DNA of 64,000 nucleotides from Candidatus Helarchaeota archaeon (lineage in GTDB: Archaea; Asgardarchaeota; Lokiarchaeia; Helarchaeales; RDOG01): positions 64,001-128,000 of the forward strand of contig JAHPZH010000009.1 of the NCBI GenBank assembly GCA_019058315.1, in the 5' to 3' direction. The translations under genes and the position numbers were made by a program. The notes under the pieces are model-generated. The model was not told the origin of the DNA. It was given only the letters and a program-made list of their open reading frames with translations, and made no database searches. How positions within the stretch are numbered: the stretch's first letter is position 1; every line of letters begins with the position of its first letter. This document shows, one piece after another, positions 1 through 64,000 of the stretch.

Positions 1-1173
1 ATACATATCGCAAACCAAGCCAAATAATAGAATTTGGATTCCCATTATTATTAATAAGGCGGACAAAACCAAATTTCCTGTTAATAATTGTCCAAACATA
101 ATTGAATTATAAACAACAACTGCACCCACAAGTATTCCACCTGCAACTAATACAGTACCAAGAGCACCAAATAGTGATAATGGATGATAATCACGATATG
201 TTTTAAGTCCAATAATGGAAATTCGTAAAGCGTAATCAGCAGGATCTGAAATTAATTTTGATTTTCCATGGGGTCTTTTCAAGAATTTAACTGGTACTTC
301 GGTAATGCGAAATCCTTCCTCAGCAGCTCTGATTATCAATTCCTGTGTATAAGTATAGTCTGAAGTTATTGGTACTTCCTCTAAAACTTCTCTTCGAATT
401 GCTCTAAATCCCGTCTGCGAGTCAGTCAAATGTAAGCCCGCAAAACGATTAACACACCATGTAAAGACTTTATTTCCCAATTTTTTAATAGGCCCCATTT
501 TTTCGATAGTTCCCATGAAGCGAGACCCTAAAACTAGATCCGCTTTATTGTTTTCTGCTATTTCTAATAATTTTGGGATTTCATCAGCATCATATTGCCC
601 ATCCGCATCAATAGTAAGTACTATATCCGCTTCTAATCTTAAAGCCTCTTTGAAGCCATCTTTAATCGAAATACCTAATCCTTTATTCATATCATGATTA
701 AAAACATAAGCCCCAGCTTCTTTAGCTCGTTTCCCTGTTTCATCTTTTGAGCCATCATTAATAACAATAATATAATCCAAATATTTTAGAGCTTTAGTTA
801 CTACATCTGCTATGGAAGCTTCTTCATTATATGCTGGCATTACTCCAATTCTCTTCTCTACTGGTTTTAAAATTGGCATACTACTTGGTAGAATCGGGAC
901 TTTACCTGTGTGATGAAATAATTTTATAAAGTAATGGATAAAAAGAAATATTAAACCACCCAAAAAACTCCACCATGCGAAAGCTACGAAATAAGAACCT
1001 GCCCCACCAAATATGTTTGTTGTCAGAGGCCAAATCCAAATTTCTATAAGCATTCTTGGATTCGAAATAAAAACATTCCAAATTGTTATAGCTATAAATA
1101 CAGCTATTATTCCAACTATAATTAAGAAAGATAGAGCCAATAGACTCCATCCAATTGAACGTAATCTCGGCAT
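1..1173 (-). CDS. Glycosyltransferase family 2 (DPM1/polyprenol-phosphate sugar synthase-like) with N- and C-terminal TM helices; 3' end outside window
   Basis: Hand translation from ATG at 1173 (absent from ORF track): MPRLRSIG...VMPAYNEE...VINDGSKDET...TIDADGQY...DLVLGSRF...DSQTGFRA; open to position 1. Confidence 0.9.
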   Translation of the reverse strand, partial: MPRLRSIGWSLLALSFLIIVGIIAVFIAITIWNVFISNPRMLIEIWIWPLTTNIFGGAGSYFVAFAWWSFLGGLIFLFIHYFIKLFHHTGKVPILPSSMPILKPVEKRIGVMPAYNEEASIADVVTKALKYLDYIIVINDGSKDETGKRAKEAGAYVFNHDMNKGLGISIKDGFKEALRLEADIVLTIDADGQYDADEIPKLLEIAENNKADLVLGSRFMGTIEKMGPIKKLGNKVFTWCVNRFAGLHLTDSQTGFRAIRREVLEEVPITSDYTYTQELIIRAAEEGFRITEVPVKFLKRPHGKSKLISDPADYALRISIIGLKTYRDYHPLSLFGALGTVLVAGGILVGAVVVYNSIMFGQLLTGNLVLSALLIIMGIQILLFGLVCDMY

Positions 1174-1296
1174 TTATAAATCCTTTCCTTATTCCAAAAA
1201 ATTATAAGCACGTTAATTTTATTTGGTTAAATTTCAAATAAAAGTTAATAAAACTCATAATATATTTTTCTTTTCTAATGATGAAAGAGGGTAAAT

Positions 1297-2505
1297 TTGA
1301 AAAAGAAACAAAAAACTAAAAACTTAAACGTTTTAGTAGTTACACATAAAACAGAATCGTTTGTGAGAGATTTGGCGATTCATGTTTCAAAAATAGGGAA
1401 TAAAAATATTATATTGTATGGACCAAAACCGGGGAAAAAGGATTTAGAATCTATATTAAAGTCTAAAGTTACTTTTATTCATACTAAAGTTCGCAGTATT
1501 TTTACTTCAGGTGAAAAAATAGAAGATCAATTTCTAGAAAAACCAAGATTAGAAATGTTTAAACATTTTTTTTCAACATTTTTAGAGCTTTTTAGAATAA
1601 TTAGAAAATATAAAATAGATTTAATTCATGCTCATTGGGTTTTACCTTCTGGTTTTATATGTAGTTTAATTTCATATATATTAAAAAAACCTCTAGTTAT
1701 TACAGCTCATGGCAGATCAATTTATTTTAATCCAAAATTAGGAAAAACGGTACCAGAAAAAGGCTATGTTCGAATAATGTATAAATTCGTATTTAAGAGA
1801 ATGAGTAAGATTATTGCTGTAAGTAAATATGTCAAAGAAGTTATTTTGGAACTGGGAATAGAACCTTCAAAAATAAAACTTATATATAATGGAACTGACC
1901 TTAAGCAGTTCCATCCGGATATTAAAGGCGATAAAATAAAAAGAAAACTAAATTTGGAAGATAAATTCATAATTCTGACTGTAAGAAAGTTTTTTTTCAG
2001 AAAAGGAGTGCAATATTTAATTAAAGCAATATCTTTGGTAAAAAAGAAGATTTCCAATGTAAAATTAATAATAATTGGCTACGGTCCCTACGAATCAAGT
2101 TTAAAATCATTAACAAAAAAATTAGCTTTAAAGGATTATGTTTTATTTTTGGGAAAAATCCAAAACCAAAATCTACCCCCATATTATGCTGCATGTGATG
2201 TATTTGCTATTCCATCTTTAGTGGAGGGCTTTGGAGTTGCCGCTGCAGAAGCTATGGCGATGGAAATACCTCTGATATCAACAAATATTAAAGGTTTGAC
2301 CGAGGTTTCAGATTCAACAAATGCGATTGTAGTCCCTCCTGCTAATGAACCTGCTATTTCAGACGCAATTATAAAATTGTGGCAAGATCCGAGACTTCGG
2401 GAAGAATTAGGTAAAAAAGGTCGCCAAAAAATATTAAATTTATTTAATTGGACTCGTGCTGCAAAAGAATATGACAAATTATATGAAATTCTGATTAAAA
2501 AGTAG
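1297..2505 (+). CDS. Glycosyltransferase family 4 (GT-B)
   Basis: HAHW, YNGTD, RKG, PSLVEGFGVAAAEAMA (ExFGx4EA) motifs. Confidence 0.92.
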   Translation: MKKKQKTKNLNVLVVTHKTESFVRDLAIHVSKIGNKNIILYGPKPGKKDLESILKSKVTFIHTKVRSIFTSGEKIEDQFLEKPRLEMFKHFFSTFLELFRIIRKYKIDLIHAHWVLPSGFICSLISYILKKPLVITAHGRSIYFNPKLGKTVPEKGYVRIMYKFVFKRMSKIIAVSKYVKEVILELGIEPSKIKLIYNGTDLKQFHPDIKGDKIKRKLNLEDKFIILTVRKFFFRKGVQYLIKAISLVKKKISNVKLIIIGYGPYESSLKSLTKKLALKDYVLFLGKIQNQNLPPYYAACDVFAIPSLVEGFGVAAAEAMAMEIPLISTNIKGLTEVSDSTNAIVVPPANEPAISDAIIKLWQDPRLREELGKKGRQKILNLFNWTRAAKEYDKLYEILIKK

Positions 2506-3808
2506 ACTTTGAAATTCTCTTTAATTCATAGAGTTTATGAGCATTAATACAAGCTTTTCGAAGAGTATCTATCTGATATTCGATATTATTTTGCTCAAAT
2601 TTTAGAGTATAGATATGCCTCAAAGATTTGATTGCATTTTTTATATAAAATGCTTGCTTTTGGGTATTTTTAATCGAAAAAAGTGTCGAAAGAGCCGCAG
2701 TATATATTTTTATTATTGGAGATTGTTTTGAAAATATATTATTTAAAGTAAAAAATCTTTTATGATTCCTCATATATGTAAAATTTTCATAAATTTGTAA
2801 TAATAACGAACCAAAATAAACTAGAAATTTATTATTTAAAATGAAATCTTTAAGATAATATTCTATATAAGGATAAAAATAGTATAATTCTAAAAATTTT
2901 GGAATTTTTTTAATAAATTTGAATGGATCTCCGGCATTTTTCCTCGTAATATACTCAAAATAGTACATAAGAACTTCTATAAGATCATCAGAAGTTGAAT
3001 GCCATAATTTAATAGGATCTAAACCAGATTCATTATATTCTGGTCTTAACTTTAACTTGGTGAATTTTTTTATTTTTTCATCTAAATTTGGAAATCTTTC
3101 TGATAAAAATGGTAATTTTTTATAACATTTTTGAAAATTTATTGCTCTTTCCTTATAAGTTGCCTCATAACATCTCATTAATATAGTTAAAGCAGTAGCA
3201 ATTTCTAAATATACTTTTCCACATTCATAGATACAGGATTCATTAAGGAATGAGTCTTTAAGGAATAATGAAGGATTTTTTGGATAATATTCAAGCAATC
3301 CAATAATTTTGTTTAAAAGAACTCTCAAACCACTTGAATAAGTAATATCTTCTTTTCGGATTTGAATTAGTTGACGAACATCTGATCCATATATAAGTCT
3401 ACTACCTTCTTTTAATTCAAAATTACTAATATCTGGTGGTAACCTTGTTAAGCTCTTCTTTTTAACTATTTTAATATTGATATGAAAATGACCTGGTGAA
3501 GCCTTATAATACCAATCACTGGGAATTTTCAAGACATTATGAATATTGGATATTAATTTTATGTAGTCATTTTCAGAAATCTTATGATTTGAGACAACTA
3601 TTAAATCGTAATCTTTTAATGGAATTAATTCGCGATTATTAATAATTTTTATTGAACCCTCTCCACGCCCAAATCCCCCAACAAGGATTATAGAACCGAC
3701 ATTTTTAATTTTTTTAAGAATTTCCTGACAAATTATTCTCATATGTGAGGAAATAAAAGATTCAATCCAATCTTCGCTATAATCAGTAAATGTGTTCAAA
3801 TTTTTCAC
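2495..3808 (-). CDS. Pol-beta superfamily nucleotidyltransferase-domain protein with helical C-terminal region, function unknown
   Basis: SIILVGGFGRGEG...KDYDLIVV matches the hG[GS]x9-13DxD signature with an insertion. Confidence 0.7.
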   Translation of the reverse strand: MKNLNTFTDYSEDWIESFISSHMRIICQEILKKIKNVGSIILVGGFGRGEGSIKIINNRELIPLKDYDLIVVSNHKISENDYIKLISNIHNVLKIPSDWYYKASPGHFHINIKIVKKKSLTRLPPDISNFELKEGSRLIYGSDVRQLIQIRKEDITYSSGLRVLLNKIIGLLEYYPKNPSLFLKDSFLNESCIYECGKVYLEIATALTILMRCYEATYKERAINFQKCYKKLPFLSERFPNLDEKIKKFTKLKLRPEYNESGLDPIKLWHSTSDDLIEVLMYYFEYITRKNAGDPFKFIKKIPKFLELYYFYPYIEYYLKDFILNNKFLVYFGSLLLQIYENFTYMRNHKRFFTLNNIFSKQSPIIKIYTAALSTLFSIKNTQKQAFYIKNAIKSLRHIYTLKFEQNNIEYQIDTLRKACINAHKLYELKRISKSTF

Positions 3809-5049
3809 GAATTTTCAATTTTTAATATAGATTTTCCTAAAATACCTCTTTTAGGAGGCAAATTTAAAATCTCTAGAATTGTTGGGAGAATATCAATAAA
3901 TTCCATTTTCTTTTTGATTTTTTGAGGAGAAATATTTAATCCATTTAAAATAAACAGGGCATTTAAATTCGAATGAGTAGGAAAATAACCATGCATACCT
4001 TTGACTATTTCTGTTCCTTGATAAAAATTTGGTAAAATAAGAGTTCCTGGGTTAACAGCAAATATTAAGTCACCATAAATATTAGTATTAGGAATATGAA
4101 GCTGTTTTTTTTCTTTAAGAGTAAGAAAATGTCCCTCTGGAAATTTATCTAATTGATTTTTTATTTGTTTGTGTATTGAGATATTTTTAGTATAAAAACG
4201 TGCTAAAGTGGAATCTAAAAAAATTTGATAATCTTTACCTATTTTTAAATTCAATGGTTTTAAACAAGCAAAAATATTCAATATTTTTTTAATTTTAACC
4301 ATTCCGTGGTCCGAAAGAATTAAAAATGACGTGTCATCACTTCTATTTTCAAAAGTTTCAAAAATTTCTTTAATATTGTAATCAGTTTTTTTAAGTGTTT
4401 CATTAAATTTTGATGAATTGGGACCATTCTTATGACTTATGGTGTCTAAGTCAAAAAATCTAAAGAGATAAAAATCAAAACTATTCTTTTTTGAAATATT
4501 TGTCCGAAACATTTTCATTGTATCTTTATCATTATGTACAAATGGAAAATTAATAAATAAGGATTTTTTTTGGTTATTACGTAAGATATCAAAGAGTGTT
4601 TGAATTCTTCCTATTGAATTTTTTTCTACAATGCTCTTAACCATTGGAATATTAAAATTTTTTAGTAGATTCCATGGAATCAGAGTAGTTCTTGGAAATT
4701 GTCTGAAATTTTTAAGAGTCTGTGTTGTATAACAAATGGGAGCAGTTAATATTTTCTTGAAATACAAGTTAGGAATACGTTTTACAAAAAAATTTAAAAG
4801 AAGAAGAAATGGATTATAAGTCCATCGAAATGGTGAATGAGAAGGATCGTAATAATAATCTAACCAAATTTTATGTTGATCAGGGTATAAACCAGAAAAT
4901 ATTGTAGGTTCTATCCCTCGAAATGCTAATAAGGGCTCTATTTTTGCAAAAATGCCATCTTCAGCAAGACGATACAAGAATGGAGAATACTTTTTCGAAA
5001 TATATGCGTAACCTAATGCATCTATCATCAACATAATTAATTTTTTCAT
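3805..5049 (-). CDS. Alkaline phosphatase superfamily protein (nucleotide pyrophosphatase/phosphodiesterase-like)
   Basis: MIDALG, SGLYPDQH, DLDTISH, LSDHGM, GMHGY, DILPTIL motifs; 4-bp overlap with downstream NTase gene. Confidence 0.85.
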   Translation of the reverse strand: MKKLIMLMIDALGYAYISKKYSPFLYRLAEDGIFAKIEPLLAFRGIEPTIFSGLYPDQHKIWLDYYYDPSHSPFRWTYNPFLLLLNFFVKRIPNLYFKKILTAPICYTTQTLKNFRQFPRTTLIPWNLLKNFNIPMVKSIVEKNSIGRIQTLFDILRNNQKKSLFINFPFVHNDKDTMKMFRTNISKKNSFDFYLFRFFDLDTISHKNGPNSSKFNETLKKTDYNIKEIFETFENRSDDTSFLILSDHGMVKIKKILNIFACLKPLNLKIGKDYQIFLDSTLARFYTKNISIHKQIKNQLDKFPEGHFLTLKEKKQLHIPNTNIYGDLIFAVNPGTLILPNFYQGTEIVKGMHGYFPTHSNLNALFILNGLNISPQKIKKKMEFIDILPTILEILNLPPKRGILGKSILKIENS

Positions 5050-5068
5050 AATTTAAACCAAGGATATT

Positions 5069-5875
5069 TTATGCATTACTAATTTTTGCTCTAATATATC
5101 CCACCATATATGGAAATAACATGGAAACATCAAATAAATTAAATCTTGGATTACGCGCTAAAACTTTTGGAACTCTTTTCATTTTTGCTTTATTAAATCC
5201 AGAATCATAAGAACGCTTTACAAACCACCTTAATTTTAATTTTTTATCAGATATTTTATGATAAACAATAGCTTTGGGAGAATATAATATTTTAAATTTT
5301 TTTGCTGCCCTTTCACAATATTGAGTCTCTTCTCCACCATACATTAATTTCGGATATTTGCCAATAGAGGTATCGAATACCCCTATTTCATTAAAAACTT
5401 CTCTTTTTAAAGAAAAATTGCATCCTATAATCCTATCTACATAAAAAGGAAAGCTTCCTAAATTTAGTAAAGATAACCATTCCCTGGCTAATAAAGACTT
5501 CTTTATCAACTGAGAAACATTTTTTGGCCAGATGGGTTTAATCATACCACCAACAATACCTACATCTTTTAAATTATAGGATTTAGAAATATAATACAAC
5601 CATTTCTTATGTGCAATTGCATCATCATCAATAAATGCTATTATATCACCTTTTGATTTTTGAATTCCCAAATTCCGAGAGTAACTTAATCCCGGTCTCT
5701 TTTCAATAAACACTTTTAAACCAAATATGTCCTCAATTTCTTTAATTTTTTTTGTTTCTTTTGATGTAGCTATTACTAAGATTTCATCGGGTTTCAAAAT
5801 CTGATTATTTATAGATTTTAAACAGTTTTTTAAATTTGAACTTTCAAATTTTGTTGGAATAACTACAGAAAGCAT
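5069..5875 (-). CDS. Glycosyltransferase family 2
   Basis: LSVVIPT, GLSYSRNLGI, AFIDDDA, GCNFS, GEETQ. Confidence 0.9.
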   Translation of the reverse strand: MLSVVIPTKFESSNLKNCLKSINNQILKPDEILVIATSKETKKIKEIEDIFGLKVFIEKRPGLSYSRNLGIQKSKGDIIAFIDDDAIAHKKWLYYISKSYNLKDVGIVGGMIKPIWPKNVSQLIKKSLLAREWLSLLNLGSFPFYVDRIIGCNFSLKREVFNEIGVFDTSIGKYPKLMYGGEETQYCERAAKKFKILYSPKAIVYHKISDKKLKLRWFVKRSYDSGFNKAKMKRVPKVLARNPRFNLFDVSMLFPYMVGYIRAKISNA

Positions 5876-6068
5876 TTTTTTATCTCGATAATCCTCATTA
5901 TGTCATATTTTGAATTTTAAACAAAATTAACTTAATTTGCTATTTATTATCCTACATAAAAATATTGAGATTCTATAATAAATTCAATTATGATTAATAG
6001 TAATTATTTTATTAAAATCAATTTATTTGAAGTAAACAATAATAATTTTAGTCCAATCGGTTGTAACT

Positions 6069-7616
6069 TTGAAAATCAAAGAAAATATAGAGAAAAATGG
6101 AAATAGATCCATTTCTCAAAAACTTGCTAAAGAAAGCATACACTCGGTCAGCTGGTTATTAGTTTTCCGGATATCAGCCATTATTTCCTCTATAATAATA
6201 GCAAATTTACTTCTTGAACAATATTATGGAATCTATTCAGTATTAAGCTCATGGGGACTGGTTTTAAATTATGTTTGTAGTATGGGAATTCCAGTTGCCG
6301 CAGCTAAGATAATTTCAGAAAATAGAATTAAAAATCCTGAAAAAAATTATACACTTTTTGCGAATATGATTTTAATTAATCTAATTAATTTTATTTTTGT
6401 TTTTGTTTTTTCTATTCTAACATTTAATTTCTTTATTTCTAATGTTTACAACGTAAAAATTTATGATATTCCGTTATTTGAAACCTTATTATTGTTAACA
6501 GTTTTAAAAGCATCGATTTATTCCTTCTTTTCTTTGGAACAAGGTATAGCTACTGGATATCGTGAATTTAAAGCTATTGCACTTATTTTTATAATTTGTT
6601 ATTTCGCTAAAATTCCAATTCTCTATGTGATGGTTAATAATTACAATATAAATGGAGTGTTTCTGACTGAAATAATTACGGAGTTAATAGTATTTTTTTG
6701 CTTTTACGTATTTCTATCAAATTATTTTAAAAGAAATAATATTAAAATCATGTTTAAAATTAAAAAAGAGCAAATAAAGAAAATATATCGCTTAGGAATT
6801 CCTTCATTTCTATCAAATTTAATATTTATTTCTGTAAATTGGTTTGGATTAACGATTTTGGCGATAAATCTTTCTTTTGTTGATGTTGGGTATTTTCAGA
6901 CTTCTCTAAATATTGCAAATTTGATTTTTCTCATCCCTTACGGAATAATAGCTCCATTTTTACCTGAAATTACAGAAAAATATCAACAAAATAAAGAAGA
7001 TTTCCATAAAACAATCTCAAAAGTATTAAAATTAATTATTTTGATTATATTTCCGTTAATAATTTTTGTAGGCCTTTTTTCACCATTTCTAATTAAAATT
7101 TTTTATCCAAAATATTACAGCTTGTTGACTTTTTATTCAACTTACATTTTACTCCCATATGTATTCATTAGTGGATTTACGATGGTTTTTTTTTATTCAT
7201 TTATTTCCATGGAAAAAAGTCGAGTTTTAATCGCTTTAGAAGGGTGTAAAGCAATAAGTTTTTTTATTTTTACCATAATTTTAGTACCTGTATACGGGAT
7301 TTTAGGTTTAGCTTATGTATATTTTCTATCTTTTTTGATTTATTCGATTATTTATCATTTAGTAATTATCCACTATAAATTCAAGTTTTCAGTGTTACCT
7401 CTTATCATGGTGAGTATATTATACGGAGGTTTTCTTTTATATTCCTCTATTTTATCTGAAATTAATATATACTCTCTTATTTGGATAATTAGTGCTGTAA
7501 CACTTTGTATAATTGTCTCAACAACTTCATTTATCCAATTATGGAAAGATCAAGATTGCAAAAATTTTATCTTAAGTTTAATCAGTATTTTTAAAAGGAG
7601 CTCAAATCCTGACTAA
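6069..7616 (+). CDS. Oligosaccharide flippase (Wzx/MOP family)
   Basis: About 14 hydrophobic segments, YGIYS and VGYF motifs, located in a GT cluster. Confidence 0.85.
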   Translation: MKIKENIEKNGNRSISQKLAKESIHSVSWLLVFRISAIISSIIIANLLLEQYYGIYSVLSSWGLVLNYVCSMGIPVAAAKIISENRIKNPEKNYTLFANMILINLINFIFVFVFSILTFNFFISNVYNVKIYDIPLFETLLLLTVLKASIYSFFSLEQGIATGYREFKAIALIFIICYFAKIPILYVMVNNYNINGVFLTEIITELIVFFCFYVFLSNYFKRNNIKIMFKIKKEQIKKIYRLGIPSFLSNLIFISVNWFGLTILAINLSFVDVGYFQTSLNIANLIFLIPYGIIAPFLPEITEKYQQNKEDFHKTISKVLKLIILIIFPLIIFVGLFSPFLIKIFYPKYYSLLTFYSTYILLPYVFISGFTMVFFYSFISMEKSRVLIALEGCKAISFFIFTIILVPVYGILGLAYVYFLSFLIYSIIYHLVIIHYKFKFSVLPLIMVSILYGGFLLYSSILSEINIYSLIWIISAVTLCIIVSTTSFIQLWKDQDCKNFILSLISIFKRSSNPD

Positions 7617-7618
7617 AA

Positions 7619-8785
7619 ATGTCAAAATTAAAAATCCTCTTGTTAACAATTTATAATTATCCCCATCCTGGAGGGATTTCCTCCCATATTAGTAATCTAA
7701 GAGATGGTTTAACAGAATTAAAGACAAAAGTAGAAATTTTTTCAACAAGTTCCTTATCAAAACTTTTTAATTCTTTTATTCGAATCATTTATTTTCTCAG
7801 AAAATTAAATCTGGCAATATTTTATTTCTTTTATTTAAATATTTTGAAGATTTACTTTCAGATTCGCTTATTTGTGAATTATTTGAAGAATAAATGGAAT
7901 GTAATAAATGCACAAGACCCTATTGCTTTAAATTGTACTAAATTAATTAGAATTTTCTTTAAACCAACACTAATTTTAACTGTTCATGGTTTCCTTGCTG
8001 CGGAAACATTAGTAGATTTGGATACTAAAAATAGTTTTATTAGTAATTTACTTATAAAAGAAGAAAAAAAATCATATTTTGATGCTGATAGAATAATTAC
8101 AATAGAAAATAGTAGAAAAGAGCATATTCTTAAATATATTAATAATCCTAAAAAAATTTTAATCCGAAATAACTTCGTAAATACTTCAATTTTCAGAAAA
8201 TTTCGAAATAATTATTTTAAGAGTAAATTTTCTTTACCAAAAGAAGCATATATTATTCTTTTTCCCAAAAGAATAGTGAAAGCTTCAGGAGTGAAATATT
8301 TTATTGAGGCAGCTAAAGAATTACTCAAAATAGAAAAGCATTATTATTTTATTATCTTAGGAAAAGGATATCTATTAAAAAAAATTAAAAAATTGACTAA
8401 GAATCAAAAAAATATCTTATATCATGACCCCATTCCCAATTCATTCATGCCATATCTCATAAATTCATCGAAAATTACAGTTATTCCATCTATTTCTCTT
8501 GGTTCTACAAAAGAAGGAAGCAGTATGGCAATAATTGAATCAATGGCTTGTGGTATTCCAGTTATTGCAACTAGAGTTGGAGGAAATCCTGCACTAATTA
8601 AGTCAGGAAAAACAGGTTTATTGATCCCTGAAAAGAATAGTAATGCAATAAGTGAAACAATAATTCGATTATATGAAGATAAAGAACTATGGAATAAAAT
8701 CTCTATTAATTCCCGTGAATTTATAATTAAAAATTACTCTCATATTAAAGCTGCAAAATTTTTTCTAAAAAATTATTTTCTATGA
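7619..8785 (+). CDS. Glycosyltransferase family 4
   Basis: PHPGG, LTVHG, EGSSMAIIESMACGIPVIATRVGG. Confidence 0.9.
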   Translation: MSKLKILLLTIYNYPHPGGISSHISNLRDGLTELKTKVEIFSTSSLSKLFNSFIRIIYFLRKLNLAIFYFFYLNILKIYFQIRLFVNYLKNKWNVINAQDPIALNCTKLIRIFFKPTLILTVHGFLAAETLVDLDTKNSFISNLLIKEEKKSYFDADRIITIENSRKEHILKYINNPKKILIRNNFVNTSIFRKFRNNYFKSKFSLPKEAYIILFPKRIVKASGVKYFIEAAKELLKIEKHYYFIILGKGYLLKKIKKLTKNQKNILYHDPIPNSFMPYLINSSKITVIPSISLGSTKEGSSMAIIESMACGIPVIATRVGGNPALIKSGKTGLLIPEKNSNAISETIIRLYEDKELWNKISINSREFIIKNYSHIKAAKFFLKNYFL

Positions 8786-9909
8786 TAAAACATTTTTATT
8801 GTTGACACATAAATTTTATGAATTTTCTTGAAAATCTTTTTTGAGTCAAACTTATTTTCAATTATTTTTCTGCTATTTTTACCCATTTCTCTTCTTAATT
8901 CTGGTCTGGAAATTAATGTATTAATGTTATTTTTAAGAGCTAAATAATCATTTTTTGGAATTAAAAAACCATTAAATTCGTGTTTAATCAATTCCTGGAC
9001 TCCTCCTACAGCAGTTGCTATAATTGGAGCTTCACACGCCATCGCTTCTAATATAACTGTTGGTTGTCCTTCATATAAACTTGGTAAGACGAATAAATCA
9101 CAAGCAGAATAGTATATTGGTAGTTTATCATTAGAAATTTTACCTAAAAAAAACACTTTATCTTTTATCCTATGTTTTTTTGCAAATTTGATTAATTTCC
9201 TTTTTTGTGGGCCATCACCAATTATTTGTAGACAAATATTTGAATATTTTTTCGCTAATTCCTGTATTGCTAATATGAGATTACCTATTCCTTTTGTAGA
9301 AACAAGGCGACTTACGATTAGAACAATTATTTTATTATTTAATCCATTTACTTTCTTGAAATCAATAATTCTTTGCTCATTAGATCTCCTAAATTTTTTC
9401 GAATCTATGAAATTTGGAATAAGATCAATTTTTTTTATCGTATATTGTTTTGCTCTAATCTGGAGGAATTTATTAATGGCTATAATCCTATCAGTGTTTT
9501 TTAAAATGAATTTTACTAAAAAAGGGATTTTTCTCGCAAAATTATAAATTCCCCCACCATGTAATGTAATAATAACTGGAATTTTTAAAATTTTTTTAAT
9601 TAAAATGGCAGCTAAACCTTCTGAAATAACTCCATTTGCATGTATTATATGAGTTTTTAACTTTTTATGATTTTTGATAAATGATATAAAATACATTAAT
9701 GTTTTAAATAAAAATCGAATAATTGGGAAATTTAAGGACTTTAAGGAAAAAATTTTAACATTTTTCTTTGAAATTTTCAATGAGCCGAAAGAAAAGATCG
9801 TTGTTTTATATTTTAATTTTATTGAATTTTTTAAAAGTAAATAACAATAAATCTCTTGTCCCCCAATTTTGTCTGGAAATATTCCACGTGTAAATATCGC
9901 CAAATTCAT
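8773..9909 (-). CDS. Glycosyltransferase family 4
   Basis: KIGGQE, ITLHG, PSLYEGQPTVILEAMAC. Confidence 0.92.
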   Translation of the reverse strand: MNLAIFTRGIFPDKIGGQEIYCYLLLKNSIKLKYKTTIFSFGSLKISKKNVKIFSLKSLNFPIIRFLFKTLMYFISFIKNHKKLKTHIIHANGVISEGLAAILIKKILKIPVIITLHGGGIYNFARKIPFLVKFILKNTDRIIAINKFLQIRAKQYTIKKIDLIPNFIDSKKFRRSNEQRIIDFKKVNGLNNKIIVLIVSRLVSTKGIGNLILAIQELAKKYSNICLQIIGDGPQKRKLIKFAKKHRIKDKVFFLGKISNDKLPIYYSACDLFVLPSLYEGQPTVILEAMACEAPIIATAVGGVQELIKHEFNGFLIPKNDYLALKNNINTLISRPELRREMGKNSRKIIENKFDSKKIFKKIHKIYVSTIKMFYHRK

Positions 9910-10340
9910 AAATAATCACAAATTTATGAAGACTTTTACTTTACAAATTATTTTTTAACTCATTATTTAATAACAAGAAAATCACAATCTTAACAAATTA
10001 TTAATTAACCATTGTTTTTCCTTTCGGTTTTTAATGTTTTTAGATAAAACTGACCAAATGAACATAAAAGATTTTGAATTTATTTAAATCAATACTTAAT
10101 AATATAAGAATCAATTTAAGTAAATAATTTATTATAATCTTTTTCTTTTAAATAAGATGATATTTAGCAATAATTTAATCTAAAAACTCAATTCTATGAC
10201 AGAATTCTTAATTCCTTTCCATTATTTTACCTAAAAGAAACATATGAAAAAACTTTTAATAAGAGAAATCTAAGTGAATTTTTATAATATTATTATTAGA
10301 AAATATTTTTTTTCCAAAAAAAAATATAACAAGAAAAAAT

Positions 10341-10667
10341 TTGGATTTGAAAAAATTGCAAAGAGACAAGCTTTATGGATTGATAATCTTCTTGGTAGCG
10401 CTAATTCTACTGGTCTATTTAACAATGGCAAACGTTATGATCATTTTTGCTGGTGGTAATAAAGATTATTACGCAATAGATTGGCCAATCTTCTTTGGAC
10501 CATGGGTATACGTTGTTGCACCGCTTATGCTCGCAGAAATCTTAATCTTTGGTATAGCTGCGTGGATAGGGTGGACAATGATGACAACTCCGCCTCCAGT
10601 TCCTCTTGAGGAATTAGAAGGTCTCGGTTTAGACGAAGATATAGAAGAAAAAGACGAATCTGCATAA
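10341..10667 (+). CDS. Small two-TM archaeal membrane protein (WIGxTxxTTPPP family), paralog 1
   Basis: Two hydrophobic helices, WIGWTMMTTPPPVPLEE, acidic tail; paralogous to 10792-11073. Confidence 0.75.
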   Translation: MDLKKLQRDKLYGLIIFLVALILLVYLTMANVMIIFAGGNKDYYAIDWPIFFGPWVYVVAPLMLAEILIFGIAAWIGWTMMTTPPPVPLEELEGLGLDEDIEEKDESA

Positions 10668-10791
10668 ATAATTTTATAATATTTTTTTATTTTCTTATTT
10701 TTATTAAAAAATGTGAATAAAGAATAAAATCTTTTTAAAATAAAAGACTATATTTTAGATTTTTTATTTTTAGATTTTCAAATTACCCACT

Positions 10792-11073
10792 TTATTCCAA
10801 TTCTTGTAATTTTTGCTCTTTAAGTGGAATGGGCTTTGGAGGTTTCATTTTATTCCATCCTATCCATATTAAAACTCCTAAAACTAAAAATTCTACAAGC
10901 ATAATCGGTACTACCACATAGACCCAGGGACTGAAGAAAAGTTCTCCCAAATATGGATATGCACTTGGGATTCCATTTGATAAAAGGATGTTAGTATTTG
11001 CAACAGTCATATAAATCAATATTGGGAATATAAAAAATAATATTAAGCCCCCATAAAGTTTTTCTTTTGCCAA
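10792..11073 (-). CDS. Small two-TM membrane protein, paralog 2
   Basis: Shares KLYG, FFxPWVYVV, WIGW and PPxPxPL with 10341-10667. Confidence 0.7.
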   Translation of the reverse strand: MAKEKLYGGLILFFIFPILIYMTVANTNILLSNGIPSAYPYLGELFFSPWVYVVVPIMLVEFLVLGVLIWIGWNKMKPPKPIPLKEQKLQELE

Positions 11074-11326
11074 TATTTACAAATCCATTTTATTTTCTGA
11101 AAATTTTAGTTCTAATCATAATACTACTAATTTCAATAAAGATTTTAAAATTATAAAATTTTTTATATTTATTTTATTAAGCAAAATCTCATAATTAAGG
11201 AAGTTTATTTAGTAACTTTTATTCTTTTAAGAAAAAAAAACATTAGAAAGATATTTATTTATCTGGTATTTTACCTTACTTTCACTTATATTATAAAAAT
11301 TAAAAGTTTTACTCGGAAGGATTAGA

Positions 11327-12442
11327 TTGGTTAATGAAATCATATTGGACGACGAAAATCGAATAAAATCTATTGATTCAGATGATATGTATAAATTTTT
11401 AATGAACATGCCTGAAAGTTGCGCTGAAATGTTAGATGTTGCCAAAAAATTTCAACTTTCTCATGGAATAGAAGAGTTTAGGAATATTTTGATTTGTGGA
11501 ATGGGCGGAAGCGGGATAGGAGGTAACTTAGTCCGGGATCTATTATATGATAAAATACCAATTCCAATTATTATAAATCGAAGTTATAACATTCCAGCAT
11601 TTGTAAATAAAAAAACCTTTATGATAGTGATAAGTTATTCAGGAAATACAGAAGAGACACTAAGTGCATTTGCAGAAGGAATTAAACGTGAATGTAAAAT
11701 TGTAGGATTAAGTTCAAATGGTAAACTAATTGAATATTGTAAGAAACTTGGGATTGAATATATCAAAGTTCCTACTGAAATTCAACCAAGAGCAGCAATT
11801 CCTTATCTATTTATTGCAATATTAATGATATTACAAAAATCAAAAATTATATCAGATTTTTCACAAGATTTAGAAGAAACTATAACCATTTTAAAAAATT
11901 TAAGAAATGAATTGTTTATTAAAAGTCCTTTAAATAATAATCTCGCAAAACAAATTGCAATTGGGATTATGGGTTCCATTCCTATGATATATGCGACTTC
12001 AGGTTATGGAAGTCTTGCGCGTAGAATGAAGTGTCAAATTAACGAGAATAGCAAGAATCCCGCTCATTGGGACGAATTTCCAGAATTAAACCATAATGAA
12101 GTAGTAGGTTGGGAGGTAACATCGAATATTACCCAAATTTCATGTGCTATTTTATTAAGAACACAAGATGAAAATGAAGTAATCAATAATAGGATAGAAA
12201 TAACTAAAAATATTATTTTAAAAGACAAAGTTAAAGAAGTTTTTGAAATTTGGAGTCGTGGAAAATCTAAATTAGCGAAAATGTTCTCACTTTTATTCAT
12301 AGGGGATTTCGTAAGTTATTATTTGGCAATTTTAAAAGGAGTAAATCCAACACCCGTTAAAAGTATTAGTGAATTAAAGAAAAAATTAAAAGAAAGATTA
12401 AATTTTTTGCATTTAATCGAAAATAAACTGTTTTCAACTTAA
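11327..12442 (+). CDS. Bifunctional phosphoglucose/phosphomannose isomerase
   Basis: GMGGSGIGG, SYSGNTEET, QPRAA, QINENSK, PELNHNE. Confidence 0.95.
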   Translation: MVNEIILDDENRIKSIDSDDMYKFLMNMPESCAEMLDVAKKFQLSHGIEEFRNILICGMGGSGIGGNLVRDLLYDKIPIPIIINRSYNIPAFVNKKTFMIVISYSGNTEETLSAFAEGIKRECKIVGLSSNGKLIEYCKKLGIEYIKVPTEIQPRAAIPYLFIAILMILQKSKIISDFSQDLEETITILKNLRNELFIKSPLNNNLAKQIAIGIMGSIPMIYATSGYGSLARRMKCQINENSKNPAHWDEFPELNHNEVVGWEVTSNITQISCAILLRTQDENEVINNRIEITKNIILKDKVKEVFEIWSRGKSKLAKMFSLLFIGDFVSYYLAILKGVNPTPVKSISELKKKLKERLNFLHLIENKLFST

Positions 12443-12748
12443 ATTTTAATTTATTTAATAATTTATATACCATTTATTACTTAAATTAGAGGAAATCTTA
12501 ATTTTTTTAGGATTTCATAGATATAATTCCTAATTTTTTAAAGGTATAGTCATTAAGTTAATAGAATTGATAGTAAAGATTTTAAATTCTTAATGTTTCA
12601 TAATCTAGATAATCTGTAATTTTATAGCATTTGAAATAAATCTATTTAAAGGAATATTTAAACTAATTAATTATATTATTAGTAGAGCATTCCGAATAGG
12701 ATGCAAGTTACTTAGAAATAAGTATTTCAACAGATTAAATTATTTGAG

Positions 12749-13165
12749 TTGAATATTAAATTGGTAAGAAAATTTACATTTCATGGCTTCAGCTTAGAAG
12801 AGCTTCAATCAATGCCAATGGATGAGTTCATAAAACTTATTCCTTCTCGCCAGCGTCGTAGTCTATTACGAGGATTGCCGAGACGACAAAAAAAATTGCT
12901 TGAAAAGTTGCGACGTGCAAGGCGGGCATTGAAAAAAGGAAAGAAAATTACTATAAGAACTCATAATAGAGATATGGTAATATTACCAGAAATGGTTGGT
13001 CTCTCTATAGGAGTTCATAATGGAAAAGAATTTATTAAAATTGAAATAACTCCTGAGCATATTGGACATTATCTGGGTGAATATGCACCTACACATAAAA
13101 GAGTTACCCATGGTAACCCTGGAATAGGTGCTACACGAAGTTCAATGTATGTTCCACTTAAATAA
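12749..13165 (+). CDS. rps19: 30S ribosomal protein uS19 (start may be TTG 12761)
   Basis: [40 protein letters not shown]. Confidence 0.97.
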
Positions 13166-13191
13166 ATGAAAAATGTTTGAGGAAATAGATA

Positions 13192-13662
13192 GTGAGTCCT
13201 GAATTTGGTTATAGTGTTACTGGATTGGATCCTGATAAAACAGCAAAGGCTGCTGGGCGTTTTATTCGTTGTTCACCAAAATTAGCTAGAGAAGTCTGTC
13301 ATGCTATAAAAGGGATGCAATTAGAAAAAGCAAAGGAATATTTGACTAATGTTATTTTGAAAAAAAAGGCAGTACCTTTTAAAAGGCATAAAAAACACCA
13401 AGCTCATAGAAAAGGACTTCAAAAATGGTCAGCAGGACGTTACCCAGTAAAAGCAGCATATTTTATACTTACTGTACTTAAAAATGCTGAGGCAAATGCT
13501 GAATATCAAGGTTTAGATACAGACAGGATTAGAATTATTCATGCATCCGCTATGAATGGTCCAATTCAAAATAAAGGTAAATATATCCCACGTGCATTTA
13601 GCCGTTCAACTCCCTATTATAAACATTTGACACATGTCGAAATAATTTTAGAAGAAAAATAA
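13192..13662 (+). CDS. rpl22: 50S ribosomal protein uL22
   Basis: AVPFKRH, GRYPVKAA, PRAFSRSTP, THVEIIL. Confidence 0.97.
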   Translation: MSPEFGYSVTGLDPDKTAKAAGRFIRCSPKLAREVCHAIKGMQLEKAKEYLTNVILKKKAVPFKRHKKHQAHRKGLQKWSAGRYPVKAAYFILTVLKNAEANAEYQGLDTDRIRIIHASAMNGPIQNKGKYIPRAFSRSTPYYKHLTHVEIILEEK

Positions 13663-13680
13663 AATAAATGGATTGATAAT

Positions 13681-14328
13681 TTGCCAGCATTAGAACATTT
13701 CATTACAAGAAGATTGAAAAAAACACAAATCGATGAATTTTTTGCCGAAGAATTACAAAGAGCTGGATACAGCGGTGTAGATATTCAAAAAACTCCCCTT
13801 GGAACAAGGGTTATAATATATGCCGCCAGACCAGGAATGGTTATTGGTAGAAGAGGAAAAAATGTTAAAATCATGACACAAATTTTAGAAGAACGTTATG
13901 ATATAGAGAATCCTCAAATTGAAGTATCAGAAATAGAAGTTCCGGAATTAAATGCTAAAGTGATGGCACAACGTTTAACAGGAAGATTAGAAAGAGGTAC
14001 TCATTATCGACGAGCTACATATTCTATTTTAAGAAGAGTAAAAGCAGCTGGAGCTAAAGGAGTTGAAATTAAAGTTAGTGGTAAATTATCTGGCCATCGA
14101 TCGAGATACAAGAAATTTCGAGATGGGTTTGTTGCTAAATGTGGCGAACCTGCAAATCAATGGGTTGATAAAGCTGTATCTTATGCTGTTTTAAAGAAAG
14201 GTGTAATTGGAGTCTCGGTTAAAATTATGCGTCCTACTGGCTTGCTACCAAATGAAATTGAAATTATAGATATGCCACCTGAAGAAAAAGGTGAAACCAA
14301 AACAAAAGAAGAGTCAAGAGCAAGTTAA
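13681..14328 (+). CDS. rps3: 30S ribosomal protein uS3
   Basis: AGYSG, RPGMVIGRRG KH motif, SGKL, GVIGVSVKIM. Confidence 0.97.
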   Translation: MPALEHFITRRLKKTQIDEFFAEELQRAGYSGVDIQKTPLGTRVIIYAARPGMVIGRRGKNVKIMTQILEERYDIENPQIEVSEIEVPELNAKVMAQRLTGRLERGTHYRRATYSILRRVKAAGAKGVEIKVSGKLSGHRSRYKKFRDGFVAKCGEPANQWVDKAVSYAVLKKGVIGVSVKIMRPTGLLPNEIEIIDMPPEEKGETKTKEESRAS

Positions 14329-14362
14329 ATACTCAAATTATCATTAATTAAATCAAAGAGAT

Positions 14363-14575
14363 ATGAAAATGGGAATATTAAGTGCAAATGATATAAGAAA
14401 GATGAAATATGAAGAAAAAGAAAATAAATTGATAGAATTAAAGGCAGAATTAAGCAAACAAAGGGCTTTAATTGCCGCGGGTGGAGCATTAGAAAATCCA
14501 ACCAAAGCAAGACTATTAAAAAGAACAATTGCACGTTTATTAACAATAATGAGAGAAGAAGAACGAAGCCCTTGA
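14363..14575 (+). CDS. rpl29: 50S ribosomal protein uL29
   Basis: ENPTKARLLKRTIARLLT; position after rps3. Confidence 0.95.
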   Translation: MKMGILSANDIRKMKYEEKENKLIELKAELSKQRALIAAGGALENPTKARLLKRTIARLLTIMREEERSP

Positions 14576-14588
14576 GGATAAATAAAAT

Positions 14589-14888
14589 TTGTTAAAAGCT
14601 AGTAAAAAATTAGTCAATAAATTTAGAATAAAAGAATTTATTGGATTATATGTTGAAATTATTGATAGCACAAATGAAAATTATATAGGATTGAAAGGAA
14701 AAGTAATTGATGAATCATATCATATGATAACAATTTTAATAGGAAGAAATCAAAAAAAAATACCTAAAAAACCTTGCATTTTTAATTTCAAACCAAATAA
14801 AAAAGATGAAATAAAAATTGCCGGGGTTGACATTATAGGTCGACCTGAAGATAGGATAAAAAAATTTCTAAAAAAAAGTAGGATATGA
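14589..14888 (+). CDS. rnp1: Ribonuclease P protein component 1 (Rpp29/Pop4)
   Basis: EFIGL, GLKGKVIDES, IPK, GRPEDRIK; conserved position before rps17. Confidence 0.9.
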   Translation: MLKASKKLVNKFRIKEFIGLYVEIIDSTNENYIGLKGKVIDESYHMITILIGRNQKKIPKKPCIFNFKPNKKDEIKIAGVDIIGRPEDRIKKFLKKSRI

Positions 14889-14894
14889 AATATT

Positions 14895-15224
14895 GTGGCA
14901 AAGAATATCGGTTTACAAGTAACACCTCCAAAAAGAACATGTGAAGATCCAAATTGTCCTTTTCATGGGAAATTAAATGTTAGAGGTAAGTTTTTGGAAG
15001 GAATAGTAACATCAATTAAAATGAATAAAACCATCGTTGTTAGAAGAGATTTTTTAAAATTCATTAAAAAATATTTGCGATACGAAAAGAGACATAGTAC
15101 ATTACATGCACATTGCCCTGAATGCATTCAACCCGTAGTAAATAAAAAAGTTAAAGTTGCAGAATGTCGACCTATAAGTAAAACTGTCTCATTTGTTGTA
15201 GTTGAATGTGAAGAATCGGAATAA
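14895..15224 (+). CDS. rps17: 30S ribosomal protein uS17
   Basis: CEDPNCPFHG, RYEKRH, ECRPISKT. Confidence 0.97.
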   Translation: MAKNIGLQVTPPKRTCEDPNCPFHGKLNVRGKFLEGIVTSIKMNKTIVVRRDFLKFIKKYLRYEKRHSTLHAHCPECIQPVVNKKVKVAECRPISKTVSFVVVECEESE

Positions 15225-15240
15225 TGGGGAATATAAAAAA

Positions 15241-16005
15241 ATGGCAGAAATGTTTGATGAAAAAATAAATGAATTGAAAGAACTAATTAATGAAAAAATC
15301 ACTGATTTAAGTTTGTCTATCAAAAAAATCACTGAAGAACTACCATCTAATTTAGGTCAAATTCTTATGCAATTTTCAGACCTTATAGGAGAAAATTTTG
15401 AAGGAGTAACTGAAAAAATTGAAGAATTATCATCAACTTTAATTGAAATTAAACAAGAAGTTAAAGAAATGAAAATGGAGAAAGAATTAGAAAAGGAACA
15501 AGACGCAGAATTATCAGAATTAATTAAACAAACTGTAATTGAAGAAAAAACAACCCAAAAAGAGGAAAAAACTCCCCCGGTAGTGCCAAAACCAGTAGTC
15601 ACAAAAGAGAAACCCACACCAGTACTAAAAAAACCTTCTCCAAAAATTCAAGAAAAACCTCCTGTTCTAGAACCTCCAGTAGTAACAAAACCTCCTGTCG
15701 TAAAACCTGCTAAACCCGTAACTGTTACTGAACCAGCAGAAGAAGTTCCTGAAGAAGTTTTACAATTATTTGATAAAATTTCTAGCGTAGTCGTTTCTAA
15801 CGTAACAGCAAAAGAATTAGCAGATACTATGAATGAGGCGAGGGAAAATATAATAAAGGTCTTTAAATGGCATCCAGTATTATATGAATTGGCAAGTTTT
15901 TCTCGAAGGATTCAAAAAATGCCTGAAGGACCATTAGATGCTGAAATTACATCTTTACTAATTGAAAAAATTACAGACTGGAAAAATAGGATTGCAGGAG
16001 GATAA
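15241..16005 (+). CDS. Hypothetical protein: N-terminal coiled coil, Pro/Lys/Val-rich linker, C-terminal helical bundle
   Basis: Long ORF filling the rps17-rpl14 gap on the same strand; ATG 15241 follows GGGGA. Confidence 0.85.
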   Translation: MAEMFDEKINELKELINEKITDLSLSIKKITEELPSNLGQILMQFSDLIGENFEGVTEKIEELSSTLIEIKQEVKEMKMEKELEKEQDAELSELIKQTVIEEKTTQKEEKTPPVVPKPVVTKEKPTPVLKKPSPKIQEKPPVLEPPVVTKPPVVKPAKPVTVTEPAEEVPEEVLQLFDKISSVVVSNVTAKELADTMNEARENIIKVFKWHPVLYELASFSRRIQKMPEGPLDAEITSLLIEKITDWKNRIAGG

Positions 16006-16105
16006 ATAGAACTTTTTTATTAAGAATTCTATTAATTTAATGATTAAAAAATTGGATGTTTAAATCGATTAAAAATAAGAATTAAGAAAAATTGAGGCAA
16101 AGTAA

Positions 16106-16531
16106 ATGGGTAAAAGACGAGTTCGAAAATCTGCTGCATTATTATTACCTAAAATATCAAAAGCTATACCTACTAATGCTAAAATTAAATGTTCTGATAA
16201 TTCTGGAGGAAGAATCCTTAATGTAATTTCAGTAGTAGGTTATAAAGGAAGACTGAATAGGATACCAACAGCACATGTAGGTTCTATGATAGTATGTAGT
16301 GTTAAGAAAGGTACTCCTGCAATGCGTAGGCAAATTGTGAGAGCTATTATAATAAGACAAAAAAAACCATATAGAAGACGAGATGGCAGATTTGTAAGCT
16401 TTGAAGATAATGCAGCAGTAATAACTACAGAATTAGGAGAACCAAAGGGATCAGAAATTCGAGGACCAGTTGCAAAAGAAGCAGCAGAAAGATGGCCAAG
16501 ACTTGCAAGTGTTGCAAGCACGGTTATATAA
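16106..16531 (+). CDS. rpl14: 50S ribosomal protein uL14
   Basis: CSDNSG, SVKKG, FEDNAAVI, GPVAKEAAERWP. Confidence 0.97.
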   Translation: MGKRRVRKSAALLLPKISKAIPTNAKIKCSDNSGGRILNVISVVGYKGRLNRIPTAHVGSMIVCSVKKGTPAMRRQIVRAIIIRQKKPYRRRDGRFVSFEDNAAVITTELGEPKGSEIRGPVAKEAAERWPRLASVASTVI

Positions 16532-16558
16532 TTTAAAATATGAATAGAGGATAAATAA

Positions 16559-16960
16559 ATGATAAAAAAGAAAAATACAAAATCTCCTAAGAAGCAAAGA
16601 AAAAGATTTTACAATTTACCAATTCACAAAAGAAATAAATTATTTAATGTCAAACTAATTCCCGATTTAGTTGCTGAATATGGCGTGCGAAGACTGCCAG
16701 TTCAAAGAGATGACTTTGTTCTAATAACAAAGGGTGAATATGCTGACATTGAAGGAAAGATAAAAAGAATCGATAAAAAAAAGTTACAAGTGTTTGTTGA
16801 GGGTGCAAGTGTCGAAAAAAAAGACGGTTCACAGTTAGAAATTCCCATTTATCCATCCAATATAGTAATTACTAAATTAAAAAAAGATAAAAACAGAGAT
16901 AAGATAATTCAAAGAAGAAAAAGAGAAATTGAAGAAATAGTTGAAGAAGAAATCATTTAG
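16559..16960 (+). CDS. rpl24: 50S ribosomal protein uL24
   Basis: PKKQRK, KOW region, PIYPSNIVITKL. Confidence 0.95.
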   Translation: MIKKKNTKSPKKQRKRFYNLPIHKRNKLFNVKLIPDLVAEYGVRRLPVQRDDFVLITKGEYADIEGKIKRIDKKKLQVFVEGASVEKKDGSQLEIPIYPSNIVITKLKKDKNRDKIIQRRKREIEEIVEEEII

Positions 16961-16973
16961 GAGTAAAATAATT

Positions 16974-17696
16974 ATGGGCAATAAGGGTGGCAAAAAACAC
17001 TTAAAAAGATATCCAGCACCAAAGTATCTTCCAATACATAGAAAAACTTCAATATGGACCGTAAAATCAGCCCCAGGGCCTCATCCATTAAAAGATTCTA
17101 TCCCATTAGTAATACTTGTTCGAGAAGTATTAAATTTAGGTGATACGGCTAAAGAATGTAAAATAATAATTTCAGAAGGGAATATAAAAGTGGACGGAAA
17201 AATTCGTAAAAATTACAAATTTCCGGTAGGTTTAATGGATGTTGTTGAAATTCCTTCAATTAATAAAATTTATCGCATTTTACCAGTAAAAATAAAAGGT
17301 TTAATTCCTCATCCTATAACTGAAGAAGAAAAAGACTTTAAACTATGTGAGATACAAAATAAAACTCCTATAAAAAATGGAAAATTCCAGTTAAATCTAC
17401 ATGATGGTAAGAATATAATTACAGCAAACTCAGAAGCTAATTATAAAACTAGAGATGTTCTAAAAATATCAGTTCCAGAACAAGAAATATTAGAACATTT
17501 ACCAATGAAAGAAGAGATGTCAATATTAGTAACAGCTGGAAAACATATGGGTGCAAATGGAATTTTGAAAAAAATTGATCATCGTTTTGGACCACATGCA
17601 AGTATAGTAACACTAGAACATGAAGGAGAAACGTTTCAAACCGCCTTAGAGTATGCATTTGTTATTGGAGAAAAAACTCCAGCAATATCGATTTGA
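16974..17696 (+). CDS. rps4e: 30S ribosomal protein eS4
   Basis: HLKRYPAP, PGPH, FPVGLMDV, QLNLHDG. Confidence 0.97.
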   Translation: MGNKGGKKHLKRYPAPKYLPIHRKTSIWTVKSAPGPHPLKDSIPLVILVREVLNLGDTAKECKIIISEGNIKVDGKIRKNYKFPVGLMDVVEIPSINKIYRILPVKIKGLIPHPITEEEKDFKLCEIQNKTPIKNGKFQLNLHDGKNIITANSEANYKTRDVLKISVPEQEILEHLPMKEEMSILVTAGKHMGANGILKKIDHRFGPHASIVTLEHEGETFQTALEYAFVIGEKTPAISI

Positions 17697-17706
17697 GGTA
17701 TTATCT

Positions 17707-18303
17707 ATGGAAGAAGATAACATTATAAAAATCCCTGAGGAAGTAAAAGAACAGTTTTTTAATAAATGGCAGACCAATAAAGCGTTAGAACCTAAAATTA
17801 GTAAGGTTACTATCAATATGAGCGTTGGAGAAAGCGGAGTTCAGTTGGAAAAAGCTGGTCAAGTTTTAGAATCACTAGTTGATCAAAAACCTGTCAAATT
17901 AAAAGCAAAAAAAACTATTCGTTCATTCGGAATTCGAAAATTTGAACCAATGGCTATTAAAACTACATTAAGAGGGGAAAAGGCTAATAAATTCTTAAAA
18001 AGGTCACTTGAAGTAGTTGAAAATAAATTAAAAAAGAGTTCATTTGATAGATATGGTAATTTTTCCTTTGGAGTGAAGGAACATATAGAACTACCTGGTG
18101 TAAAATACGATCCCAAATTGGGTATCTTCGGTTTCGACATTTGTGTATCTTTAGAACGTCCAGGTTTTAGAATTCGTCAACGCTCATATAAGCGGAAAAA
18201 AATTCCCACCAAAATTAGAATTTCCCCTGAAGAAGCAATGATTTTTATGGAGAAATATTTTGGAACAACAATTATTAAAGAATACATTGTGAGTTATTAT
18301 TAA
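17707..18303 (+). CDS. rpl5: 50S ribosomal protein uL5
   Basis: VGESG, FGIRK, FDRYGNFSFGVKEHI, YDPKLGIFG. Confidence 0.97.
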   Translation: MEEDNIIKIPEEVKEQFFNKWQTNKALEPKISKVTINMSVGESGVQLEKAGQVLESLVDQKPVKLKAKKTIRSFGIRKFEPMAIKTTLRGEKANKFLKRSLEVVENKLKKSSFDRYGNFSFGVKEHIELPGVKYDPKLGIFGFDICVSLERPGFRIRQRSYKRKKIPTKIRISPEEAMIFMEKYFGTTIIKEYIVSYY

Positions 18304-18391
18304 TCTAATTTTTAATCAAAAGTCTACTTTCTAAATAATTAATATATTATTCTAAACAAATTATTAAATGAATTTAACTTTAGTGAGAGCA

Positions 18392-19177
18392 ATGTCAGAA
18401 AAAGAAAAACCTCAAGTGGTCATATTATGTGGTGGATTCGGTTTAAGACTAAGACGAGAAACTGAATTTAGACCAAAACCACTTGTTAAAATTGGACCAC
18501 ATCCAATATTATACCATATTATGAAAATTTATTCCCACTACGGTTATAACAGATTTATTTTATGTCTTGGTTATAAAGGAGAAATGATCAAAGAATATTT
18601 CTTGAATTATGATTTAATGGATCATGATTTTTTATATAATACTAAAACAAGAAATAAGAAAATTTTCTCAGAAGAAAAAGTAGAATCATGGGAAATTCTC
18701 TTCGCTGACACTGGTTTGGCTACTCCAACAGGTGGAAGAGTAAAAAAAATTGAAAAATATATTGAGGAAGATAATTTTCTTCTTACTTATGGTGATGGGT
18801 TAGCAAATATAGATATAAATGATTTATATGAATTTCATTTAAAAATGGACAAAATTGGCACATTAACAGCTATCCATCCTATGTCACCCTTTGGAATAAT
18901 TCAAGTAAATGAAGGGGAAGTTCGATCTTTTAAAGAAAAACCTCAACTTGAAGGTTTAATCAATGGAGGATTTTTTGTTTTTAAGAAAGACTTCTTTGAT
19001 GTACTTAAAATGAATAGTGTATTAGAAGAGACTCCATTAAGGTATTTATCGAGAACTGATCAGCTCTCAGCATATGAACTTAAGGGTTTTTGGATGTGCA
19101 TGGATACTTTTAAGGATACCACGCGTTTAAATGAGATGTGGGAAGTAGGTAATACACCATGGATAATTTGGGAATAA
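18392..19177 (+). CDS. rfbF: Glucose-1-phosphate cytidylyltransferase (RfbF/DdhA-like)
   Basis: ILCGGFGLRL, PKPLV, LCLGYKG, TGGRVK, LTYGDG, INGGFF, FWMCMDT. Confidence 0.9.
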   Translation: MSEKEKPQVVILCGGFGLRLRRETEFRPKPLVKIGPHPILYHIMKIYSHYGYNRFILCLGYKGEMIKEYFLNYDLMDHDFLYNTKTRNKKIFSEEKVESWEILFADTGLATPTGGRVKKIEKYIEEDNFLLTYGDGLANIDINDLYEFHLKMDKIGTLTAIHPMSPFGIIQVNEGEVRSFKEKPQLEGLINGGFFVFKKDFFDVLKMNSVLEETPLRYLSRTDQLSAYELKGFWMCMDTFKDTTRLNEMWEVGNTPWIIWE

Positions 19178-19210
19178 TTTTTAAATTATTATAAAATAAC
19201 TCATTTTTAC

Positions 19211-20086
19211 CTATTTATTTTTTCTAATTTGTAAATATTCTTTTAGTGCATCTTTCCAATGAGGCATAATATTTATTCCCAAATCTTTTAATCTTTTATT
19301 CTCTAAAACTGAATATTTAGGACGTTTAATAGCTAAAGGATCTTTTTGACTTTCTTCTTTTCGGTGAATTAAAATAGTAGAAGAGCCAATTTGTCGTATT
19401 ATCTCTTCTCCGAATTCGAACCAACTACATTCCCCCTCATTTGTAACATGAAAAATTCCATATTGATTAGATTCAATAAGTGGAATTAATTGATTTGCAA
19501 TATTTTTTGTTGAGGTAGGTGTAAGCCATTCCTGCCCCCCAAATTCTTGAGTTTCTTTCGTATCAATTAAGCTAATAAACATTTCTACAAAGTTTTTTCC
19601 AGGTTTTCCTATACAAGGATGAATTCCATATAATCCACTTACTCTTATTATGATATATTTATTTAAAATGGATTCAATATAATGTTCACCAGCTAATTTA
19701 CTTATTCCATAAGTATTTAGTGGTTCTGCTATATCAGTTTCTATATATGGATTGCCTTTTTGTCTTTTACCATCAAAAACATAATCTGTACTAACATGAA
19801 GCAATATAGAATTATTTTTTAAACACCAACAAGCTAAATCTCGAGAAGCAATTGCATTCACAGCAAATGCTATTTGAGGGTTTTCTTCACATTTTTTTAA
19901 ATCGTGATAAGCAGCAGTGTTAATAATAAGATCGCCTTTATATGGATCTAAGGTTTTTTTTATGGAGTTTTTATCAGTAATTTCTATATCCGGTTGAATT
20001 AATTGAATGATATCATATTTATTTTTTAATATTTGACAAATATCACTCCCTAACTGACCATTAGCCCCTATAACCACTACTCTCAT
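19211..20086 (-). CDS. rfbD: dTDP-4-dehydrorhamnose reductase-like (RmlD)
   Basis: GANGQLG, STDYVFDG, YGISKLAGE, RPKYSVL. Confidence 0.92.
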   Translation of the reverse strand: MRVVVIGANGQLGSDICQILKNKYDIIQLIQPDIEITDKNSIKKTLDPYKGDLIINTAAYHDLKKCEENPQIAFAVNAIASRDLACWCLKNNSILLHVSTDYVFDGKRQKGNPYIETDIAEPLNTYGISKLAGEHYIESILNKYIIIRVSGLYGIHPCIGKPGKNFVEMFISLIDTKETQEFGGQEWLTPTSTKNIANQLIPLIESNQYGIFHVTNEGECSWFEFGEEIIRQIGSSTILIHRKEESQKDPLAIKRPKYSVLENKRLKDLGINIMPHWKDALKEYLQIRKNK

Positions 20087-20123
20087 ATTTCCTCATTTTT
20101 TTAAGAGTTTCGAATTTATTAAA

Positions 20124-20651
20124 TTATCTGTATTTAACTTCCCATTTATATCCCCAAGCATTTGGGGGAATTCTATGCTCATCTGGTTTATCATGATTAT
20201 ATACGTTATTTGCAATAGAAATTAATATGGTATTATCTTCTAAAGACATCCAACCGTGGAAAACTCCGACAGGAACAGTCAGAGTTGAAATATGTTTATC
20301 ACTCAAGGTAATTTCGTTCATTTTACCAAAGAATTCATTATTTTTTCCTTCAATTTTTTTTCGAGCATCAAATAAGGCAAATTTTGCACTACCTTTAATG
20401 ATTGAAAACCAATCAATTAATTCTTTATGACCATGAAATGCTCTTACAGTATTTTTAGAATGATTCATTACAACATAGACTTCTTCAATTTTATCAGTTG
20501 CAAAATGATCATCCGCCCGAATTAGAGAAATTAAAACACCTCTATCATCTATATTGATTCGATTTTTTTCAACAATCACGCCGGGTAATCGTTCAGATAT
20601 AATTTCTGATTTTTCATTTAAAATTCTGTTATCTAAAATTATTTCAGTCAT
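20124..20651 (-). CDS. RmlC-like cupin, NDP-4-keto-6-deoxyhexose 3,5-epimerase family
   Basis: DDRG, VRAFHGH, FDAR, VPVGVFHGW. Confidence 0.85.
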   Translation of the reverse strand: MTEIILDNRILNEKSEIISERLPGVIVEKNRINIDDRGVLISLIRADDHFATDKIEEVYVVMNHSKNTVRAFHGHKELIDWFSIIKGSAKFALFDARKKIEGKNNEFFGKMNEITLSDKHISTLTVPVGVFHGWMSLEDNTILISIANNVYNHDKPDEHRIPPNAWGYKWEVKYR

Positions 20652-20672
20652 TTAATCCACCAAATATATTGA

Positions 20673-21701
20673 TTAATTAATCCATTCTAAATTCTCATTT
20701 ATTTTATTCTCATTCATTAATTTTTTTATTTGCTTTAATGTGATATAAGGAGCTATTTCAAATTCACTTAATTTTTTTTGCTCTAGACTTTGATAAACTT
20801 CTTTTGCACCATCTTTCACTTTATATTTGGGTTGAAATTTCAAGATATCATTAATTTTCGTAAAATCTACTCGATATGATCTTGCATCTTTAGGGTTTAA
20901 ATTCAAGCATTTTACTTCAGAATCCTTTTTTACAGACGCAATAATATCAGCAATCTCTTTAACTCTATAATTTTCAGAATTCATTCCAACATTAAAAATT
21001 TGATGGTGTATCTCATCTATTGGTGCAATTAGACATTTGTAAAATGCAGTACAGACATCTAAAACATGTATATTTGGTCTCCAAGGCATACCATTGCTTT
21101 TCATCTCAATATATCCTTTCGTATATAAATGGCCAGTCATATTATTTACAACAAGGTCATATCTCATCCTTGGTGAAACTCCATATACTGTTGCGTTTCT
21201 TAAAATTACAGGACAAAATGATTTGTCTGCTAATTTGGAAAGATCTTTTTCAGTCATTACTTTGGATTTGGCATAAGCTGTAATCGGACCTAATTCCGAT
21301 TTTTCACTTAAAAAATCACCACCTTGGTAAGAACCATAAACACTACAGGATGAAGAAAAAATAAATCTCTCAATCCCTACATCCTTTGCTAATTTAGCCA
21401 ATTTTATTGATGCTTTATGATTCACATCATAAGTTATTTGTGGATTTAATTCTCCCAAGGGGTCGTTGGAAATGGCTGCTAAATGAACAATTCCATTAAT
21501 TCCTTTAATATCATCTATTTCAACAGTTCTTATATCTTTAATCATTTGTTTACTAACTTTAGTACGAGGAACGTAAGCATAATCCTTAAAGAAACCATTA
21601 TCTAATCCTATTACCTCGAAATCTTTTTTAATCAAATAGTTTGTTAAAACGGAACCAATATAACCGAGATTACCAGTAACTAACACTTTAATTTCTATCA
21701 C
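20673..21701 (-). CDS. NAD-dependent nucleotide-sugar epimerase/dehydratase (extended SDR)
   Basis: VTGNLGYIG, HLAAISNDPLG, SSCSVYG, YAKSK. Confidence 0.92.
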   Translation of the reverse strand: MIEIKVLVTGNLGYIGSVLTNYLIKKDFEVIGLDNGFFKDYAYVPRTKVSKQMIKDIRTVEIDDIKGINGIVHLAAISNDPLGELNPQITYDVNHKASIKLAKLAKDVGIERFIFSSSCSVYGSYQGGDFLSEKSELGPITAYAKSKVMTEKDLSKLADKSFCPVILRNATVYGVSPRMRYDLVVNNMTGHLYTKGYIEMKSNGMPWRPNIHVLDVCTAFYKCLIAPIDEIHHQIFNVGMNSENYRVKEIADIIASVKKDSEVKCLNLNPKDARSYRVDFTKINDILKFQPKYKVKDGAKEVYQSLEQKKLSEFEIAPYITLKQIKKLMNENKINENLEWIN

Positions 21702-21847
21702 ACAGCTTCGAAGTCTTCAATTCTTGGAATCTAATAGAAAATTTTTAAACTCCATTATTTATGATTTTCAATAAATGTTTGTGTTTTAAGTATTTGTTTT
21801 TTAAATGAAAAGCAATTCGAAAAAAAAATAAAAAAGAAATTAATTTA

Positions 21848-23146
21848 TTAACGTTCCGATTGGATTGTTTCCAAAGTTTTATGTTTTGTTTCGTAGGGTT
21901 TTATCAAAATAGCAACTAGAAAAGTAAGCATAATTAGCCCGCCTGCTATCCAGAATATTTCCATTGTTGGAAACATAGCAATTAAAACCGACGATAGTAA
22001 TGGACCCACCACATATCCAATACGGCTGAAAGTGTTCACGATACCAATACAGGTTCCCCGATATTCTGTTGGAAAAATTTCTGAGGAATATATCATAATC
22101 CAACCTAACAAGAGTGCCAAGAAAAGAGCAACAAGCCATAGAAAAACGGGTAAGCCTGTGAATCCTAATACAATAAATGAAATTACTGATCCTATGGTCC
22201 CAATGGTTAGAGTTTTATTTCTGCCAAGTTTCTCCATTAAAACACCAGCAAGTATTGCCCCTATTATGGTATTTAAACCAACGATTAGATAAATTCTACT
22301 CCAAGTTTCTACTGAGACTCCTTTAACTATCATATAGTAAGATCCTCCTCCAATCAATGCAAATTTTAGACCAATGTTCCATATACAATAGACTATTGAA
22401 AAAACGATTATATACATAGTATCAGTTCCAGTCATTTTTTCTACACATGCTTTAAATGTTAAAAATTCTCCACCACGTTTTTCATGTTCCATCTTCCATC
22501 TTTCAGTTTCTTTCATGAAATATGAGAGTATTAAGGCTCCAATCATGAAGAAAAACATAATTCCATAAAGCCATCGCCATCCCAATGTTCTTGCAATAAC
22601 TGGACCTAAAAATGAATATAAAGGAATTAACCCTATGAAAAAAGTAATGGTACCGTAAAGTGCTCGTCTTTTGGGTGGGGCTTCCTCTGTAATTGGAACT
22701 TCCCATAGATTTGATAATGTTGCCATTATAATTATTCCATATAAAAGCATGAACCAGTGGAATGCGAGATTTGAAGTTAATGAATCAAGAATTTGGGTGG
22801 GGGGCGTTAGACCTACTATGAGAGCTGGAATTCCCATGAATAAGAGTAAAATAATTATGCCTTTCTTTCTTCCAATTGCATCAGAACTCCAATTTATTAG
22901 AAACACTGCAAATGTAATTATACTGTATATACCTTGCCAAAAAGTAAATTGACTAATAGTAGATTGTCCAAGTTTTGTTAATATAGTTTGAATTTGAATG
23001 GGTGTTAACCAGAATTCTTCTACAATATATGGTATAGCCGTACTTTCTATTAGATTTAAATATTGGTCTATCAACGCTACTAGACCCATGAAAACGATAA
23101 GGAAAGTCATATATCCATTAGACCTTCCCGTAGTAATTTCTGACAT
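21848..23146 (-). CDS. Major facilitator superfamily transporter
   Basis: About 12 TM segments, SDAIGRK and MEKLGRN motif A, SEIFPTEYRG, PYETKHKTLE. Confidence 0.92.
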   Translation of the reverse strand: MSEITTGRSNGYMTFLIVFMGLVALIDQYLNLIESTAIPYIVEEFWLTPIQIQTILTKLGQSTISQFTFWQGIYSIITFAVFLINWSSDAIGRKKGIIILLLFMGIPALIVGLTPPTQILDSLTSNLAFHWFMLLYGIIIMATLSNLWEVPITEEAPPKRRALYGTITFFIGLIPLYSFLGPVIARTLGWRWLYGIMFFFMIGALILSYFMKETERWKMEHEKRGGEFLTFKACVEKMTGTDTMYIIVFSIVYCIWNIGLKFALIGGGSYYMIVKGVSVETWSRIYLIVGLNTIIGAILAGVLMEKLGRNKTLTIGTIGSVISFIVLGFTGLPVFLWLVALFLALLLGWIMIYSSEIFPTEYRGTCIGIVNTFSRIGYVVGPLLSSVLIAMFPTMEIFWIAGGLIMLTFLVAILIKPYETKHKTLETIQSER

Positions 23147-23392
23147 AATTTTTTAATTTAATAAGTTTCTTTAAATATTTTTTTGAAAAAAAATTGAAAA
23201 TTTAGGTTAAAGAATTGAATAATACTAAAAATATGAAAAAAATTAATAATTTTTTAGAGAATTTTCGCTTTTTTTTTTCATCTCCACACCCCATTTATTT
23301 ATATCTCAAGCCAAATTGAGTGTTATTAGTTTGTAAATATATTTAGGATTTAATAGTAAAGGTTTGATTAAAAGAAAAAATTAATAGCATTT

Positions 23393-24478
23393 TTGAAAGA
23401 CCATATATATATGGTTAAAATGCCATTTTTGCTCTCTGTAATTTTGGTAACTTGGAATGATACAGAGGATTTAATAAATTGTTTAAAAAATTTGGAAAAA
23501 CAGACCTTTAATAATTTTGAGGTAATAATAGTCGAAAATGGTTCAAGAGAAGAGAATTTACAATTACTTAAGAATTTTTTACGCAATTTTCAACCTAAAA
23601 ATGATTATAAACTAAGAATTTTTTATACGGGGGTAGATGATGGATACACTGGAGGAAATAATTATGGGGTAAAAAAGGCAAGAGGTGAATATATATTAAT
23701 TATAAATCCTGATACAATGGTTAAACCTAATGATATTGAATTACTGATTAATAAATTAAAATCCCTTGAAAAGGAATTAAAAACTGATAAAATATTATTG
23801 AATCCTAGGTTGTGCACCGCAGATGGAAAGCATGAATTTTCAAGAGGGCTGGTAAATTTTCTAGGTTTTGGTCTTATTGATACCTGTAAAACTGAGGCGT
23901 GTGTGGAATCTGATTTTGTATCTGGTGGTTGTTTTATAATGAAGAGAAAACATTTTAAGGAATTAAAGGGATTTGATGCGTCCTATTTTATGTATCAAGA
24001 TGACTTAGAATTTGCACTACGTGCCAGATTAGAAGGTTTTCATATTCTCGTAGAAAATAAAATCTATGTATTACATAATAAAACTCTTAAAGATTATCAG
24101 TTAACCCCGTTTAAATATTATTATATTGAAAGAAATAGAATTAGAACCGTATTAAGGTATACACATTCTAAGAAATTACACTTTTTTATTTTATTATTAT
24201 TTGAACCAATTTTACTTGCTCATGCACTTGTTTCTGGTTTTTTGAAATGCAGATTTAAGATCTATAAATACTTAATTCAAAATTTTTCTAATTTAATAAA
24301 ACCTAAGAGAAAATTTTCTTTAAAACGGAAAATAAAATTCTTAAGATATGAAATGGATGGAGTAGCTGACTTTTTTGGAAATAAAAGGAATAGTGGTATG
24401 GTCAAACTGCTAAATATCTATTCGAAACTTCTCTATTATATCTATTTAAAAAGACTTAAAAAATTTAAAGCAATTTGA
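23393..24478 (+). CDS. Glycosyltransferase family 2 (rhamnosyltransferase-like)
   Basis: SVILVTWN, VENGS, GGNNYG, INPD, GFDASYFMYQDDLE, ERNR. Confidence 0.9.
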   Translation: MKDHIYMVKMPFLLSVILVTWNDTEDLINCLKNLEKQTFNNFEVIIVENGSREENLQLLKNFLRNFQPKNDYKLRIFYTGVDDGYTGGNNYGVKKARGEYILIINPDTMVKPNDIELLINKLKSLEKELKTDKILLNPRLCTADGKHEFSRGLVNFLGFGLIDTCKTEACVESDFVSGGCFIMKRKHFKELKGFDASYFMYQDDLEFALRARLEGFHILVENKIYVLHNKTLKDYQLTPFKYYYIERNRIRTVLRYTHSKKLHFFILLLFEPILLAHALVSGFLKCRFKIYKYLIQNFSNLIKPKRKFSLKRKIKFLRYEMDGVADFFGNKRNSGMVKLLNIYSKLLYYIYLKRLKKFKAI

Positions 24479-24833
24479 TGTATTAGAAAGCATAATTCTT
24501 TTTTATTTTTCTAGTTTGAATAATTGCGGTTAAAAAGTATATGGATTATATTAAGAAAAAAATAAAAGAGGAAAGTTTCATTTTTTGTTTTGTAATAATG
24601 ATTTCAAAAAGTTAAAAAATAATTGTTCCTCTTCTAATTTAAAAAATAAGAAAAAGCATATGGACAATTAATTCATATATCAAAATAATTGTATAAAATA
24701 ATTAAAAATTAGAATCATGTTAACTTATTAACACCACAGAGGAATAAAATCTTATTAAAGATTAATATTTAAAAATTTTTAATAGGGTACTTACTCTTAA
24801 ATTTAAAGATTAGAGAATATTGGCGAGATTTAG

Positions 24834-24980
24834 ATGTCACGACAAAAAACGGGCAAAGGTAGCAGAAAATGCCGCCGGTGTGGAACACATCGAGCAGTAA
24901 TTAGATCATACGGATTATTTGTCTGCCGCCGGTGTTTCCGGGAAATAGCTACAAAATTAGGTTTTAAAAAATACTCTTAA
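24834..24980 (+). CDS. rps14: 30S ribosomal protein uS14 (zinc-binding, 48 aa; below the ORF-track cutoff)
   Basis: Hand translation [48 protein letters not shown]; directly upstream of rps8. Confidence 0.96.
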
Positions 24981-24996
24981 AGAATGGTGAAGTAAA

Positions 24997-25389
24997 ATGG
25001 TCCTATTAGACCCCCTTGCAAATGCATTATCGAATATAATGAATAATGAAGTTATAGGAAACGAAAATGTTATTGTTCAACCTGCTTCTAAAATTATTGC
25101 CGAATCACTTCGAATAATGCAAAAGGGTGGGTATGTGGGTGAATTCGAGTTTATAGATGATGGACGAGCGGGTAAATTTCTTATTCAGTTATTAGGCCGA
25201 ATAAATAAAGTAGGTGTTATTAAACCTAGGTTCGCTGTAAAGCATGATGAATTTGAAAAATGGGAAAAAAGATTCCTCCCAGCAAAAAATTTCGGATTAT
25301 TAATTATTACAACATCCCAAGGTATTATGTCGCATCCCGAAGCTAAAGCAGCTGGTATTGGTGGTCGATTAATAGCTTATGTTTATTGA
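24997..25389 (+). CDS. rps8: 30S ribosomal protein uS8
   Basis: [37 protein letters not shown]. Confidence 0.97.
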
Positions 25390-25398
25390 TGTGATTAT

Positions 25399-25977
25399 AT
25401 GGTCAGTGAAACAATCATTACAAAAGAAATCGAGATTCCACAAGGAGTCCAATTAACCCTTGATAATAAGATTGTTAAAGTTTCTGGACCTAAAGGTGAG
25501 TTAAATAGAGATTTTTCTCATGCAAGAGCGTTAAAACTTAGTAAAGATAATAATAAAGTCAATTTAAGTGTTAAAAATCCAAGGAAGAAAACAAAATCAC
25601 TCATATTTACTATAAAATCTCACATTGAAAATATGATCAAAGGAGTGACCACTGGACCATATATGGTGAAGATGAAAGTTGTTTATGCGCATTTCCCTAT
25701 CTCGGTTAAAGTTAAAGAAGACAAAGTATTGATAGAAAATTTTTTAGGAGAAAGAAGTCCTCGTATTGCAAAAATATATGGTGAAAATACCACAGTTGAA
25801 GTTGAAAAAGACGATGTAATAGTAAAAAGCAATGATATTGAAGCAGTTGGACAAACAGCAGCAAATATTCAAAAAGTAACGAAAATTAAAGATAAAGATC
25901 CAAGAACATTTCAAGATGGTATATTCAAATATCAAAAATTTTTAGGAGATAAACTTATCTGGAAATTGAAATTTTAA
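25399..25977 (+). CDS. rpl6: 50S ribosomal protein uL6
   Basis: GPKG, YAHFP, NFLGE, KDPRTFQDGI. Confidence 0.97.
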   Translation: MVSETIITKEIEIPQGVQLTLDNKIVKVSGPKGELNRDFSHARALKLSKDNNKVNLSVKNPRKKTKSLIFTIKSHIENMIKGVTTGPYMVKMKVVYAHFPISVKVKEDKVLIENFLGERSPRIAKIYGENTTVEVEKDDVIVKSNDIEAVGQTAANIQKVTKIKDKDPRTFQDGIFKYQKFLGDKLIWKLKF

Positions 25978-26001
25978 TTAGGAATTAAATAGAAGGATTT
26001 A

Positions 26002-26511
26002 TTGATGGCAGAACAAAAGAAACTTCTAAAATTACGAGAAAAAAAGAATAAAAAACAACCCAAATTTCTAAGGGACGAAAGTTGGAGATATAAAAGAGTT
26101 AAAACACCTTGGCGTCGACCAAGAGGGATTGATAGTCGTTTAAGGAGAAAAGAAAAAGGTATAATTAAAAATGTTAATGTTGGTTATAGAGTTCCAAAAA
26201 AAATTCGAGGATTGCATCCAACTGGGTTAAAAGAAGTTTTAGTTCATAATATTAAAGATTTACAGACATTAGATCCAAGAGTAAATATTGCAACTATAGC
26301 AAGTTCTATAGGGAAATTAAAACGAACCTTAATACTTCTAGAAGCAGAAGAATTAGACATTTTAGTTTCAAATCCAGGTAAATTAAAACCAACTGAAGAA
26401 AAAATTCCATTACCAGAAATAAGTGAAGAAGAGGAAGAAATAGAAGAAGATATGGAAGAAGAAATTTCAGATCAAGAAATTGAGAATGAAGAAAATATTG
26501 ATGAAGAATAA
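26002..26511 (+). CDS. rpl32e: 50S ribosomal protein eL32 with acidic C-terminal tail
   Basis: WRRPRGIDS, RGLHPTG. Confidence 0.96.
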   Translation: MMAEQKKLLKLREKKNKKQPKFLRDESWRYKRVKTPWRRPRGIDSRLRRKEKGIIKNVNVGYRVPKKIRGLHPTGLKEVLVHNIKDLQTLDPRVNIATIASSIGKLKRTLILLEAEELDILVSNPGKLKPTEEKIPLPEISEEEEEIEEDMEEEISDQEIENEENIDEE

Positions 26512-26553
26512 AAATTTTGATTAATAAATTAAAAAACTGAAAGGTGTTAAAAA

Positions 26554-27003
26554 TTGAATTTATCTGTTCAAAGGGCGTTGGCAGCAAGAATTCTAAAAGT
26601 AGGTAAAGAAAGAATATGGATTGATCCAGAAAGAGAGGATGATGTTTCTATAGCAATTACAAGAGATGATATTAGAAATCTTATCCATGAAAAAGTTATT
26701 AAGGTAAAGTATGACCAAGGAATTAGCCGGGTTAGGGCAAAACAAATAAAAGAAAAGAAAAAATTTGGTAAAAGAAAAGGTGCAGGTAGTAGAAAAGGTA
26801 AAAAATATGCAATTGTTTCTAAAAAACGTAAATGGATTTTAAAAATTCGTCCACAAAGAAAATATTTACGACGTTTAAGGGCTAAGCGTATTATTACATC
26901 TACAAATTATCGGAAATTATATCGCTGGGCAACTGCTGGAATATTTCGGTCAGTTTCACATCTGGAACACTTCATTAATGAGAAGAAGATGAAAAGGAGA
27001 TAG
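26554..27003 (+). CDS. rpl19e: 50S ribosomal protein eL19
   Basis: QRALAA, RIWIDP, GAGSRKG, YRKLY. Confidence 0.96.
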   Translation: MNLSVQRALAARILKVGKERIWIDPEREDDVSIAITRDDIRNLIHEKVIKVKYDQGISRVRAKQIKEKKKFGKRKGAGSRKGKKYAIVSKKRKWILKIRPQRKYLRRLRAKRIITSTNYRKLYRWATAGIFRSVSHLEHFINEKKMKRR

Positions 27004-27007
27004 AAAT

Positions 27008-27601
27008 ATGGCAAATGGACCGAGATATAATGTCAAATTTAGAAGACGAAGAGAAGGAAAAACTGATTATTATTATCGTAAAAGATTATTAATGGCAGAA
27101 ATTCCTAGGTTAGTAGTTCGAAAAAGTTTAAGGCATATTTCTTTACAATTAATAGAAGCGCAATTAGAGGGCGATAAAGTTCTAATTTCGGCTCATTCGA
27201 AGGAATTATTAAAAAATTTTGGGTGGAAATTTAGTGGTGGTTCAATTCCAGCAGCTTATTTAACTGGATTATTAGCTGGTTATAAAATTATTAAAAGTGG
27301 TATAGATAATTCCATTTTAGATATAGGAATTTATCGGCCGATTAAAAAAACAAGACTATTTGCAGCATTGAAAGGTGCATTAGATGCAGGTCTTGAAATA
27401 CCACATTCTGAAGATATTTTGCCTGATGAAGAACATATTACTGGATCTCACATTTTAAAATATGCTAAATTGCTTGAATCGAAAAGTCCTGACATTTATC
27501 AGAAACAATTTTCTAAATATTTAAAATTAGGTTTAGATCCTAAAAAAATAGTAGAAATTTTTAACTCAACTAAAGAAAAAATCATAAAAAAATATTCTTA
27601 A
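27008..27601 (+). CDS. rpl18: 50S ribosomal protein uL18
   Basis: FRRRREGKTDY, PAAYLTG, GALDAGLEIPH. Confidence 0.97.
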   Translation: MANGPRYNVKFRRRREGKTDYYYRKRLLMAEIPRLVVRKSLRHISLQLIEAQLEGDKVLISAHSKELLKNFGWKFSGGSIPAAYLTGLLAGYKIIKSGIDNSILDIGIYRPIKKTRLFAALKGALDAGLEIPHSEDILPDEEHITGSHILKYAKLLESKSPDIYQKQFSKYLKLGLDPKKIVEIFNSTKEKIIKKYS

Positions 27602-27631
27602 TATTAAAAAATGTAAATTTAAGTGTAAATT

Positions 27632-28258
27632 ATGGCTCAAGAAGAAATTAGTTTAGATAGTTGGAAACCTCAGACAAAATTAGGTCGTTTAGTTAAAGAA
27701 GGATATATTACTTCAATTGATGAAATTTTTCAAAATGTTTATACTATAAAAGAACCTGAAATTGTTGATTTTTTATTACCAAATCTTCAAGAAGAAGTTA
27801 TTGACATTAATCTTGTCCAAAAGCAAACAGATGCTGGGGAACGATCACAATTTAAAACTACAATTATTATTGGCGCACCGGGTTATATAGGTATAGGAGA
27901 AGGTAAGAACCAAGAAATAGGTCCTGCTATACGAGCAACAATTTCTCATGCGAAATTAAATTTAATTCCTGTCAGAAGAGGTTGCGGTAGCTGGGAATGC
28001 TCTTGTGAGGAGCCACACTCTGTCCCATTTAATGTTGAGGGAAAATCAGGAAGTGTTCGTATTGAACTAATTCCTGCTCCACAAGGTGTCGGCTTGGTGG
28101 CTGCAAAAACTCCTACTACAGTACTAACTTTAGCAGGAATTAAAGATATCTGGACAAGGACTAAAGGACATACAAAAGCAACCCTTAATTTCGCCAAAGC
28201 TACATATAATGCTTTAAAAAATACATATAAAACAATGTATCCAAAGGATGATTGGTGA
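27632..28258 (+). CDS. rps5: 30S ribosomal protein uS5
   Basis: [31 protein letters not shown]. Confidence 0.97.
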
Positions 28259-28278
28259 GTTTTCAAGGAAGTAAAGTA

Positions 28279-28770
28279 ATGTCAAAAACAATTGAACCAA
28301 AAAAAAGATTAGTTGCAATACGAATTCGAGGTAACGTAGGAATTAGAAAATCAATAAAAGAAACATTGCAGTATCTAAGATTATTTAAAGTGAATCATGC
28401 AATATTGTTAGATGATAGGAAAAGTTATAAGGGTATGTTGCAGAAAGCTAAAGATTATATTACATGGGGTCAAATAGATAAAGAAACACTTTTTCGATTA
28501 ATAAAGGAAAGAGGTCGATTGATGGGTAATTTGCCTTTAACCGATGAGCATATTAAAAAATATACAAAATATAACTCCATAAAGGAGTTTTCAGATGCAA
28601 TTTTCAATTTAGAAACAGAATTTGTAAAACTCCCATATCTAAAACCCATTTTCAGATTACATCCTCCAAAAAGAGGATATAAATTTAGTAAAAAGAGAGC
28701 ATATAAGGCTAGAGGGGAATTAGGAAATAGAGGCATTGAAATAAATCCATTATTAATGAGAATGATTTAG
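28279..28770 (+). CDS. rpl30: 50S ribosomal protein uL30
   Basis: AIRIRG, KDYITWG, FRLHPPKRG. Confidence 0.96.
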   Translation: MSKTIEPKKRLVAIRIRGNVGIRKSIKETLQYLRLFKVNHAILLDDRKSYKGMLQKAKDYITWGQIDKETLFRLIKERGRLMGNLPLTDEHIKKYTKYNSIKEFSDAIFNLETEFVKLPYLKPIFRLHPPKRGYKFSKKRAYKARGELGNRGIEINPLLMRMI

Positions 28771-28784
28771 GCTGGTAAGATTAA

Positions 28785-29201
28785 ATGTCAAAAAGATTAA
28801 AAAAAGCAGTTAGAAAAAAACGCGGTTCTCGAACACATGGATATGGTACAATAAGTCAGCATAGAAAAGGGGGTCAAAGAGGTGGAAAAGGAGTAATGAC
28901 CGGAGGAAAAAAACATTTATGGATTAAAACTGTAAAATTTTATAAAGATTATTATGGTAAACATGGATTCAAACGTCATAATTATATAATTAAAAGTTTG
29001 AGAATAATTAATATTGGACAATTAAATGAATTATCTAAAACCCTTTCAAAAACTAATTTAAATGGTCTGGAACTAGGGTTTGATAAAGTTTTAGGAAAAG
29101 GAAACTTAGATGCAGCCCTAAATGTTACTGCTCTTGAATTTTCTAAACTTGCTATTAAAAAAATTGAAGGTGCAGGTGGAAAAATAGAAAAAATTGAATA
29201 A
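28785..29201 (+). CDS. rpl15: 50S ribosomal protein uL15
   Basis: RGSRTHGYG, YGKHGF, KVLGKG, KIEGAGG. Confidence 0.96.
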   Translation: MSKRLKKAVRKKRGSRTHGYGTISQHRKGGQRGGKGVMTGGKKHLWIKTVKFYKDYYGKHGFKRHNYIIKSLRIINIGQLNELSKTLSKTNLNGLELGFDKVLGKGNLDAALNVTALEFSKLAIKKIEGAGGKIEKIE

Positions 29202-29234
29202 TTTTAATTAATATTATATATCTAGAGGATATAA

Positions 29235-30839
29235 ATGCCGAGTCGATTTCTTCAAGTATTATCTCCATTTATAAAAGTGATGCCTGAAGTTAAACCACCC
29301 GAAAGGGAAATTGCTTTTAAGGAAAAATTTTTATGGACCGCTATTGTCCTCTTGGTTTATTTAATAATGTCAAATTTACCTCTATGGGGGATAGATAGAG
29401 AGGCGGGTACCGATTATTTCTATTGGTGGCGGGTCTTATTAGCTAGTAACCGTGGAACCTTAATGGAGCTCGGAATTGGACCTATTGTTACAGCTGGGTT
29501 AATTATGCAGATGCTGAGTGGGTCAAAACTAATTAATGTGGATTTCTCTGATCCAGATGATCGGATGCTGTTTACTGGATCCCAGAAGGTCCTAGCAATT
29601 TTTATGACTATAATTCAAATTGTTGCCTATATGGTAGCAGGTGCTTACGGACAACTTTCGATCCCTACTGCAGGCATGATATTCATTCAATTATTTGTTG
29701 CAGGCATTATTGTGATATTATTGGATGAACTTCTTCAGAAAGGTTGGGGACTGGGATCTGGAGTCTCTCTCTTCATTGCTGCAGGAGTTTGTCAAAGTAT
29801 AGTTTGGTCTATGTTTTCTCCTTTTCCAGCAAGTGAAGATCAACTTTCTATGGGTGTTATTATTGCACTTATTGTGGTTGTGTTTCAAGGTGGCCTTCAT
29901 ACAGTAAATGTTTCTTTACCCGAATGGCCTGATTGGTTTAAACAATTGGTAGCTTACTATCAAATTGATCCATCTACACCCTCTATTCCTCCAATACCTG
30001 TTCAAAATACGATTAACACCATAATTTATCAACGTCCCTTTGTTCCTTATTTTGATTTAACAACAAATCTTAACTGGACAAACCCTAATTTGCCAACACT
30101 TATTGGTTTCATTGCTACAATTATAGTATTTGCTATTGTAATTTGGTTAGAAAGTGTTCGTGTTGAAATTCCACTCCAATATGCTAAATATAGAGGTTTT
30201 AAAGGAAAATATCCCATAAAATTACTTTATGTCTCAAATATTCCTGTTATATTAGTTCAAGCTTTATACGCTAATGTACTATTCTTTTCTCAATTGTTAT
30301 TTCGTCTCCCAGTATTAGGCGAAAATTTCTTTTTCAGACTTTTTGCCAATTTTGAAGATATCAATTTAACCCAACAATCCCCATTCATGCAGCCTAAACC
30401 AGGGTGCCTCGTCTACTATTTAACTCCTCCCCGCGGAATAAATTACTTGTTACAAGATCCAATTAGGGGCATAATATACATGTTTATTCTAATTTTTCTA
30501 TGTACTTGGTTCGCTAAGGTCTGGTTGGACGTTGCGGGAATTGCACCGCGTGATGTATCTTATCAAATTTTACAAGCTGGTCTTATGGTTCCTGGGTTCC
30601 GACCATCACCAAAGATTTTAGAAAGAATATTAGAACGATACATACCCACAGTTACAATTATCGGTGGGATATGTGTGGGGTTGGTAGCGGCGTTTGCAGA
30701 TTTCTTAGGTTCCTTAGGAACGGGAATGGGAGTATTATTGACTGTAGGAATAATTTATCAATATTATCAAATCATTGCACAGGAGCAAATGGCCGATATG
30801 CATCCCGCTATGAAAGGATTACTCGGATTAGAAGGGTAG
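29235..30839 (+). CDS. secY: Preprotein translocase SecY/Sec61alpha
   Basis: LASNRGTLMELGIGPIVT, KGWGLGSGVSLFIA, YPIKLLYVSNIP, GTGMGVLLTV. Confidence 0.98.
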   Translation: MPSRFLQVLSPFIKVMPEVKPPEREIAFKEKFLWTAIVLLVYLIMSNLPLWGIDREAGTDYFYWWRVLLASNRGTLMELGIGPIVTAGLIMQMLSGSKLINVDFSDPDDRMLFTGSQKVLAIFMTIIQIVAYMVAGAYGQLSIPTAGMIFIQLFVAGIIVILLDELLQKGWGLGSGVSLFIAAGVCQSIVWSMFSPFPASEDQLSMGVIIALIVVVFQGGLHTVNVSLPEWPDWFKQLVAYYQIDPSTPSIPPIPVQNTINTIIYQRPFVPYFDLTTNLNWTNPNLPTLIGFIATIIVFAIVIWLESVRVEIPLQYAKYRGFKGKYPIKLLYVSNIPVILVQALYANVLFFSQLLFRLPVLGENFFFRLFANFEDINLTQQSPFMQPKPGCLVYYLTPPRGINYLLQDPIRGIIYMFILIFLCTWFAKVWLDVAGIAPRDVSYQILQAGLMVPGFRPSPKILERILERYIPTVTIIGGICVGLVAAFADFLGSLGTGMGVLLTVGIIYQYYQIIAQEQMADMHPAMKGLLGLEG

Positions 30840-30858
30840 TAAAGGAGGTTAGATTTAT

Positions 30859-31608
30859 ATGGATTCTAAAATAAAATATCTCATTATTTTTATTGTGTTA
30901 ATAGGTTTTATTATTGCAATACTTAGTTATTTTCCTCGATTAGACTTTACAGTATGGGCGCCAATTAGATATTTTCTCAAATATAATCTCCATATTTCAT
31001 TCCTTGTAGTTACTCTTTTTTCATTATCTCTTGGACTGATATCAAGTATGGTTTCTTATATTGTATTAGATCTTCCCCGTCTAAAGAGATATCAACAAGA
31101 GATTAAAAAGTGGACCGCTCAAGAAAAAAGAGTAAAAGAACTTAAAGCTGAAGGAACTCCGAATAGAAAATTAGCGCTTAAAGTCAAAAGGAAAAAAAAG
31201 TATATTGAAAAAATTCGTAGAGAAGTTGCATCGGAAAGAATGAAACCAACCTTTTTCACAATGGTTCCTTTCATGGTAATTTTTATAATTTTAAACGGAT
31301 ATATCTTTCCAACCGCTTCTGGAATTGTTGTTGCCATTTTTCCATTTAATATCTATAAAGTTCCAATAATCGGCGCCATGCCCTACTTAGGTCCAATAAG
31401 CAGTATGACAAAACCAATTGCTCTATTTTTTTCGCTTCCTTCTATTGATTTAGGAAATGGAATTGCTATCTCATCAATTTATTTCTTTCAAATATTATAT
31501 AGGTGTAATAATGGGTATTATCTCTATTTCACGGGTTGGTACTTTATTTGTACCTTTGGTTTTAATTCAATATTACAAAGATTAATGGGATTAAACCCCG
31601 AAATGTAA
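30859..31608 (+). CDS. EMC3/TMCO1 (DUF106, Oxa1 superfamily) membrane protein
   Basis: TM, cytosolic coiled coil, MKPTFFTMVP, C-terminal WYFIC; conserved position after secY. Confidence 0.85.
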   Translation: MDSKIKYLIIFIVLIGFIIAILSYFPRLDFTVWAPIRYFLKYNLHISFLVVTLFSLSLGLISSMVSYIVLDLPRLKRYQQEIKKWTAQEKRVKELKAEGTPNRKLALKVKRKKKYIEKIRREVASERMKPTFFTMVPFMVIFIILNGYIFPTASGIVVAIFPFNIYKVPIIGAMPYLGPISSMTKPIALFFSLPSIDLGNGIAISSIYFFQILYRCNNGYYLYFTGWYFICTFGFNSILQRLMGLNPEM

Positions 31609-31680
31609 AATATTAATTTTAGCATAAGTTCTTAAAATTGTTTTGAAATTTATTTATTATCTCTAATTGGAGTTGAAGAA

Positions 31681-31959
31681 ATGCCTGAACCACGTTATAG
31701 ATCTAGATCAAAACGAAGAAAAAAAGTGGTAACCCCAAGTGGTGAAAATAAGATACATTACATTGCTAGAACACCAAGTTTTGCAGTCTGTGCTCTATGT
31801 CATGGAAAATTGAAAGGTGTCCCTCGAGCAAGCAAAGTAGTGGGCAAAAAATTGAACAAAGTTCAAAAAAGACCGGATAGAATGTATGGAGGTTATCTCT
31901 GTCCACAATGTTTAAAAGAAGAATTGAAAAAGAATGCTCGGAAAGAAGCAAAAATTTAA
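31681..31959 (+). CDS. rpl34e: 50S ribosomal protein eL34
   Basis: TPSG, CALC, RMYGGYLCPQC. Confidence 0.96.
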   Translation: MPEPRYRSRSKRRKKVVTPSGENKIHYIARTPSFAVCALCHGKLKGVPRASKVVGKKLNKVQKRPDRMYGGYLCPQCLKEELKKNARKEAKI

Positions 31960-31975
31960 AATCACTTATTGATTT

Positions 31976-32533
31976 TTGGATGTTCTAGATTTGGGGGTGG
32001 TAATTGCTATAGCCGGTCCGCACGGAAGCGGAAAATCAACTTATGCAAAAATGATTTCAGAAGAATTTAATTTTAGGCATATTACAATAGGTTTAATATT
32101 TAGAGAAATGGCGAAGGAAAAAAAATTATCTTTAGAGGAATTCAGTGCTTATGTCGAAAAACATCCCGAAATTGACAGAGAAATGGATGACAGAATTATT
32201 ATAGAAGCAAAAAAGGGTGATGACGTTATTATTGATAGCCAATTATCTGCTTGGATGACGAAAGATCTTTCAAAAATTAAAATTTATTTTACTGCACCAA
32301 AATCCGTAAGAATTATAAGAATCGCAGCACGGGAAAATGTTTCTTATGAAAAAGCTGAAAAAGAAACTATAACACGTGAAAAGAGCGAGAAAAAGCGTTA
32401 TAAAGAATTGTATAATATCGATATTTCAAATTTATCAATTTATGATTTTATTATTAATACTGATATTTGGTCAATAGAATCCACTTTCCAAATTTTAAAG
32501 GTAGCTATAAAGGAATATATCGAAAATCAATAG
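31976..32533 (+). CDS. cmk: Cytidylate kinase (archaeal type)
   Basis: GPHGSGKST, FREMA, RYKELYNID; position between eL34 and eL14. Confidence 0.93.
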   Translation: MDVLDLGVVIAIAGPHGSGKSTYAKMISEEFNFRHITIGLIFREMAKEKKLSLEEFSAYVEKHPEIDREMDDRIIIEAKKGDDVIIDSQLSAWMTKDLSKIKIYFTAPKSVRIIRIAARENVSYEKAEKETITREKSEKKRYKELYNIDISNLSIYDFIINTDIWSIESTFQILKVAIKEYIENQ

Positions 32534-32558
32534 TCAATATTAAGGAGGTTATGTTAAA

Positions 32559-32837
32559 ATGTCTTTATTTGGAGTAGGAAGAATTTGCGTTAAATTAGCC
32601 GGTCGAGAAGCTGGTCGAAAATGTGTAATTGTTGATGTAATTGATAAAAATTTTGTGCTAATCACAGGACCCAAATCCGTTTCTAATGTTAAACGTAGAA
32701 GGGCGAATGTGAAACAATTAGAACCTTTGGAAATGATCGAAATCTCTAAAAAAATTTCTGATGAAGATCTTGAAAAAGAATTAAAAAAACATAAAAAAAT
32801 CGATTTTATGAAAAAAATAGTAAAAATTTCGGTCTAA
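32559..32837 (+). CDS. rpl14e: 50S ribosomal protein eL14
   Basis: [24 protein letters not shown]. Confidence 0.96.
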
Positions 32838-32872
32838 AACTATATTCTTATTTTATTTCTTTGCTGATTTTT

Positions 32873-33889
32873 ATGGTTGGACCAGATTGGGGAACTAAAG
32901 CAAGTAATGGGTTCTTAATAAAATCAAAAGAACCTTCTACTAATTTAGAATTTGGAAGTTATCCAGAGAAAAGAGAAATCAATGAGTATATAAAAAAAGG
33001 ATTTATAGTTTTAGATAAACCATCTGGTCCCAGCTCCCATGAGGTAGCAGCTTGGGTTAAAAAAATTTTAAATCTAAATAAAACAGGCCATTGTGGAACA
33101 TTAGATCCTAAAGTTACTGGAATTCTACCAATGGCACTAGAAGACAGTACAAAAATTATTCAAGCATTTTTACAATCGAATAAAGAATATATTTGTATAA
33201 TGAAAATTCATAAAACAATAGCCCCTGATAGAATTAAAAATGTATGTAAGGAATTTTTAGGTCCAATTTACCAAAGACCTCCGCTTCGTTCTTCCGTTAA
33301 AAGAAATCTGCGTATAAGGCATATTTATTATTTTGATGTTTTAGAAATTGAAGATTCAAAAGTCTTATTTCGTATAGGTTGTGAATCTGGGACTTATATC
33401 CGAAAAATTTGTTTCGATATAGGGGAAATTTTAGGTGTTGGTGCGCATATGCAAGAACTCAGAAGAACTCGCCATGGAAATCTGAAAGAGGATGAAAATT
33501 TAATTACATTACACGATTTAACGGATGCTTATCAATTTTGGAAGGAAGATAAGGATGAATCTTATCTAAGAAATATCATTTTACCTATGGAAAAGGTGAT
33601 TGATTTTTTACCTAAAATTATAATAAGAGATTCAGCAATTGATGCAATTTGCCATGGGGCTAACCTAGCAGCACCTGGAATTGTAAAATTAAATCCTTCA
33701 ATAAAACCAAATAGTTTAGTCGGGATTTTTTCTCTAAAAAATGAATTAATCGCTTTAGGAATAGCAAAAAAGACGAGTAAACAAATATTAGAAACTGATC
33801 ATGGAATTGTATGTAAAACTGAAAGAGTCATTATGGAACCTGGAATATATCCTGCTTGGTATGAATATAAAAAATACAAATCAGAATAA
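32873..33889 (+). CDS. cbf5: H/ACA RNA-guided pseudouridine synthase Cbf5 (TruB family, PUA domain)
   Basis: DKPSGPSSHEV, GHCGTLDPKVTG, YQRPPLRSSV, CESGTYIR. Confidence 0.96.
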   Translation: MVGPDWGTKASNGFLIKSKEPSTNLEFGSYPEKREINEYIKKGFIVLDKPSGPSSHEVAAWVKKILNLNKTGHCGTLDPKVTGILPMALEDSTKIIQAFLQSNKEYICIMKIHKTIAPDRIKNVCKEFLGPIYQRPPLRSSVKRNLRIRHIYYFDVLEIEDSKVLFRIGCESGTYIRKICFDIGEILGVGAHMQELRRTRHGNLKEDENLITLHDLTDAYQFWKEDKDESYLRNIILPMEKVIDFLPKIIIRDSAIDAICHGANLAAPGIVKLNPSIKPNSLVGIFSLKNELIALGIAKKTSKQILETDHGIVCKTERVIMEPGIYPAWYEYKKYKSE

Positions 33890-33906
33890 TTTTTTGAGAG
33901 CTAATA

Positions 33907-34491
33907 ATGAATGAGCATTATTTTTCAGAATCTCCAACTTCAAAAATTAATTTATTTACTATTAAAACTAATTTACGAAACCAAAATTTTCAATTCTTAA
34001 CAGCAACTGGAATGTTTTCTCCTAAAAATATTGACAAAGGAACTCGGCTATTAATCGAAACAATGGAACTTCCAATAGAAGGTAATATTTTAGATTTAGG
34101 GACGGGATACGGGGTTATTGGTATAGTCACAGCTTGTATTGCACCAAATTGCTATGTTTATATGATTGATCGTAATGAAAGGGCTGTTTGGTTAGCAAAA
34201 GAAAATATTAAAAAAAATGCGATCAATAACGCTGAAGCTAGAATTGGAGGATTAGAAGCTGTTAAAAATATAAAATTCAAATTAATATTAAGTAATCCAC
34301 CTCTTTCAATGGGATATGAAAAACTTAATTCCCTTTTTTCATCAATCCCGGATTATTTCGACCAAGATTGTGTGTTTCAAATTGTTTTGCGAAAGACTCA
34401 TCAGAAAATTATTAGTATGATGGAAAATATTTTTACTAATATTGAGATATTGAAAAAAAAGAGCGGCTATATAATTTTAAAATGTTATTAA
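33907..34491 (+). CDS. Class I SAM-dependent methyltransferase (RsmC/MTS-like)
   Basis: EHYFS, FSPKNIDKGT, LDLGTGYG, SNPP. Confidence 0.9.
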   Translation: MNEHYFSESPTSKINLFTIKTNLRNQNFQFLTATGMFSPKNIDKGTRLLIETMELPIEGNILDLGTGYGVIGIVTACIAPNCYVYMIDRNERAVWLAKENIKKNAINNAEARIGGLEAVKNIKFKLILSNPPLSMGYEKLNSLFSSIPDYFDQDCVFQIVLRKTHQKIISMMENIFTNIEILKKKSGYIILKCY

Positions 34492-34508
34492 AAATCAAAA
34501 ACACCTAA

Positions 34509-34610
34509 GCTGGGATAGCCAAGTGGTACGGCGCAGGCCTGGAGCTTCCTTTTAAAAGAAAGCCTGTGATTCTTTGAATCGCGAGGGTTCAAATCCCTCT
34601 CCCAGCGCCA
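34509..34610 (+). tRNA. tRNA-Ser(GGA) with encoded CCA and a 16-nt intron at about position 37/38 (34545-34560)
   Basis: Acceptor GCTGGGA/TCCCAGC + G + CCA; D arm GCC..GGC; anticodon stem CAGGC/GCCTG with CT-GGA-G; variable arm GATTC/GAATC; T arm GAGGG-TTCAAAT-CCCTC. Confidence 0.93.
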
Positions 34611-34684
34611 TTGTTATATATAATAAATTTACTTTTAAATAAGAAGATATAAATAAAAAACTATTAATTTAAAGCGTGTTATTT

Positions 34685-34798
34685 TTAACCTACTAGTTCT
34701 ATTTCTATAAAAACATCCTCTGGGACTCTTATCCTCATTATCTGTCTCATTGTCCTCTCATCGGCATCGATATCTATTAAACGTTTATGTAGACGCAT
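34685..34798 (-). repeat. Tandem copy of the last 37 codons plus stop of rps10; intact mini-ORF with identical peptide
   Basis: Direct repeat of 34810-34923 at 125-bp offset; 14 mismatches in 114 nt, all synonymous. Confidence 0.95.
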
Positions 34799-34809
34799 TT
34801 CCGATAATT

Positions 34810-35121
34810 TTAACCAACCAGTTCTATTTCTATAAAAACATCCTCTGGAACTCTAATCCGCATAATTTGCCTCATTGTCCTTTCGTCAGCATCAATGTCT
34901 ATTAAGCGTTTATGTAGACGCATCTCCCAGTGCTCCCACGTGGGGGTTCCCTCACCGCAGGGCGATTTTCTTACGGGAATGATTAATCTACGAGTTGGCA
35001 AAGGTACAGGACCCGCCATTTTAACTCCAGTTCGTGTTACAATCTCGGTTACTTGACTACACATCTCAAGCAATTTTGTAGAACTTGTTGAACTGAGACG
35101 TATTCGTGCTCTTTGTACCAT
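34810..35121 (-). CDS. rps10: 30S ribosomal protein uS10
   Basis: [25 protein letters not shown]. Confidence 0.98.
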
Positions 35122-35188
35122 TTCTAATTATCACTAATATATTATTTTTTAATTTAAAAATAAAATTAAAAAGAAAAACTTTTTGTTT

Positions 35189-36508
35189 CTATTTCTTTTT
35201 CTCTTTCACTTTCTTTTTAAGGTCCATTACGACGCCCACAGCTATCGTTCTTCCCATATCACGGACTGCAAAGCGTCCAAGTTGTGGGAAATCGCTGAAT
35301 TTCTCAATGCACATTGGTTTCTTCGGTTTAAATTTAACCATGCCACCTTCATTCATTTTCAAGAAATCAGGTTTTTCTTGAAGTACTTGACCTGTTCGTG
35401 GATCTGTCTTTGTCATAATCTCTTCAAAAACACATGCAACTTGTGCAGTGTGAGCATGTACTACTGGTGCGTATCCTTGAGGAAGCACGGTCGGATGATA
35501 GATAACTACAATTTGACCTGTAAATTCGTCGGCTACAGTAGGCGGGGTTTTATTTGCATGTCCTAAAACCATACCTCTTCGTAAATCTTTAACTGGTATA
35601 CCTCGAATGTTAAAGCCAATATTGTCTCCTGGGATGGCTTGTTTGATTTGTTCATGATGCATCTCTATCGAACGAACTTCTGTGGTTATTTCTGGTGGCA
35701 TTATTATTATTTTGTCTGCGATTTTTAATACTCCTGTTTCAACTCTTCCTACGGGAACAGTACCTACTCCACTAATTTTGTAAACATCTTGAATAGGTAT
35801 TCTAAGGTCTTTATCAGTAGGTTTTGGTGGAACTTTTAAATTATCTAATGCATCTACAAGAGTAGGTCCTTTATACCATGGCATTTTATCGCTTTTTTTA
35901 GCTAAATTATCACCAGTCCAAGCACTCGTTGGAATAAATTCAACATCTTCTTTCTTGAACCTAATTTCTTCAAAAAGTAACCTCGAAATCTCGTTTTTGA
36001 CTTCATTAAATCGGTCTTCTTTCCAATCGACTGTAGCATCGTCCATTTTATTAACTGCTACTCTTACTTGTCCTACTCCTAAAGTTCGAGCTAAATATGC
36101 ATGTTCTATTGTTTGACCACCAGCTGAAATCCCTGCTTCGAATTCACCTTTTTTAGCGCTTACTACCAGAATTGCTGCATCAGCTTGAGAACTTCCAGTA
36201 ATCATGTTCTTAACAAAATCCCTGTGTCCAGGTGCGTCTATTAGAGTAAAATAATAGTTCTTAGTTTCAAATTTTCGGAACGCAAGATCGATGGTAATTC
36301 CACGTTCGCGTTCCTCCTTTAACCTATCAAATACAAAAGCATATTTCCATGAGGCTCTTTCTAGTTTTTTTGATTCATCTTCCAATTGACGCATTTCTCT
36401 GTCTGTAATTGCACCTGTCAGGATTAACAAGTGACCCATCATAGTGGATTTTCCGTGGTCGATATGACCTATTATGACCAGATTCATGTGCGTTTTTTTC
36501 TCGCTCAT
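35189..36508 (-). CDS. tuf: Translation elongation factor EF-1alpha
   Basis: GHIDHGKST, ERERGITID, DAPGHRDF, NKMD, LGRFAVRDM. Confidence 0.99.
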   Translation of the reverse strand: MSEKKTHMNLVIIGHIDHGKSTMMGHLLILTGAITDREMRQLEDESKKLERASWKYAFVFDRLKEERERGITIDLAFRKFETKNYYFTLIDAPGHRDFVKNMITGSSQADAAILVVSAKKGEFEAGISAGGQTIEHAYLARTLGVGQVRVAVNKMDDATVDWKEDRFNEVKNEISRLLFEEIRFKKEDVEFIPTSAWTGDNLAKKSDKMPWYKGPTLVDALDNLKVPPKPTDKDLRIPIQDVYKISGVGTVPVGRVETGVLKIADKIIIMPPEITTEVRSIEMHHEQIKQAIPGDNIGFNIRGIPVKDLRRGMVLGHANKTPPTVADEFTGQIVVIYHPTVLPQGYAPVVHAHTAQVACVFEEIMTKTDPRTGQVLQEKPDFLKMNEGGMVKFKPKKPMCIEKFSDFPQLGRFAVRDMGRTIAVGVVMDLKKKVKEKKK

Positions 36509-36709
36509 TTATTCACCTCGCGCAATAGCGCTTATTTTTTTAGCTAACATATATTGCTAGTATACTTTATTAATATAACTAGCATTTAAGAATTTTACAT
36601 TATTCGTGAGGGTAAAAAATATTTTACAATATTTAAGTTTTCTGGATATTATAACAATGGAAATTTAAAATGATTAAATAATCAGCAAAAATTGACCTTA
36701 ATGAGATGA

Positions 36710-37321
36710 TTATCGGGCAGATTGAGCTAATCTTTCGCGTTCTTCTTTCCTTTTTATTGCATGACTTTTAGTATCTCCGTTTGCGGTAAGTATTAGTTCT
36801 TCAGCAATAATTTCTTCTATTGTCAAGGGATTATTGAAACTTTTTCTGAAGCAACTTTCAACAAGATATTTCAATGCAAGATCTACTCTCCTCTGTGGAG
36901 CTATATCTACTGCTTGTTGATAAACTATTCCTCCATAACTTAGCCGCGTTGTTTCTTCACGCGGTGCTGCGTTTTCAATTGCTCTGACTAAGATTTCTAA
37001 TGGATTTCGAGATGTTCGAAGATGCATAATTTCAAATGAACTTTTAATGATGTTAATTGTCTTAATTTTCTTTCCTGAAAGTGAAGCGGGTTGTCTGCCA
37101 CCAATTTTTCTCTTGGAGAGTCCAGGGGTCATTAATCGATTGACAAACCGTTCTACGATATTAAGGTTAGATTTTCTAAATTTCTTATGTTCATGGCGAC
37201 CATGGCTATGACAAGTAAGTGTAGGTTTTAAATTAATATATCTTTCTAAACTTATATCTTTGATTTTTACGTCTTTAACATCCCATTTATCAAAGAATTT
37301 TATATCTTCCATTTTGTACAC
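36710..37321 (-). CDS. rps7: 30S ribosomal protein uS7
   Basis: IVERFVN, AIENAAPREE, AVDIAPQRRVD, ERERLAQSAR. Confidence 0.97.
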   Translation of the reverse strand: MYKMEDIKFFDKWDVKDVKIKDISLERYINLKPTLTCHSHGRHEHKKFRKSNLNIVERFVNRLMTPGLSKRKIGGRQPASLSGKKIKTINIIKSSFEIMHLRTSRNPLEILVRAIENAAPREETTRLSYGGIVYQQAVDIAPQRRVDLALKYLVESCFRKSFNNPLTIEEIIAEELILTANGDTKSHAIKRKEERERLAQSAR

Positions 37322-37563
37322 TAATATCCTAATTTTAAATTCGCTTACTAATTGTGATAGATGAAAACTAAATATAATTTTAATTGATAAATAAGCCCTT
37401 ACTTTTTAAATTTGACTCCTAAATGAAGATTTTGAAAAAATTTTATTTTAAGCAGTATTATCAGATATACAATTGGGGTATTATTCTTGTAAGATGGAGA
37501 TATTAATAAGTAATATAATCAATTCACGTAGTTATTTTATTTAAAACCATGGAGTAAAACAAA

Positions 37564-37962
37564 ATGTCAAGTGAATTGATAGTTCCTAAATCAAAGTTAT
37601 TTAATAGGGTTTTATCTAAAATTATGGGCAATATTAAGAAAGGTAGTGTTATGCTATTAGATACTAATGGCTTCCGGATTGCTGAGATGAATAGTGATCG
37701 AACATATACAGACCAGTTTTGGGGATCAGCAAATAGAATTATAGATGCTGGAGAAAAAGTCTTAAAAGAATTAGGGCAAAGTAAGTTTAATCAAGTTTTT
37801 GAATCGGAATCATATTATCTAATGTGTGGTCCAGTTAACCAAGACATAAGTTACGCTATTTTATCAACTAAGGAAAAAATGTCCCTTGGAATGCTAAAGC
37901 TTCATGCACAATCACTTTGTAAAGACGTTCAAGACTTAGAACATGCTAAAGGATTTCTATAA
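37564..37962 (+). CDS. Roadblock/LC7-like domain protein
   Basis: About 130 aa with VMLLDTNGFRIA strand-turn-strand, central helix and terminal SLGMLKL helix typical of roadblock folds. Confidence 0.7.
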   Translation: MSSELIVPKSKLFNRVLSKIMGNIKKGSVMLLDTNGFRIAEMNSDRTYTDQFWGSANRIIDAGEKVLKELGQSKFNQVFESESYYLMCGPVNQDISYAILSTKEKMSLGMLKLHAQSLCKDVQDLEHAKGFL

Positions 37963-38011
37963 GTCTCTCTAATATTAACCATAATTAATGTAAAGCCAAT
38001 TTAACGTATTT

Positions 38012-38848
38012 TTAATCTGTCATTTGCTTTTTACATTGAGGGCAATAAATAGTTGATGGAGGGGATTGAAAATTACAATTAGAACAAGTTTTCCATGTAG
38101 GATACCAATTGAACAAATTCAAAATTAGTTTTTCATTATCTTTTGCTGGAATTCCTGACTTTTGATCATCAGTTAATAAAGCTTCACTACCTAATGCTGC
38201 TACTTTTCCTTTTCCATATTTAGTTATGCCCAAAACTGGAACACATGGTGGATTTGAAGTGGTATTAGAGAAAATTACGGGTTCTGCATTTAATGTAAGT
38301 GTTAAAGAGGCTGAACGGGGAAAAACCACATTGTATACATTTTTAGTAATAGGATGGTCTAACATAAGATTTAATAAAGGTGCCCAAGACCAAGTATCAG
38401 TGTCGGGATTAGCATGCATCTTCTTATCTTCTACAACATCATGAAAACTCAGACCAAACATGTTAGTTAATGCAAAGTTAAAATCTTTTTCAGTACCAAC
38501 ATACTCATTACCAACTAATAGCAACCCACGTCCTTCTTGTACAAATTGCCCTAAAGTTCGTAACTCGGTTGGTGTAAGAGTTGATGCACCAGTAGAACTC
38601 GCACCCATGACAAAAATATCAAATTCACGGAGAGCGGTATAATTTATCGGACCCTGAGTAAGTTTATTTACTGTAAAATTATTACTAGTTAAAATTAAAA
38701 GAAATCTTGAGCGCAGATCATTAACCCATTTATTTGGTTCCCGAGATTCATCAAATAAAACACGTAATTGTGGTCTTTTTACCTCTGATATCTCTTTTTT
38801 TTCCTCTTTTGCAGCAAAAAGTGGAATTTTTTGCTTATGAAGTACCAA
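38012..38848 (-). CDS. GIFT/DUF4350 (GldG/IFT52-like, class I GATase-like fold) protein with C-terminal zinc ribbon
   Basis: VLFDES, FDIFVMG, ELRTLGQFVQEGRGLLLVG, HPITKNV, YGKGKVAALG, NEKLILNLFNW; CSNC..CPQC. Confidence 0.7.
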   Translation of the reverse strand: MVLHKQKIPLFAAKEEKKEISEVKRPQLRVLFDESREPNKWVNDLRSRFLLILTSNNFTVNKLTQGPINYTALREFDIFVMGASSTGASTLTPTELRTLGQFVQEGRGLLLVGNEYVGTEKDFNFALTNMFGLSFHDVVEDKKMHANPDTDTWSWAPLLNLMLDHPITKNVYNVVFPRSASLTLTLNAEPVIFSNTTSNPPCVPVLGITKYGKGKVAALGSEALLTDDQKSGIPAKDNEKLILNLFNWYPTWKTCSNCNFQSPPSTIYCPQCKKQMTD

Positions 38849-38909
38849 TTTTCAAAAACTCCAAAATAGTCAATCCATTACAAATTTAATAAGTTCCCTT
38901 TAATTAATC

Positions 38910-39926
38910 TTATTTTTCATGAAGTATGGCATATATTTTTAGGGGTTTTGCCATTTCTTTATTGATGATTAAAATTGACTCCTTATTTTGAATTCCAATT
39001 TTATTCAATTTGACATTATCATTCCGTATTATACCTTTTACAATAACCTTCATTGGTTCTTTAATGTCTAAAGTCATAATTAATCTATCTTTTAGGTCTC
39101 TAACTGTATCTCGTGGATCTACAGAAAAATCTACGCCCTTAATCCTATTTTTACCACAAACAATGCAATTTGAATTTTGATTTAACTTCATTAATGTAAA
39201 AGTCTGTGATAATCCATCATAGAACAAAAAATTATCTAACAATTTTCCTACTCCTAGGATTAATTTAACCGTTTCTTGTGCTTGAATTCCTCCTATGATT
39301 GTAGAAATAGTTAAAAGCGAGGGCATTTTAGGTGCTTTTTTAACTTTTTTGGTCTTTTTCCGTTTTTTTCCTGGAGGTGTACACGGTTTCTGTAATCTTT
39401 CTTGCGGTAGGAGTGGTTGACAATCGAGACAAGGAGTTTTAAATGGAATTACTACTTGTACATTTCCAAGCCAACCATACATTCCTCCATGAACGAGTGG
39501 TTTATTCTTATCTACACTTATAGAATTCAACCACCTTCTAGCTTCAAAAGTATCTAAACCATCAACTATTACATCAGACTCTTCATAGATTTTAGGATTA
39601 ACTTCCTGAATTTCTTTATTGAATGCAATAATTTCTACATCTGGATTTAAATCAATCAAATATTTTTGAGCTACTGTAACCTTTGATTTATTAATATCAG
39701 ATTCTTGAAAAAGCATCTGTCTAGATAAATTGGATTTTTCAATAGTATCAAAATCACAAATAATTAATTTACCAATACCCATTAAAACAAGGTCTAATGC
39801 AACAACACATCCAAGAGCACCCATACCTGCAATAAAAACTTTTCCATTTCGGATCTTTTGTTGATCCCACTCTTTTAATAGGATTTGCCGTTCATATCTA
39901 CTTTCTTTTCTTGCTTTTTTTGGCAA
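38910..39926 (-). CDS. Ubiquitin-activating E1-like enzyme (ThiF domain + C-terminal ubiquitin-like fold)
   Basis: RYERQ, GMGALG, DFDTIEKSNLSRQMLF, PCLDC, candidate catalytic PCT, CIVC. Confidence 0.93.
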   Translation of the reverse strand: MPKKARKESRYERQILLKEWDQQKIRNGKVFIAGMGALGCVVALDLVLMGIGKLIICDFDTIEKSNLSRQMLFQESDINKSKVTVAQKYLIDLNPDVEIIAFNKEIQEVNPKIYEESDVIVDGLDTFEARRWLNSISVDKNKPLVHGGMYGWLGNVQVVIPFKTPCLDCQPLLPQERLQKPCTPPGKKRKKTKKVKKAPKMPSLLTISTIIGGIQAQETVKLILGVGKLLDNFLFYDGLSQTFTLMKLNQNSNCIVCGKNRIKGVDFSVDPRDTVRDLKDRLIMTLDIKEPMKVIVKGIIRNDNVKLNKIGIQNKESILIINKEMAKPLKIYAILHEK

Positions 39927-40107
39927 ATGTTCAACCCCTAAAGAAGAAAACTTATATTTTATGTTAAAAATCTAAATGTTGAAAATATATTTAACTTATT
40001 TATTCTAAGAGTTTAATGCTTAAAATAATCAGATTTTTTATAATAAATCAATGGCAAAACAAATTATGGAAGAATTTTCAAATTTAAATCCTATCTAAAT
40101 AAAAACC

Positions 40108-40578
40108 TTGGTGCAATCAATGCTCAGTGAAGAAGACTTCTATTCAAGGTTAGCAATAGAAGCAAAGATGATGGAAGAAGAAGAACCATCATTCAAACCA
40201 GTTGAAGGAGATTTAAAACGTTGGAAAGGTTTTATTTTAGGGACTAAAATATATGAAGGAGGAGTATTTGAAATAGAATTAATAGTTACTCGTAAATTTC
40301 CTTATATCCCTCCAAAGATTAGATGGTTAACTCCTGTCTGGCACCCAAATATAAGGGGAGAAAAGGTATGTGTAGGGATTTTGGGTAAAGATTGGAGTCC
40401 AACTATGAGTCTTACAGGAGTAGTAGAAGCACTAAGAAATCTGCTAAATTTTCCAAATCCGAATGATCCATTGAACAGAACAGCATCCCAGCAAATGAAA
40501 AGGCAGCCAAAGAAATTTGAACGCATAGTAAAGGAATATATCGAGAAAGAAGCGACGTGGGATCGAATTAAACAATAA
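40108..40578 (+). CDS. Ubiquitin-conjugating enzyme E2
   Basis: YEGGVF, FPYIPP, WHPNI...VCVGIL..DWSP, PNPNDPLN. Confidence 0.96.
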   Translation: MVQSMLSEEDFYSRLAIEAKMMEEEEPSFKPVEGDLKRWKGFILGTKIYEGGVFEIELIVTRKFPYIPPKIRWLTPVWHPNIRGEKVCVGILGKDWSPTMSLTGVVEALRNLLNFPNPNDPLNRTASQQMKRQPKKFERIVKEYIEKEATWDRIKQ

Positions 40579-40621
40579 TTTTTAAAAATTTTATTAAATT
40601 AAGAAAAAAATTGATATTTAA

Positions 40622-40858
40622 TTATCCGCCTTCAGTTCTAGTGATTAAATAAAGTTTATCTAATTCACCAGCACCAATTTCTTTTAAAGTTTGATTTTCA
40701 TTTCTAATTTCACTACCACGAAATGCAAGGACAAAAATATTCGAGGGAATTCTTTTTCTTCGAGAAATTTCATTTTTAATTTGTTGGATTGATGTGTCAG
40801 GATTTAGATTCAGTTCTGTAACATCTCCTCCAATAGCAGAAACGACTTTAACTAACAT
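40622..40858 (-). CDS. Ubiquitin-like protein ending in GG
   Basis: Aligns to ubiquitin (DTSIQQIK..I....IP, LAFRG, QTL, LYLITRTEGG-stop); ATG 40858 follows GGGTGAG. Confidence 0.92.
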   Translation of the reverse strand: MLVKVVSAIGGDVTELNLNPDTSIQQIKNEISRRKRIPSNIFVLAFRGSEIRNENQTLKEIGAGELDKLYLITRTEGG

Positions 40859-41003
40859 ATATCTCACCCATTATGATTTTTTTAAATATTTTTTCAAATT
40901 TTATTATCATTTTCAAATTTTATACTTTTATTCAGTTTATTATATGAAAAAATAAAATAAATGGTTTTTGTAGTCGGCAACTAATTTAGATCATTTAAAC
41001 ACA

Positions 41004-41267
41004 TTAGATCGATAAAATATCAGATTGGCTTAAATTCTTACGACAAAGAGGACAAATTCCTTTTAATTTTATCCACTCTATAAGATGGTTTTCATGAGCT
41101 GGATTCCTACAATGCGGACAATATACTTTTTCATTTTTTTCTTCATCTTTAATTGGAAGAGCACATACCATACATTTTTCTACGATATTCCAATTCCATT
41201 CCCCGAGAAAAGTTGTTTTACCTATGATAAAACGGTCCCAATTTTTTTTATGCATAATACGAACCAT
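41004..41267 (-). CDS. Small RING-finger protein (putative E3)
   Basis: C-x2-C-x14-CPHC-x4-H-x2-H-(W)-CPLC; upstream of ubiquitin. Confidence 0.85.
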   Translation of the reverse strand: MVRIMHKKNWDRFIIGKTTFLGEWNWNIVEKCMVCALPIKDEEKNEKVYCPHCRNPAHENHLIEWIKLKGICPLCRKNLSQSDILSI

Positions 41268-41373
41268 TTATTTTGTTTTTCCAGTTTTATTTAATAAATT
41301 ATTAAATAAATATTTTAAATTAAAGGAATAATTCGAGTATTGAATAAATTGATCTTAGTAATGTGATATTTTT

Positions 41374-41778
41374 ATGAGTACCGACGAAGATAAGATTTCA
41401 ATTGATATCGAGGTTATAGAAACACCTCGAGGCAAAGTTGTAAGCCTTGAAAGTATTAAAAATATTATAAATGCATTGAATTTATTAAATGTAGAGCTTA
41501 TTACATCTAATGAAAAAATTAATAATGAGGTTCTGAATGAAATGATAAATGTCGAAAGGGAATTAAAAGCTATTAGGAAGTTATTAGCTGAAAATACAAT
41601 AACACATGAAGCTTTAAAAGAAAATATCAGAGAAATGAAAGATGTTTTAAAAAGTAATCTAGATTCATTAAATACAAACTTTAAAAAATTATCAAATGAC
41701 TTTGAATCATTCGAGAAAAATATAGAAAGGAAAATAATTTCATCTTTAACCAAATTCATTCAGAGCTCAAAATCTTAA
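41374..41778 (+). CDS. Hypothetical coiled-coil protein
   Basis: Short beta-hairpin (IEVIETPRGKV) followed by heptad repeats. Confidence 0.75.
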   Translation: MSTDEDKISIDIEVIETPRGKVVSLESIKNIINALNLLNVELITSNEKINNEVLNEMINVERELKAIRKLLAENTITHEALKENIREMKDVLKSNLDSLNTNFKKLSNDFESFEKNIERKIISSLTKFIQSSKS

Positions 41779-41875
41779 TATCTAAAGTAAGGATCCCATT
41801 TGAAAAATATTATTAGAGTTCAATAGTTAAAGAATTTAGATTTTTTTTATTAATATAAGAAGGACAGAAAATCGG

Positions 41876-42550
41876 TTGGAGGAAAGGATTTATATCGAAG
41901 CAGAATTGATGTATAAAAAACAAAATGATTTTAAAACTATTCAGGGGAATCTTAGAAAGTGGGTAGGTCATTTAAAAACAAGAAATGATGATTCTATCAC
42001 GATTAATATCGAAATTCCTCGTAGTTTTCCTATTGAACCTCCAATTATTAAAATAAGTCCTCCTATTATCCATTCTATTATTGATGAGAGTGGAAATATA
42101 AACTTAAAGATGCTTAAAAATTGGAAACCTGAATATCACATTTTTCAAATCATCAATAGTTTGAAAGCAATATTTTGGAAGGAACCGCCAAAGAAATTAT
42201 ATAGGGTAGAAGTAAAGAAAGTTAAAAGTTCTAGCAAAAAAATTAAAAAAACTAAGCAAATAAAACCTAAAAAAAGAGTCTCTATAAAAGAAACTGACAT
42301 CTCCAGAGAAGAGATGGAAAATAAAATTCAAATTCAATTCTCTTTGGATTTCTTTTCTCCTTCATTAAAAGATAGAGTATTAGATCTTCAAAGCGAAAAA
42401 ATCGCAGTCATTAATTTAGTGGAAAGCCTTGATGAAAATTTTCAAAAAGGAGATATAACAGCTGAGATTTACGCAAAATTATATAAAAAATATTATAATT
42501 TCTTAGTTTTAATAAATACAAAATTAAAGAAAATAAGTCAAGAAAATTAA
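41876..42550 (+). CDS. UEV-domain protein with C-terminal steadiness-box-like hairpin (Vps23/TSG101-like, ESCRT-I)
   Basis: E2 fold (IPRSFPIEPP, H..ID.SG.I.L..L.NWKP) with Asn in place of catalytic Cys; LDENFQKGDITAEIYAKLY. Confidence 0.82.
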   Translation: MEERIYIEAELMYKKQNDFKTIQGNLRKWVGHLKTRNDDSITINIEIPRSFPIEPPIIKISPPIIHSIIDESGNINLKMLKNWKPEYHIFQIINSLKAIFWKEPPKKLYRVEVKKVKSSSKKIKKTKQIKPKKRVSIKETDISREEMENKIQIQFSLDFFSPSLKDRVLDLQSEKIAVINLVESLDENFQKGDITAEIYAKLYKKYYNFLVLINTKLKKISQEN

Positions 42551-42606
42551 AATGGGTTTTTAGTAAATAAATTGGATTAATTAAAAACAAGAAGTTATAA
42601 AATTAA

Positions 42607-43437
42607 TTAAATATCGAAATTAAATTTAAAAGATTTTTTATCTATCCAACTAGCCCTTTTATTTTTAACTAAAATGTTAACAATTTCCCTTAAATCCTTT
42701 GCTGGCAATGTTTCAAATCCCTTTGCAATATCTGCACCCATTTCTCGTAAATCTAATAATGTCAATCTTTCTTCTCCAACTAAAAAAGCCCAATCATAAA
42801 GTATATCTCCCCATTTATCCAGCGATTGCCAAAAAACTCTTAGACGAGTCTTTTCGTCATTAAGCCACTTGGCAAGTTTTGAATCTTCTGCTAGATGATC
42901 CATTATAATCTGTAAACATGTTTCACGGTCCTCTAGAGCGTTAAATGGCTTTTTTGTATGTAAATCATATTTATCAACAATGTGTTGGAGAAATTCTTTA
43001 CACCAATCAAAAAGAAAATTAGCCCATTCACTTGCCCATAACTCAACTTCTTCTTCCCAAGCATCTTTATCTTTTTTCTTATCAGGAATAAAATACATCC
43101 ATGGGTATAGATTTTCTTTATATGCCCATTTATAGGTTTGTATCAACTTTTTAATAATATCTTCTTCGGTTATTTCTTTTACTTTAGCCTTTTCTTTGGT
43201 TATAATCTTTTCTGGTTTTGTTACGGGTGGTTTTTGAACAATTTGTGTGGTTTTCACTTTTTTTTGTTTCTTAATCTTGACTTTTTCTTTGATTTTTTTA
43301 GTTTTTTCATCAATAGTTTCAACTAATTTTTCAGCTTCAGCCTCTAATTCAGAGATATCTTTCTCCTTTTCTTTAATTTTTTCCTTATTTTCCTCCTCTT
43401 CTTCCCGCTCTCTTTGTAATGTTGCCAATTCTATCAC
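42607..43437 (-). CDS. Vps25-like ESCRT-II subunit with N-terminal charged extension
   Basis: YPWMYFIP..W..EW..FL.DWC and VFWQSLDKWG.ILY.W resemble Vps25 tandem winged helices; directly downstream of vps4. Confidence 0.75.
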   Translation of the reverse strand: MIELATLQREREEEEENKEKIKEKEKDISELEAEAEKLVETIDEKTKKIKEKVKIKKQKKVKTTQIVQKPPVTKPEKIITKEKAKVKEITEEDIIKKLIQTYKWAYKENLYPWMYFIPDKKKDKDAWEEEVELWASEWANFLFDWCKEFLQHIVDKYDLHTKKPFNALEDRETCLQIIMDHLAEDSKLAKWLNDEKTRLRVFWQSLDKWGDILYDWAFLVGEERLTLLDLREMGADIAKGFETLPAKDLREIVNILVKNKRASWIDKKSFKFNFDI

Positions 43438-43445
43438 GCTAAAAA

Positions 43446-44627
43446 TTAAATTGCACCAAATTCATTGCCCCATTCAATGTATTTATTTAGTTCATCTTTT
43501 GCCACTGAAGATTTAATGTATTCTAATGTTTCTAAAAAGTCTTTTTGTTTAACTGGTCTTGGGTTCTCTGTTTCAATAAGATTACCACTAATGTCTAATT
43601 CTCTTATAGGTTTCATTATGCTTTCTCTACATATCAAAGCAATATCTGAACCTGAAAATTTATCTGTTTCTTTAGCAAGTTTATCAAAGTTAACATCTGT
43701 ATCCAATTCGACCCCTTTAGTATGTAATTTAAAAATTACAACACGTGCTTCATACTCAGGCATGCCTACATAAATTCTTTTCTCGAATCTTCTACGAAAT
43801 GCAGAATCTATTTCCCAAGGTCTATTAGTAGCACCTAATATTACAATTGCTTGCCCTCCACTTTTTAATCCATCAACTTCTTGAAGTAATTGGGTTTTAA
43901 TCCTTCTTTCACCACCGTGTTCACCACTATCACCTCTAGATGTGGCTATTGAATCAATTTCATCAATGAATATTAAAGAAGGTGAGTTTTCTCTAGCCAA
44001 TTCAAATAATTCTTTTACTAATTTCTCGGATTCTCCTAACCATTTTGAAACTAGTGAAGCTGCATCTGCATTGAAAAATGTAGCATTGCATTCATGAGCT
44101 ACAGCTTTAGCAATTAAAGTTTTACCACAACCTGGAGGGCCATATAATAAAATTCCTTTCCATGGACGTCTAGAACCTTTAAATAAATCTGGACGTAACA
44201 TTGGTAAAATAATAGCTTCTCTCAGAGCTTGTTTTGGGGCTTCTAAATTTGCAACATCCTCCCATTTTACATCAGGTTTCTCTGTTACTATTGTTTCGGA
44301 AACTGTACGTCTTAATTCCATATCTTCTTTGGTTGCAATTTTTTTTATAGGTTTTAAGGGTTTTTCAGATGGCTCAGTGCTTGTCCTAGGTCTGGGTACT
44401 TCATACTCATAAATTCCCCTAATTTCTTTTACTCTTTTTTGATATTGCTCAATCCTATCTAAACAAATATGCCTTAATTTTATATTCTTTGTGACTTTTG
44501 CGAATTCCATCAAAATTTCCATAGCTTCTATATAGTATCGACTTGCTTCATCATAATTCTCGTCATTATCGAGATCAACAGCTTTTTTTGCTTTGCTAAT
44601 ACCCATCTTAAAAGTTCTCATAGACAT
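43446..44627 (-). CDS. vps4: Vps4 AAA ATPase (MIT + AAA)
   Basis: MIT (AKKAVDLD...Y..A...Y), PWKGILLYGPPGCGKT, SKWLGESEK, FIDEID, GATNRPW, RRRFEKRI. Confidence 0.95.
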   Translation of the reverse strand: MSMRTFKMGISKAKKAVDLDNDENYDEASRYYIEAMEILMEFAKVTKNIKLRHICLDRIEQYQKRVKEIRGIYEYEVPRPRTSTEPSEKPLKPIKKIATKEDMELRRTVSETIVTEKPDVKWEDVANLEAPKQALREAIILPMLRPDLFKGSRRPWKGILLYGPPGCGKTLIAKAVAHECNATFFNADAASLVSKWLGESEKLVKELFELARENSPSLIFIDEIDSIATSRGDSGEHGGERRIKTQLLQEVDGLKSGGQAIVILGATNRPWEIDSAFRRRFEKRIYVGMPEYEARVVIFKLHTKGVELDTDVNFDKLAKETDKFSGSDIALICRESIMKPIRELDISGNLIETENPRPVKQKDFLETLEYIKSSVAKDELNKYIEWGNEFGAI

Positions 44628-44711
44628 TAGGATTACACAATATATTTTTTTATTTCATTTAATTCCAAAATCAAAATATTGATAATTTCATAAGGAAGAT
44701 CTATTTGATAG

Positions 44712-45329
44712 TTACAATTTTTCTTCTTTCAATTTTTTTATTTCTTTTTCTAGTTCGATCATCTTCTCTGAAGGAGGTAGTAATGATTTTTTAGCTTCTG
44801 TTTCTATTTCTGCATCTAGTTGTTCCATGCCCTCTTTAATGTCATATTCAGTTACTTGAAGACTCGTTTGGGTACCTTCTTCAACTCCATCTTGGATATA
44901 TTCTCCTGTTAAGTCGAATTGTTGCAAATTTCTTTGTAGATCTGCCATCATCTCTCCTAGTTTCGGAATTTCTACATTTTTTAATAGACTTTTCAAACTG
45001 CGTTGTACAGAGGATAAGTTCTTCGCTATTTCAACATGACTTTTAGCCATCTTAATCTGATGGACTAAACCTTCAATATTCAATCTATATGTGTCTACAG
45101 CAATAGCCCATTTTTGAAATCGTAATCTATGTTGCATGTAAAGCTGAGCTCCCTGATTATTTCCTTCTAAACGATATTTTTTCGCTCTTTTATATTGAGC
45201 TTTAGATTCCTTTTCTAATTGTTTTCTTTGATACATCAAATTTCGGTTAAAAAGTTCTAGGTTATTAAGCAATTTATTATAATTATCGCTTTTTCTCACC
45301 CACCTAAAAAAGTCTTCAAGAACGCCCAT
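44712..45329 (-). CDS. ESCRT-III subunit (Vps2/24/46-like), paralog B
   Basis: Basic N-terminal hairpin, acidic C-terminal half, MIM1-like ELEKEIKKLK; upstream of vps4. Confidence 0.88.
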   Translation of the reverse strand: MGVLEDFFRWVRKSDNYNKLLNNLELFNRNLMYQRKQLEKESKAQYKRAKKYRLEGNNQGAQLYMQHRLRFQKWAIAVDTYRLNIEGLVHQIKMAKSHVEIAKNLSSVQRSLKSLLKNVEIPKLGEMMADLQRNLQQFDLTGEYIQDGVEEGTQTSLQVTEYDIKEGMEQLDAEIETEAKKSLLPPSEKMIELEKEIKKLKEEKL

Positions 45330-45345
45330 CGACTCACCGGTAATT

Positions 45346-45963
45346 TCAATCTTTACCTTGTTTTAATTTTTTAATTTCATCTTCTAATTCTGAAATTTTT
45401 CCTGAGGGTGTTTTTAATATTTGACCAGTTTCTACTCCAATTTCAGCGTCTAATTCTGTCATTGCTTCGTTTATTTCCGCATCAGTTACTTGTGTGCTTA
45501 CTTGAGTTCCTTCTTGTATACTTTCATCAATAAATTCACCAGCTAGATCGAATTGTTGGAACATCGAATTGACATCATTCATAATTTCTGAGAGTTTTGG
45601 TAATTGTATTGCACCTGCCATGGACCTGAGAGTCCTTTGAATTACAGCTAACGTTCTAGCCATCTCATGATGGGATTGTGCCATGCGAAGTTGATGAAGT
45701 AGGCCTTCTATATTTAGTCTATAGGTATCAACAGCAAATGCCCATTTTTGAAATCTTAAACGATGTTCCATATATAATCTAGCTGCTTGATTGTTTCCCT
45801 CTAGCCTATACCTCTTAGCCGTCCTAAAGTTATCTCTGGATTGTTTTTCCAAATGTTTTCTTTGAAAGGTCAAATTACGGTTAAAAACATCTATTTTTGT
45901 TATTACTTTTTGCAGATTCTTGCCTTTTCTTAACCAACTAATAAATTTTTCTAATACTCCCAT
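45346..45963 (-). CDS. ESCRT-III subunit (Vps2/24/46-like), paralog A
   Basis: Same length (205 aa) and colinear with 44712-45329; MIM1-like ELEDEIKKLK. Confidence 0.88.
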   Translation of the reverse strand: MGVLEKFISWLRKGKNLQKVITKIDVFNRNLTFQRKHLEKQSRDNFRTAKRYRLEGNNQAARLYMEHRLRFQKWAFAVDTYRLNIEGLLHQLRMAQSHHEMARTLAVIQRTLRSMAGAIQLPKLSEIMNDVNSMFQQFDLAGEFIDESIQEGTQVSTQVTDAEINEAMTELDAEIGVETGQILKTPSGKISELEDEIKKLKQGKD

Positions 45964-46165
45964 GAAGATTTATCTCCAGGATTCTATTTTTTTTTTTAAT
46001 AAAGCAAATTAGTGGATTTTTAATTTTCACCATAATTAAATTTTGTACAAATTTTGCTTAATATAAATAATTAAACACAGTTTAATTAATTATGCTTTGA
46101 GGTTGATTTTCTAATTAAAGTCAAATTTGATAATACAAATTTATTAAATATAATATTAGAAGTTA

Positions 46166-47617
46166 TTAATAACGTCCTCGTTTTTTAGATTCTGCTATTG
46201 CCTCCTCAGCTATTCTTATGGCTTTATCTTTCTCCTCTTTTGTAATTAATAGCTCTTTTTCTAGTTCTTTGTTTTCTATTTTAAGTTGTTTAATAATTAA
46301 TTCAAGTTCTTGGATTTTTGCCTGAAAAGCTTTAATTTCAGTTGTTTTATCAGAATCAGTTAAAAGTAATGAATCAAAAAGTTCCTTAGCTTCTTCAATT
46401 TGAGTCCTTGATCGTCCTTCACTAAGTCGTTTTCTCCTAGCTTCCATAGTTTCTTTTAATTCGTCGCTTACAAAATCTAGGGGATTAAATCCAGAACCTC
46501 CATGTAATGTTTCTCGTATTCGGATTTTTAAAATAAGGGGGGCTCTCTTAATTACATCTCCGGTAATAATCGCCTCACCAGGTTCTAATCGGGAAATATC
46601 TTCATTCCAATCAGATGATAATCCCTCAGAACTCTTGATTGTAATATCAATATCTCTAATATCAGTTAATTGATGAATAATCCAAGTACCAGCTTGAGCA
46701 CGAACAGTTGTATCGAGTAATTGAGGTTTTTGAGTAACAATTACTAAATTTGCACCAAATTTTCTTCCTTCTTGAGCAAGTAATTTGACTGTTTCCCTAA
46801 CTTTTGTTTTTTTCTTAGACGCAAAAAGATGGGCTTCATCTAATATACAGTAAAAAGGTTGAATTTCTCCATCTACAGATGCATCATATAATTTCATTAA
46901 TATTTTGTGGGTCAAAGCTTCCTGAACTTCTAAATCCAAACCGCGTAGATTTACAATTGTACATTGTTGAGATGAGATTAAATCCTTCGCTGAGCTTGTC
47001 ATAAGAAATTCTATGGGTACATCTCCCCCGGGATTTATATCCAAATCCGTAAATTCAATTATTTGTTCAGCATATGATTTCGGTTCGACATGAAATTCTT
47101 TAGAACTATCGGAATTTTCAACTTTAAGGCTCGAATATTCTCCATGACGATCAAAAATTATTACTGGAATCCCCTTTTTCAAAAATTCCTCTATAAAAAC
47201 CCCAACTGTATACGATTTTCCAGAACCACTCTTACCAGTAATAAAAACTCGTCCAAATTTGGCTAAAGGAAGTAAGACATCATATGGATATCCTCTTAAT
47301 TTCCCAAAATATACTCCCTTTTCTTCTGGTGTAAATATTCCTAAAGTCTCCCTTATCAATTCTTCAGTTGCTTTATAAACGACTTCTTTAGGTTTAAATG
47401 GTGTCTTTGGTATACTACCTACAACTTCGGCAACACCATAAATAAAACTTTTTTCATTCCAAATTTCTTTAATAATTAATAAATAGAACTTCTCTCCATG
47501 CTTTGCTTGAATATAATCATTTCTTCCTATTTTTGGATTTGTAATATCAATGTTTACAGTATGAGCATATGTTTTACCCTCGATAGTTCCAATTTGTTCT
47601 AAATTTTCAGTTTCCAT
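46166..47617 (-). CDS. HerA/FtsK-superfamily ATPase (DUF87) with C-terminal coiled coil
   Basis: GKSGSGKS, FDRHGEY, ILDEAH, AQEGRKFG, VTQKP, LEPGEA; N-terminal HAS-barrel-like region. Confidence 0.92.
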   Translation of the reverse strand: METENLEQIGTIEGKTYAHTVNIDITNPKIGRNDYIQAKHGEKFYLLIIKEIWNEKSFIYGVAEVVGSIPKTPFKPKEVVYKATEELIRETLGIFTPEEKGVYFGKLRGYPYDVLLPLAKFGRVFITGKSGSGKSYTVGVFIEEFLKKGIPVIIFDRHGEYSSLKVENSDSSKEFHVEPKSYAEQIIEFTDLDINPGGDVPIEFLMTSSAKDLISSQQCTIVNLRGLDLEVQEALTHKILMKLYDASVDGEIQPFYCILDEAHLFASKKKTKVRETVKLLAQEGRKFGANLVIVTQKPQLLDTTVRAQAGTWIIHQLTDIRDIDITIKSSEGLSSDWNEDISRLEPGEAIITGDVIKRAPLILKIRIRETLHGGSGFNPLDFVSDELKETMEARRKRLSEGRSRTQIEEAKELFDSLLLTDSDKTTEIKAFQAKIQELELIIKQLKIENKELEKELLITKEEKDKAIRIAEEAIAESKKRGRY

Positions 47618-47913
47618 TTTAAACCCTATATTGATCAACATTAATATGATAAAACAGCATTAAGTATTCAGTAATCTAATATTTAAAATTTTAATGAAAG
47701 CGGAAAATGAATAAAAATAATTACAGAAATAATCTCTATTTATTTTAATAAAGAAAAATAATTGCAAAAATGAAAAAGAAATATTTAATTTTTTGGATAG
47801 AATGCCTAGATATGTAATTTTTTAAATATCGGTTTTGATATAATAGGATTGAGAACTAAAATTTAAAAAAAAGAAACATGACTAGGAAATTAAATTAAGA
47901 GGATTTGAACGAA

Positions 47914-48537
47914 ATGGGATTTTTTAAGAAATTATTCCCCAAAAAGCAAGTAGAAAAAAGAGATCAAATTATATCTCAAATTCGGCAAAGTATGAACCAA
48001 ATGAATTTAAGATCTCGAAAATTTGCCAATCAAGCTGATTTAAATAAAGCTAAAGCAAGAAAATATATTAAAACAAACAAAGCTCTAGCAAAACAATATC
48101 TTGCAAGATATCAAAAAAGTCAAAAACTTCAAAAACGCTATGATACATATATTGCCAAATTGGAAGACAGAATTTTTGCATTAGAACAAGCCGAAGATAT
48201 CAAAGCAATGACGGATGCTATGAAAGGGGCAACTGTCGCATTAAAGCAAGCCAGTGTGTTAATTAACCCACAAACAGCAATGGAACTTTCTGTGGAATCT
48301 CAACAAGCTATGGCTGACATTGATAGAGCAGGAGAGATATTCGCCGAAGAAGAGGATTTAAATTTAGATGAAGAAGAACTGGACGCAGCCCTCGAAGAAT
48401 TAGAAGCAGAGGCACTATTAGGGGAAATTGAAGAATTACCGGAAGTACCAGCCGATACTATTCGACAACCTGAAAAATCTAAAGTTAAAAAACAACTTGA
48501 AGAATTAAGAGAATCCATTGATTCAGATATAGATTAA
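47914..48537 (+). CDS. ESCRT-III subunit, Snf7 (Vps20/32/60)-like
   Basis: MGFFKKLF amphipathic N-terminus, NKALAKQYL, LDEEELDAALEELE, MIM2-like LPEVP. Confidence 0.92.
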   Translation: MGFFKKLFPKKQVEKRDQIISQIRQSMNQMNLRSRKFANQADLNKAKARKYIKTNKALAKQYLARYQKSQKLQKRYDTYIAKLEDRIFALEQAEDIKAMTDAMKGATVALKQASVLINPQTAMELSVESQQAMADIDRAGEIFAEEEDLNLDEEELDAALEELEAEALLGEIEELPEVPADTIRQPEKSKVKKQLEELRESIDSDID

Positions 48538-48554
48538 AAATAAAATTAAATACT

Positions 48555-48791
48555 TTAGGCCGCCCAAGGTAAATCAGGAGTTTCTGGAGTAGGTGCAGCT
48601 GGTGTCGGAATAATAGCAAGCATAACAATAACACCTACTATTAATAATAATGTAACAATAATAACAGAATAAGGACCTACTTTTACTCCCCAACTCTCCT
48701 CTTGAAAAAATCGTATTAAACCAGCACCTGCAAAAGGCATCGGTCCTTCACGGGATCTACGTTTTTGGCGTCTACCTGGCTTTTTTGACAT
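48555..48791 (-). CDS. secG: Preprotein translocase subunit Sec61beta
   Basis: AGLIRFFQEE..GVKVGP followed by a single TM helix. Confidence 0.92.
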   Translation of the reverse strand: MSKKPGRRQKRRSREGPMPFAGAGLIRFFQEESWGVKVGPYSVIIVTLLLIVGVIVMLAIIPTPAAPTPETPDLPWAA

Positions 48792-48882
48792 CTTATTTCA
48801 AACTTTTTAATTTTTAATAAATTAATTAATATAATTTAATTTTCTTTTATAAAAGTTAATAACAATCAGAGGAAACATAAAA

Positions 48883-49170
48883 ATGAAAATATCCGAATTT
48901 CAACAATTGATGAAGGATCTATATTTTGAACGAGATAAAAAAAGAGGAGTTTCAAAAACCTTTTGTTGGTTGGTTGAAGAAATTGGAGAACTAGCCAAGA
49001 GTATAAATAAGAAAAATCTTGATGTTGCTCAAGAATTTGCTGATGTTTTAGCATGGTTATGTTCTGTAGCAAATTTATTTGAGATTGATCTAGAGAAAGT
49101 AGCTATAGACAAATATAATTATTTTTGCCCAAAATGTAAAAAAAATCCTTGTAAGTGTGAATTTGATTAA
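48883..49170 (+). CDS. MazG-like nucleotide pyrophosphohydrolase
   Basis: EEIGELA, EFADVLAWL, C-terminal CPKC..PCKC. Confidence 0.92.
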   Translation: MKISEFQQLMKDLYFERDKKRGVSKTFCWLVEEIGELAKSINKKNLDVAQEFADVLAWLCSVANLFEIDLEKVAIDKYNYFCPKCKKNPCKCEFD

Positions 49171-49353
49171 TTTATTATGAGTAAATAAACAACTTCATGT
49201 TTAAACAATATATTCTTTTATAGTTCAATGAAAAAATAATTAAATTATATAATAATTTGAATTTTAAAACTTGAATTTTTAATGAAAATAGTGAAAAGAA
49301 ATATTAATCAATAACTCAAATCTTACTTAATTTACTCTGGAGTAACGATATTA

Positions 49354-50193
49354 ATGAAAGTAGAGGAAATTATGAAAAAGGAAGTAATTTCAGTAGAAGT
49401 TCCGAATTCTAGAGCTAACCTCATGGAATTATTTGAAAAACATAATTTAAAATCATTACCAGTACTAAAAAAAGGCACGAATAATTTAGTTGGAGTAGTA
49501 ACACAAGCAGATCTCATTAAAAATCCTTCCGAAGATCAACTTGCCTTATTGATGACTAGGAATCCAATTACCGTTTCTGCTAAAGATGATATTAAAAATG
49601 CTGTAAAATTAATAATAAATAACAATCTTAGACGTTTACCGGTTACAGACAACGATAAAAGTTTAAAAGGAATGTTATCGATAACAGATATTATTTCAAA
49701 AGGTATCTCAAAGTTAGGTATTCAAAAGACTATAAAGGATTATATTTTAAGGACTTTTACTTCAATTTGGGAAGGAACTCCACTTCCAATAGTACCTCAT
49801 ATTATGAGGTTAGCCAAAAAACAGGCTCTTCTTGTTTTAAATGATAAAGGTAATTTATCAGGAATAATATCACAAGAAGATCTTATTAAAGCAAGTGAAA
49901 TTGTGTCTGAAAATACAAAATCAAATATTTCTGCTGAATCTGAAGGTGATTTTAGTTGGGATGCTTCCTCTACACTTCTTATAACTCAACATAAATTAAA
50001 ATTACCAAATGATAAACTAATTAAAGATGTAATGGAAAAAAAATTAATCACTGCAATTGAATCTACTAGTATTAAAGAATGCGCTGATAAAATGCGTAAA
50101 TATAATATAAGCCAATTACCGGTTTTAGATGCTCGTGGGGAATTAATTGGATTAATAACCGATAATAGTTTGTTAAAAGCACTTTATGAATAA
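49354..50193 (+). CDS. CBS domain-containing protein (four CBS repeats)
   Basis: Repeated LPV...LxGxhT/S..Dh motifs. Confidence 0.92.
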   Translation: MKVEEIMKKEVISVEVPNSRANLMELFEKHNLKSLPVLKKGTNNLVGVVTQADLIKNPSEDQLALLMTRNPITVSAKDDIKNAVKLIINNNLRRLPVTDNDKSLKGMLSITDIISKGISKLGIQKTIKDYILRTFTSIWEGTPLPIVPHIMRLAKKQALLVLNDKGNLSGIISQEDLIKASEIVSENTKSNISAESEGDFSWDASSTLLITQHKLKLPNDKLIKDVMEKKLITAIESTSIKECADKMRKYNISQLPVLDARGELIGLITDNSLLKALYE

Positions 50194-50202
50194 AATTACT
50201 TA

Positions 50203-53200
50203 TTACTTAGCAAATTGCATGATATTTGTCTGATGCCCTTTATCTTTACTACTTTCAAATATTGAATTTATGTATTCTTCAGCTAATTCTAATCTTTGTT
50301 TTAAATAATTATCTAATTCATACTTTTTTGCAATATCAATCGCAATTTGTAAATATTTTATAATTCCACCTTTTGTAACAGTAAGAATTAATTTACCATT
50401 ACATGGTTTATCCCTAATTTTATTTCTACAATTACCAGAAAGCGGAATACGCCGATAAGTTTTATTACATTTTGGACAACGATAGGATTGATTGGCAAAA
50501 GCCCGTAAATTTCCAATAATATCACGTAAAAAATGTTTTTCAATTATACGTTTAGCTGCATCTTTTACGTCAACTGCTCGAATTTTTTTTGCTATATCTA
50601 ATTGAGCTTCGACTTTTTCCTTCATTGATTTTAATTTTTTATATTTAGTCTCTTTAGGCCCAAAATTGATATTTGTAGTATAATGACTGAATTTAAAACC
50701 TTCATATTGCAAAGATGAACCACGTCTCTTATCTACAATATCAATTATATTTCGAACGTCTTTAGGACTTGGAAAATTAATAGTAGAATCATAAAATAAG
50801 AGTGGTAATTTCTCTGCTACCTCCATATTATAAACTTCATCATCAATCTCATCAGGGTTAATTGTGAGGGTGAGAATTAAAGGAGCATCCATTACCCCTC
50901 CACGAGTAGCTGGTAAATAATCGATAGAGAAATTAAGAAGTGCATCAAGAGCTAAAATAATTGCATCTTCATCACTATCACAGTTTCTCCTTTTTCCAGC
51001 ATGCCAATAAGGGTGAGCAAAGAGAACATTTGATTCTGTAAATCCTATAATTCTCCCAACAACTCCTGCTGAAATATGTGGTGCTAATCCTATTACAATA
51101 TGTCCTAAAAGCCCTTTAATATTTTTTAAATTGTAAAATTTCGGTAAATTGTAGACTTTTTCAAGCAAATCGTCAATGAATTTTGAAACTTTTAAAAGAT
51201 ACTCAGCACTGTTATAGGAGATTACAATATCTTGTACTCTTAATTCAACAATTTGGTTTTCACTAGTAAGTTCAAAACCTTTATAATCTGATGTATAACC
51301 TAATCTTTTTAATTCTTTTAAGTCGATACCAATTTCGAATGGTTTAAAATGGGTCAAAGGGGCGTCAGTAGCATCATATCTACAAGTACCATCTCTAAAT
51401 ACAAAGGTATTGTTTTTAGCCCTCAATATTCCTTTTTCTAAAAGTTCAGGTGTTTTATCTTTACTTATTAAACCTATAACACATTTTACTTTTTCAGGTG
51501 CTAATTCTTTTAATGATTTAAGTTTTTTACTTAGCAGTTTATTTAAATTTATATGTTTTTTGGTAGAGAATTTAGCTTGTGCTCCGCAACACTTACATAT
51601 ACCATCATCAATTTCAATATTACATTTCGAACATATCATAACCTTTGAAGTTCGAACTTTACAACGAGGACATAGATTTTCATAAGTGATTTCATTACAT
51701 TTAGTGCATTTTTTCGTAACTATATCAACAAACGGCTCTTTTCTATTGAAAGCAGCTTTAATCAGGTCTCTTTGAGTTCCGCCTGTTCTTCCTATAGGAA
51801 AAAGACTATGAACTGGAGGATTCATTTTTCTTTCTTTGGATTTTTCAGGACGTCCCATACGTGCTCCAATATAATATGGAGCTTTAATTTTAACTTTAAT
51901 ATTAGAAATTGATTCTATAATCTTCAAACAATTGTCTTCTATAAGATCGGGTTGAATATCAATACTTTTATTATCTAATTGTAAGAGTTCTTTTAAAATT
52001 AATGAATTTTCAGTAAAAATAATTTTATTTTCTTTTACTTCATGTGGTATTTCAATTTTCTCGAGAATATTTTTAGCATTTTCATCATATTCATGAATTA
52101 TATAATTGGATGCAGGTCTATTTTGAGAGTTTGATTCTATTAACCAATTACGTAAAAACACGAATTCATCCTTTGATATATCATTCCAGCAATAATTATA
52201 TGTCGGATGTAAAGAAATATCCAGATTTTTAGAGATTTTGATAGCTTCTTTTTGTGTAGGTTTAAAATTTAAAGGTTTTTGGATGAATTTTTCCAATTTT
52301 TCATTATTAATATTCAACATTTTGCTTACTGAATTCAAACTAGGGAATTTTTTAGTTACAGATTTTAATTCTTCAGCCCACCATTCCTCACAATCCGCAG
52401 AAGGTAAAATAACATGATCATTTTCTAAAAATTCTCCAAAAGCAATTAGACAATCCCCTTGAGAAATAATTTCTTTAATTGATGATTTTAATTTTTTTGC
52501 TTCTTCTATTGAATTTATTCTTTTAACACTTCCATTTTTTAATTTAACAAGAGGTCCCTCTATAGAGTCTACAGGCATAACAATAGAGCCTTTTCCAGGT
52601 CTTTCAGTTATAAACTGTGTACCATTCGCAATAAAACTATCTGTCCCAATAATCATTGTAGCAGGATTTAATCCAACAGCAGCTAAACCAGTATTTCTTG
52701 ATCTTCCATATCGTAATCTAAATCCTCCTTTACGAGAAGGATATGCAAGAATTGGTCGTCCTGCAATAACATCCGCTAAAAATTTTGTTTTTGGTTTTAT
52801 ATCCATTTCTTTTTCTTTGACTTTTTGTTTCTGAGTAACCAATTTATCAATCCATTCCCAGCCTTCAATCTTCGACTTCGAAATTATTCGTTTTAATTTA
52901 TGAGCTTTTCCTAATAATCCGTCATTAAAAACTAATACAGCACCACCTCTTACTCTATTGGTCTCTATTCGAGGAAGGTCTCTATGGCCTGTAACTTCTT
53001 CCTTTTGTGTTGGTTCTCCTGTAATTTCAATTGGAATATGTGTAGCAGCATATTTAATATCATCCGGTTTGGAAGGAAATTGAAGGCTCATAATATCCTT
53101 ATATAAATTAATTTCCTCTAAATAACGCTCGACTTCCCTTTCTGTGGTTTTATATCTGCTTAAATGTAAGATTTTACGAACAATATCACCAATTAAAATG

Positions 53201-53724
53201 GTAAGTGCTGTTTCAGTACCTCCAGCAGAACGAATTGGACCCGAGAAATAAATAGCTAAATATTCAGTTTTATCAAGATTTTGCTTAATCTTCACACTTG
53301 CAATACCATCGATAGGAGCTGCTGTTATTCCTTCAGTTAAGATTCCAAGTGCTGTTCTAACCGCTTGATCAGCCCTTCTTTGCTTAGTCTCTAATCCAAA
53401 TTCACCCGAAGCAATTTCTTCGGCAATTTTAAAAGCAATTTTTTCATGGTCTAATTTATTATTAATTAATTCACGAATTCTAGTTGCCACATTTTGAGGA
53501 CCTATCAATTTTTCAACTCGAGATGCCACATCAGTCGCCCAAGGGATTTCTACTGCATTTGAAGGGTCATATCCTTTACCCCTTGCCCGATTTGCGACAT
53601 TATATAATTTTTCAATTTCTGAAATTAAATTGATAAAATAATCTTTGATATTATTACTCATATTATTTTGGTTTAAATCATGCGAATTCTTGCTTTCTAG
53701 AGAACCTTCTTCAGAAATTATCAT
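50203..53724 (-). CDS. polC: DNA polymerase D large subunit DP2
   Basis: GPIRSAGGT, GGFRLRYGRSRNTG, RMGRPEK, FRDGTCRYD, KRRNCDSDED, C-terminal zinc finger. Confidence 0.98.
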   Translation of the reverse strand: MIISEEGSLESKNSHDLNQNNMSNNIKDYFINLISEIEKLYNVANRARGKGYDPSNAVEIPWATDVASRVEKLIGPQNVATRIRELINNKLDHEKIAFKIAEEIASGEFGLETKQRRADQAVRTALGILTEGITAAPIDGIASVKIKQNLDKTEYLAIYFSGPIRSAGGTETALTILIGDIVRKILHLSRYKTTEREVERYLEEINLYKDIMSLQFPSKPDDIKYAATHIPIEITGEPTQKEEVTGHRDLPRIETNRVRGGAVLVFNDGLLGKAHKLKRIISKSKIEGWEWIDKLVTQKQKVKEKEMDIKPKTKFLADVIAGRPILAYPSRKGGFRLRYGRSRNTGLAAVGLNPATMIIGTDSFIANGTQFITERPGKGSIVMPVDSIEGPLVKLKNGSVKRINSIEEAKKLKSSIKEIISQGDCLIAFGEFLENDHVILPSADCEEWWAEELKSVTKKFPSLNSVSKMLNINNEKLEKFIQKPLNFKPTQKEAIKISKNLDISLHPTYNYCWNDISKDEFVFLRNWLIESNSQNRPASNYIIHEYDENAKNILEKIEIPHEVKENKIIFTENSLILKELLQLDNKSIDIQPDLIEDNCLKIIESISNIKVKIKAPYYIGARMGRPEKSKERKMNPPVHSLFPIGRTGGTQRDLIKAAFNRKEPFVDIVTKKCTKCNEITYENLCPRCKVRTSKVMICSKCNIEIDDGICKCCGAQAKFSTKKHINLNKLLSKKLKSLKELAPEKVKCVIGLISKDKTPELLEKGILRAKNNTFVFRDGTCRYDATDAPLTHFKPFEIGIDLKELKRLGYTSDYKGFELTSENQIVELRVQDIVISYNSAEYLLKVSKFIDDLLEKVYNLPKFYNLKNIKGLLGHIVIGLAPHISAGVVGRIIGFTESNVLFAHPYWHAGKRRNCDSDEDAIILALDALLNFSIDYLPATRGGVMDAPLILTLTINPDEIDDEVYNMEVAEKLPLLFYDSTINFPSPKDVRNIIDIVDKRRGSSLQYEGFKFSHYTTNINFGPKETKYKKLKSMKEKVEAQLDIAKKIRAVDVKDAAKRIIEKHFLRDIIGNLRAFANQSYRCPKCNKTYRRIPLSGNCRNKIRDKPCNGKLILTVTKGGIIKYLQIAIDIAKKYELDNYLKQRLELAEEYINSIFESSKDKGHQTNIMQFAK

Positions 53725-53943
53725 ACAAATACTTTATATTTTCTTAGAAATATAAAATAATTTTTAAAAAATAACACTATATTCAAATAAATAAATTATT
53801 AAATTATTATCTTTTCGAAAATTGATTGAATTTCAATTTTTAACTTATTTTATATCCGACAAAAATAATCATCTTTAATAATATTCTATAATTCTTATTT
53901 TTTAACTCGAACCAGAAAAGTAAAATTAATTATTATTAAAATA

Positions 53944-55320
53944 TTGATATTAAAAAAATTAATACATTCCAAAATTAGTATTGAGGAAATCTTTGTGAAA
54001 GCTAAAAGAAAAGGAATAATACGAATTTTTTTAATCGTAGCTATTGTGCTCTTCACTATTCCTTTAATATCCTCAACTTCATTGGAATATACAAGCTCTT
54101 CAGAAGTAAGGATATTATTTGATGAAGCTCATGGGCAATTCTGCCAATTGGATGATTATAAAGGGAATTATATCCTAGCTCTTACCTTGTTGAACATGTC
54201 TGCTCGATATGAAGTAAGAGTCCTTAAAGATAATTCTTCGATTACACCTTTGAGACTACTTGGAGTTGATATTTTAGTTATAGGAAATCCTGGAATTAAT
54301 AATACATATGATGAAAAAGAATTAAATACAATTTCTGCTTTTGCTTTAAAGGGTGGCTCAATTTTACTAATGAGTGAAGGATATGTGGAAGATCGCTATC
54401 CATTAAATCAAAGTATTCCAAATACTACTGAATTAAATAAAATTTTAAAAGCTGTAGGTCTTGTCCAAGCCAAATTTACTAATGAAACTATTAGAGATGT
54501 CAGTCAATGGTTATATTATTATGCAGGTGATACTCATCAAATTCCAATCACTAGTGCTAGTTTCTCGCCTCAATATACAGTAGGTATGGGGATTGATATG
54601 GTATTAATGTTTGGCTCACATATAGATATAAATCCATTTATATTTTCAAATAATATTATGGCAACTGGACGTACATTGGATCTGGGAACTTTTATTTACC
54701 CCCTTTCTACAACTACTTCGGGAACAACTCTACCTATATGGCTCGCAGGATTTCAGCTATTTACAGGATCACGAGTATTACTTTGCGGTTCAACTATGAT
54801 GTTTAGTGACTTAATTCCTAGAGGTTTGGAAAGAAGAATGAAATTTGGGGAAGATAATCTTACTATTGCATCACCATGGTATTTTTCATATGATACTTCT
54901 GATTTTGGGCTTTTATTTGGTCTTCCATCATTTGATAATGCTCAATTATGGATGAATATGTTTGATTGGCTGAGTATTTCAGAAAATCAAAACTTTCTCC
55001 CTTTAATAATAGCTTTTTTAGCTGGTATAATCGGAATATTAGGAATAGGTTTTTCATTATTTATTTATGCAAAAAGGACTAAAATCAAAGAAATAAAAAT
55101 AGAAATCTCGGAACAAGAAATAGAAGAGTTGCCAACTGTATTAGAAAGAGCTGAAACTTTAAAATCTGCAAGAAAAAGTCTAAAAACTGGAGAATACTCA
55201 AAAGCAGCTGAATTATATATCAAAGCTTCAAAATTATCCTCTAAAATTAAAGATGATATTAATCGTAAAAAATTCAATAAAAAAGCAAGAGATATACGTT
55301 CTTCTAGAAAATTAAAATAA
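53944..55320 (+). CDS. Membrane-anchored GIFT/DUF4350-like protein with C-terminal MIT/TPR-like helical domain
   Basis: N-terminal hydrophobic segment, ILFDEAHGQ, DILVIGNP, KGGSILL, DNAQLWMNMFDWL, second TM, three-helix tail. Confidence 0.7.
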   Translation: MILKKLIHSKISIEEIFVKAKRKGIIRIFLIVAIVLFTIPLISSTSLEYTSSSEVRILFDEAHGQFCQLDDYKGNYILALTLLNMSARYEVRVLKDNSSITPLRLLGVDILVIGNPGINNTYDEKELNTISAFALKGGSILLMSEGYVEDRYPLNQSIPNTTELNKILKAVGLVQAKFTNETIRDVSQWLYYYAGDTHQIPITSASFSPQYTVGMGIDMVLMFGSHIDINPFIFSNNIMATGRTLDLGTFIYPLSTTTSGTTLPIWLAGFQLFTGSRVLLCGSTMMFSDLIPRGLERRMKFGEDNLTIASPWYFSYDTSDFGLLFGLPSFDNAQLWMNMFDWLSISENQNFLPLIIAFLAGIIGILGIGFSLFIYAKRTKIKEIKIEISEQEIEELPTVLERAETLKSARKSLKTGEYSKAAELYIKASKLSSKIKDDINRKKFNKKARDIRSSRKLK

Positions 55321-55374
55321 ATTTAAATTAGAAAGTCTTAACTTTACTAGAATCATTAAATAAAGGTTTGCTGC

Positions 55375-55638
55375 TTATGCTTCTTGTTCTTCGTAAATTT
55401 TATCAATAAAATGACCATATACATCAACAGGCTCGTCCAAGAATGTAATATTATCTAACTCTACTTTTAATTGGCAATTTCCACAAGTTACGATTGCTCT
55501 GCCTATTCCATCTAAACTCGCTGGTTTAAAAATCTCAATTACAACGCTAGATTTGGTCCCACACATTGGGCAGTCAAAAACTTTTGGAATTCTTTTCCTA
55601 GGTCGACGAGCAACTTTTTGTCTCTTTCTTCTGCCCAT
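55375..55638 (-). CDS. elf1: Transcription elongation factor Elf1
   Basis: MGRRKR, FDCPMCG, CGNC, EPVDVY..FID. Confidence 0.92.
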   Translation of the reverse strand: MGRRKRQKVARRPRKRIPKVFDCPMCGTKSSVVIEIFKPASLDGIGRAIVTCGNCQLKVELDNITFLDEPVDVYGHFIDKIYEEQEA

Positions 55639-55726
55639 ATTTTCAAATCCTTTAATATTTATTAATCAAAATAAGTAAATTCAATTTATTTAATTTTTTG
55701 ATTTATATACTTCCTAAATAGTATAT

Positions 55727-56308
55727 TTAGATTTTTTTTCTTATTGTTGCAAAATCTTCAGTTTCTTGCATATTCCAAGTACAAATTTCTTTCAAATTAG
55801 ACTTATTGAACATATTTTCAAATTCTTTTAATTCTAACTCCTTTTTTAAAATAGTAAAAATTGTAAAACCTCCTCTTTTACATATTCTTTTAACTTCATT
55901 TATTGACATAACGGGATCAGGAAGGTTTTGTAATAGTGTGATTGAAAAAACAGTAGAAAATATGTTTTCCCTGAAAGGTAAAAAATCCGTATCTGCACAA
56001 ATTAAATGTAAGATATTATTTTCGTTCTTTTTTAAGGCAATTTTTAACATTTCTTTGGATATATCAATACCAACTAAAAAATTGGTGTGATTTTTTAATA
56101 GATTAAAAATAAGACATGTTCCACATCCTAAATCTAAAATAGCTTCTTTTTTGAATTTTTTTAACTTATTAAAAATCATTTTATATTTTAGATTTTGGAT
56201 TGATTTATATCGTTTATCATAATTTTTAGCAGTCTGATTATATTTAGAAATCATGTCTAATTTCTTTTTAATTGAATTTATTTTCCCGAAATTTAATTTA
56301 TTAGTCAT
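55727..56308 (-). CDS. Class I SAM-dependent methyltransferase
   Basis: ILDLGCGT, GIDISKEML, ADTDFLPF. Confidence 0.9.
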   Translation of the reverse strand: MTNKLNFGKINSIKKKLDMISKYNQTAKNYDKRYKSIQNLKYKMIFNKLKKFKKEAILDLGCGTCLIFNLLKNHTNFLVGIDISKEMLKIALKKNENNILHLICADTDFLPFRENIFSTVFSITLLQNLPDPVMSINEVKRICKRGGFTIFTILKKELELKEFENMFNKSNLKEICTWNMQETEDFATIRKKI

Positions 56309-56828
56309 TATCGTCTATTTCGCTCTTTGATACTAAAGATTCAATCATTTCATGAAAGTCAAATAAAAAATCATCTAATATTTTTTCACGCGTCTTCATA
56401 GTTTCCTTTTCAGATAATCTTAACAATAACGAATCATCTTTTCTTATGGAATTAATAATCATCTCAATTATCAATTCTTTAATCTTTTTAAGCCCTTCAT
56501 CAGTAAATCTGTAGATTTTTTTGGTCTTCCCTCTACAATGAGCGTATTTCGTCGCTATAATGAATTTACAAATCCCATTTTTTTCCCATTTTTTCAAAAT
56601 GTCCTTTACTAATCTATGAGTTATAGAAAATTTCGTATTTGGTTTATTTAATATCTTTAATACTAATTTTGCTAATTGTGAACTCGGAAAATCGTAACTA
56701 TGCCATTTAGAATTTACACCAACAACATATTCAGCGATAATCCATTCAATAATTTTTTCTTCTTCCTTTAATTTTTTAATTATCCCCAATTCTAAAGATG
56801 ATTTCCTTTTCTTTATTGCTTTGACCAT
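56301..56828 (-). CDS. Hypothetical protein, possible winged-helix DNA-binding domain
   Basis: VKDILKKWEKNGIC...KKIYRFTDEG resembles a PadR/MarR-type wing. Confidence 0.55.
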   Translation of the reverse strand: MVKAIKKRKSSLELGIIKKLKEEEKIIEWIIAEYVVGVNSKWHSYDFPSSQLAKLVLKILNKPNTKFSITHRLVKDILKKWEKNGICKFIIATKYAHCRGKTKKIYRFTDEGLKKIKELIIEMIINSIRKDDSLLLRLSEKETMKTREKILDDFLFDFHEMIESLVSKSEIDDND

Positions 56829-56945
56829 ATAGATATTAATAATGATTTTATAATATAAGGATTTCAATCCTAAATGAATTTAGAATAAAAAGAAGAAAAA
56901 TAATTAATTTAACTAATTTGATAAAAATAGATAAATAATTTATAA

Positions 56946-58757
56946 TTATTTAGAAAGACTTTCTAAACTACGTTTAATAGTTTTAACCTTTGTCCATATT
57001 TCGTCCGCTAGCTTTATTTCTTCTAATTGCTCCGAAATTATTGCGGCTCTTTCTAAAAATCTCACTGCATCATTGAAATTTTCTTTATCAATAGCACCGT
57101 CAGCTTCCTCCATTACTTTTTTCCTTTCTTCTCTAAGAGTTGTTTTTTCTTCATCTGAGAGCTCTATTTTCTCTATTTTTTCTGGAGCTTCTTTGATTTC
57201 CTCTTTTTTTTCTATTTTTAATTTTTTATGAATTTCCTTTTCTAATATTAAGATTTTTTGTAATTCTTCTTCTGCCCCTTCTTCTTTAATTTCAACGAGC
57301 TGCATTCCAATTTTTTTAGCTCTTTCGAGAGGTGCAAGAGCAACATCATACAATTTGTTTTTAATTGCTCTCTTAACTTTAATTAATTCTTCTTTTTGAT
57401 CATTCTTAAGTTGGTCAATTTGTTTTTTATCAAGAATTGGCTTAACTCTGGGTAATTTTGGTTTAGCTATTGGTTTTACTTTTATAACCGGTTTGGGTTT
57501 AGGTACTTCTTTCATTTTAATTTTAGGTTTTGCAGGTAGTTTAACTTTAGGTTTTGCTTCTTCTTTAGCAATTCGTTCGTCTTCTTCTTTTTTCATCAAC
57601 ATTGCAGCTCTTGTACCAAACATTGCTACTTCGGGCGATAATCCTTGAAATATACCTTTTAAAAGATTTAAATGTTGCAATGCAAGACTCTGGGAAATAT
57701 TTCGTTCACCCCACCTTCTACGAATTGCATCCACCATGTATTCGGGAAAAAATGTTGGATAAGCTATATCATTTAATAAATAAATAAGATCGTTTCCATC
57801 CTTTTGTTTTATTTCTTTTATTAATTCTATTTTATTAAGCGCACTTAATTTTGCATCCAAGCTTGTTGGATTAAGGTTAAGAGTTTTAATAAGTGCTTCT
57901 TTCTCCTGATAATTCTGCCTTAAAACTGAAATTACAGAATATAAATCTGGATCTGAAAATATTATTGAACATTCTTTACTATCTTTTTCCTCTAATTTAT
58001 ATTTTTTAAAAAATCTTTGAACATCATTCCTATAACCACTAAATATTGCCTTTTTAACTTTCCCTTTCTTTCCAAATTGTTTAATCATATTTTTGGCAGG
58101 AACTCTCATGAAGAATACATCTTTTATTAAAAATAAGCATTCAGTCTCCGCGCTTATTTCAGTTGGGATTTTAAATTCTTTTAAGATATTAGTTTTGAAA
58201 AATGGCATTAATAATCCATCTAAATCTAATACATCTTCACCCATTCTATCACTAAGCCATTTACGTAAAACTTCTTTAATTACTGCTCCTTCAGTTAATT
58301 TTCTTAAAATTAGTACTCGAGTTGGGTTCTTGAAGATGAAAGAAAACCTTTGTTCATCAGTTAAAGATAAGAATTTTGGAATTTTTTCAAAATAACTCCT
58401 TAAAATATCAGTAAAATTTGGCTTTTTTCGTTGTTCAACTATTTCATAAATAGTTTCAACCAGTGATTCTTCATATATACTAGGATCTTCAGTATCTTCT
58501 AATATTAAAGCAACATAGAATTGATCTCTTCCTTCTTCTGGAAGACCTGTATAATAAGAACAAATATTTAAGCCTTCAATCATCATAGAAAGAAAACCCG
58601 CCTCGCCACCACCCATTGCATGTGTTGTAAATATTCGCAATAATTGATCTTCAGAAATTGAAATGTTGGGATATTTTCCTTCAAGAACAATTCCTATTTT
58701 GTCATCCCATCTGACAAGGACAATTCCTCTTGGAATTTTAAAAACCTCTTTTATCAA
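56946..58757 (-). CDS. Multidomain protein: longin/uDENN-like N-terminus, winged-helix-like middle, Pro/Lys linker, two MIT/TPR-like repeats
   Basis: GIVLVRWDDKIGIVLEGKYP start; HTH-like LNLNPTSLDAKLSALNKIELI; two A(x3)I/D(x5)A(x3)LERA helical repeats. Confidence 0.6.
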   Translation of the reverse strand: MIKEVFKIPRGIVLVRWDDKIGIVLEGKYPNISISEDQLLRIFTTHAMGGGEAGFLSMMIEGLNICSYYTGLPEEGRDQFYVALILEDTEDPSIYEESLVETIYEIVEQRKKPNFTDILRSYFEKIPKFLSLTDEQRFSFIFKNPTRVLILRKLTEGAVIKEVLRKWLSDRMGEDVLDLDGLLMPFFKTNILKEFKIPTEISAETECLFLIKDVFFMRVPAKNMIKQFGKKGKVKKAIFSGYRNDVQRFFKKYKLEEKDSKECSIIFSDPDLYSVISVLRQNYQEKEALIKTLNLNPTSLDAKLSALNKIELIKEIKQKDGNDLIYLLNDIAYPTFFPEYMVDAIRRRWGERNISQSLALQHLNLLKGIFQGLSPEVAMFGTRAAMLMKKEEDERIAKEEAKPKVKLPAKPKIKMKEVPKPKPVIKVKPIAKPKLPRVKPILDKKQIDQLKNDQKEELIKVKRAIKNKLYDVALAPLERAKKIGMQLVEIKEEGAEEELQKILILEKEIHKKLKIEKKEEIKEAPEKIEKIELSDEEKTTLREERKKVMEEADGAIDKENFNDAVRFLERAAIISEQLEEIKLADEIWTKVKTIKRSLESLSK

Positions 58758-59136
58758 TTCTCAAATATAATTCTGAATAGTTATCATAATAAATGAAGGT
58801 TATTAAATGAATAGACTAATTTTCTAATAAGTCATTTATATCTGTATTCTTTTTTTTATATTTTGTTGAGTATTTTTAAATTCAATAATTATACAAACTT
58901 TCACGTTAAATAATAATTTTAGATAAAATTACCAATTTAAAAAACAAGTTTATTCTTTAATTAATAAAAAAGTTTAGGTATTAAATAATTAATAACTAGG
59001 TATATACAGAAACCGTTTGAAACAGTTATAAATTAAGATATAGCCATTTGAATTTTAAAGTTTTTAGAGAAAAAGGAAAGAAGGGTCAGAAAATAAGAAA
59101 TTTTTTAAAAAATATTATTCTCATGTGAAAACTGAA

Positions 59137-59424
59137 TTAACCGAACAATGCTCCTAATCCAGTCGCTTCCTCTTTCTTTTCTTCTTTCTTTTCCTCTTTC
59201 TTTTCCTTTTTTGGTGCTTCAGGAGCTGTAGATTGAATTATAGGCATAGCTTGTGAACTACTTAAGGCTTCTTCTATATTCACGCCTTCTAAAGCTGCAA
59301 TAACAGCTTTAATCCTTCCAGTGTCGAGAGTTATTCCAGCGGCGGTCATGACTTTTTTTAGATTTTCTTCATTAATATCTTTTCCAGCTTTATGAAGCAA
59401 TAAAGAGCCATATATATATTCCAT
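59137..59424 (-). CDS. rpl12: Ribosomal stalk protein P1 (L12)
   Basis: [18 protein letters not shown]. Confidence 0.97.
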
Positions 59425-59436
59425 TTTTATACCTCC

Positions 59437-60423
59437 TTAACCAAATAAACTACCTAATCCACCTGAACTCGTTTCTTCGGGGGGTTTTTCCTTTTCTTTT
59501 TCTTCTACCTTTTCTTTTTCTTGAGTTTGTGTCGGGACTTCTATTGGTAGCGCGTTTGGATCAATTTCTAAAATTTTTGATAATATTATGTTTGAATTAT
59601 TATAAGCCTTAAATAAAATATCATTTATAAATTCTTTTTCAATAACAGGTGCACTTATTATTACAGACTTCGCTTGTTGATTAGCTTTCTGTAAAAGATG
59701 TGTGATATTTTCTTTATTTGGGAATGTAATTTCGATTGATAAATTCAAAGCAGAAGTATGAGCTGAAGTCAATTGTCCAAATATTTCGCTAAAATCTACT
59801 TCGAGATCTTCTCCTTTAAGTATCACGCCACTATCTAGGGCTGTATATAAGGATAAACCTACTTTCATTGGAAAAATATTAAGTTTAGTTAATACAATAG
59901 CCAGTTGTAATGAGATCTCGTCCCCTTGTTTAGCAATTACTTTTTCTTCTTTTATATGAATAGTACCTGATTGTACTTTTGTTTGTAATCCGACTGAATT
60001 CAATTCACTTATAACTGGTCCTGGTGGAAAACCTGTATCTTTTTCAGGAATAATGATATCAATTGGTGTGATATCGCCAGATTTTGCGGGAGCTTGAGCC
60101 TTATTTTCATTTAATATTTTTACTAATTTAAAAATGTTCAAATCTGTAAAAATGAGAGCTGTGGACCCTTTCATTTCGTCCATTAATTTTTTATATCCTG
60201 GTTTATCTCCAAATTTTTCAAATGCGAATTTGATTAACCGACTTTTAGCCATACGTATTACAGCAGTATCTCGAAGTTTTTTTCTAATAATCTGTAGCTG
60301 TTTTGAAGGAATTTTTTCCATTTTACATAGACCAATGATTGGATAACTTTCTATCAGTTTAGTTAACTCTTTAATTGTCTCTATCTTATGCTGAGGTATT
60401 TTTTTCTTGGCTGTTGTAGACAT
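59437..60423 (-). CDS. rpl10: 50S ribosomal protein uL10 (P0)
   Basis: QLQIIRKKLR, TGFPPGP, GLGSLFG. Confidence 0.97.
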   Translation of the reverse strand: MSTTAKKKIPQHKIETIKELTKLIESYPIIGLCKMEKIPSKQLQIIRKKLRDTAVIRMAKSRLIKFAFEKFGDKPGYKKLMDEMKGSTALIFTDLNIFKLVKILNENKAQAPAKSGDITPIDIIIPEKDTGFPPGPVISELNSVGLQTKVQSGTIHIKEEKVIAKQGDEISLQLAIVLTKLNIFPMKVGLSLYTALDSGVILKGEDLEVDFSEIFGQLTSAHTSALNLSIEITFPNKENITHLLQKANQQAKSVIISAPVIEKEFINDILFKAYNNSNIILSKILEIDPNALPIEVPTQTQEKEKVEEKEKEKPPEETSSGGLGSLFG

Positions 60424-60425
60424 TT

Positions 60426-61103
60426 TTATTTCCTCAAGGGTATTTTAACAGGGGGACTCATTGTTGCTTTAATAAATATTGATTTTACATTTCGTAAACC
60501 TTTCTCTAAATTATGTTCTAAATAATTCATTAAAACTTGAAGATTTTCAAATATTTCTTTAGATTCCATTTTTTCGTTCCCAATTGCAGTTTGAATAATG
60601 GGGTTCTTTTTTATTCGAAATCTGGCGGTTTTTTTGTATTTGTCTAAAATTTCCTCTAAATCCGATTTTGGATTTACAATGGCAGCACCTTTTGGGGGGG
60701 CAAGTGGCATTTTTCCAAGTGGTCCTAAAACAGGCCCTAAAAAACGTCCAACATTTGGCATTAAGTCGATTCCTACTATAAAAAAGTCGAAATCCTTAGC
60801 AATCTTTTTGGCAGATTTTCTGTCACTACCTAGACGCCCTAATTCTTCTTTATCAATTATCTTATCCGCTCCAGCTTTTTCAGCTCTTAGAGCAATATCG
60901 CCCTGTGCAATTACACAGATTTTTACATCCTTAATTGGATATTTAAGAGTTATTTCAGCATTTATTCTATTTTGTGGTTGATTCAAATCCAAATCTTTTA
61001 AATTAATAACAATATCAATTGTTTGAGTGAATTTTCTCGGCTTGGATTTTTTCTTTATCTCTTCAAGGGCAATATTAACATTTTCGGTAGTTACAGACAT
61101 CAA
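60426..61103 (-). CDS. rpl1: 50S ribosomal protein uL1
   Basis: RKFTQT, LGPVLGPLGKMP, KATMSP. Confidence 0.97.
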   Translation of the reverse strand: MMSVTTENVNIALEEIKKKSKPRKFTQTIDIVINLKDLDLNQPQNRINAEITLKYPIKDVKICVIAQGDIALRAEKAGADKIIDKEELGRLGSDRKSAKKIAKDFDFFIVGIDLMPNVGRFLGPVLGPLGKMPLAPPKGAAIVNPKSDLEEILDKYKKTARFRIKKNPIIQTAIGNEKMESKEIFENLQVLMNYLEHNLEKGLRNVKSIFIKATMSPPVKIPLRK

Positions 61104-61195
61104 TCACACCAGTCTGTTTTATTATTAGTTTATTTAGTAAAAAAAATTAATCTTATTAAATATTATCAAAAAATTAAATTTAGAAAAAATTTAAT

Positions 61196-61684
61196 CTACA
61201 ATACAATTTGAGAATCATATTCATTTTGATCAACAGCTTTTTGAATATCTCTTGGATCTTGCCCTTCGACAGTTACTCCCAGACTTATACAAGTGCCTAA
61301 GACTGTCTTAACGGCGTTTTTAAGATCTTTTGCAAGTAACTGTTCTTTTTTTGCTTTGGCTATTGTAACTATGATAGAAAAATCAAGATCTCCTATCTTT
61401 TCATCCTTCGGATTACCGCTTCCTTTTTCAGCTTCAGGTATTTCTTTTAAAATCAGTGCTGATGTAGGAGGACTCATAACTTCAACTTCAAATTCCTTTG
61501 TATCTGTGTCTACGACTATTTTAACTGGTACTTTGAGCCCCGTATATTCTTTTGTTAATTCATTTATCTTCTTAACTATTTGTAAAAGATTCGCACCAGT
61601 CGAACCTAACTTTGGTCCAATTGGAGGACCAGCTGAGGCTTTACCACCTTCAACAAGAGCTTCACACGTAACTTTTCCACCCAT
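61196..61684 (-). CDS. rpl11: 50S ribosomal protein uL11
   Basis: GGKASAGPPIGP, PPTSAL, GTCISLGV. Confidence 0.97.
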   Translation of the reverse strand: MGGKVTCEALVEGGKASAGPPIGPKLGSTGANLLQIVKKINELTKEYTGLKVPVKIVVDTDTKEFEVEVMSPPTSALILKEIPEAEKGSGNPKDEKIGDLDFSIIVTIAKAKKEQLLAKDLKNAVKTVLGTCISLGVTVEGQDPRDIQKAVDQNEYDSQIVL

Positions 61685-61928
61685 ATATTGAAACTTCCGG
61701 TATTTTTCTATAACTTATTAGTAATGTTCTTTTCAATAATATATTTCTATTCTATTGGTCTGTAACATTATATTTACCTTTAAATTTTAAATTTTCTTAA
61801 CTAAATCATAATCAAGATTTGAGCGAATTTTAATGATAATGTAGGCGCGATAAAAAAAAATCTCGATTTTTTTATAAGCGGAAGCTAGTATTAAAAAATT
61901 ATAAAATCAAAATGGTGGTAAAATTACA

Positions 61929-62435
61929 TTGGTTAAAATAGGGATAATTTCCGATACTCATGATAATATTGAAACTGCAAAAAAGGCTGTTCAATATTTC
62001 AATTCAATCAATATAGACTATTGTTTACATGCTGGGGATATTATTGCCCCTTTTATGGCGAACTTAGTTTTTAATGATTTAAAATGTAAAGGAAATTTAA
62101 TATTAGTACAAGGTAATAATGATGGGGAAATTACGGGAAATAAACTTAATTTTACTAAGATTGGGAGTAATTTTGCAGGAAATTACTACGTCGGAATAAT
62201 CGATAATAAAAATATATTAATGCAACATGATATTCATCCAAAAATTTTAGAATCTATAGCATCTTCAAATAAATTCGACATTATAATTCATGGACATACT
62301 CATTCCTCAGAGAAAAAAAATATTGGAAATACAATTATCCTCAATCCAGGTGAATGTTGTGGCATTTTAAGTGGAAAAAATACAATTGCGATAATCGATA
62401 CTGAAAAGATGGATGCAAAAATCATAACCCTATAA
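61929..62435 (+). CDS. Metallophosphoesterase (YfcE/MJ0936 family)
   Basis: SDTH, HAGD, GNND, HGHTH, NPG. Confidence 0.93.
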   Translation: MVKIGIISDTHDNIETAKKAVQYFNSINIDYCLHAGDIIAPFMANLVFNDLKCKGNLILVQGNNDGEITGNKLNFTKIGSNFAGNYYVGIIDNKNILMQHDIHPKILESIASSNKFDIIIHGHTHSSEKKNIGNTIILNPGECCGILSGKNTIAIIDTEKMDAKIITL

Positions 62436-63648
62436 TTTTTTTTGGAGCCTCTAATTTAGCAATAAAAAATCCGGAAGTTTTATGAATATCGGGATAAAAT
62501 CGTTGTAAATTATTGTATCTAATATTATTTTCCGTTAGTTCTCCAGGAGAACCTATAAACACATTTTGTTCTTTAATTTTACAATCGAATTTTTCAATCA
62601 TATATTTTATATTCAACTCATTTTCTTCTGGAGAAAATGTACATGTGCTATAAACTATTATTCCACCGGGTTTTACGATTTTTAACGCAATATGGATAAA
62701 ATATTTTTGGTATTTAGCACTATTAATTATATCTTCTTCCGTTTTTGTCTCGTATAACTTTGGTCGAACACCTAAAGCTGAACAAGGAGGATCAATTAAG
62801 ACTTTATCAGCAGAATTAGAGAATTCGGAAAGTAAAAGCTTTGAATCTCCAATTCTTGAAGATATATTTTTAATTCCCAAACGATTAGAGTTTTCATTTA
62901 ATTTCTCAATTTTATTTTTAGATCTATCAATAGCGATAATTTCTCCTTGATTTTTCATTAATTGAGCAATATGGGTTGATTTACCTCCAATTCCTGCACA
63001 TAGATCCACAATTAATTCATTTTTTTGAGGATTTAATATTCTAGAAGTTAAAATAGAAGGTAAGGCTTGATTATAAAAGAGACCTTCACTAAACAACTGA
63101 GTTTTTTTCAAATTTGGGATAGAGTAGAGAGATTTTATATTTTCGAATATAATTCCTTTTCTAATTTTCCCAAGCTCTTTGTAATCTCTTGTAGCTAAGC
63201 CTATTGCAATAGGAATTTCAGTTTCACTAAGAATTGTAATTTGTTCTCCTTGTAAGAATTTATCAAATTTTTGAATTCCAGGAATATATAAATCCGAACC
63301 ACAAAGAACACTTTCTGAAGCAAATTTATCAATGATTACTTTTTTCTTTAGTATTGGAATTTCATTTGGACCTTTTCTAGGAAGAATAATTGCTTCAGGT
63401 ACGATTTTATGCTGTTTGGCTTTTATTCCTAAATTCTCAAGATTTTTAATTAATTTTTTTGGCGAAATTTTAAGTGTATTTGTTCGAATTGTATAAATTT
63501 CACTAGGAGTCTTTAGAGATTCCAATATTTTTATTGTTCTTTCTTTATATCTTTTCAAAAATCGTTCAATAATACTTTTAGGATAAAGAAATTTTTCAGA
63601 TAATTCTAAAAGCTGACTATTTGGGCTTATTTTCATTAAATACCCCAT
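62422..63648 (-). CDS. RsmB/NOP2-family RNA m5C methyltransferase with PUA domain (NSUN6-like)
   Basis: RTNTLK, PUA insert, DLCAGIGGKS, DPPCSALG, VYSTCT..ENE, GFFIAKL. Confidence 0.92.
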   Translation of the reverse strand: MGYLMKISPNSQLLELSEKFLYPKSIIERFLKRYKERTIKILESLKTPSEIYTIRTNTLKISPKKLIKNLENLGIKAKQHKIVPEAIILPRKGPNEIPILKKKVIIDKFASESVLCGSDLYIPGIQKFDKFLQGEQITILSETEIPIAIGLATRDYKELGKIRKGIIFENIKSLYSIPNLKKTQLFSEGLFYNQALPSILTSRILNPQKNELIVDLCAGIGGKSTHIAQLMKNQGEIIAIDRSKNKIEKLNENSNRLGIKNISSRIGDSKLLLSEFSNSADKVLIDPPCSALGVRPKLYETKTEEDIINSAKYQKYFIHIALKIVKPGGIIVYSTCTFSPEENELNIKYMIEKFDCKIKEQNVFIGSPGELTENNIRYNNLQRFYPDIHKTSGFFIAKLEAPKKIIGL

Positions 63649-63673
63649 ACTTCAATACAAAATTAAAAATTTA

Positions 63674-64000
<327 letters not shown>

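Follow-up and report, generated by a model that had tools for sequence, protein, structure and literature searches.

The question raised by this locus is why rps10, an essential gene encoding a ribosomal protein, should be followed directly by a second copy of its own 3′ end, in which the nucleotides have diverged and the encoded peptide has not. The window in which the gene lies, i.e. the whole stretch of 64,000 nucleotides that was analysed, comes from an Asgard (Helarchaeales) archaeon represented by a metagenome bin of 5.79 Mb in 12 contigs with 30% G+C, the completeness of which is estimated at 94% and its contamination at 6.6%. The answer that we favour, with a rough probability of 0.55, is that the distal copy would be the resident 3′ end of rps10, displaced when an allele of the gene from a related lineage was recombined in. 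The duplicate is most likely a genuine recombination scar, ordinary in kind though neatly resolved, rather than a mobile element or a new gene.

The intact rps10 gene (34810–35121, minus strand, in the ORF list) encodes a uS10 protein of 103 aa and stands at the end of a string formed with rps7 (36710–37321, minus strand) and the EF-1alpha gene (35189–36508, minus strand). An identical gene call on a Logan contig, described below, has a Pfam Ribosomal_S10 match, and uS10 orthologs are 71–95% identical to the window protein. The string is convergent with a tRNA gene on the plus strand (34509–34610; Rfam tRNA, 52 bits), which has a long variable arm and, in its anticodon loop, an intron of ~16–19 nt; ARAGORN reported 0 tRNA genes in the whole window and missed this one. 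We read its anticodon as GGA (Ser), which would make it a tRNA-Ser(GGA). Past the tRNA gene lie a methyltransferase gene, cbf5 and genes labelled L14e (92 aa, with a weak KOW match), cmk and L34e. The flanks of rps10 thus consist of core genes in conserved order, and the same tRNA gene is found downstream of rps10 in relatives, where it forms a conserved downstream context.

The spacer between the convergent genes includes, on the minus strand, a 34-nt block (34634–34667) containing the first oligo-T run after rps10 (34655–34660). This block is identical in the window and in L186 and L188, the closest relatives for the breakpoint scan discussed below (~90% and ~87% nucleotide identity, respectively), though the flanking genes have diverged by ~25% at silent sites, and it is probably a two-way terminator common to the rps10 and tRNA-Ser genes. 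The oligo-T run is the likely transcription stop of rps10. In relatives such a run lies close behind the single rps10 stop codon, and in the window the sole oligo-T terminator is downstream of the second copy of the gene end; with transcription likely to stop only after that copy, the copy would lie in the rps10 3′ UTR.

The rps10 3′ flank is also a spot of rearrangement in Helarchaeales. In L115, L117, L036, L037 and L038, rps10 by itself is flipped with respect to the EF-1alpha gene, so that it points the same way as the tRNA and methyltransferase genes. A deacetylase-like gene lies between rps10 and the tRNA gene in L039/L116, and in G001, a genome of the same family, a radical-SAM gene and the genes of the ribosomal stalk (P1/P0) come after rps10, and an L1-like gene then runs off the end of the locus. 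Within the tRNA-Ser gene itself, an additional ~30–50 nt separate the D arm from the anticodon stem in L188, L189 and L190. This insertion varies in sequence between samples and has the look of a second intron that close relatives have gained or lost.

Turning to the duplication itself, the rps10 stop codon is followed, 11 nt on, by an ATG-to-TAA ORF of 37 codons (34685–34798, minus strand) that encodes the last 37 residues of uS10 exactly. The existence of such a second copy, with its own start and stop and an identical peptide, was the central claim of a preliminary description of this DNA, and it is borne out by both the ORF list and a repeat search; the ORF was also called by the Logan gene caller, with a weak Pfam S10 match. 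The repeat search aligned 34680–34802 with 34805–34927 (123 nt, 87% identical, spacing 125), and read in register these become two abutting units of 125 nt, 34803–34927 and 34678–34802, with 0 nt between them. Each unit comprises the last bases of codon 65, codon 66, codons 67–103, the stop and a 7-nt trailer. Unit 1 (copy 1; 34803–34927, minus strand) has GAG as codon 66 and the trailer AATTATC, and is the 3′ end that rps10 translation uses. Unit 2 (copy 2; 34678–34802, minus strand) begins with GGAA, continues with the same 37 codons and stop, ends in the trailer AAATAAC and is continuous with the native downstream spacer. The 11-bp gap first described is correct as the distance from the rps10 stop to the ATG, but it is no true spacer, being made up of 7 nt of unit 1 trailer and 4 nt of unit 2 start. 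The units meet at TTATC/GGAA (34802–34803, minus strand), the putative illegitimate joint, and with a period of 125 (3n+2) the ORF in unit 2 is out of the rps10 frame.

Copy 1 and copy 2 differ at 14 of 111 coding nt, every difference being synonymous (13 at third positions and one CGG/AGG), and the Glu-66 codon preceding them is GAG in unit 1 and GAA in unit 2, as had been described. A random single-base change in this stretch would be synonymous in only 21% of cases, which gives a result of 14 out of 14 a P of 3e-10, and neutral drift over the same time would be expected to produce ~26 replacement changes, against the 0 observed. The 5.8-Mb genome contains 2041 ungapped repeat pairs that differ at 8 or more sites, and in third-position bias the rps10 pair ranks joint second among them. 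The substitutions are of mixed types, GC3 is equal in both copies (0.30) and the longest run identical between them is 29 nt.

A genome-wide scan for silent-only repeat pairs returned only repeat-protein paralogs and one pair of contig ends; silent-only pairs are not a general phenomenon in this genome. The contig ends in question (C7:275122–275544 and C9:208446–208868) form an inverted overlap and are 91.5% identical; within a reading frame that is rich in repeats and resembles a surface protein, they show 31 silent differences against 4 replacements. Besides the rps10 copies, they are the sole long silent-biased pair in the genome. A compositional feature also lies within rps10, where codons 52–66 (34924–34968) have a GC3 of 0.80, against 0.2–0.3 around them, and include the palindrome CCCACGTGGG. 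This stretch was considered as a foreign patch and dropped: relatives are GC3-rich at the same codons (L187 0.87, L188 0.60), and the richness thus belongs to the segment and does not signal the event.

How, then, could the divergence have come to be entirely silent? It had been proposed that both copies diverged under purifying selection, and this stands to the extent that both would have been coding for uS10 meanwhile, but selection on the distal copy in its present place is not required. The identical 37-residue peptide is encoded in L186, L188, L191, L193, L194/L195 and L196 by DNA that differs at 7–25 of 111 nt, and since the peptide is invariant despite these differences, silent-only divergence is normal between two working uS10 alleles. 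When polarised against relatives, each copy carries ~7 private synonymous changes, none of which are shared. The branch of the window lineage since the split from L186/L188 is ~7%, corresponding to ~8 changes in 111 nt, and each copy therefore carries a whole branch's worth of change; a duplication in place would accordingly have to date to the base of the branch. At third positions the copies are 0.35 apart, which is further than the window and L188 are in twelve flanking genes (0.20–0.26) and as far as the window is from L034, a more distant relative (0.37–0.43). A nucleotide tree of both copies, as suggested in the preliminary description, was built on the 111 nt but is not decisive, as the sister grouping of the two copies is unrejected (AU test, p 0.13), which leaves room for an in-place duplication.

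Signs of an imported patch are found in the intact gene. The maximum chi-squared method places a breakpoint inside rps10, at 35014–35037 (codons 29–36), with a permutation p of 0.006, or 0.007 with adjacent sites collapsed, for three lineages only; the putative homologous crossover would lie at 35014–35047 (about codons 25–36, minus strand). At this breakpoint the affinity of the window switches from L186-like to L188-like. Among derived sites, rooted with outgroups, the window shares 15 with L186 versus 2 with L188 upstream of the breakpoint, and 0 with L186 versus 4 with L188 from there through the whole of unit 1, a contrast with a Fisher value of 0.0025 for a boundary chosen post hoc from overlapping data. 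The switch in ancestry could also reflect an older exchange in L186 or L188, and not in the window. For copy 2, polarisation against the outgroups leaves too few sites.

The two copies also end differently. The trailer of copy 1, AATTATC, is of the L188 type, the heptamer being identical, and that of copy 2, AAATAAC, is of the L186/L191 type; the spacer of copy 2 matches L186 at 8 of 9 informative sites, and over unit 2 and its spacer together the identity with the corresponding gene end and flank in L186 is 95.5%. The third-position distance to L188 is equal on both sides of the junction, which means that no large foreign block is detectable and fits a small patch, and by the same token this measure gives no independent sign of foreign DNA. 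Among 20 close-relative loci there is no near-identical donor, the closest being L186 (9 and 7 of 111 nt off), and with L188 and L186 as proxies for donor and recipient no microhomology is seen at the joint. Several origins had been offered for the second copy in the preliminary description, and a foreign allele acquired by recombination is the one that best fits the in-gene breakpoint, the two trailer types and the invariant peptide.

On the reading that we favour, the donor would have been a diverged rps10 allele of a related Helarchaeales lineage, and the imported patch would measure ~210–245 nt, from about codon 29–36 to 7 nt past the stop. The left end of the patch would have entered by homologous recombination inside rps10, and its right end by illegitimate joining to the resident gene at codons 65/66, making this a one-sided, homology-facilitated illegitimate event, alias ‘C-terminal displacement’. 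The imported end (unit 1) would now be translated by the cell, and the old end (unit 2), keeping its native trailer, terminator block and tRNA-Ser neighbour, would persist as an untranslated relic in the 3′ UTR. The silent differences would have arisen earlier, when each copy was a working uS10 end in its own lineage. With a start, a stop and no replacement change, the proposed relic is fully intact, so that the event must be recent, presumably recent enough for decay not to have set in. That the copies come from two lineages, which of the two is foreign and how they were joined are what we infer from the patterns in the DNA.

The arrangement is confined to this genome among all those searched. 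No second copy was found in 181 other archaeal rps10 loci with flanks, in 20 loci of the closest relatives (uS10 88–95% identical), which have a single copy and the same gene order where flanks are available, or in 400 Asgard species genomes (352 with a match). The idea that related Asgard genomes might hold the same duplication, or an element responsible for it, thus found no counterpart in the 181 and 20 loci or the 400 genomes. Within the genome itself there is neither a further copy of the rps10 end nor an att-like repeat elsewhere, and the junction sequence is single. In G035, a genome of the same class, there are two full-length rps10 genes, on contigs C116 and C143, which are probably due to bin contamination or strain mixing.

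An alternative, which we consider unlikely, is that the tandem duplication is old and arose in place, and that the distal copy has since been selected as a separate protein of 37 residues, re-initiated after the rps10 stop. Its ORF is unbroken between an ATG and a TAA of its own, and the ~7 private changes of copy 2 are all synonymous; it lies inside the probable rps10 transcript, with the first oligo-T run beyond it, and with the ATG 11 nt past the rps10 stop re-initiation is conceivable. The unrejected clade of copy 1 and copy 2 (AU p 0.13) is compatible with this history too. Stand-alone ORFs of 36–37 residues that start at the same Met, P0123 and P0124, lend it some further support, although they may be truncated gene calls. 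P0123 (36 aa, JGI) is on a 16-kb contig and P0124 (37 aa, Logan), which is markedly diverged, on a 3.3-kb contig, each from another metagenome.

Such a gene is, however, absent from the 181 archaeal loci, the 20 close-relative loci and the 400 Asgard genomes, and the free peptide would have to be constrained as tightly as a ribosomal protein. With no shared derived changes, the duplication would have to fall at the base of the lineage, the chance of which we estimate at ~0.13 if timing is uniform. There is no GGTGA-like motif in the 30 nt before the ATG, whereas rps10 itself has AGTGATA, the ORF and rps10 are in different frames, and each trailer corresponds to a different lineage. The peptide corresponds to the C-terminal strand-helix-strand of uS10. 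Bacterial uS10 (NusE) contacts NusB and NusG. A uS10 fragment kept for the lifetime of the lineage as a re-initiated gene, maybe as a decoy or modulator of a partner of the C-terminal surface, is a doubtful proposition.

The same breakpoint and allele evidence that suggests displacement would apply equally to a history in two steps, in which the gene end was recently duplicated in tandem at its own locus and the proximal copy alone was then replaced by a foreign allele through homologous recombination. This would make the illegitimate joining of foreign DNA unnecessary, but it needs two rare events, and its right crossover must fall within unit 1, yet the L188-type trailer reaches the last base of that unit. 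An L188-type trailer up to the end of unit 1 is what would be expected if the foreign DNA stops at the joint, as displacement in a single event proposes, and we regard the two-step history as rather improbable.

Could the structure be an artefact, created by chimeric molecules or by an assembly that merged two related populations occurring side by side? The genome was binned from a metagenome, with the 6.6% estimated contamination given above, and related lineages are present in other public assemblies, e.g. L186 from run SRR14699980, an accession numerically close to that of the window's run. A 52.8-kb Logan contig from run SRR14802573 is nevertheless 100% identical to the window over the 6.5 kb compared and carries the junction, running without a break through rps10, the joint, copy 2 and the spacer. 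It ends inside the tRNA gene because a 32-nt stretch there recurs in two other tRNA-Ser genes, the only other places in the genome where the 3′ half of this tRNA-Ser is found. The longest run common to the two copies (29 nt) is below the Logan k of 31, and the joint offers no shared sequence for a jump in the graph, which therefore could not have invented it. In addition, the bin shows no large-scale doubling at 85–95% identity. The assembly chimera of two strains raised in the preliminary description is thus unlikely, given an independent contig across the junction, with the qualification that all the evidence is from one sample and the assembly and the Logan contig may derive from the same reads. 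We see very little chance that the structure is artefactual.

Even less probable is that the locus is the scar of a lost element which integrated into the 3′ end of rps10 and, like e14 at icd, supplied the gene with a new end. In form, the synonymously recoded duplicate of a gene end does resemble icd/icdC around e14 of Escherichia coli K-12 (PMC13626634). Here, 0 bases separate the units, and after normal excision just one copy would remain. Tyrosine recombinase genes (PF00589) number only two in the genome, on contigs C5 and C7, with no integrase on this contig, there is no insertion at the rps10 3′ site in the relatives examined, and a degenerate uS10-motif pattern had 0 matches in 2.9 million IMG/VR viral contigs. 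The integrating element offered as one possible origin in the preliminary description has thus left no trace on this contig, in the other genomes searched or in these viral contigs. Finally, a diversity-generating retroelement was rejected on substitutions that are of mixed type, all silent and not adenine-specific and on neighbours (rps7, EF-1alpha, tRNA, methyltransferase, Cbf5) with no reverse transcriptase among them, and read-through or frameshifting into copy 2 on units that are out of frame (period 125) and would merely repeat the same peptide.

If the displacement of a resident gene end by a related allele is the correct reading, this locus would record, at single-base resolution and in a form that can be dated, an exchange of DNA between distinct Helarchaeales lineages, inside an essential and highly conserved translation gene of hosts that are not yet genetically tractable. 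It would suggest that these archaea exchange DNA by homologous recombination combined with illegitimate joining, and that such exchange does not spare ‘informational’ genes. For annotation and for selection scans it carries the caution that a silent-only orphan fragment does not prove function. Alone, it is one scar and raises no new question.

Considering how this locus compares with known systems, the icd and icdC copies of E. coli K-12, between which prophage e14 (and likewise phage 21) lies (Hill et al. 1989, described in PMC13626634), are alike in that the 3′ end of a gene is present twice and that the copy in use and the displaced copy differ mostly silently. They are unlike in that they are 15 kb apart and bracket an integrase-bearing element, whereas the rps10 copies abut and are element-free.

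The closest known kind is C-terminal displacement by homology-facilitated illegitimate recombination. Orphaned 3′ regions produced by C-terminal displacement are known from rhs and cdiA loci and from the T6SS effector arrays of Vibrio cholerae (PMC5361080), and homology-facilitated illegitimate recombination was demonstrated by experiment in bacteria, first in Acinetobacter, Streptococcus and Pseudomonas, and in E. coli conjugation (PMC3240628). In the rhs, cdi and T6SS cases, as would be the case for rps10, the incoming allele is anchored by homology in a conserved 5′ part and illegitimately joined at its other end, and the resident 3′ end is pushed downstream to become an untranslated relic right behind the new stop. 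Consistent with this, the rps10 locus has a partial 3′ copy directly downstream in the same orientation, and its copies are diverged alleles with differences like those between working orthologs; the donor lineage by which such a case would also be recognised was not among the 20 close-relative loci. The displaced ends of rhs, cdi and T6SS loci encode different toxin tips with their immunity genes, and diversity is the point, whereas at rps10 no microhomology is visible at the joint with relatives as proxies, the host is an Asgard archaeon, the gene is an essential ribosomal one, the patch would be only ~220 nt and both ends encode the same peptide.
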